A stretch of DNA of 32,418 nt, from NCBI GenBank assembly GCA_041694845.1, contig JBGFRY010000008.1, positions 1 to 32,418 of the forward strand, written 5' to 3'. This stretch comes from Candidatus Micrarchaeota archaeon (GTDB lineage: Archaea > Micrarchaeota > Micrarchaeia > Anstonellales > Bilamarchaeaceae). Position numbers and translations under genes: made by a program. A model generated the notes under the pieces. The model did not search any database. It worked only from the letters and a program-made list of their open reading frames with translations, and had not been told where the DNA came from. This document shows positions 1 through 32,418 of the stretch, piece by piece; the first letter of the stretch is position 1; the number at the start of each line of letters is the position of its first letter.

Positions 1-146
1 TCAAGAATTTAGAGGTATTAAACGCATATTGGGTTGGGGAAACTGGAACCAATAAATATTTTGAAGTAATCCTTGTTGATCCAACTAAAGTAGATATACC
101 AGCTGCAAAGCGAAAAGGCCGTGTATTCCGTGGCTTGGTTAAATGA
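1..146 (+). CDS. rpl15e: 50S ribosomal protein L15e, 3' part (5' end outside window)
   Basis: Manual translation from base 3: [27 protein letters not shown]...[10 protein letters not shown], matching eL15 motifs (LNx[11 protein letters not shown], GRxFRGL). TGA at 144-146 overlaps the next ATG. Confidence 0.93.
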
Positions 147-565
147 AAAGTAAAATGATGGCAGAAAGGAAATCTCTAGCATGTTCTAGTTTATATATAA
201 AAACTGTAAAAAACCTTGATGAAGCAGTAAATTATAAAAACAAAAAGGTTCTGCTATCTCTTGAGGATTATTCAATAGATGAAGGTGCGCTTAAAATAAT
301 TGGAGAGAAGCAGGCAGCATGTTTTTTGATTGATTTTTCACGAATTATAAAAAGCAATGGAGTGCATCGTTCCATCGAACTAAGCAGAATAAGAACATTT
401 TTTCGTTATTGTATAAAATATAATGTATTCTTTGCAATTACAAATCTTTCATCTAATGAGCAGTATTTCCGCACAGATCGTGAGCTTTTGCATATTGCTA
501 TGTTACTTGGACTTGATGTAGGAAAGGCTAAAAATGCTTTAATGAGAGGAAATGATTATATTTGA
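143..565 (+). CDS. rnp3: RNase P protein Rpp30 (Rnp3)-like, short form
   Basis: C-terminal [33 protein letters not shown] resembles the Rpp30 tail. It follows rpl15e, a known archaeal neighbourhood. Confidence 0.65.
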
Positions 566-592
566 TTTTTTGCTGAGATTTTGGTGAAATTT

Positions 593-3022
593 ATGCTTCC
601 AAATAGATACGATCGTTCAATCGAAAAAAAATGGCAGAAGTACTGGATTGAAAACAACATCTATACCTTCGCAGAATTAGAACTCGAGAGAGGAAACTCG
701 AAATTTGAAGCATCAATACCTATCTATTCTATAGATACCCCACCACCGTTTACAAATGGTGAGCTCCATATGGGCCATGTTCTCTCCTACGCATTCTTTG
801 ATTTTGTTGCGCGTTATAAACGCATGCGCGGCTATAATGTTTATTACCCACAAGGATGGGATACTCAAGGTTTTCCAACAGAAGTTCGTGTTGAAAATAA
901 ATTTGGTACATTACCTCTGGTTAAATTCAGACAGAAATGTGTAGAATGGACTTACGAATTCATTGCTCGCATGAAACAACAGATGATTGAGCTAGGTTTT
1001 TCTCCAGACTGGCGCTATGAATATCGGACGATGGATTCTGAATATCATGCAAAAGTTCAGAAATCTCTTATAGAAATGTATAATAAAAAACTTATCTATC
1101 GTGCGGAATATCCTGTTTATTGGTGTCCAAAATGTGTTTCAGCAATTGCAAAAGCAGAATTAGATGATGTTGAAAAACAAGGAATTATTTATAATATTAT
1201 CTTTAGAGATAAGAATAATAAAAAACTCGTAATTGCGACTACGCGACCAGAACTTCTGCCAGCATGCGTTGCACTTCTCTATCATTCACAAGATGAACGA
1301 TATGCATATCTAAAAAATGCGGGAAAAGTAATCACACCACTTGGAAAGGAAATTCCAATCTTTGCAGATAGTGATGTTGATAAGGAGTTTGGCAGTGGTT
1401 TAGTGATGGTATGCACATTTGGAGACAAAATGGATGTTGTCTGGGCTCATAGATACAAACTGGCTTTTGTAAACTGCATAGACCAATATGGAAAGATGAT
1501 AAATGCAGGAGAGCTAAATGGGCTTAAAGTATCAGATGCAAAGAAAAAAATTGTTGAGAAACTAAAGAGCGAAGGAAAAGTTTTGAAAGAACAGCAATTA
1601 CCACAGATAGTAAAGGTACATGATAGATGTAACACTGTTGTTGAACTTATTTCATCAATGCAATGGTTCGCAGATATCAGAACACATGCAAAGGCAATTA
1701 AAGAGATGGCGCATAAAATAAAGTGGGTTCCTGATTTTGGGATAACCTATCTCATTGATTGGATTGAGGGTGCTGAATGGGATTGGGTTATCTCAAGGCA
1801 GCGGATTTTCGGTACCCCAATTCCATTTTACTATTGTGAGAAATGTGGTGCAACTGCGCCATCGGATGTACTTCCATTCTATCCAGAAAAAGCAGAACCA
1901 AAAAAATGTAATTGTGGAGAAAGAATGAAACCTGAAACAAGTATATGTGACTGCTGGGTAGACTCATCAATTACTCCTTTAATTATAAGTGGCTGGCCTG
2001 ATAACAAAAAAATGTTCGAAAAACTTTACCCATCTTCACTAAGACCACAGGGTGTGGAAATCGTTCGTACATGGGCATTTTATACTATATATCGAAGTGG
2101 TGTTGGTTTAACAGGCATTCCTCCATGGGAAACAATTCTACTTAATGGAAAGGTACTTGCTCCAGATGGAAAAAAGATGTCAAAAAGTTTGGGTAATGTT
2201 ATCTCACCTACAGAATTATTGAAAGAGTATTCTGCAGATGCAATAAGACAATGGGCTGCAATGAGTGGTGCAATGGCAAAAGACCGTCCATTCAGCTATG
2301 AAGACATAAAATATGCAAAAAGTTTCATTACAAAATTATGGAATGCTGCACGTTTTATAGAAGATATAGATACAGAAAAGCAGTTTGGTATAACTACTAG
2401 TGAAATTAAAAAGAAGCCACCACTCTTCATGAAAGTCGACAAATGGATGCTTAACAAATTAAACAATCTAGTCGAAGAAGTAACAGATGCATATGAAAGA
2501 TTTGAATTCCACTCTGTCATGAATTTAATACATCAATTTTTCTGGCATGATTTCTGCGATGATTATCTTGAGTTCACTAAATATAGGATATATAGCACAG
2601 TTGATGACTTAAATGATGACTATACAAAATCAGGAGCTATTGCTGCTTACTATACTCTAAAAGAAATACTTACTACTTGTTTATTCTTACTTGCACCTAT
2701 TACTCCACATGTTACTGAGGAGATATACTCTAGTTTTAATGAACATAAAAACAAAAGCATTCACAATAGTGCACTATGGCCAGCAAGAGTTCATAAATTT
2801 GATGATGAATTTTCTGATATTGAAGCAATGCGCGAAATCATCCATCAATTAAGGCGATATAAAGCAAAAAACAAATCCTCTCAAGCAACAGAGATTGGAT
2901 GTGTAGAAATAACTTCAAATGTAAAACTCAACGAGGAAATTGTTAAAGAGATAAAACGAATAAGCAAAGTAAAAGAGATTAGAGTAAAAAAAGGGGAAAA
3001 TCTAGTTGTTGAGGTAAAGTAA
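593..3022 (+). CDS. valS: Valine--tRNA ligase
   Basis: DTPPP, HMGH, WDWVISRQR and KMSKS motifs of class Ia ValRS. ATG at 593 preferred over TTG at 581. Confidence 0.96.
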   Translation: MLPNRYDRSIEKKWQKYWIENNIYTFAELELERGNSKFEASIPIYSIDTPPPFTNGELHMGHVLSYAFFDFVARYKRMRGYNVYYPQGWDTQGFPTEVRVENKFGTLPLVKFRQKCVEWTYEFIARMKQQMIELGFSPDWRYEYRTMDSEYHAKVQKSLIEMYNKKLIYRAEYPVYWCPKCVSAIAKAELDDVEKQGIIYNIIFRDKNNKKLVIATTRPELLPACVALLYHSQDERYAYLKNAGKVITPLGKEIPIFADSDVDKEFGSGLVMVCTFGDKMDVVWAHRYKLAFVNCIDQYGKMINAGELNGLKVSDAKKKIVEKLKSEGKVLKEQQLPQIVKVHDRCNTVVELISSMQWFADIRTHAKAIKEMAHKIKWVPDFGITYLIDWIEGAEWDWVISRQRIFGTPIPFYYCEKCGATAPSDVLPFYPEKAEPKKCNCGERMKPETSICDCWVDSSITPLIISGWPDNKKMFEKLYPSSLRPQGVEIVRTWAFYTIYRSGVGLTGIPPWETILLNGKVLAPDGKKMSKSLGNVISPTELLKEYSADAIRQWAAMSGAMAKDRPFSYEDIKYAKSFITKLWNAARFIEDIDTEKQFGITTSEIKKKPPLFMKVDKWMLNKLNNLVEEVTDAYERFEFHSVMNLIHQFFWHDFCDDYLEFTKYRIYSTVDDLNDDYTKSGAIAAYYTLKEILTTCLFLLAPITPHVTEEIYSSFNEHKNKSIHNSALWPARVHKFDDEFSDIEAMREIIHQLRRYKAKNKSSQATEIGCVEITSNVKLNEEIVKEIKRISKVKEIRVKKGENLVVEVK

Positions 3023-3033
3023 ATATAAAAATT

Positions 3034-3528
3034 TTAGATTACCCTTCCGATTATCCGCCCAGATATCGTATATAAATTCGCCTTTAAAGGATCACACGTT
3101 GGGTTAATATACGATACGCAGATATAATATGTAATACCAACCTTAATTTTCTTTATTGAGTCTTTGCTTACAGAAGAACCAGTTAATATAGCATCTATTT
3201 TTGAACTACTTCCACTTTCTATTTCAAAATGCGTTTGTGGTAAATTTATGACAAAATTTTTATTTTCATCTTCCAATTTTATCGTTATGTTATATACACC
3301 AATTTTATACCCAAAACCATTCGTCACATTCATTACTAATTTTAAATCATCTTCGTTTTTATAGAGCTGGAAGACACAAGATAGTGATGTCCCAAGATAG
3401 CATTCTTCTGATATTATGTTAGTTGGTGTAAATACTCCTGATGATACTATAACGCCAATTACAACAGTTAGCAAAAATATTGCCCATCCATATGTTACAA
3501 GATATTCACTAGCAGCTTGTCCACGCAT
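3034..3528 (-). CDS. Class III signal peptide (type IV pilin-like) protein
   Basis: N-terminus MRG|QAASEYLVTYGWAI has G-1, Q+1 and E+5 followed by a hydrophobic helix, then a beta-rich domain with 4 Cys. Confidence 0.8.
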   Translation of the reverse strand: MRGQAASEYLVTYGWAIFLLTVVIGVIVSSGVFTPTNIISEECYLGTSLSCVFQLYKNEDDLKLVMNVTNGFGYKIGVYNITIKLEDENKNFVINLPQTHFEIESGSSSKIDAILTGSSVSKDSIKKIKVGITYYICVSYINPTCDPLKANLYTISGRIIGRVI

Positions 3529-3590
3529 AGTTAAAAATCTTAACAGATGTTATTAAAAACTATCGCCTTAAACTTCTTACGTGATCATGC

Positions 3591-3809
3591 ATGGCGATAT
3601 TAACTTGCGAACGATGTGGAGAGCAATCTGCAAAATTGGAGAAATGTAATTATTGTAATAAATTGCTTTGTTGTAGTTGTATAAAAAGTTCAAAGCGTAT
3701 ACTTAATGCAACCAGAATATTTATATGCAAAGATTGTTGGGGAAAAATCAGTTTAAGAAAAAAATTCAAACAAGCTGGTCAAAAAATATTTTCAAGAAGA
3801 GAATATTAA
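3591..3809 (+). CDS. Small Cys-rich zinc-finger protein, hypothetical
   Basis: 72 aa with CERC, CNYC, CCSC and CKDCW motifs. Upstream GTGAT resembles an RBS. Confidence 0.7.
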   Translation: MAILTCERCGEQSAKLEKCNYCNKLLCCSCIKSSKRILNATRIFICKDCWGKISLRKKFKQAGQKIFSRREY

Positions 3810-3822
3810 TATTGGTAGATAT

Positions 3823-4030
3823 CAGTAGTTCCGAACTTCTTACTTCTTTAGAAATAATCTTGTTGTTTTGCCTATCAAAATTGCAATGTGATTAGCTCGA
3901 AAATTTTTTACCTATGAAAAATAGGTTAAATTATGGTAACTTCGATCTTGCGTTCAAGGCAAGACTCAGAACGCGAGACACAAGACCAGTGAGAAAAAGC
4001 ATCAGTTTTTATTTACTTTCGGAAGTACTA
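3823..4030. mobile_element. MITE-like non-autonomous element (about 208 bp)
   Basis: Ends CAGTAGTTCCGAA and TTCGGAAGTACTA form an 11/13 inverted match. Flanked by direct repeat GATAT (3818-3822, 4031-4035). No ORF. The left 105 bp recur at 14586-14691. Confidence 0.7.
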
Positions 4031-4052
4031 GATATAGGCGCTTGACTTACTT

Positions 4053-5273
4053 TTACGAACCATATATTTTCCCTTTTCTAATTAAGTTTAATATTATTGG
4101 CATTAAGTCTTTTCCTTCAATATGGCCAAGACCACCTTTCATGCAAGAGATTTCATCAAATTTTCTTACATCATCTCTTCTTCCTTCTTTCTCATAAATT
4201 AATATCGGCACTTCGTATCCCGAATGTTCTTTTAGAATACATGGTGTTGAATGATCAGCAGTGACAATAATAGTTGCATTTGATTCTCTTAATTTTGCTA
4301 TCACTTGTTTGTCTATTTTTTCAATCATTTTTATTTTTCCTTTTGTATCGCCATCATGACTAAAAGAATCACAGGCCTTTATATGCAAGAAAACTAAATC
4401 ATGTGTTTTCAGCGTTTCAATAGCTGCATCTGCTTTTGCGTTTAAATCAGTGTCTTTTGTACCTGTTGCTCCTTTAACTTCAATAACATTCATGCCAACG
4501 TATCGTGCTATTCCTTTGTACAACGCACCACCTGCAACACATGCGACTAAAATTCCAAACCGAGATTTCATATTATCTATCTTTCTGTATATGCCTCCTC
4601 CACGAAGAAGTAATCCGTTTGCAGGGAGTAATCCTTTCTTTACTCTTCTTATATTTTCAGGGTGCTTTTCCAAATGCTCTCTTGCATGATTTGTAAGTAT
4701 ATTTATAATGTCTGCTGTTTTCTTTGCTTCAGCGCTATCATCTAATGGCTCGCAATGTTTAATTTTTCTAATAGTATGTTGATCTGTATCAGAAACAGCT
4801 GCATTCAAACCATTACCTCGAAGTATGAGCACACCGCGATGCTCAACAGAACTTTTGAAAATTATCTCAACATTCTCTATTGTCATGTTAATTGCATCTT
4901 CTAATTTTCTTGCTGTTTCACTATCAATCCTTCCAGCGCGTCTGTTTATTATTTCCGTACCTTCTAGCGTCGCAAAATTAGTTCTGAATGCAATATCCTC
5001 ATCTCTTAATCGCTCACCAATACCAAGCGCTTCAAGAGGTCCTCTTCCACAGTAATAGATCTTTGGATCATACCCAAAATACTGAAGATGACTAGTATCG
5101 CTTCCTGGAATAACTCCTTTGCCAAGCGGTGCAATCAACCCTGTAATTCCATCGCGTGCAAGAGCATCTAGATTTGTTTTTTTTGCCATCTGCAATGGTG
5201 TTTTTTTAGGTGCTGGTAAATCGCCAAGGCCATCTATTATAATCAAAATCAATTTCTTGTTATTTTCTACCAT
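4053..5273 (-). CDS. apgM: 2,3-bisphosphoglycerate-independent phosphoglycerate mutase (archaeal type)
   Basis: IIDGLGD, PGSDTSH, GRGPLEALG, RRAGRI, DSFSHDG and TADHSTP motifs. Confidence 0.95.
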   Translation of the reverse strand: MVENNKKLILIIIDGLGDLPAPKKTPLQMAKKTNLDALARDGITGLIAPLGKGVIPGSDTSHLQYFGYDPKIYYCGRGPLEALGIGERLRDEDIAFRTNFATLEGTEIINRRAGRIDSETARKLEDAINMTIENVEIIFKSSVEHRGVLILRGNGLNAAVSDTDQHTIRKIKHCEPLDDSAEAKKTADIINILTNHAREHLEKHPENIRRVKKGLLPANGLLLRGGGIYRKIDNMKSRFGILVACVAGGALYKGIARYVGMNVIEVKGATGTKDTDLNAKADAAIETLKTHDLVFLHIKACDSFSHDGDTKGKIKMIEKIDKQVIAKLRESNATIIVTADHSTPCILKEHSGYEVPILIYEKEGRRDDVRKFDEISCMKGGLGHIEGKDLMPIILNLIRKGKIYGS

Positions 5274-5381
5274 AGTTATGAAAACAACGATGCCATTTTT
5301 AAAGATAATGGGGATTGCTGTTCGTAAACAAGCGATATAGATTAAAAGCAGTTTATTCTCAATCTATTTGGTGTTTTTTAA

Positions 5382-7151
5382 ATGGTTAGAATTGCAGTTC
5401 TTGATAGAGTTCTCTGCATAAAAGAGCGTTGTGGGTATGTGTGTGCAAAGATATGCCCAGTGAATAGAACGGGTAAAGAATGCATATCAATTGAAAATGA
5501 AACGAATTATCCAATAATTTCTGAAGAGCTTTGTAGTGGATGCGGTCTGTGCGTCAAGAAATGCCCTCTTCAGTGTATCTCAATAATAAATTTGGTTGAA
5601 GAGTTAGGAAATCCAATTTATCAATATGGTCTAAATAGTTTTCGTCTTTATGGCCTTCCTCTTCCTCGCAAAGGTGCGGTTTCTTTTGTTGGGAAGAACG
5701 GGATAGGAAAAACAACAGCGATAAAATTACTAAGCAAGCAACTAAAACCGAATTTTGGAGAAATAAGGAAAAAGCTGAAGGATGATGAATTATACTCTCG
5801 TTTAACAACAGAAACAAGACATTATTTTTCAAGATTAGGAAATGAACTTAAAGTAAGTCAAAAACCACAGCAAGTAGATAAAATAAGAAGCGCTTTCAAA
5901 GGAACAGTCTTTGGATTACTCAAAAACGTTTCTGGAAAAAAAATTGAAGATGAACAAGTTAAAGAAAAGATTAATCGCATTATAAATCTGTTTAATCTTT
6001 TACCAATACTTGATAGTTTTATACCTGAGTTAAGCGGAGGAGAACTGCAAAGAGTTGCAATGGCTGCCGCATGCTTGATAGATGCAGACATATATTACTT
6101 TGATGAATTTACAAATTATCTAGACATAGAAGAACGTTTGAAATCAGCAATAACTTTGAAAGAACTCTCTGAGTCAAAAAAAGTTGTTGTGGTTGAGCAT
6201 GATCTTTCTATTGTCGATTATGTTAGCGATTATGCGTATATATTTTATGGAAATGACAATGTTTATGGTATTGTTTCTGATATAAAGAATGTACGTGCTG
6301 GGATAAACGAATATATCCACGGATTCTTAAAAGAGGAGAATGTCAGGTTTAGAGACTATGAGCTTGAATTCTCTAAACAAAGCGAACAGGAAATAAAAAC
6401 CAATAAAAAAATAGAATATGGAATAATGAAAAAATCTTTTGAAAGATTTTCTTTCTCAAGTGATGGTGGCTCAATAAATGATGGTGAAATAATAGGTATT
6501 GTTGGCAAAAATGCAGTTGGTAAATCTCTTTTTATAAAAATGCTTGCAGGAGTTGAAAAGCCAGACAGTGGTGAAAACTACTCTCTTCAAAACATTTCAT
6601 ATAAACCACAATATTTGGCTGATATTGCAAATGATAAAATCGTAAAAGAATTTATCAGTCCACAAATGGACTCTATATTTGAGGAATGCAAAAGACGACT
6701 TTCAATCGCCAAATTATTGGAAAAGAAAATGAACGAGCTAAGCGGAGGAGAACTGCAAAGAGTTGCATTAACTGCTACTCTTTGCAAAGATGTAGATATA
6801 TACCTATTCGATGAACCAAGTGCATTCTTAGATATTGAGCAGAGATTTGAATTCGCATCTTTGCTTAGACATTTGATTAATAAAACAGAGAAATGTGCTT
6901 TTGTAGTTGATCACGATATTGTTTTCATTGATGCTATCTGCAACAGACTAATTGTTTTTGAAGGAAAAAGTTCTATTCATGGCCATGCTGGCGTACCATT
7001 ATCAAAGAAAAATGGGATGAATACTTTCCTGAAAACAGTTGGGATCACAATGAGAAGGGATAAGGACACCTATCGTCCAAGAATAAATAAACCAGGTTCT
7101 TCACTCGACCGCGAACAAAAAGAGAATAATAACTATTATTATACGACGTGA
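5382..7151 (+). CDS. abce1: Ribosome recycling ATPase ABCE1/RLI
   Basis: N-terminal Fe-S cysteine motifs, two ABC domains with LSGGELQRVA, C-terminal RPRINKPGS. Confidence 0.96.
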   Translation: MVRIAVLDRVLCIKERCGYVCAKICPVNRTGKECISIENETNYPIISEELCSGCGLCVKKCPLQCISIINLVEELGNPIYQYGLNSFRLYGLPLPRKGAVSFVGKNGIGKTTAIKLLSKQLKPNFGEIRKKLKDDELYSRLTTETRHYFSRLGNELKVSQKPQQVDKIRSAFKGTVFGLLKNVSGKKIEDEQVKEKINRIINLFNLLPILDSFIPELSGGELQRVAMAAACLIDADIYYFDEFTNYLDIEERLKSAITLKELSESKKVVVVEHDLSIVDYVSDYAYIFYGNDNVYGIVSDIKNVRAGINEYIHGFLKEENVRFRDYELEFSKQSEQEIKTNKKIEYGIMKKSFERFSFSSDGGSINDGEIIGIVGKNAVGKSLFIKMLAGVEKPDSGENYSLQNISYKPQYLADIANDKIVKEFISPQMDSIFEECKRRLSIAKLLEKKMNELSGGELQRVALTATLCKDVDIYLFDEPSAFLDIEQRFEFASLLRHLINKTEKCAFVVDHDIVFIDAICNRLIVFEGKSSIHGHAGVPLSKKNGMNTFLKTVGITMRRDKDTYRPRINKPGSSLDREQKENNNYYYTT

Positions 7152-7179
7152 AATTATATCTATATCTTTGAAATCATAA

Positions 7180-8355
7180 ATGAGTTGCAATCAATTTATG
7201 CAATTGATTCTCTTTTTTATCGGGATTTTTTTAGGGATTCTCTCTGGTCTAATACCTGGACTTCATTCAAATACAATAATCTCGATGTTATCTTCTCTTA
7301 ATTTAGACGAACAAGACGCGGCCATAATTATTCTAGCTATTTTTCCAGTTCACTTAATTGTTTCATTTATTCCATCAATTTTTTTCGGGATACCAGAACA
7401 AGGTACAATTATCACAGTTCTTCCAGGCCAACGAATGGTTCTTAAAGGAAAAGGCATCACCGCACTAAAGATTGTTATTCTCTCTTCGCTGTTTGCTGCA
7501 TTACTCTCAGTTGCATTATTTTATCCATCACTTTCACTGTTTCCATTGTTTTATTCAGCAATCAAACCATACCTAGGACACATCCTGCTTGTATTTTCAA
7601 TATTGTTTATAATAAGAAGCAAAAATCCGCTTTGTACAGGGGTTATATTTCTAGCAGCTGGGTTTCTTGGGGTCTACTCACTCAATGCAGAAATAACTGA
7701 CAGCTTTTTGCCGCTTTTTACAGGTATGTTCGCAATAGCAGCAATTCTCAATTATAAAAAATCAAAGATGCCAAAACAAAAAGAAGAAAGCATTGACATG
7801 GGATTCTTGAAATTCACTGTAATTGGAGTTGCTGCTGGCTTTTTAGCCGATTTATTGCCTGGCATAAGCTCACCATCACAAGTTGCAACTTTTCTTACAA
7901 TATTCATGCCGATAAACACACTCGGTTATCTTGCCGCTATTTCGTCAATATCAATGAGCGAAGCAGTTTTTTCTTTTGCAACAAGTGCGTCGATAGATAA
8001 AGCTAGAGTTGGGGCTACTGCAATGCTTGCTGATAAAATTTCAATTGCTGATAATTTATTTTTTATTTTATCAATATTTATTTTTAGTACTGCTATTGCA
8101 GTAGCAATAATTTATTTATTAAGAAGGTATATTGGAAAACTTGCAGAAATTGATTTTTCAAAATTTAACATCATTCTTGCTCTCTATCTTGTAGCAATAG
8201 TTTTTGTTCTAAATGGATTCATCGGACTTATTATATTCGCGCTTGCGTCGCTACTCGGTGTTGTTACTGTGCGCTTGGGAGTGGAGCGGACAACGCTCAT
8301 GGGTGCAGTTATAGTGCCAACAATACTGCTACTTTTTAAGATATTCATAATCTAA
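7180..8355 (+). CDS. TctA-family (DUF112) tripartite tricarboxylate transporter-like permease
   Basis: Polytopic membrane protein with GLIPGLHSN, FIPSIFFGIP, VLPGQRMVLKGKG and a second-half LLPGISS repeat. Start may be ATG 7198. Confidence 0.8.
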   Translation: MSCNQFMQLILFFIGIFLGILSGLIPGLHSNTIISMLSSLNLDEQDAAIIILAIFPVHLIVSFIPSIFFGIPEQGTIITVLPGQRMVLKGKGITALKIVILSSLFAALLSVALFYPSLSLFPLFYSAIKPYLGHILLVFSILFIIRSKNPLCTGVIFLAAGFLGVYSLNAEITDSFLPLFTGMFAIAAILNYKKSKMPKQKEESIDMGFLKFTVIGVAAGFLADLLPGISSPSQVATFLTIFMPINTLGYLAAISSISMSEAVFSFATSASIDKARVGATAMLADKISIADNLFFILSIFIFSTAIAVAIIYLLRRYIGKLAEIDFSKFNIILALYLVAIVFVLNGFIGLIIFALASLLGVVTVRLGVERTTLMGAVIVPTILLLFKIFII

Positions 8356-8368
8356 TTTTTTCGATTTC

Positions 8369-8920
8369 ATGCGCATTTTAGTTACAATAACAGGTGCATC
8401 TGGCATTGCATATGGAACACGGCTAGTTGAAGTACTGCGAAAGATTAAACCAAAGATGAATATTTCAGTAGTAGTTAGCAAAGGCGCCAAAAAGGTTGCA
8501 GGAATAGAAGGCGAAGATAAAAAATTACCAAAATCAGATTATAATGAGAATGATTTAGCAGCACCATTTGCATCAGGCTCGCATAAAATTGATGCAATGG
8601 TTATCTGTCCGTGCTCACTAAAAACATTGGGTGAGATTGCTAATGGTGTGGGAAGCAACCTTATAGCAAGAGCAGCAGAGGTTATGCTAAAAGAACGAAG
8701 AAAGTTAGTTCTTGTAGTGCGTGAAACGCCCCTGTCTTATATCGCGATAAAAAACATGAGAATAGTTACGCTTGCTGGCGCAATAGTGCTACCTGCATGC
8801 CCTGGATTTTACCATAAGCCAGAGACAATAAACAATCTGGTTGATTTCGTAGTTGGCAAAATATTGGACCAGTTGGGAATGGAGCATAAGCTGTTTAAGA
8901 GATGGGATGGGAAACTATAG
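8369..8920 (+). CDS. ubiX: Flavin prenyltransferase UbiX
   Basis: ITGASG, ASGS, PCSLKTL, LKERRKLVLVVRETP and PGFYHKP motifs. Confidence 0.95.
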   Translation: MRILVTITGASGIAYGTRLVEVLRKIKPKMNISVVVSKGAKKVAGIEGEDKKLPKSDYNENDLAAPFASGSHKIDAMVICPCSLKTLGEIANGVGSNLIARAAEVMLKERRKLVLVVRETPLSYIAIKNMRIVTLAGAIVLPACPGFYHKPETINNLVDFVVGKILDQLGMEHKLFKRWDGKL

Positions 8921-8935
8921 CAATGGTGAAAACCT

Positions 8936-10240
8936 ATGACAACATTGCGCGATTTTATCGAAAAATTAAGAAAAGAAGGAAAATTGCTTGAATTGAAAAA
9001 GCCAATTTCAAAACATCTTGAGCTTGCTAGCGTACTTGGTGCGCTTGATGGCCAGGTTGTTTATACTGACAAGATAAAAGAAAATCCTGGTGCGAGAATT
9101 GTCGGAAATGTTTTTTCAACACAAGAGTTTGTTGCAGAATGTTTAGGTTGCAAAAAAGAAGAGTTGATGGCAAGATTAATGTATGCAATAGATAATCCGT
9201 CAAAGCCAAGGTTAATTGATGCAAAAAAAGCACCAGTTCTCGAAGTTAGTGAAGCGACTGTCGACCTTTCTAAATACCCAATTCCATTTCATGCAGAAAA
9301 AGATGGTGGACCATATTTTAGCTCAGCTGTAGTAATTGTACAAGATAAAGAACTCGGTAGAAATTGCTCGTTCCATAGAATGATGGTGATTGGAAAGGAT
9401 AGAGTAGTAATGCGTATTTTGGCGCGTCATTTAAACGAATTTATTAAACGAGCTGGTGGAGAACTTGATGTGGCATTTGTTCTTGGAGCACCAATTAATG
9501 TTTTACTTGCTGGAGCAATATCAATCGAACTCGGATCTGATGAATTGGAAATCGCTAATACGCTCATGCCGCTTGAAACCGTACTCCTGCCAAATGGAAT
9601 AGAAGTACCTGCTGATGTTGAATTCGCATTTGAAGGAAAAATTACAACTGAACTCGCAGATGAAGGACCGTTCATTGATTTAACTGAAACATATGACATC
9701 GTTCGGAAACAACCAGTAATGAAGATAACAAAGGTACATCATCGCAAGAATCCAGTATGGCACGTACTGCTACCTAGTGGACAGGAGCATAAAATTTTGA
9801 TGGGTATGCCAAGAGAACCAACGATTTTTAATGAAGTAAGTAAAGTTTGCGAGTGCAAAAGAGTTAATATAACACCTGGTGGCTGTTCTTGGTTGCATGC
9901 AGTTGTCTCAATAAAGAAAAAAAATGAGGATGATGGAAGGAAAGCAATAGAAGCAGCATTTAATGGGCATAAATCGCTTAAACACGTGGTAATAGTTGAC
10001 GAAGATATAGATATTTACGATGAGCGCTCTGTAGAATGGGCTATTGCAACAAGGGTTCAGGCAAACAAATCACTAGTAATAAAACAAAACGAAAAAGGCT
10101 CTTCATTAGATCCCAGCGCTGATCTAAAGACATATACTACTACAAAAATGGGAATTGATGCGACAAAGCCGCTAGTTGCGCATGGAAAGAATTTTGAAAA
10201 AGCAAGATGGATTAAAGTAAATCCAAACAATTTCTTGTAA
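8936..10240 (+). CDS. UbiD-family prFMN decarboxylase, probable trans-anhydromevalonate 5-phosphate decarboxylase
   Basis: KDGGPY, SFHRM, EGPFIDLTETYD, VDEDIDIYD, GSSLDPS and KMGIDAT motifs. Adjacent to ubiX and both AcnX subunits. Confidence 0.88.
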   Translation: MTTLRDFIEKLRKEGKLLELKKPISKHLELASVLGALDGQVVYTDKIKENPGARIVGNVFSTQEFVAECLGCKKEELMARLMYAIDNPSKPRLIDAKKAPVLEVSEATVDLSKYPIPFHAEKDGGPYFSSAVVIVQDKELGRNCSFHRMMVIGKDRVVMRILARHLNEFIKRAGGELDVAFVLGAPINVLLAGAISIELGSDELEIANTLMPLETVLLPNGIEVPADVEFAFEGKITTELADEGPFIDLTETYDIVRKQPVMKITKVHHRKNPVWHVLLPSGQEHKILMGMPREPTIFNEVSKVCECKRVNITPGGCSWLHAVVSIKKKNEDDGRKAIEAAFNGHKSLKHVVIVDEDIDIYDERSVEWAIATRVQANKSLVIKQNEKGSSLDPSADLKTYTTTKMGIDATKPLVAHGKNFEKARWIKVNPNNFL

Positions 10241-10292
10241 TACGCTGCTAAAACTCTATCTTTTTTAAAATCCTATTTACATAATTTTTTTC

Positions 10293-11477
10293 ATGCTCCT
10301 TACAAAAGAAGAGCAAAGGATGTTTGATGGTGAATACGGAGAAGCAACCAGACAATCAATTGAGATACTTGTAGCTATTGGAAAAATCTACAATGCAGAA
10401 AAAATGATTCCAATCACATCAGCGCAGATTGCAGGAGTTTCTTACAAGACAATAGGCGATGCGGGTTTAGAGTATCTTCAAGATATTTTAAAAAAAGGCG
10501 CACGAGTAAGAATCCCTTCATTTCTGAATCCTGCTGGTATGGACAGGGAGCAATGGAAGAAAATTGGCGTGCCAGCGAAGTTTGCAAAAAAACAGCTTGA
10601 AATTCTTAATACATATTGTGTAATGGGCATAACAATGACGTGTACGTGTACTCCATATCTGGTTGGTATTCGCCCTAAACTACACGAACATATTGCATGG
10701 AGCGAAAGTAGCGCGGTTGCATTTGCAAACTCAGTTTTAGGAGCGAGAACAAATAGAGAAGGAGGACCAAGTGCACTTGCAGCAGCAATTTGTGGGGTTA
10801 CACCATATTATGGCTTGCATCTGGATGAAAATCGAATATCAGAGTTTGTTGTGAATGTTAAATGCGACATTAGGACAGCAACAGATTTTGGCGCACTTGG
10901 CTCGTATGTTGGTGAAGTTGCAAAGGATAGAAATCCAGCATTTATTGGCATTGATAAGAAAGCTGCAACAGATGATAAACTAAAATTATTAGGTGCATCA
11001 ATGGCTGCAAGCGGTTCTGTTGCTTTGTTTTATGTTAAGGATATAACGCCAGAGTTTGTTATTTCAGATAAACCAGAAAAAATTACAATAACTGAAAAAG
11101 AGATCAAGGCAGCAAAGGAAAAACTAGCAAGTACAATAACTAATGATAAGCAAGAACTTATTACAATTGGTTGTCCGCACGCATCTCTGCAAGAAATAAA
11201 AGAAGTTGCAGAGATAGTCCGTGGAAAAAGAGTGAAATGCGATTTATGGATATGCACTGCGCGAGCAACCAAGAGAATAGCAGATGATATAGGAGTTACT
11301 AAAATAATCGAAAGCGCTGGTGGCCATATTGTTGCCGATACCTGTATGGTTGTCTGCCCTATTGAAGAAATGGGCTACAAGATCACTGGGTGTAATTCAG
11401 GAAAAGCTGCCCGCTACCTTGCCAGTTTGTGCAAGCAGAAGGTAATTTTTAAAAACCTTGAAGAGTTACTACATTAG
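10293..11477 (+). CDS. Aconitase X large subunit (DUF521), probable phosphomevalonate dehydratase large subunit
   Basis: TCTPY, WSESSA, NSVLGARTNREGGP, GCPH, DTCMVV and NSGKAARY motifs. Confidence 0.9.
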   Translation: MLLTKEEQRMFDGEYGEATRQSIEILVAIGKIYNAEKMIPITSAQIAGVSYKTIGDAGLEYLQDILKKGARVRIPSFLNPAGMDREQWKKIGVPAKFAKKQLEILNTYCVMGITMTCTCTPYLVGIRPKLHEHIAWSESSAVAFANSVLGARTNREGGPSALAAAICGVTPYYGLHLDENRISEFVVNVKCDIRTATDFGALGSYVGEVAKDRNPAFIGIDKKAATDDKLKLLGASMAASGSVALFYVKDITPEFVISDKPEKITITEKEIKAAKEKLASTITNDKQELITIGCPHASLQEIKEVAEIVRGKRVKCDLWICTARATKRIADDIGVTKIIESAGGHIVADTCMVVCPIEEMGYKITGCNSGKAARYLASLCKQKVIFKNLEELLH

Positions 11478-11496
11478 GTTATATGGTGAAACAATT

Positions 11497-11892
11497 ATGT
11501 TGATTAAAGGCAGAATAATTTCTCGCGGAATTGGAACTGGTAAAATTCTGTTCAGCAAAGATTCAATCTCTTTTCTTGGTGGCGTTGACCCAAAAAGTGG
11601 TATAGTCACCGAAAAAGGCCATGCTATTGAAGGAAAATGCATAACGAATACTATTCTTATTTTTCCACGTGGGAAGGGTAGTACTGTTGGTTCATATGTA
11701 ATGCTTCAATTAAAAAAGAATGGGAAGGCACCAGCAGCAATAATTAATAGAGAGGCAGAACCGATAATCGCGGTTGGAGCAATCATTTCAAAGATACCTA
11801 TGCTTGATAAATTAGAGAGAAGTCCATTTGAATTTTTTAAAGATGGGCAAGAGGCAACTGTGGATGCAAACAAAGGAGTTATTTCTATATGA
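11497..11892 (+). CDS. Aconitase X small/swivel subunit (DUF126), probable phosphomevalonate dehydratase small subunit
   Basis: ISFLGGVDP, FPRGKGSTVGSY and KAPAAII motifs. ATG 11497 follows a GGTGA RBS. Confidence 0.9.
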   Translation: MLIKGRIISRGIGTGKILFSKDSISFLGGVDPKSGIVTEKGHAIEGKCITNTILIFPRGKGSTVGSYVMLQLKKNGKAPAAIINREAEPIIAVGAIISKIPMLDKLERSPFEFFKDGQEATVDANKGVISI

Positions 11893-12275
11893 CACAAACA
11901 TACAAAAAAGGATCACGTGCTGAACGAGAATTGATTGATTTTTTTTCTCAGCATGGATTTTCTGTTATCCGTGCAGCAGGTAGTGGTATTTCATCACTCT
12001 GCCCAGATATATTAGTTTTCAAACATGGTATGCAATATGCGATAGAAGTAAAGGCTTGGGAGAGAGCTAACTTGAACATAAAAAAAGGACAATTCATCTG
12101 CTTAAAAAAATGGGAACAGAATACCGGAATAAATTGTTATATTGGATGGAGAAGAAACCGCGAGCCATGGTATCTTATACCACTTTCATTATTCGAGGAG
12201 GATCCAAAATCATTTGCAATAAACTGGGAGAGAGCACAAAGCATTGGGAAAAAGATTGACGAGTTTATTATTTAA
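11889..12275 (+). CDS. hjc: Archaeal Holliday junction resolvase
   Basis: KGSRAERELI, VIRAAGSG and PDILV...IEVK (PD-(D/E)xK) motifs. Confidence 0.92.
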   Translation: MTQTYKKGSRAERELIDFFSQHGFSVIRAAGSGISSLCPDILVFKHGMQYAIEVKAWERANLNIKKGQFICLKKWEQNTGINCYIGWRRNREPWYLIPLSLFEEDPKSFAINWERAQSIGKKIDEFII

Positions 12276-12283
12276 GAATTAAT

Positions 12284-12387
12284 GGGGTCGTGAGGCAACC
12301 TGGCAACCTGCAAGCTTGGGGTGTTTGTTATCTGAGTTCAAATGTCTCTTGAATCGAAACAAGAGACTGACTTTCTCGGCGACCCCA
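12284..12387 (+). tRNA. tRNA-Pro(GGG) with 31-nt intron at position 59/60 (12343-12373)
   Basis: Acceptor GGGGTCG/CGACCCC plus A; D stem AGG/CCT; anticodon stem CAAGC/GTTTG with loop TTGGGGT; T stem CTGAG/CTCGG. Removing the intron restores the TTCAAAT loop and a 73-nt tRNA. Confidence 0.92.
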
Positions 12388-12442
12388 ATCTACATCGTTT
12401 ATATTTGTTTGGTATGATAAAATTGAAAATAGGTGAGTAATA

Positions 12443-13072
12443 ATGGTAGGAGAAAAGGAAGGATTCCTAGTAAAACAAGAGATCTATCTTGAGGCTGGTG
12501 TTCATATTGGTACTAGGGTACGAACGTTTGATATGCGAAGATACATTTTTAAGAGAAGAGATGACGGCTTATACATTCTCGATCTTAGAAAAACAGATTA
12601 CAAACTTCTTAATCTAGCAAGGGTATTAGTAAGATACAAACCAGAAGATATCTTGATTGTTTCATCAAGGCTCTATTCAAGTAATCCTGCATCAAAATTC
12701 TCAGCATTAACTGGTATACCTGTTTTGAAAGGTCGGTTCATTCCAGGAACAATGACAAATTTATCTTATAATGGTTTTAAAGAACCTAAGTTGATTTTTG
12801 TTTGCGATCCAAAGGGAGAGCAAGAAGCAATTAATGAAAGTGCAAAAAACAATGTTCCAATAGTTGCTCTATGCGATACTGATAATGAAACCAAATTTAT
12901 TGATTTAGTCATTCCTACAAACAACAAAGGAAAAAAGGCTTTAGCTCTTGTATTTTATATATTAACAAGGGAGGTAATGCTTGCACAGGGCAAAATAGGC
13001 TCTTATGATCAGTTTACTTATGATTTAAATTATTTTGAACAACTTGATCTTGAAAGCGATGGTGATACTTAA
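12443..13072 (+). CDS. rps2: 30S ribosomal protein S2
   Basis: YLEAGVHIGT, GRFIPGTMTN, ALCDTDN and IPTNNKG motifs. GGTGAG RBS. Confidence 0.97.
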   Translation: MVGEKEGFLVKQEIYLEAGVHIGTRVRTFDMRRYIFKRRDDGLYILDLRKTDYKLLNLARVLVRYKPEDILIVSSRLYSSNPASKFSALTGIPVLKGRFIPGTMTNLSYNGFKEPKLIFVCDPKGEQEAINESAKNNVPIVALCDTDNETKFIDLVIPTNNKGKKALALVFYILTREVMLAQGKIGSYDQFTYDLNYFEQLDLESDGDT

Positions 13073-14304
13073 TTAGCCTTTGTACTACCAACAGTAATTA
13101 TGCACAGTTTTTTTATTCCTTCTTCCATAACGTAATCACATAGCGTCATATTTTTTGTTCTTTGTGCTAGTTCTCGATAACAACGGTCTTTCCAGCTTAA
13201 TATATTTACTCCAGCGCAGTTTTCTTTTGGATATATTATACTTTCCTCTATCCCTATCGCAATAGAGTAGCATGTCAGTTTCTCTGATGGATTATTTATA
13301 CCTTCACAAAAAGATGCATTATGGTAATTTACTGCAACATCGGAATAGCATGTATTTTTTGCATTTGGTGCATATTCACTTATTTGTACACAACCAGAGG
13401 CGTCATATGTTGCAAGTGAATATTTCTTATAACATTTCCATTTATCTTCTAATGAAAGTTTTTGGCAGTAATCCTTGTTCTTCTCCTTTACTGCAAAATG
13501 ACTATAACATTCATACGAATAACTAGTATCAGATGAGATATCAGCGCACACACTAGGTTTACTAGCACGTATTGCATATAGCTGCTTGCAATAGTCAACT
13601 TGTGATGCCAAAATTAATTCATGGCATTTATCTAAGTTATCCACTAAATTTATACACAGCTGCTTACTTACTTTTGAGTCAAGCATATCACATGCTTTTT
13701 TGTCGCTATTCATTTCTGCATATTGGTATATACATTCATAGTCATCTTGACAATAACTGTAATTTTTATGTAACGTAGCAAGGCACAGTGACTTTTCTGT
13801 CAAAACTTTATAAAAACATGGATCAATAGTTTCGATACATTGCTTTCTATCAGCTACCTTTAAGTTATTGCATATCTCAGTAGATTTCTGGAATAGTGCA
13901 TGTGATAGGACGCATTCTTTTTTCTTTGTGTAATTTTTTACATTAACGCATGATTCTAATGAAAGAGATGACAATTGCAAGAAACACGATTCTTTTTTAC
14001 TTTCATTTATTATTTCGTTACAAATACTGTAGTTTAAACTTGTTACTGCTTTTGTAAACAAGCAATCATCTTCACATAGCTCTGTTTTATTCAATATTGT
14101 TTCGTTAATTACATCTATTAATGCTGGACTGTATGGTTCAGTAGGTTTTTGTCCTTTGAGCAATAGATACATACCTCCAACTATGACTAACACTATTATG
14201 GCGCTGGCTATTAATGCTATATTCCCTTTGCCTTTTTCTCTATTCTCTCGAGGTACATAAACAGGTTCTTTTTTCTCTATTTTACTACTCTCACTAAATG
14301 CCAC
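13069..14304 (-). CDS. Membrane-anchored cysteine-rich repeat surface protein
   Basis: Single N-terminal TM helix, 28 regularly spaced Cys, multiple N-x-S/T sequons. GTG start preceded by GGTGA. Confidence 0.8.
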   Translation of the reverse strand: MAFSESSKIEKKEPVYVPRENREKGKGNIALIASAIIVLVIVGGMYLLLKGQKPTEPYSPALIDVINETILNKTELCEDDCLFTKAVTSLNYSICNEIINESKKESCFLQLSSLSLESCVNVKNYTKKKECVLSHALFQKSTEICNNLKVADRKQCIETIDPCFYKVLTEKSLCLATLHKNYSYCQDDYECIYQYAEMNSDKKACDMLDSKVSKQLCINLVDNLDKCHELILASQVDYCKQLYAIRASKPSVCADISSDTSYSYECYSHFAVKEKNKDYCQKLSLEDKWKCYKKYSLATYDASGCVQISEYAPNAKNTCYSDVAVNYHNASFCEGINNPSEKLTCYSIAIGIEESIIYPKENCAGVNILSWKDRCYRELAQRTKNMTLCDYVMEEGIKKLCIITVGSTKAN

Positions 14305-14585
14305 GTGAATATCACCATTAAATTTAGTAAGTTATAATAAGATAGTCAAAAAATAAATATTTAAACCTGTTGGATATCATTGCCTTCTTTTTGATTATGC
14401 TTTTCCTAGCAATAGTGTAATTTTGAAAAATTTTGTGTTATACTTTTTTCGAATAGAATGGTGATATATAAAAATATTTTCTTTCTATCTTCATTCCCTT
14501 TATTAGAAAAAAGAGGTGGGAGGTAAGATGGAACCTTTTGGTATACCACCTTACCTCAATGTTTAATAAAACGAATTCTCTTCAA

Positions 14586-14691
14586 TAACCAATTTTTCAG
14601 AGTTAAAAAATTTTCCAAACTAATCACATTACAATTTTGATAGGCAAAACAACAAGATTATTTCTAAAGAAGTAAGAAGTTCGGAACTACT
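14586..14691 (-). repeat. Partial inverted copy of the 3823-4030 element
   Basis: Reverse complement matches 3824-3928. The first 60 bp are identical; the rest has a few substitutions and one indel. Confidence 0.9.
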
Positions 14692-14722
14692 TCTTTTTTA
14701 ATATTACATATATTAGTATCTT

Positions 14723-16318
14723 ATGGTAAATTTAGAAGAACAACTTGAAAGCTTTTTGAAATTCATTAATGATAATAAAAATAAACCTCTAGATAAAGAA
14801 CAATTGAAGAAACTTGAATATCTTAAAATGAAAGTGCTCCAAGAAGGTAAAGAATTAGAAAGCCAAAAGAAATATGTTGATGTGGTGTTGATTTACTCGC
14901 AAATTATTGAAATACTTGAACTGGTTGGGAAACCTATAAATCCTAACTATTTCTTTAATCGTGCTTATTCTTACTCTTATTTAAATGAAAATGAAAAAGC
15001 AATAAATGATTATTTAACATATATAAAATTTCGCAAGAATGATGAAATGGCTTTTCATAATATTGGATTGATTTATTGCAAAAAAGGAATGCATGAAGAA
15101 GAGTTCAAATATTTTGAAGAAGCTACTCGTCTTAATCCAGATTATTACTTACCTTACAGGAACATGGCTGTTTGCTACAGAGATCGAAGAAGATACCAAG
15201 AAGCACTTGAAAAAATAGATAAAGCAATTAAGATTAGACCAACAAAAGGTGATTTGTATTCTATAAAGGGTGATATATTAGAAGCGTTGCAAAGAACTGA
15301 AAAAGCTATAGAGAACTATAAAAAAGCAGTAGACTTTGATAGTGCAGATACATACTCTAGGAATCAGTTAAAAAAATTAAAATTTAGTGATGATGGAGAG
15401 CTGACAGTATTTAAGATTGATAAGCCATCAATAACATTTGGTGATGTTGTTGGTTTGGATGAAATAAAGAGGTGGTGTAAGATAAATGTTATCATGCCAT
15501 TATCAAAGCATGAACTAGCAAAAAAGTATAAAAGAAAATTTGGTGGCGGAATACTCCTGTATGGCCCACCTGGGTGTGGGAAGACATATTTTTGCTCAGC
15601 ACTTGCAGGAGAAGGAAAGATAAATTTTATACGTGTAAAGCTGAGCGGCATATTTGATAAATGGCTTGGCAACACAGAAAAAAATATAGAAAATCTGTTT
15701 AAAACTGCTAAGAAAAACAAGCCATGCATTGTTTTTATCGATGAAATCGATGCACTTGGTGGAAAGAGAATTGGTGGAGAAAGTGATAGATATTTGGATC
15801 AAGCAGTAAATCAGATTCTAATGGAACTAACAGAATTAGAAGAAAAGAGTGATGAAGTTCTTGTGATTGGTGCAACAAATGCACCTTGGAATGTTGATGA
15901 TGCGCTAAAAAGAAGTGGAAGACTCGGCAAGTTTATTTATATCAAACCGCCAAACAGAGAAGAAATAGAGGCGCTTTTCAAGTTGTATCTCTCAAAAGTT
16001 CCTGTTAATGAAGATATTAACGCTGACAAGCTCGCAAGGCTTGCTAAGAATTTTTCTGTGACTGATATAAAGTCAGTTTGTGATGAGGCAGTGGGAAACG
16101 CATTTGAAATAGCATGCTCATCAGAAACTACAGTTCCTGTAACAATGAAGATGCTTGAAACTGCATTAAAAAAAGAGCGCTCTGATTTATTAGAATGGTA
16201 CAATACTGTTACAAAAATGATAAGTGAAGTTGAACTAAAAGAGTTCTATCCAGACTTATATGAAGAAATTCTAAACATTAGAAAACAAAAGAGAACAAAA
16301 ATTGAGATGTTTAGATAA
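14723..16318 (+). CDS. TPR-repeat AAA+ ATPase (classic AAA; Vps4/CDC48-like module)
   Basis: N-terminal TPR repeats; GILLYGPPGCGKT, FIDEIDAL and SRH ATNAPWNVDDALKRSGR. Confidence 0.88.
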   Translation: MVNLEEQLESFLKFINDNKNKPLDKEQLKKLEYLKMKVLQEGKELESQKKYVDVVLIYSQIIEILELVGKPINPNYFFNRAYSYSYLNENEKAINDYLTYIKFRKNDEMAFHNIGLIYCKKGMHEEEFKYFEEATRLNPDYYLPYRNMAVCYRDRRRYQEALEKIDKAIKIRPTKGDLYSIKGDILEALQRTEKAIENYKKAVDFDSADTYSRNQLKKLKFSDDGELTVFKIDKPSITFGDVVGLDEIKRWCKINVIMPLSKHELAKKYKRKFGGGILLYGPPGCGKTYFCSALAGEGKINFIRVKLSGIFDKWLGNTEKNIENLFKTAKKNKPCIVFIDEIDALGGKRIGGESDRYLDQAVNQILMELTELEEKSDEVLVIGATNAPWNVDDALKRSGRLGKFIYIKPPNREEIEALFKLYLSKVPVNEDINADKLARLAKNFSVTDIKSVCDEAVGNAFEIACSSETTVPVTMKMLETALKKERSDLLEWYNTVTKMISEVELKEFYPDLYEEILNIRKQKRTKIEMFR

Positions 16319-16482
16319 GTTTCTTTGCTTATACTTAATATTAGTGCTTTGAATTATACTATGATGCTAACTGTTGCCGAAATATTTAAAAAGCCAATTA
16401 TCTATGAGTTAGTTACCTTTTTCTAGAAGGTAAATAAGATGCAATATACTAAATAAAAAGAATTATATGAGGTGTAGATGTT

Positions 16483-17757
16483 ATGGCGAAAAAAGAACAC
16501 ATGAATTTAGTATTTATAGGGCACGTTGATTCTGGTAAGTCAACTACAGTTGGTCGTATCTTATACGAAACAGGTGCAATTTCAGAGCAGGTTTTGAACA
16601 GATTGAAAGAAGAAGCTGCAAAAATAGGAAAGACAACATTTGAATTTGCATTTGTTATGGATGAACTAAAGGAAGAAAGAGAACGTGGTGTTACAATTGA
16701 TATCTCTCACAGAGAATTTGAGACAAATAAATATTTCTTCACAATTATCGATGCACCTGGCCACAGAGACTTCGTTAAGAATATGATTACTGGTGCAAGC
16801 CAGGCAGACGCAGCTGTACTAGTAATTTCAGCAAAAGATGGTGTTGAGCCACAGACAAAAGAGCATGCATTCTTAGCAAAAGTTCTTGGTATCAACCAAA
16901 TTCTTATTAATATTAATAAAATGGATGCGGTTAATTATGATAAAGGACGCTTTTTACAAGTTAAAGGAGAGGTAGAAAAATTACTTGTCAGTGTTGGTTA
17001 CAAACCAGAAAATATAAAGTTTGTTCCATGTTCAAGTTATAATGGTGATAATGTCACAAAAAAATCTACAAATATGGCTTGGTATGACGGGCAAACACTT
17101 CTTGAAATCTTTGATACTTTTGTACTTCCACCAAAACTTACTGACAAACCACTAAGACTGCCAGTTCAGGATGCTTTTACTATTACTGGGCATGGTACAG
17201 TTCCAGTAGGTCGTGTTGAGACTGGAGTCCTTAAGATTGGGGATACTGTTATTTTCATGCCTTCTGGTGTTAAGGGTGAAGTAAAGAAAATAGAAATGCA
17301 TCACCAAGAAATGCCCCAAGCAGTGCCAGGGGATAATGTTGGTTTCAATGTAAAAGGTATTGAAAAGAAAGACGTAAAGCGAGGTGATGTTATTGGTCAT
17401 CCAAATAATCCACCAAAAATAGCAGCAGACTTTAAGGCACAGATCGTTATAATCGATCACCCAACTGCAATTGCAGTTGGTTATACACCTGTATTCCATA
17501 TTCATACTGCACAGTTTGCTGGTAAAATAATTGAAATAATAGAGAAAAAAGATCCAAAGACAGGCCAGGTCCTTCAACAGAAACCAGATTTCATCAAAAC
17601 AGGTGATGTTGCAATTGTTAGAATTCAACCATTAAAGCCAGTTATAGTTGAGAAATTCCAAGAATTCCCGCCAATCGGACGATTCGCAATTCGTGATATG
17701 GGCAAAACAGTTGCTGCAGGTGTTGTTCTTGACGTAACACCTAAATCTGCAGCGTAA
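16483..17757 (+). CDS. tuf: Elongation factor 1-alpha
   Basis: GHVDSGKST, ERERGVTI, DAPGHRDFVKNMITG, NKMD and GRFAIRDMG motifs. GAGGTG RBS. Confidence 0.98.
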   Translation: MAKKEHMNLVFIGHVDSGKSTTVGRILYETGAISEQVLNRLKEEAAKIGKTTFEFAFVMDELKEERERGVTIDISHREFETNKYFFTIIDAPGHRDFVKNMITGASQADAAVLVISAKDGVEPQTKEHAFLAKVLGINQILININKMDAVNYDKGRFLQVKGEVEKLLVSVGYKPENIKFVPCSSYNGDNVTKKSTNMAWYDGQTLLEIFDTFVLPPKLTDKPLRLPVQDAFTITGHGTVPVGRVETGVLKIGDTVIFMPSGVKGEVKKIEMHHQEMPQAVPGDNVGFNVKGIEKKDVKRGDVIGHPNNPPKIAADFKAQIVIIDHPTAIAVGYTPVFHIHTAQFAGKIIEIIEKKDPKTGQVLQQKPDFIKTGDVAIVRIQPLKPVIVEKFQEFPPIGRFAIRDMGKTVAAGVVLDVTPKSAA

Positions 17758-17772
17758 TTTTTACGTAGACCA

Positions 17773-19047
17773 CTAGAACTCAATAGTTTCAAAACCAGTG
17801 TAATCCTGCAGAAGCTTTGGCACTACAACTGTGTTACCTTCTTGATAATTTTCTAAAATAGCAATAAGACATCTGCCAACCGCAATCCCAGAACCATTCA
17901 AAGTATGCACAAACTGCGACTCTCCTTTGGCATTGCGGAATTTTATATTCGCTCTTCGTGCTTGAAAATCATTACAGTTAGAACATGATGAAATTTCCCT
18001 ATATCTATCTTGTGATGGTATCCATACTTCCAAATCATATGTTTTAGCACTTGCAAATCCAAGATCACCACTACATAATTCTATTACCCTATATGGTAAT
18101 TCCAATAATCGCAGAATCTCTTCTGCATCTCTCACCATTGACTCAAGTTCATTAAAACTATTCTCTGGATGGGCAAATTTTACGAGTTCAACCTTGTCGA
18201 ACTGATGCTGTCTTATCAAACCTTTTATATCCTTGCCATAGGCACCTGCCTCACGACGATAGCATGGTGTATATGCTGTTACTTTTATTGGTAAATTTTT
18301 TTCATCAATAATCTCATTTGTATATAAATTAGTAAGTGGGACTTCTGCTGTTGGGATTAACCACAGGTCATCATCTCTACATTTATATAATTCCATTTCA
18401 AATTTAGGTAACTGTCCAGTTCCAGTCATTATTTTTGTGTTTACAAGGTGAGGTGGTGCTATTTCAGTATAACCACGAGAGAGCTGTACGTTAAGCATGA
18501 AATTTATCAAGGCTCGTTCTAATTTTGCAACAGGTCCTTTGAGAATAGCAAACCTATGTTCTGCAAGTTTTACACCACCATCGAAATCAATCCAACCAGT
18601 TTTTGCACCAAGTTCATCGTGTGACAAAATATCGCTACTTTTTTTCTTAGGTGTCCCCCATTTTCTTATTTCTTTGTTTTTTTTCTCATTTTCACCTACT
18701 GGGACAGATTCATGTGGTAAATTAGGTAATAACAATGCAATATTTTTTATATCTGATTTAAGTTTTTGAGTTTGTTCTGTGATTTTTTTTATCTTTGCAC
18801 TTACGTGCGCTGATCTGTTAATCTCATCATCACATTTTTTTCCAGATTTTTTAGCATTTATTATCTCTACGTTTAGCTTATTCCTTTCTGCACGCAGTGT
18901 TTCTTCTTCTTTTTTTAGTGCACGCCATTTTTCATCCTGCAGTTTCGCACTTTCAACTAGATCTATTGATTCTTTTGGATAATTGCGCTTGTCTAATGCG
19001 TCCAACACTCTCTCTGGGTTTTTTCTAATTAAATTGATATCAAGCAT
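17773..19047 (-). CDS. serS: Serine--tRNA ligase (standard type)
   Basis: LIPTAEVP, YRREAG, IRQHQFDKVE, EISSCSNC and HTLNGSG motifs. Confidence 0.97.
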   Translation of the reverse strand: MLDINLIRKNPERVLDALDKRNYPKESIDLVESAKLQDEKWRALKKEEETLRAERNKLNVEIINAKKSGKKCDDEINRSAHVSAKIKKITEQTQKLKSDIKNIALLLPNLPHESVPVGENEKKNKEIRKWGTPKKKSSDILSHDELGAKTGWIDFDGGVKLAEHRFAILKGPVAKLERALINFMLNVQLSRGYTEIAPPHLVNTKIMTGTGQLPKFEMELYKCRDDDLWLIPTAEVPLTNLYTNEIIDEKNLPIKVTAYTPCYRREAGAYGKDIKGLIRQHQFDKVELVKFAHPENSFNELESMVRDAEEILRLLELPYRVIELCSGDLGFASAKTYDLEVWIPSQDRYREISSCSNCNDFQARRANIKFRNAKGESQFVHTLNGSGIAVGRCLIAILENYQEGNTVVVPKLLQDYTGFETIEF

Positions 19048-19097
19048 ATTAATGTATCTATATTCATATTTTTAATGGTTTCTTGAGGACTCATACT

Positions 19098-19754
19098 ATG
19101 GGAAATGAAGAATTGGAGAAGATGATAACTCATCTCAGATTCGCAGGATATCTTACCTCTAAAGATATTGAAACTGCAATGCTTTTGGTAGATCGTAGAT
19201 TTTTCGTACCAGAGAAATTAAAACAGTCTGCTTATGATGATTGTGCTTTACCTGTTGGATATGGACAAACAATATCTGCGCCTAATGTTGTTGCATTTAT
19301 GCTTGAAAAACTTGGGGTGAAAAAAGGAATGAGTGTTTTAGAGATTGGCACAGGGAGCGGATATAATACTGCATTGCTAGCAGAGATTGTTGGTTTGAAA
19401 GGAAAGGTAACTTCAATTGAGGTAGTTCAGGAACTGAGCAAATTAGCAAACGAAAACATAAAAAAATCTGGTAAAAATTACAAAAACATTTTTCTTATTG
19501 TTAGTGATGGAAGTGAGGGTTATTTACCAAACGCACCATATGACGCAATCGTTGTAACAGCAGCAATGCCTTGGCTTGATGAGAATCACCATTTAATAAA
19601 ACAACTAAAACCAAATGGGAAACTCATTGCTCCTGTTGGTGATCGTTATTTTCAGAACCTAATTTTGTATAATAAAAACATTGGGACATTTGAGAAAGTA
19701 CTTCCAGTTATTTTCGTTCCTTTATTAGGGAAATATGGATTTAAGAGAGAGTAG
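19098..19754 (+). CDS. pcm: Protein-L-isoaspartate O-methyltransferase
   Basis: GQTISAP, VLEIGTGSGY, APYDAIVVTAA and FVPL motifs. ATG 19098 follows GAGGA. Confidence 0.95.
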   Translation: MGNEELEKMITHLRFAGYLTSKDIETAMLLVDRRFFVPEKLKQSAYDDCALPVGYGQTISAPNVVAFMLEKLGVKKGMSVLEIGTGSGYNTALLAEIVGLKGKVTSIEVVQELSKLANENIKKSGKNYKNIFLIVSDGSEGYLPNAPYDAIVVTAAMPWLDENHHLIKQLKPNGKLIAPVGDRYFQNLILYNKNIGTFEKVLPVIFVPLLGKYGFKRE

Positions 19755-19820
19755 ATGAAAAACTTATACCGACAACATTATGCTTTTAAAACATAGCTGA
19801 AAAATACAATTGGTGAGATT

Positions 19821-20243
19821 ATGAATATTGGAGATGCAATTAGCAAAATAATAAGTAGCATTACTGGTTCTATCACAAGACAGGCAGGTAGCAAAATTAA
19901 TAGCAGTGTTGATAGTACGGTTCATAAGGCAACAAATCGAGCTGCAAGCTCAGTAACTAAGACTGTTGGTGGTGCAATATCAGCTGCTACTGTTAACGCA
20001 GATGATGAAATTAAGAAAATAAGTTTTTCAAGATTACCTGATGGAAGTTATAATTTAAGCTACAGTAACTCTAGAATCCAATCATTAACCAGACCTGAAA
20101 TTTCATTGGCAAAAGGAAAGGAAAAATCCAAAGCTCTATCAATTCTGTCTTCTTTACTTGTGTCAAAGCATCCTACTTTTAAAACAAAGAAGGTTGCAGA
20201 TGCAGTGGCAGAGCAAATATTTACTGATATACAAAAGGGATAA
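19821..20243 (+). CDS. Hypothetical protein (paralog A)
   Basis: 140-aa ORF with GGTGA RBS and a Ser/Thr/Gly-rich N-terminus. Resembles the next ORF. Confidence 0.7.
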   Translation: MNIGDAISKIISSITGSITRQAGSKINSSVDSTVHKATNRAASSVTKTVGGAISAATVNADDEIKKISFSRLPDGSYNLSYSNSRIQSLTRPEISLAKGKEKSKALSILSSLLVSKHPTFKTKKVADAVAEQIFTDIQKG

Positions 20244-20255
20244 TTGGGTATAACC

Positions 20256-20675
20256 ATGAGAATTTTAGATAATACAATCGGAAGTGTTGTTTCTAGTATA
20301 TCTTATGCAGTTACAAATATATTTAGTGGTATTGGGAGTGTAATTGGGGGTGTTATTGGGAAAAAAATAAGAGTTCCTGAAAAATGGGAAACTATTAAAG
20401 TTGATGAAGAAGAGAAAAAATTTATATTTGAGGGAAGTCTTTCTGAAGGATATGTGATCTATTATAAAGGTGATGAAAAAGCTGATAGCTCTGGTCGTGT
20501 GTCAGGGACGATAGGTCAGTATGATCTTCGTTCATTCCCAAAAGAAGAGAATTCTGCATTATATAATCTTATTTATAAACTTGAAGGAATACACGACTAT
20601 TTAAAGAATCGAGAATTGGCAACAAGGATTGCAAAAAAGATATATGCAGATGCATTATCAAAAGTTAAGAAATAA
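20256..20675 (+). CDS. Hypothetical protein (paralog B)
   Basis: ORF from ATG 20256 with a Gly-rich amphipathic N-terminus. Its C-terminal helix resembles the preceding ORF. Confidence 0.7.
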   Translation: MRILDNTIGSVVSSISYAVTNIFSGIGSVIGGVIGKKIRVPEKWETIKVDEEEKKFIFEGSLSEGYVIYYKGDEKADSSGRVSGTIGQYDLRSFPKEENSALYNLIYKLEGIHDYLKNRELATRIAKKIYADALSKVKK

Positions 20676-20944
20676 TAGGCGGAAGATATCTGTAGTAAAA
20701 TCACGAGCTAAACTGCACCACTTAATTTTTACGAATTCAAGCAAGATAAAAAAAGGTAAATATGCTTTTATCATACCATTATTCAGAGAATATCTAAAAA
20801 GGCGATATTAATATAATTTAACAAAAAATGTTAATATTTGTTTATATCCTGCACATCGAATTTTTCCGTGTGTTTCCATTGCACAGTGTACCTCACTAAA
20901 CTTTCTATTTATTTTTAGCTTTTTGCTTGCATTCGATAAAAGTA

Positions 20945-21481
20945 TTATAACAGCGATTGTAACCTTGCAACAGCACCTTCAACTTTTCTCTGTTGATTAT
21001 AAATTATCACGGCAGGTGCGCCGCTAAATGCTGAGTAAGTAGCCAGCAGATATCTATTTATGTTGTCATGATCAATAATTTCATCAATAGTTTGTGTATC
21101 GCGCACGCGAGTTTGATCCTTTTTTCTTCTTTCATGAATTTCCTTAGGCAGCGCAGTTATATAAACTAATTTACTAACAGCTAGTTTTTCCAAAAATCTA
21201 AATGGCAGTCCAGGATAATATCCACTAGGAGTATTTATTGAACAATGAGTATCAAGAATTACTTTACCACGTTCTCTTGCCAAAGCGCGTGCAACTGCTG
21301 ATTGAACCAATCTTTGCTTTTCTATAGAAAGATTTCTCATATCATCTCTATTAGTTATTCTATATTTCTTTTTTTCAATCTCAAACATCAAGTCGCCGTA
21401 GTTAATAATCTTATAATCGCTTTTCAACCTATTTAACACTGTAGATTTTCCTGCACCTGGTAAACCCATTACTATTATCAT
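20945..21481 (-). CDS. adkA: Archaeal adenylate kinase
   Basis: GLPGAGKST, INYGDLM, ILDTH and GYYPGLP motifs; downstream of secY. Confidence 0.95.
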   Translation of the reverse strand: MIIVMGLPGAGKSTVLNRLKSDYKIINYGDLMFEIEKKKYRITNRDDMRNLSIEKQRLVQSAVARALARERGKVILDTHCSINTPSGYYPGLPFRFLEKLAVSKLVYITALPKEIHERRKKDQTRVRDTQTIDEIIDHDNINRYLLATYSAFSGAPAVIIYNQQRKVEGAVARLQSLL

Positions 21482-21512
21482 TTGACCAACCTCTCACATA
21501 CATCAAATTTTA

Positions 21513-22913
21513 CTAGCTAACTATTTTTTTAAGAGTAGGATACAATTCAAACATCTGCATCTGCTCCATCTGTTCATACATTTTGTAAAGAATGCCAACA
21601 GTAAGCAATATTCCAGTTCCTGTACCTAATGCACCTGTTAAATCAGCTAATCCTGCGAGAACGCCTACAGCAGCAGAACCAAGAACAGTAAGTGGGAATA
21701 TATACTTACTTAAGATAGTTTCGAGCATTCTTGGATCATTTCTAAATCCCGGTATCTGCAAACCTGAATCTGAAAGTTGGTTAGCCATGGATTTTGCATC
21801 CATGTTCGCAGTTTCTACCCAGAATATACCGAATAAAATTGAAGCAAGCATTAGGAATAGTATGTACACTAACGCATGCACCCATTCAGGAATTTTAAAG
21901 ACAGGGGTTACATCTTTTGTTAAATATTCTATTTGACCCAATGTTCCTCTGTTTCCAGCATATATCGGTGTTATAAGGTAAATTAACCCCCCAATATGAT
22001 GTGTTAGTTGATATCCTTCAGCAGGAACAGGTTGTGATATTAACGTATAAGCGAACATCTGTACATTTACTAACAAAGCACTAGCAAATATAATCGGCAT
22101 AACAGATACATAAAAAAACCGTAATGGAAGTCTTGGTGCAAAACCTCTAATCCTTCCAAATGCGATTGGTATCTCAACCTTCATTCCCTCTGCATATATG
22201 CATACAAGAAACACAAGTATCATAAAAAAAAATGGTAATAAAGTAAGAAGCGCATTAGGTATTGCCTCTGCTTCGCCGCCACTTAAAATACTTACTACGC
22301 TATTAGGCCCGAATAAAAGATTTATAAAGCCGCTAAAGATAGCGAGTGAAACACCTGCAGCTATAAACAACGAAATTCCAGAGCCTATACCATATCTATT
22401 TGTAACCTCATCCATATATAAAAGAAAAACCGAACCTAATGCAATCTGCAGCACAACTAATGGCACTGTAAACTGTCCAAGAATACTATATACTGATGGA
22501 GAAATAAATACCATCGCACCTAATACGAAAAATGTCGCTTCAACAATTGCAATCACTATGGTAAGAACTTTTTGTACTTCGTGAAATTTCTGTTTATCAT
22601 TTTTATCCCGTAGATTTAATTTTAATATACCTGCGCCAACAAACAACTGAAGGAAAATACTTGCGAAAACAATAGGCCCTATACCAATTGTAAGGATGCT
22701 GCCTAGATTACTTGCAGTAATTGTTTGTATGAAATCAAAAGCCGTCTCTCTTTTTTCTACTCCAAAAACAGTGACATGATACATTATAAAAAACAAAATA
22801 AGTACGATGCCAGTCCATAACAAACGCTCTTTTGTTGTTGGTTGTCTGTCAGGTTTCTTTACTTCTGGGAGTATTTTTGCGATATTACTAAGGAGATTAA
22901 TAACAAAAGACAT
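21513..22913 (-). CDS. secY: Preprotein translocase SecY
   Basis: IGIGPIV, YGIGSGISLFIAAGV, LQIPGFR and GTGTGILLTV motifs. Confidence 0.97.
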   Translation of the reverse strand: MSFVINLLSNIAKILPEVKKPDRQPTTKERLLWTGIVLILFFIMYHVTVFGVEKRETAFDFIQTITASNLGSILTIGIGPIVFASIFLQLFVGAGILKLNLRDKNDKQKFHEVQKVLTIVIAIVEATFFVLGAMVFISPSVYSILGQFTVPLVVLQIALGSVFLLYMDEVTNRYGIGSGISLFIAAGVSLAIFSGFINLLFGPNSVVSILSGGEAEAIPNALLTLLPFFFMILVFLVCIYAEGMKVEIPIAFGRIRGFAPRLPLRFFYVSVMPIIFASALLVNVQMFAYTLISQPVPAEGYQLTHHIGGLIYLITPIYAGNRGTLGQIEYLTKDVTPVFKIPEWVHALVYILFLMLASILFGIFWVETANMDAKSMANQLSDSGLQIPGFRNDPRMLETILSKYIFPLTVLGSAAVGVLAGLADLTGALGTGTGILLTVGILYKMYEQMEQMQMFELYPTLKKIVS

Positions 22914-22924
22914 TGTTTAACCTC

Positions 22925-23347
22925 TCAACTTTGTTTCTCTATTGTTGTTAGTTTTCCTCCAAGTTTTTTAATCTTTTCCTCTGCATTTTTGCTCCAACAA
23001 ATCGCCTTTATTGAAATAGGAAAAGAAAGTTCTCCACTACCCAATATCTTTCCTTTAAATTCAAAATAAAATTTTCCATCTTTCTTTTCAATCTGATTAA
23101 GCAATATCTTTCTATTTATTTCAAAAAGATTTATTGTGAGTATGTGCGATTTTCTAGGTGGAACAAAACCATACTTGCCGAAATAGTTAGGTGCATATTT
23201 CACAGCCCATGTTCTCTTGTGCTTGCACATTCCTGCATTACCGCGTCCACCTCTGTTTCCACTGCCCCTTCTATTCTTTACATTGCCAGCACCACATGTT
23301 CGCAAGCCGCGATATTTGTTTATTTTTCTTCTCTTTCTTTTTGCCAT
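22925..23347 (-). CDS. rpl15: 50S ribosomal protein uL15
   Basis: RGSGNRGGRGNAG, FGKYGF and KILGSG motifs. Start 23347 or 23353. Confidence 0.95.
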   Translation of the reverse strand: MAKRKRRKINKYRGLRTCGAGNVKNRRGSGNRGGRGNAGMCKHKRTWAVKYAPNYFGKYGFVPPRKSHILTINLFEINRKILLNQIEKKDGKFYFEFKGKILGSGELSFPISIKAICWSKNAEEKIKKLGGKLTTIEKQS

Positions 23348-23384
23348 ATGCAAATCACTTTATTAATAGTAAAATTTCTATTTT

Positions 23385-23840
23385 TCAAATCATTCTTTTC
23401 AAAAAATCATCAATTAATTCGCGATATCCTAAGTCACCAAGCGGAAAATGTAATTTTAAATTTTTATACCCTTTTCTTGGAGGATGTAGTCTAAAAACTG
23501 GGTCAACAATACTATAAAGATTTTTTCCAGCTACTATATCACTCGCTATCCTTTTTATTTCTTCTTCATTTTTAAGCGCTCTTAAGCATCTCCCATTACA
23601 CTTCCCTCGTTTCAGTAACAATGCAACCAACATGTCACCAGATATTTTTCCAAACGTTACATAGTCTTTGATTCTTTCAAGCATACCTAAATTTAATGGC
23701 GTTGATTGAAGAAGCACGCAGTGATTTGGCTTGTTTAACCGCAGGTGTTCAAATGTTTTTTTGATTAATGGTTTCATGTTTCTTATTCCCCGAATACGAA
23801 CAACTGCAAACAAGTTAACATCTCCTTTTTCTTTTGTCAT
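23385..23840 (-). CDS. rpl30: 50S ribosomal protein uL30
   Basis: AVVRIRG, FRLHPPRKG and GDLGYR motifs. Confidence 0.95.
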   Translation of the reverse strand: MTKEKGDVNLFAVVRIRGIRNMKPLIKKTFEHLRLNKPNHCVLLQSTPLNLGMLERIKDYVTFGKISGDMLVALLLKRGKCNGRCLRALKNEEEIKRIASDIVAGKNLYSIVDPVFRLHPPRKGYKNLKLHFPLGDLGYRELIDDFLKRMI

Positions 23841-23841
23841 T

Positions 23842-24465
23842 TTAACTTTCCTCTACTTTTAAATTGTTAAGTGCGTCAAGTGCATTGATGGTAGCCATTG
23901 CAATATTATAAACGTTCTTTCCTCCTCTAGAAAAACTCCATATATCACTGATGCCTGCAGCAAAAAGAACTTTTTTTACTGTGTCACTAGCAGCAAGACC
24001 CAAACCATGTGGAGCTGGCTTTAAAATGACTATGCTACTGCCTTCTTTACCAATGGTTTTCTGTGGGATGGAATGCTTTTGATTGCATTTACACTCCCAA
24101 CTTCCACATCCAGTCTTTATTGAAATAATATTTTTCTTTGCATCGCTGACTGAGCATTCAATTGCTGGTTTTACCTCATCTGATTTCCCAACTCCAATAC
24201 CAACATGGCCATTTCTATCACCTAACACAGTAACTACACGAAACTGAGTCCTTTTTCCAGAGTCGGTTACTCTTTGAGTGGATTTAAGTTGTAGCGTTTC
24301 TGCTTCCATCTCTTGTAAAAGAAAATCAACTACTTCAGGTTCTATTATTCTTTGCCCTCTCTCAAAGATCTGTTCAATAGAGGATATCTCTCCTGACTTT
24401 ACCATCTTGCCAACTGTTGTTTTGGGTTGCCATTTTTCTATGTCAATAGGTTTTATTTTTTCCAT
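23842..24465 (-). CDS. rps5: 30S ribosomal protein uS5
   Basis: WQPKTTVG, GCGSWEC and LKPAPHGLGL motifs. ATG 24465 (GTG 24474 is an alternative). Confidence 0.95.
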   Translation of the reverse strand: MEKIKPIDIEKWQPKTTVGKMVKSGEISSIEQIFERGQRIIEPEVVDFLLQEMEAETLQLKSTQRVTDSGKRTQFRVVTVLGDRNGHVGIGVGKSDEVKPAIECSVSDAKKNIISIKTGCGSWECKCNQKHSIPQKTIGKEGSSIVILKPAPHGLGLAASDTVKKVLFAAGISDIWSFSRGGKNVYNIAMATINALDALNNLKVEES

Positions 24466-24473
24466 AAGAATCA

Positions 24474-24965
24474 CTAAGACGATAAAATTTTCTCTTTTAC
24501 ACTATTGAAAATTTCCTTAATTGTGCTAGGAACAGTATTAATTTTGTCAATAGGCACCATTTCTTCGTTATAAGAAGTTTCAATACCAGCATCAACAGCG
24601 CCTTTTAATGCTGCAAAAACAATAGCTCCCTTTGTTTTGCTGTGCATGCCAATATCTGCTATAAATTTGACAATTCCTTTTTTCTTTGCTTGTTTTGCTG
24701 CATACAATCCTATTAAATATGCAGTTAAGCAATTTCTCTTTGATGGCCAGCCAAAAATTTTCTTAAGTATTATTGAAGTAGTGCCATATTTAACTCTATC
24801 CCCATTTGGGCCAAATTCAACAAATTGAACGGTTATATCTCTGTTACTTTTTCGTATTATCATACGCGGAAATTTACCTTTTATAAGCCCTAATCTCTTT
24901 TGGTAATTTGTTTTTCCTTCTCTTCGTCTTCGATAAGGCATCCTATAAGTTGTTATTTTTGTCAT
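24474..24965 (-). CDS. rpl18: 50S ribosomal protein uL18
   Basis: RRRREGKTNYQKRL and FAALKGAVDAG motifs. Confidence 0.95.
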   Translation of the reverse strand: MTKITTYRMPYRRRREGKTNYQKRLGLIKGKFPRMIIRKSNRDITVQFVEFGPNGDRVKYGTTSIILKKIFGWPSKRNCLTAYLIGLYAAKQAKKKGIVKFIADIGMHSKTKGAIVFAALKGAVDAGIETSYNEEMVPIDKINTVPSTIKEIFNSVKEKILSS

Positions 24966-24970
24966 ATAAA

Positions 24971-25429
24971 TCAACTATCGGTTTTCTTTTCTTCTACAAT
25001 TGCTGCAAGTTTATCTGCTTTCACAAATCCATTCTCTTTTAAATATGTTAAAAGTGTTTTTTTGCTTTTAAACATTCCACTTTTTATTCTTCCATAGATA
25101 ATACGTTTGTGTTTTTTATCCAATACTCCTGTACTTACCATCTTTTTCAGATATGCACGCTGCGAGCGAATAACTTTCATCCACTTCTTTTTACGGTCTG
25201 TAGAAGGTCTACCTCTAATATTCGCAGCCCCTCTTTTTCTTTTCTTTTCTTTTTTTCTTCTTCCTTTTTTTTCTTTAGCATCTATTGTGCCATCATTTAT
25301 CAATGCATTTACATCTGCATGTGTGAATGCTTCCAATACCTGTTTAATATTCTCTGGCTTTATGCGGATTTTATTTATACCAACATTAAGTATGTCAGCA
25401 GCCATGCGTTTTACGCTTTTAACTGTCAT
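24971..25429 (-). CDS. rpl19e: 50S ribosomal protein L19e
   Basis: KRMAADIL, WMKVIRSQRAYLK and KSGMFKS motifs. Confidence 0.94.
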   Translation of the reverse strand: MTVKSVKRMAADILNVGINKIRIKPENIKQVLEAFTHADVNALINDGTIDAKEKKGRRKKEKKRKRGAANIRGRPSTDRKKKWMKVIRSQRAYLKKMVSTGVLDKKHKRIIYGRIKSGMFKSKKTLLTYLKENGFVKADKLAAIVEEKKTDS

Positions 25430-25465
25430 TTAAAAACCTCTCATGATTCTTCCGCATCTCCTATT

Positions 25466-25819
25466 CTATATGTTTAATACATCCAACCCAAGTTCTTGTG
25501 CTTTTATAACTAACAAATTTCTTTTTTTCTGTCCAACTGAACTTGCAATCATCACTGCAACTTTATGTTTTTCTTTTGCTGCATTCCCAAGTTGAGCCAT
25601 GTTACTTACAACTACCTCTTTTTTTCCACTTATACGTATTCCTCTTAAACTTGAAGGATTTTTATAGCCTATGCGAGGGGAAGCACCTGCAAATGCGCAT
25701 CGAATTCTCTTCTTATTATCAATTCCCCTTGGCTTTCGCCATCTCTCTTTTACACGCTTCATGAAACCAAAGTTCATTACATTAAATTTTGGTTTTTTCT
25801 TTTTTTTCTTTAATACCAT
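25466..25819 (-). CDS. rpl32e: 50S ribosomal protein L32e
   Basis: WRKPRGIDNKKR and PRIGY motifs. Confidence 0.95.
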   Translation of the reverse strand: MVLKKKKKKPKFNVMNFGFMKRVKERWRKPRGIDNKKRIRCAFAGASPRIGYKNPSSLRGIRISGKKEVVVSNMAQLGNAAKEKHKVAVMIASSVGQKKRNLLVIKAQELGLDVLNI

Positions 25820-25860
25820 TTGTTACTCCCTTTATTTTTTATTTTGCTATACTTTATTAT

Positions 25861-26346
25861 CTATTCTATTATATACACTCCATCTTGAAACACGCGTGAA
25901 TCACGTTTTTTTATTTTTGTTGCAAGTTTCAAGTTTGAAATTGTTGCTCCAACTGTATCTTTGTTAACACCAGATACTAAGATGTCCTGGCCCTTTATTT
26001 CTACTTCTGTATCTCCTATAATCTTAGACTTTCTTGGAACCTTCTCACCAAGAAAATTCTTTATAATTACCTCTTTTCCTTTGACCTCAAACGTTATTGG
26101 AAAATGCGCATATATCACTTTCATTTTGATCTTGTATCCTTCTTTAACTCCTTTTACCATATTTTTTATGTGTGCTGTTATTGTCTTTATAAGCATTTTG
26201 TCCTTTCCGTTCACTTGAACACTTCCTATTTTTACTTCTACATTAACTGTTCTTGGCAATAACCTTTTAACTTCACCAAGAGGACCTGTAACTATAATGT
26301 GTTCGCCAGTTACATCAATCTTAACATTTTCTGGAATTATTACGAT
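25861..26346 (-). CDS. rpl6: 50S ribosomal protein uL6 (start probably non-canonical ATC/ATT)
   Basis: YAHFP, NFLGEK and DSRVFQDGVY motifs. Homologous N-terminus VIIPENVKIDV...VTGPLGEV extends upstream of the called TTG to about 26346. Confidence 0.92.
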   Translation of the reverse strand: MVIIPENVKIDVTGEHIIVTGPLGEVKRLLPRTVNVEVKIGSVQVNGKDKMLIKTITAHIKNMVKGVKEGYKIKMKVIYAHFPITFEVKGKEVIIKNFLGEKVPRKSKIIGDTEVEIKGQDILVSGVNKDTVGATISNLKLATKIKKRDSRVFQDGVYIIE

Positions 26347-26380
26347 AATTATCCCTCATAAAAACTATAATAAAAGAATT

Positions 26381-26767
26381 TCAATATACATATGCTAGTA
26401 ACCTGCCGCCAATACCCATCTTATCAGCTTCTATATTTGTTACTATTCCTTTTGAAGTTGATACTATCAAAAGACCAATGCCAACACCAGGAATCCATTG
26501 CTCCTCTTCTTTTGCCCATGCATTTCGCTTTACAGGTAATCTAGGTTTAATAACGCCGCAGTTATTTATTCTGCCAGCAAGTTTTATGCTATATAAACCT
26601 CCTATGTTATCATCAATTAATTTATAATCTTTTATATACTGATGCACCTTGAGTACGTTGAGTATCTCCTTTACCACTTTGCTAGCTTTTACTATACATA
26701 CGTTTTGACCAATCATCTCATGTGTTTTTATAGTATTCAACGCGTCAGCCAACCTATCAACTGCCAT
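26381..26767 (-). CDS. rps8: 30S ribosomal protein uS8
   Basis: DRLADAL, GRINNCGVIKPR, IVSTSKG and GGRLLAYVY motifs. Confidence 0.96.
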   Translation of the reverse strand: MAVDRLADALNTIKTHEMIGQNVCIVKASKVVKEILNVLKVHQYIKDYKLIDDNIGGLYSIKLAGRINNCGVIKPRLPVKRNAWAKEEEQWIPGVGIGLLIVSTSKGIVTNIEADKMGIGGRLLAYVY

Positions 26768-26826
26768 GAAAATCCCTCACTATTTGACTTTTGATAATTG
26801 ATATAAATGATATTTTATCCATAATC

Positions 26827-26988
26827 CTAATTACCATATTTTCTGAATCCTAAATCTTCACCGATTTCCCGGAAACAACGACGGCACACATATAATTCAT
26901 ATTTTCTTATTAGCCCTCGTGGATTACCACATATTTTGCAAACACGCTTCCCTTTTCCTTTAAATTTATCTACAAGTGGTACCTTCAT
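26827..26988 (-). CDS. rps14: 30S ribosomal protein uS14 (zinc-binding; below the ORF-track size cut-off)
   Basis: Manual translation MKVPLVDKFKGKGKRVCKICGNPRGLIRKYELYVCRRCFREIGEDLGFRKYGN*. Lies between rpl5 and rps8. Confidence 0.95.
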   Translation of the reverse strand: MKVPLVDKFKGKGKRVCKICGNPRGLIRKYELYVCRRCFREIGEDLGFRKYGN

Positions 26989-27007
26989 TTGATCTCAAAC
27001 CTCGTAA

Positions 27008-27520
27008 TTATTCTATTTTTGCATTTAGATTTGATTTTGTGAACTCTATTGCTTCATCTTTCTTTATTAAATGCAATTTCCCTATCTTTGATTTAGAAAT
27101 TTTTCGTAATTCAATCCGTTTTCCTTTTCTTTTTAATGTAACGCAAACATCAAAACCAAACATCCCTAATTTTGGATCGTATTTTGCACCAGGGAAATCT
27201 ATATATTCAGCAACGCCAAATGAAAAATTTCCTGTTCTGTCAAAATTTTTTTCATACAGTGTTTTTCTTTTTGCAGTCAGTGCTTTATTTAGAAACTCCA
27301 ATGCATCTTTTCCTCTGAGTGTGATTTTAGTGCCAATAGAAAGCCCTTTTCTTAATTTGAATACAGGATCTCTCTTTCGTGCTTTTGTCTCTATAACTTT
27401 TCTTCCAGTAAGTCTTGTAAGTAGCGTTTTTGCAGCTTCTAATCTTTCTCCTGGTGTGCCAACCCCAATATTGATAGTTACTTTGTCAATTACAATATCA
27501 CGCATAACATTATCGCTCAT
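27008..27520 (-). CDS. rpl5: 50S ribosomal protein uL5
   Basis: KVTINIGVG, KITLRG, GNFSFG and YDPKLGMFG motifs. Confidence 0.96.
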   Translation of the reverse strand: MSDNVMRDIVIDKVTINIGVGTPGERLEAAKTLLTRLTGRKVIETKARKRDPVFKLRKGLSIGTKITLRGKDALEFLNKALTAKRKTLYEKNFDRTGNFSFGVAEYIDFPGAKYDPKLGMFGFDVCVTLKRKGKRIELRKISKSKIGKLHLIKKDEAIEFTKSNLNAKIE

Positions 27521-27525
27521 TCTTT

Positions 27526-28233
27526 TCAAACCCCTTTGAACTGTTCGTCTACTACAAGAAGATAATTAGCTACTGTGATAAACTCTCCTTTAGATGCATT
27601 TAATCTTGCTTCGACTCTTCTTCCACCTTTTTGTTCTATAAGCTCTTCCAAAAAAGCCACAGTTCCAGCATGTTTGCCTTCTGTAATAAGGCAACGTGCT
27701 CCTTTTTCCAGTTTAATCACTCTTTCTATTTTGTTTTGTGGTAACATTACTACTACGCTATCACCCACTTTGATCAATTCATTTGAAATAATATTTTTGC
27801 CATCGTGTAAATGCAATACAATCTTCTTTTTTGCAGTGTGTTTGCTTATGACTTTGGCTATCTTTTTTTTGCTTTCTTCATCAGAAATTTCTACAGGAAT
27901 TAATCTACTTTTTGAATCAATCCCTATACGATAACTTTTTCCTGCATTTGTGAGTTTAACTATATCCATAATACCTAGAACATAGTGGGGGTCGATTCTT
28001 ATTCTGCCATCAACAGATATTGTTCTCGAAGTAAGAATCTTTTTTACTTCTCTTGCATTCGTTGCAAACCCTAATACATCCCTTATTAAAACCATTAGTG
28101 GCAGTGATACTTTCTTATTATGTGGGCCAGGTTTTCCTTTAACCAACCAGGTTGCAGCTTTTCGATTATGGATTAATACAGCAGTTTGAGAAGCAATTCT
28201 CTTCAAATGTTTTGGAGCTCCTTTTTTACTCAT
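27526..28233 (-). CDS. rps4e: 30S ribosomal protein S4e
   Basis: HLKRIA, PGPH, VDGRIR, LHDGKN and GKHAG motifs. Confidence 0.95.
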   Translation of the reverse strand: MSKKGAPKHLKRIASQTAVLIHNRKAATWLVKGKPGPHNKKVSLPLMVLIRDVLGFATNAREVKKILTSRTISVDGRIRIDPHYVLGIMDIVKLTNAGKSYRIGIDSKSRLIPVEISDEESKKKIAKVISKHTAKKKIVLHLHDGKNIISNELIKVGDSVVVMLPQNKIERVIKLEKGARCLITEGKHAGTVAFLEELIEQKGGRRVEARLNASKGEFITVANYLLVVDEQFKGV

Positions 28234-28664
28234 TTTGATCCCCTATTAGCATCTTTAACCACTTCAACTTTTTCTTTTTCACTTTCCTCAATTTTATTCT
28301 CCTCTTGTTTCTCTTCTAACTTTTCTTTATTTAACTCTTTCACTATTTTCTCTTCTCTTTCAATTAACATAAGATTTGATGGTTCAAAGGCAACAAGCAC
28401 TTCTTTTCTACGAGCAGTTCTACTCGTTATTCCTTCAATGTAAACTTTTGTTTTTCTGTGACTTGTTCTACTTACCTTCCCTTGCTTTCCTTTATGGCTT
28501 CCTCGCATTATCTTTACCCTATCACCTTTTCTTACTAACAAAGCCCGTTTCTTTGTTTTTAATTTTTCACGGAGTGGCTTTGATAAATGAACATGAAGAA
28601 AATCTTTCTTTTTGTGTATTCTCGCATTGTAATGCCTTTTTCTTTCACTATCTGCTTTTGCCAT
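28230..28664 (-). CDS. rpl24: 50S ribosomal protein uL24
   Basis: LSKPLREK and VRKGDRVKIMRG (KOW) motifs, with a charged C-terminal tail. Confidence 0.94.
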   Translation of the reverse strand: MAKADSERKRHYNARIHKKKDFLHVHLSKPLREKLKTKKRALLVRKGDRVKIMRGSHKGKQGKVSRTSHRKTKVYIEGITSRTARRKEVLVAFEPSNLMLIEREEKIVKELNKEKLEEKQEENKIEESEKEKVEVVKDANRGSK

Positions 28665-28694
28665 ATATATCAGTCTAAATACCCAAATTGCTTA

Positions 28695-29093
28695 TCATAC
28701 TACCCCTGGTGCAATTGCTGCAACTTTTGGAAATCTTTCTGCAATCTCGCGAGCGACTACGCCTTTAATCTCTGTTCCTACTGGAAGATTTTCTTCACTT
28801 ACAAGCACAGCTGCATTATCTTCAAACATTATTCGTAATCCATTTGCCCTTCTAAACTCTTTTTTTTGCCTTATTATAAGCGCCCTTACTACTTTTTTTA
28901 TCATATCAGCATTTCCTTTTTTTACTGATGCAATTACTATATTTCCAATCCCAAATTTCGGATATCTTCCACGTACCCCTCTTATCCCAATGCCAGATAT
29001 TATAAAGATCTCCTTTGCGCCGCTATTGTCGTGACACGTTACTATCGAACCAGTTGTAAGCCCTTTAGTAATATTAGCAGCAAGTGCTTTCAT
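28695..29093 (-). CDS. rpl14: 50S ribosomal protein uL14
   Basis: DNSGAK, IRQKKEFRR, FEDNAAV and KGVVARE motifs. Confidence 0.96.
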   Translation of the reverse strand: MKALAANITKGLTTGSIVTCHDNSGAKEIFIISGIGIRGVRGRYPKFGIGNIVIASVKKGNADMIKKVVRALIIRQKKEFRRANGLRIMFEDNAAVLVSEENLPVGTEIKGVVAREIAERFPKVAAIAPGVV

Positions 29094-29123
29094 GGAAATA
29101 ACCTCTCTAGTATAATTCTCATA

Positions 29124-29435
29124 TTATGCGGCCCCAACCCCTCCCTTTTTTATTATTTCAATAACTGTCCAAGCCTTTCTCTTGCTTATCTTCCTAGTTT
29201 CACCTATCTTAACAATATCTCCAGTAGCTGCGTTTATGCATAGTGGATTATGCGCCATTATATGTGATCTTCCTTTCGCCCATCTTTTATATTTACTAAG
29301 ATATTTTGTTACACTTCGCTCAATTACTACGGTATTTTTTGCTTTAGTGCTTATGATCTTACCAGTTATAACTGCTCCTCGAACGCGGACTGTTCCATGA
29401 ATATAACATTTCTTATCCATACATCTATCTGTCAT
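29124..29435 (-). CDS. rps17: 30S ribosomal protein uS17
   Basis: CMDKKCYIHG, AHNP and GETRKISKRK motifs. ATG 29435 follows GGTG. Confidence 0.95.
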   Translation of the reverse strand: MTDRCMDKKCYIHGTVRVRGAVITGKIISTKAKNTVVIERSVTKYLSKYKRWAKGRSHIMAHNPLCINAATGDIVKIGETRKISKRKAWTVIEIIKKGGVGAA

Positions 29436-29582
29436 AACACCATCTCTAATTCTCACTGTCTAAAAGGTATAAATACAAATCGCCTTTGTTTTTAAAAACA
29501 GGCTTTAGGCGAATCTTATCTGCGCGAGCAGATAAGGTGTTCAACCTGTTGAGGGATAAATAGAGAGAAAGATTTAAAAAGC
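29436..29582 (-). promoter_or_regulatory. Putative promoter and structured 5' leader of the rps17-adk operon
   Basis: TATA-like TTTTTAAAT (minus strand, 29580-29572). Hairpins at 29541-29552, 29515-29536 (perfect 9-bp stem) and 29480-29512. Confidence 0.55.
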
Positions 29583-29623
29583 GGTTATTTTTTTAGTAAG
29601 TGCTACGCTGTCAGCCAATTCAG

Positions 29624-29713
29624 GTGAACTTCGTTCACAACTGCAAAAAATACATTTTTGCATCGATCGTGAACTTCGTTCACAACTGCAAAAAATACAT
29701 TTTTGCATCGATC
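29624..29713. repeat. Perfect tandem duplication, 2 x 45 bp, internally palindromic
   Basis: GTGAACTTCGTTCACAACTGCAAAAAATACATTTTTGCATCGATC at 29624-29668 and 29669-29713. Confidence 0.95.
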
Positions 29714-29790
29714 AAATACGAATAAATAATAAACAAAAAATATTGATTCTCAAATTTATAATAGTGCTAGCAGAAGACCATTTGACTGTT

Positions 29791-30440
29791 CTATTGCTTG
29801 AGTAACCATTTCCAAAGCATCATAAATTTAATTTTTTTATTCTTTACTTTTTCATCTTTTTCATATTTATTCGTTATCACAAGAAGATTATTGCAGCCGA
29901 GTTCGTTGTTTGCTTTTAACAGAGCTTTTGTTTCTCTTTCTTTAGTTTTATAGTCCTCCATGCTATAGCAAACCTGTACAAGTTTGTAGAGTAGTGATTT
30001 TTTCTCATCAGTTCTACACAGACTGTATTCTCAAAAAGTTTACCAATATCGCGAGACAATTTAAAACCAATAAAATTACAAAATCAGTGATCAATTGCAT
30101 AAACTTTTTTTTGGCGCTATTACCTGCTCATTTAATTTTGGAGAAAAATTTTCTAAAATTATTATAAGAAATGCTTCTCTCAAATAACTGATATAATTCT
30201 TTGTTGTGTGGACATCCTTTACTCCAAATATTTTTGAGAGTTTTGAGTATGTAAACTCATTAGAAAAAATACATATCAGGTTTAAATTCTAAAATTTCCT
30301 TGAAAGAAAAAGGGTAGAGGTTGAATCTATGTACCTACCGGTTAAATGGGTTGTAAGTTCGCCGCTGAGCAATTGTGAGTTGCTACCCGTAATTATCACT
30401 TTCTTTGTTCTCCTCAAGCGATTTATGAAAAAGCTTCCCT
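29791..30440 (-). pseudogene. Decayed COG1373 (AAA_14/DUF4143) ATPase
   Basis: Fragments across frameshifts: FINRLRRTKKVIITGSNSQLLSGELTTHLTGRY, LYPFSFKEIL, FTYSKLSKIFGVKDVHTTKNYISYLREAFLI, KVYAIDH*, GKLFENTVCVELMRK, LVQVCY...ERETKALL...LWKWLLKQ*. Confidence 0.88.
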
Positions 30441-30677
30441 CCGCGATTTGATTTAAAGTTTGTAGTTAAAAACCCCAAACTTTTAAAAATAGTATGTAGT
30501 TACCAAACTTTCGCAATTACAACTTAAGTGAAAGTTAAGAAATGCGCTCGAATTTGCGAAATGTGGGTTTCTGCTTCTGGAAGCTTCTAGTTTTTGAACG
30601 TTCAAAAAAGCGAACAAAAATAGCCAAAAATGTTCGAAAATTTGAACAAATATTTCTTTAGTAAAAACATAAGTTGC

Positions 30678-30723
30678 AAAAGTGCACCAAAAATGCCTAT
30701 TTTCAGTGCAAAAGTGCACCATT
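30678..30723 (+). repeat. 46-bp direct repeat, left copy
   Basis: AAAAGTGCACCAAAAATGCCTATTTTCAGTGCAAAAGTGCACCATT, identical to 31922-31967. Confidence 0.95.
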
Positions 30724-30751
30724 TAAAAGACCATCCATAAAGATTAATTAC

Positions 30752-31918
30752 ATGGACGAACATATTGTAGAGAAGGCTTTAGCCATAGGGACTAACATCA
30801 TCGAATCCAATTATAAGAAGTACCCTAAAAAAAGATACCTGCACCAGATCCTAAAAAAAGAGATCGACAACAAGGAACTGATTACCATTCTCATGGGATT
30901 GCGCGGCACTGGAAAAACGGTTCTCATCTCACAGCTGATAGCCGGAAAAAAATATGCCTATCTCCAGATGGACTACGCTCCAATGAAAGGTCAGGATCTT
31001 CACGACGTTCTCGTTTACCTTCACAAGGTAAAGGGGATGGATGTCCTCGTTTTGGACGAATTTCAGGATTCAATGGATTTCTCCTCAGTCAAAGCATTTT
31101 ATGAGGAAACCAAGGGTGAAGTCTCTCTTGTCATCACCGGTTCATCGGCAGTGGCTTTATACCCCCCCGAGCTCACTCGGAGAGTGAAGACATTGACGCT
31201 TGAACCGCTTAGTTTCAGAGAGTACCTATTTTTCAAAAAAGACATTGAACTTCAGCCTCTTTTCCTGAATGACATAATAGAAGGAAAATGGAAAGATCTC
31301 ATCGTCTATTCACCGATCATTTCGGAGTACATGCGAATCGCCCTTCCGTATATGCTAGAGACAGAAGCCAGCATCCTTGATCTTATCGATAGAATAATAC
31401 GCCACGACTTAGTTGTTTTCAGAAAGATAAACCAGGAGAACATCGCCGAGGTTGAAAAAATACTATTTTCGCTTGCAGTTTCAAAAGGAGAAACCTCGTT
31501 CAGCTCGCTCTCCAATAAGACTGGCGTTGAAAAAACGCAGGTGATGCGTTATATTTCTTTGCTGAGGGACGTACTCCTGCTCAAAGAAGTTCCTTCCTCT
31601 GGCTCTCCGAGCAGGGCGATACTCAAAGAAAGAAAATTCTACCTCACCCCTCCATTCCGACAGGGGATTTGCAACGAGCTTGGGTTGTGGGTAGACATTG
31701 GAATGCTCAGAGAGGAGTTTTTTATTCAACATACATTCAGGTATTCTCCATCGTATGTTTGGGGTAGGGGCATGCCTGATTTCATGATTGGTGGGAAGAC
31801 ATACGAAGTTGGTGGACCATCAAAGAAGAGAGAACAGCAATCCAATTATGTCGTCGTGGATGGTAAAGTGCCTGGAAAAGATGAGCTTCCACTCATTGCC
31901 TTTGGGTTTCTGTATTGA
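30752..31918 (+). CDS. COG1373-type AAA+ ATPase (AAA_14) with wHTH and C-terminal PD-(D/E)xK-like region
   Basis: GLRGTGKT, LVLDEFQ, ITGSS, LEPLSFREYL, HTH SFSSLSNKTGVEKTQVMRYISLL, KFYL and PDF...YEVGG motifs. ATG 30752 lies about 25 nt after TTTAAAAG. Confidence 0.88.
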   Translation: MDEHIVEKALAIGTNIIESNYKKYPKKRYLHQILKKEIDNKELITILMGLRGTGKTVLISQLIAGKKYAYLQMDYAPMKGQDLHDVLVYLHKVKGMDVLVLDEFQDSMDFSSVKAFYEETKGEVSLVITGSSAVALYPPELTRRVKTLTLEPLSFREYLFFKKDIELQPLFLNDIIEGKWKDLIVYSPIISEYMRIALPYMLETEASILDLIDRIIRHDLVVFRKINQENIAEVEKILFSLAVSKGETSFSSLSNKTGVEKTQVMRYISLLRDVLLLKEVPSSGSPSRAILKERKFYLTPPFRQGICNELGLWVDIGMLREEFFIQHTFRYSPSYVWGRGMPDFMIGGKTYEVGGPSKKREQQSNYVVVDGKVPGKDELPLIAFGFLY

Positions 31919-31921
31919 AGT

Positions 31922-31967
31922 AAAAGTGCACCAAAAATGCCTATTTTCAGTGCAAAAGTGCACCATT
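31922..31967 (+). repeat. 46-bp direct repeat, right copy
   Basis: Identical to 30678-30723; begins 3 nt after the ATPase stop codon. Confidence 0.95.
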
Positions 31968-32418
31968 CTTGTTAAGCGATATCATTTTATCAGTGGCTTA
32001 ATTCTATGGTCCTTAGATATTTAATTCTTTTAAAGCACTTATTGCGCTTATTCTCATCTGCCAACTCCCAATCAGAACCATTGTCATTTAATAAATAAAG
32101 AGAAAATTTTTGAGATGTTTCAATATAAAGCGTTTTTTTCTCTATGTCAACATAAAGTACTTGACTAAAATCTCACCTCCTGGTTCGTCTCTTCTTGATT
32201 CGTTGTGCCAAGGAGCTGCTGCAGGTCCTTTATAATATGTTTTTTTCTCAACTTCTAAAACATGAACTGAACAATCGCATTTTTAATTTCTTATCGTAAA
32301 CTATTGCAACGTCTTTATGAGAAAAAGTATGACGTTAGTTTATGCTGCGAGCGAGTTTGCAATAGATGAGACAGGAACAAAAGCACCATAAAATTTTTTA
32401 TATAATACATCGTAAGCA

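What the first reader, a model, noticed from the sequence alone, without database searches (positions are those of the whole stretch)
30675..31967. Single-gene cassette: ATPase-wHTH-nuclease-like gene precisely bracketed by perfect 46-bp direct repeats
Seen: identical 46-bp repeats abut the TATA-like box upstream and start 3 nt after the stop codon. Each holds two AAAAGTGCACCA boxes 32 bp apart (about 3 helical turns) with a GTGCAC palindrome. The gene looks GC-richer than its neighbours (by eye, not computed), and no integrase or transposase is in the window. Knowledge: COG1373 ATPases are widespread, patchily distributed and poorly characterised. Inference: an excisable or amplifiable promoter-plus-gene cassette, with iteron-like boxes possibly bound by its own wHTH. 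It could be a minimal mobile or defence unit. This is the best candidate for an undescribed system here.
Basis: partly seen in the sequence, partly recalled or inferred. Interest (0 to 1): 0.8.

Follow-up and report, generated by a model that had tools for sequence, protein, structure and literature searches.

The report
Defence-candidate gene cassette with duplicated operator
A single imported ATPase gene of a very common but untested anti-virus candidate family sits between two identical copies of its own control site, an arrangement that recurs in related tiny archaea and suggests the gene travels as a self-contained one-gene unit.

Summary
Perfect 46-nt direct repeats (30678-30723, 31922-31967) bracket one 388-aa gene (30752-31918) that is GC-richer than the genome (0.44 against 0.35).

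The gene belongs to a catalogued family: COG1373, Pfam AAA_14, PADLOC candidate PDC-S01.

The repeat is the gene's own operator. It holds two palindromic boxes (GTGCA-N4-TGCAC) 32 nt apart and ends at the TATA box. The same 32/33-nt two-box promoter array is family-wide (49 of 55 scorable loci).

A second operator copy directly after the stop codon recurs in one clade of DPANN archaea (ultra-small archaea). It is present in 8 of 8 orthologues, each in a different neighbourhood, in about 10 of 42 more distant archaeal relatives and in 0 of 76 mostly bacterial ones. Two paralogues in this genome have it with other sequences.

The two copies are identical within a genome but differ between genomes.

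Near-identical relatives in unrelated contexts share only box 1 to the stop codon. I therefore read the structure as about 1.04 units of a head-to-tail (circular or tandem) mobile cassette. A regulatory second operator is the main rival.

One relative holds a clean solo operator with no gene. No circle, tandem or empty-site reads could be obtained.

This scan has met such cassettes before on other DNA.

The parts
30673..30723 (+). Upstream operator copy (R-up). Box 1 is GTTGCAAAAGTGCACCA at 30673-30689 and box 2 is AGTGCAAAAGTGCACCA at 30705-30721. The perfect direct repeat is 30678-30723.
   Evidence: self-similarity score 15 at offset 32.
30722..30728 (+). TATA-like box TTTAAAA, directly after box 2 and 24 nt before the ATG. 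This would give a leaderless or near-leaderless mRNA (inferred).
   Evidence: A TATA-like element follows box 2 in all 8 orthologues.
30752..31918 (+). 388-aa AAA+ ATPase - wHTH - C-terminal PD-(D/E)XK-like domain (COG1373 / AAA_14 / PDC-S01). It has Walker A GLRGTGKT, Walker B D102-E103, and conserved E321, D343, E352 and K358.
31922..31967 (+). Downstream operator copy (R-down), 3 nt after the stop codon. The left arm of box 1 is replaced by the stop codon region, box 2 is intact, and no TATA box follows.
30600..30652 (+). Solo operator-like pair R'. GTTCAAAAAAGCGAACAAAAA and GTTCGAAAATTTGAACAAATA lie 32 nt apart, are unique in the genome and have no gene of their own. It is possibly the remnant of an earlier cassette.
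   Evidence: unique; inverted-repeat arms. Box type resembles L009/L010. The remnant reading is inference.
29797..30447 (-). Frameshifted, 5'-truncated pseudogene of another COG1373-type paralogue. It aligns to residues 109-406 of the C48 paralogue. Its first ~108 codons and promoter are missing where R' and the present cassette lie.

Best explanation
The segment is a horizontally acquired single-gene cassette of the PDC-S01/COG1373 family, which is a candidate anti-phage ATPase-wHTH-nuclease that has never been tested.

Each 46-bp repeat is the gene's own operator. It holds two palindromic boxes (GTGCA-N4-TGCAC) three helical turns apart. Each box probably binds a wHTH dimer of the encoded protein. 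The upstream copy ends at the TATA box, so binding there should repress the gene (inferred).

Across the family, the unit that turns up in unrelated neighbourhoods runs from box 1 to the stop codon. In a clade of DPANN archaea the integrated cassette carries a second operator copy directly after the stop codon. It therefore looks like about 1.04 unit lengths of a head-to-tail (circular or tandem) form.

My reading is that this terminal redundancy is made when the cassette is copied or inserted from such an intermediate. Afterwards it allows loss of the gene by repeat-by-repeat recombination, which leaves a solo operator.

Shown:
- the repeats, their box structure and their recurrence
- the sharing of only box 1 to the stop codon between near-identical relatives in unrelated contexts
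- identity of the two copies within a genome against divergence between genomes
- one solo operator in a relative

Inferred:
- protein binding and repression
- the circular or tandem intermediate
- who does the cutting
For: (1) The repeat is the operator.
- Of 126 non-duplicate homologous loci, 55 have a promoter self-match of score 9 or more. In 49 of those 55 the best offset is 32 or 33 nt. In a control region 400 nt upstream, 0 of 12 do.
- Box 2 abuts a TATA-like element in 8 of 8 orthologues.
- Box type follows the protein tree: GTGCA type in six, GTTCC/GTTAC type in L009+L010, which form a 99* clade.

(2) The downstream copy recurs with the same geometry.
- The upstream copy ends 26-41 nt before the ATG. 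The downstream copy starts between -4 and +14 nt of the stop, except in L007 where it starts at -35.
- A strong flanking repeat is present in 6 of 8 loci at 50% identity or more, 9 of 42 at 28-36%, and 0 of 76 below 28%. The reversed-sequence control never exceeds 12.
- With a box-aware scan the counts are 7/7, 7/22 and 0/20. By eye, 8 of 8 orthologues have it.
- Two paralogues in this genome have their own versions: 58 nt at 93% and 50 nt at 98%.

(3) The repeat travels with the gene.
- The 8 orthologues share no flanking gene apart from another COG1373-type gene beside WIN and L010.
- Their repeats are nevertheless homologous to one another.

(4) Concerted or fresh duplication.
- Spacers differ between genomes but are identical within a genome. 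Differences are 0/46 in WIN, 0/79 in L007 and 0/49 in L010. L008, L009 and L088 are partly decayed.
- Similarity stops sharply at the repeat edges.

(5) Head-to-tail signature.
- In L007 the upstream copy also holds the last 35 nt of the cassette's own gene.
- In C3 a decayed stretch of about 24 nt does the same (read by eye).

(6) Unit boundaries.
- Of 31 near-identical gene pairs, 23 lose homology between -72 and +44 nt of the stop, and upstream between -41 and -194.
- The 6 such pairs with 95% or more gene identity lose it at -2 to +26.
- In several pairs the upstream breakpoint coincides with box 1. The pairs are not independent.

(7) Foreign composition and a variable site.
- The gene is GC 0.44 in a 0.35 genome.
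- It sits where the 5' end of an older paralogue is missing.

(8) Solo operator.
- G013 has a two-box R of this type with no gene and no TATA box. It lies between a 239-aa ORF and the 3' end of a convergent ORF.
- G304 has R, a TATA box and about 20 codons, then unrelated DNA.
- Neither genome has an orthologue of the window's cassette gene.
Against: - No read-level evidence exists for a circle, a tandem or an empty site. The only run held six short contigs and no joints.
- No same-genus relative is available for a presence/absence comparison.
- Each cassette type occurs once per genome. An active transposable element would usually leave several copies.
- Most members of the same archaeal clade (23 of 41 in the tree) and all bacterial relatives sampled lack the second copy, yet they are just as scattered. 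The redundancy is therefore not needed for movement.
- A PD-(D/E)XK nuclease cannot join DNA, and no recombinase is nearby.
- The nuclease fold itself was not confirmed.
- Identity of the two copies could also come from gene conversion anchored on boxes that are kept alike by selection.
- L009 keeps its boxes (15/17 and 15/17) while its spacer has diverged (about 6/15, by eye). That fits a functional second site.
- The solo operator is a single case. It could arise by ordinary deletion.
- The tree is a quick, unfinished search.
Confidence: 0.45

Rival explanations
1. The downstream copy is a working second operator. The AAA+ protein bound at both copies bridges them into a loop of about 1.2 kb, or forms roadblocks at both ends. 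This tightens repression of a potentially toxic nuclease and insulates the cassette from whatever neighbourhood it lands in. The two copies stay alike because both must fit the same protein, and gene conversion between them homogenises the spacer. The cassette moves as R-gene-R by ordinary recombination.
For: - The architecture is kept in 8 of 8 orthologues that are only 52-72% identical in protein. That is hard to reconcile with a neutral scar.
- In L009 and L025 the downstream boxes or half-sites are kept while spacer or inner bases differ.
- The fold resembles Orc1/Cdc6 and STAND ATPases, which oligomerise on or near DNA.
- The repeat edges coincide with the outer edges of the boxes, as box-anchored conversion would give.
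Against: - Pooled over L008, L009 and L088, boxes match in about 87% of positions and spacers in about 65% (my count). That ratio is also expected if only the upstream copy is constrained, so it does not show selection on the downstream copy.
- 23 of 41 clade members and all 76 distant relatives do without the second copy.
- A convergent downstream neighbour is no more frequent with the repeat (9 of 15) than without it (13 of 22). The simple roadblock idea therefore gets no support.
- The gene-end duplication upstream in L007 (and in C3) has no regulatory rationale.
Confidence: 0.3
2. The repeats are a scar of 'insertion with long target duplication', as described for restriction-modification genes. 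A stretch of the recipient genome was duplicated when foreign DNA was inserted, and the repeats have no role afterwards.
For: - Furuta et al. 2010 (PMC2853133, passages read) report defence-gene insertions with 46-47-bp and longer direct duplications and no mobility genes.
- Paralogue C48 in this same genome has exactly this type. Its 38-nt repeat is unique in the genome, and the downstream copy overlaps the 3' end of a convergent host gene.
- Earlier notes of this scan describe target-derived duplications at other COG1373 cassettes (untested by me).
Against: - For the window's cassette the repeat is not target DNA. It is homologous among 8 orthologues in unrelated neighbourhoods.
- It is the promoter operator.
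- It contains the cassette's own gene end in L007.
Confidence: 0.07
3. Assembly artefact. A free 1.24-kb circle, or a collapsed repeat, was threaded into the contig through a shared 46-nt word.
For: - The window comes from a fragmented metagenome-assembled genome of 71 contigs.
- The contig ends 450 nt after the cassette, in a dispersed repeat.
Against: - The same architecture appears in many independent assemblies and collections, with repeats of up to 79 nt.
- A 151-nt contig of run X1 spans the left flank, R-up and the gene start (30637-30787). That run may be the source sample.
Confidence: 0.03

Closest known systems
PADLOC PDC-S01 (COG1373; Pfam AAA_14 + DUF4143), a candidate single-gene anti-phage system
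   Same: - The window protein matches six PDC-S01 models, the best at E 7.8e-26. Both paralogues match too.
- It is a single gene with an N-terminal P-loop ATPase, a wHTH and a C-terminal PD-(D/E)XK-type region.
- PMC12988326 (passages read) calls PDC-S01 the fourth most common defence candidate. It reports that PDC-S01 is enriched in Archaea and still lacks experimental validation.
   Different: - The passages I read say nothing about a two-box operator, flanking repeats or mobility as a unit.
- This subfamily matches Pfam DUF4143 only weakly, and only over its first half.
Insertion with long target duplication of restriction-modification genes (Furuta, Abe, Kobayashi 2010, PMC2853133)
   Same: - Defence-type genes are flanked by direct repeats of 30 to 400 bp or more (46-47 bp in several cases).
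- No transposase or integrase is present.
- GC is deviant.
- The authors propose that such repeats allow amplification and release (passages read).
   Different: - There the repeat is recipient DNA that is present once in the empty site.
- Here the repeat belongs to the cassette. It is its operator, it travels with the gene, and in L007 it includes the gene's own 3' end.
Archaeal Orc1/Cdc6 with origin recognition boxes, and iteron-binding plasmid initiators
   Same: - An AAA+ ATPase with a wHTH is encoded next to repeated recognition boxes spaced in helical phase.
- Foldseek ranks Orc1/Cdc6-DNA complexes among the best matches (E about 1e-7).
   Different: - TM-scores are low (0.25-0.46).
- The boxes bracket the gene as direct repeats, not a DNA-unwinding element.
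- The protein has an extra C-terminal nuclease-like domain.
- Nothing points to replication.
Free-standing homing endonuclease genes and other one-gene selfish cassettes
   Same: - A single gene has its own promoter and a nuclease-type domain.
- Its distribution is patchy and its insertion boundaries are sharp.
   Different: - There is no conserved target locus, because the neighbourhoods are unrelated.
- No cleavage activity is known.
- An ATPase and an operator array are part of the unit.

Membership tests
PDC-S01 (PADLOC) | Match to the PDC-S01 profile models | tested here: met
   The best E-value is 7.8e-26 (PDLC04789), and 6 models match. Paralogues C3 and C8 also match.
PDC-S01 (PADLOC) | Protection against phage or virus | not testable with these tools
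COG1373 / AAA_14 + DUF4143 | AAA_14 P-loop ATPase domain with Walker A and Walker B motifs | tested here: met
   AAA_14 at E 7.6e-19, 68.4 bits against a cut-off of 27. G49, R51, G52, G54, K55, D102 and E103 are invariant in 14 sequences.
COG1373 / AAA_14 + DUF4143 | DUF4143 domain above the Pfam threshold | tested here: not met
   20.2 bits against a cut-off of 28.1, and only profile positions 9-82 of 160 match. More distant relatives do carry PF13635.
PD-(D/E)XK nuclease superfamily (C-terminal domain) | alpha-beta-beta-beta-alpha-beta core with acidic residues and a lysine | tested here: inconclusive
   - E, D, ExGGxxK are invariant in 15 sequences.
- the model has pLDDT 81.8 with a helix, four strands and a helix.
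- no significant PDB match (best E 2.7), although several PD-(D/E)XK nucleases are among the weak hits.
- Steczkiewicz 2012 lists DUF4143/COG1373 in the superfamily (table row read).
Insertion with long target duplication (Furuta 2010) | Direct repeats over 30 bp flank the inserted gene(s), with no mobility gene | tested here: met
   46 nt; no integrase or transposase among the 20 ORFs tested.
Insertion with long target duplication (Furuta 2010) | The repeat is recipient (target) sequence, present once at the empty site | tested here: not met
   The repeat is homologous among 8 orthologues in unrelated contexts and is the promoter operator. No empty site was available. Paralogue C48 does fit this feature.
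Integrase-type integrative element (attL/attR) | A tyrosine or serine recombinase in or beside the element, with the att core shared with a host site such as a tRNA gene | tested here: not met
   The only gene between the repeats is the ATPase. No tRNA gene lies in 29300-32418. No recombinase family appears.
Insertion sequence / transposon | Terminal inverted repeats, a short target duplication and a transposase | tested here: not met
   One search lists no inverted repeat at the cassette ends. One search shows no similarity beyond the repeat edges. There is no transposase.
Replication origin with Orc1/Cdc6-type initiator, or iteron replicon | Initiator boxes around an AT-rich unwinding element, with autonomous replication | not tested
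   Only fold resemblance and phased boxes were seen. The boxes flank a gene, not an unwinding element. No free replicon was seen, and relatives are absent from the viral contig collection.

The most novel reading that the evidence does not exclude
PDC-S01/COG1373 genes are autonomous one-gene mobile elements.
- The encoded ATPase-wHTH-nuclease binds the two palindromic boxes at the end of its own cassette.
- It cuts at the stop|box 1 and box 2|TATA junctions.
- This releases or copies a unit that passes through a circular or head-to-tail form.
- When the two cuts are staggered across the operator, the unit re-inserts with the operator duplicated at both ends.

The 'defence' label would then be secondary or wrong for at least this clade.
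Probability: 0.15. Interest if true: 0.9.

Novelty: new variant of a known kind. Interest (0 to 1): 0.6.

Why it matters
PDC-S01/COG1373 is reported as one of the most common defence-candidate genes in prokaryotes. PMC12988326 counts 9,986 archaeal and 29,494 bacterial instances. Nothing is known about how it is controlled, what it does or why it is so patchy.

This work contributes three concrete, testable features:
- a family-wide two-box operator in helical phase
- homology between near-identical relatives in unrelated contexts that is limited to box 1 through the stop codon
- in DPANN archaea, a terminal operator duplication that behaves like the signature of a head-to-tail intermediate

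If the protein itself makes the cuts, this would be a new and very small kind of mobile element. If not, it is still a clean model of a self-regulated, portable gene module in genomes of under 1 Mb. This genome devotes at least nine genes to the family.

Tried and rejected
- Reads. The look-up of sequencing runs gave one run (X1, 10% of words, Logan contigs). Laying it gave six short pieces and no joints. This says nothing about circles, tandems or empty sites.
- Synteny and empty site. 41 relatives were searched with 3.7 kb of the locus. Only the ribosomal-protein genes match and there is no same-genus relative.
- Viral contigs. No relative of the protein was found.
- RNA genes. No Rfam family (E up to 0.1) and no tRNA lies in 29300-32418.
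- Genome-wide scan for perfect or near-perfect 14-16-mers 32 nt apart. It found only the window's own boxes, so it had too little power.
- Roadblock against convergent transcription. There was no association (9/15 against 13/22).
- Decayed extension of the duplication beyond the repeat edges. None was seen in 13 of 15 loci; L010's right side scored 17/30 against a null maximum of 12.
- Fold of the C-terminal domain. No significant match.
- First ungapped breakpoint mapping. It gave some false breakpoints (L101/L104 has an indel; L060/L118 have different stop positions). It was redone with gapped BLAST.
- The 45-nt x2 tandem repeat at 29624-29713 as a relic operator. Rejected, because it is part of a dispersed repeat with copies on C13, C44, C11 and C66.
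- The 42-nt repeat around the C2 gene. It is also a dispersed repeat, not a cassette repeat.
- Poorly designed calls. A literature search with 'AAA_14' matched unrelated words. A 5-genome search with a 70-aa piece of the C48 protein was uninformative.
- Literature. Searches were COG1373 (8 papers), PDC-S01 (7) and DUF4143 (4). I read only the passages shown, and none mentions operator arrays or flanking repeats for this family. I did not read the paper that first defined the PDCs (reference 15 of PMC12988326). Supplementary figures (for example Fig. S10 of PMC12988326) are closed and may bear on the family's phylogeny.
Full report
**1. What is there**

The window ends with a variable stretch downstream of a ribosomal-protein operon. 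In it, a single 388-aa ORF (30752-31918, + strand) is bracketed by two perfect 46-nt direct repeats, at 30678-30723 and 31922-31967.

- These are the only copies of the sequence in the 830-kb, 71-contig assembly.
Chance gives 0.28.
- The gene is GC 0.44 in a 0.35 genome.
- The upstream copy runs into a TTTAAAA element 24 nt before the ATG.
- The downstream copy begins 3 nt after the stop codon and has no TATA box after it.

**2. The gene**

- Pfam gives AAA_14 (E 7.6e-19) and a sub-threshold DUF4143 match.
- PADLOC gives PDC-S01 (E 7.8e-26).
- The closest named relatives are 'ATP-binding protein' of Candidatus Micrarchaeota genomes, up to 72% identical.
- An AlphaFold model built on 14 sequences is confident (pLDDT 86.5). 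It resembles AAA+ ATPases with a winged helix, such as Orc1/Cdc6 on DNA, Apaf-1/CED-4 and SSO1545, with low TM-scores.
- The last 99 residues carry invariant E, D and ExGGxxK. They form a helix-strands-helix domain that has no significant structural match. 'Nuclease-like' therefore rests on the motif and on the published placement of DUF4143/COG1373 among PD-(D/E)XK enzymes.

**3. The repeat is the operator**

I collected 80 loci from one-genome-per-species contigs and 80 from metagenomes. I added the window and two paralogues of the same genome. Of these 163 loci, 137 had a complete ORF and usable flanks, and 126 were non-duplicates.

- In the 110 nt before the promoter core, 55 loci have a direct self-match of score 9 or more.
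- In 49 of those 55 the best offset is 32 nt (28 loci) or 33 nt (21 loci).
- A control region 400 nt upstream gives 0 of 12.
- The boxes are palindromes (GTGCA-N4-TGCAC here, GTTCCA-N4-TGGAAC in L010). Their type follows the protein tree.
- Box 2 abuts a TATA-like element in all 8 orthologues.

Binding by the protein's own wHTH, and repression, are inferences.

**4. The second copy recurs in one archaeal clade**

- The two paralogues in this genome (C3, C8) are flanked by their own, different repeats: 58 nt at 93% and 50 nt at 98%. The spacing and geometry are the same.
- Across the survey, a strong repeat hugging the gene is found in 6 of 8 loci that are 50% or more identical to the window protein, 9 of 42 at 28-36%, and 0 of 76 below 28%. 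The last group is mostly bacterial. The reversed-sequence control never exceeds a score of 12.
- A box-aware scan gives 7/7, 7/22 and 0/20.
- By eye, all 8 orthologues have the downstream two-box copy. L008 and L009 have diverged spacers.
- In a quick maximum-likelihood tree (the careful search did not finish), all 18 repeat-bearing genes fall inside a 41-member DPANN clade. At least 7 gains or losses are needed.

**5. The repeat belongs to the cassette, and its two copies evolve in concert**

- The flanks of the 8 orthologues share nothing. The one exception is that both the window and L010 have another COG1373-type gene next door.
- The repeats are nevertheless homologous across these loci.
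- Spacers differ between genomes but are identical within a genome: 0 differences in 46, 79 and 49 nt in WIN, L007 and L010.
- Similarity stops abruptly at the repeat edges.
- In L007 the upstream copy also contains the last 35 nt of the cassette's own coding sequence, directly after the stop codon of carB.
- C3 shows a decayed version of the same thing (by eye).
- This is what one expects if the integrated segment is slightly more than one unit of a head-to-tail form, in which the stop codon is followed by the operator.

**6. What is shared between near-identical copies**

I compared 31 pairs of genes that are about 78-100% identical in DNA, using gapped flank comparisons.

- 23 pairs lose homology between -72 and +44 nt of the stop codon, and between -41 and -194 nt upstream of the ATG.
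- The six of these pairs with 95% or more gene identity break at -2 to +26.
- Eight pairs keep their downstream context.
- In several pairs the upstream breakpoint coincides with box 1.
- The pairs are not independent. At lower identity, fast-evolving spacers may hide shared context.
- The six highly similar pairs are mostly bacterial and suggest that the family relocates as box 1-to-stop units. This agrees with earlier notes e1-1157710 and e1-1112478.

**7. Loss products**

I searched 401 genomes of the phylum with a two-box pattern of the window's type.

- Apart from this genome and G140 (a repeat-flanked orthologue, not counted as independent), it found single sites in G013 and G304. The backward control gave 0.
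- G013 has a clean operator with no TATA box and no gene. It lies between the stop codon of one ORF and the 3' end of a convergent ORF.
- G304 has the operator, a TATA box and about 20 codons, then unrelated DNA.
- Neither genome has an orthologue of the window's cassette gene.
- The two sites share only the 57-nt operator.
It is a single case, and ordinary deletion could make it.
- In the window itself, a unique operator-like pair (30600-30652) lies 25 nt upstream of the cassette. An older COG1373-type gene on the opposite strand (29797-30447) lacks its first ~108 codons at that point.

**8. Explanations**

I rank them as follows.

- First (0.45): the terminal redundancy arises during insertion or copying from a circular or tandem intermediate.
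- Second (0.30): the downstream copy is a working second operator kept alike by selection plus gene conversion.
- Against the first: there is no molecular evidence for the intermediate, there is one copy per genome, there is no joining enzyme, and most relatives lack the redundancy.
- Against the second: many close relatives do without the second copy, there is no link to neighbour orientation, and the gene-end duplication in L007 has no regulatory rationale.
- The box-versus-spacer conservation that I counted does not discriminate between the two.
- The Furuta-type target duplication does not fit this cassette. It does fit paralogue C48 of the same genome. Both kinds of flanking repeat therefore occur within one genome.
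- An assembly artefact is very unlikely, given the many independent assemblies.

**9. Novelty**

- The gene family is known as a candidate. PMC12988326 calls it the fourth most common defence candidate and says it is unvalidated.
- Repeat-flanked cassettes of this family have been noted at least eight times by this scan on other DNA, including one 'duplicated promoter-operator' (e1-805657).
- I found no description in print with the searches. I read passages only.
- New here:
  - the operator duplication is the rule in a DPANN clade
  - it evolves in concert
  - its edges match the edges of what is shared between near-identical relatives
  - a solo operator exists
- I rate it a new variant of a known kind, with interest 0.6.

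Noticed in passing
window 32262-32370 (to the contig end): A dispersed repeat of about 105 nt has 30 or more full or partial copies across the assembly, many at contig ends. One partial copy lies about 280 nt downstream of the C3 cassette, and others lie beside the C2 gene. It probably explains why the contig ends here. Its nature is unknown: it could be a MITE (miniature inverted-repeat transposable element) or a promoter module.
   Followed up: partly
window 29604-29746: This dispersed repeat contains a perfect 45-nt x2 tandem (29624-29713). Copies at 93-100% identity lie on C13, C44, C11 and the end of C66. It contains palindromes and a box resembling the L007-type operator box, but it is not specific to a cassette.
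   Followed up: partly
window 29797-30447 (-): A frameshifted, 5'-truncated pseudogene of another COG1373-type paralogue sits directly beside the cassette. L010's cassette also has another COG1373-type gene next door.
   Followed up: yes
own genome: C61, C3, C8, C4, C48, C6, C53, C66, C9: At least nine intact COG1373-type genes are present in an 830-kb genome. Four of the nine have flanking direct repeats of 38-58 nt.
   Followed up: partly
own genome C48:523-561 and 1870-1907: A 38-nt direct repeat (94.7% identical, unique in the genome) flanks a different COG1373 paralogue. The repeat lies outside the operator palindrome, and its downstream copy overlaps the 3' end of a convergent 348-aa gene. 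This is a target-duplication type.
   Followed up: partly
L179 (G013:C2, about 75858-75899) and L180 (G304:C73, about 2981-3022): L179 is a solo two-box operator without a gene. L180 is an operator plus a TATA box plus about 20 codons of a lost cassette gene. Both come from one genus of the same family as the window's genome.
   Followed up: yes
own genome C45:8634-8695 and 9679-9740: A 62-nt exact direct repeat, 1045 nt apart, lies around a 149-aa ORF on the minus strand (9103-9552) with a hydrophobic N-terminus. It was not examined further.
   Followed up: no
own genome C2:13475-14854: A 459-aa ORF lies between two copies of a 42-nt sequence that belongs to a dispersed repeat. From its first residues it looked to me like an AlbA_2/Schlafen-type regulator. 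That is recalled, not tested.
   Followed up: no
own genome C65:16350-16542, C4:331-616, C21:1-121, C68:23942-24030, C67:1-260: Several tandem or near-tandem repeats with periods of 229-281 nt, and a repeat array with an 81-nt phase, appeared in the direct-repeat scan. They were not examined.
   Followed up: no
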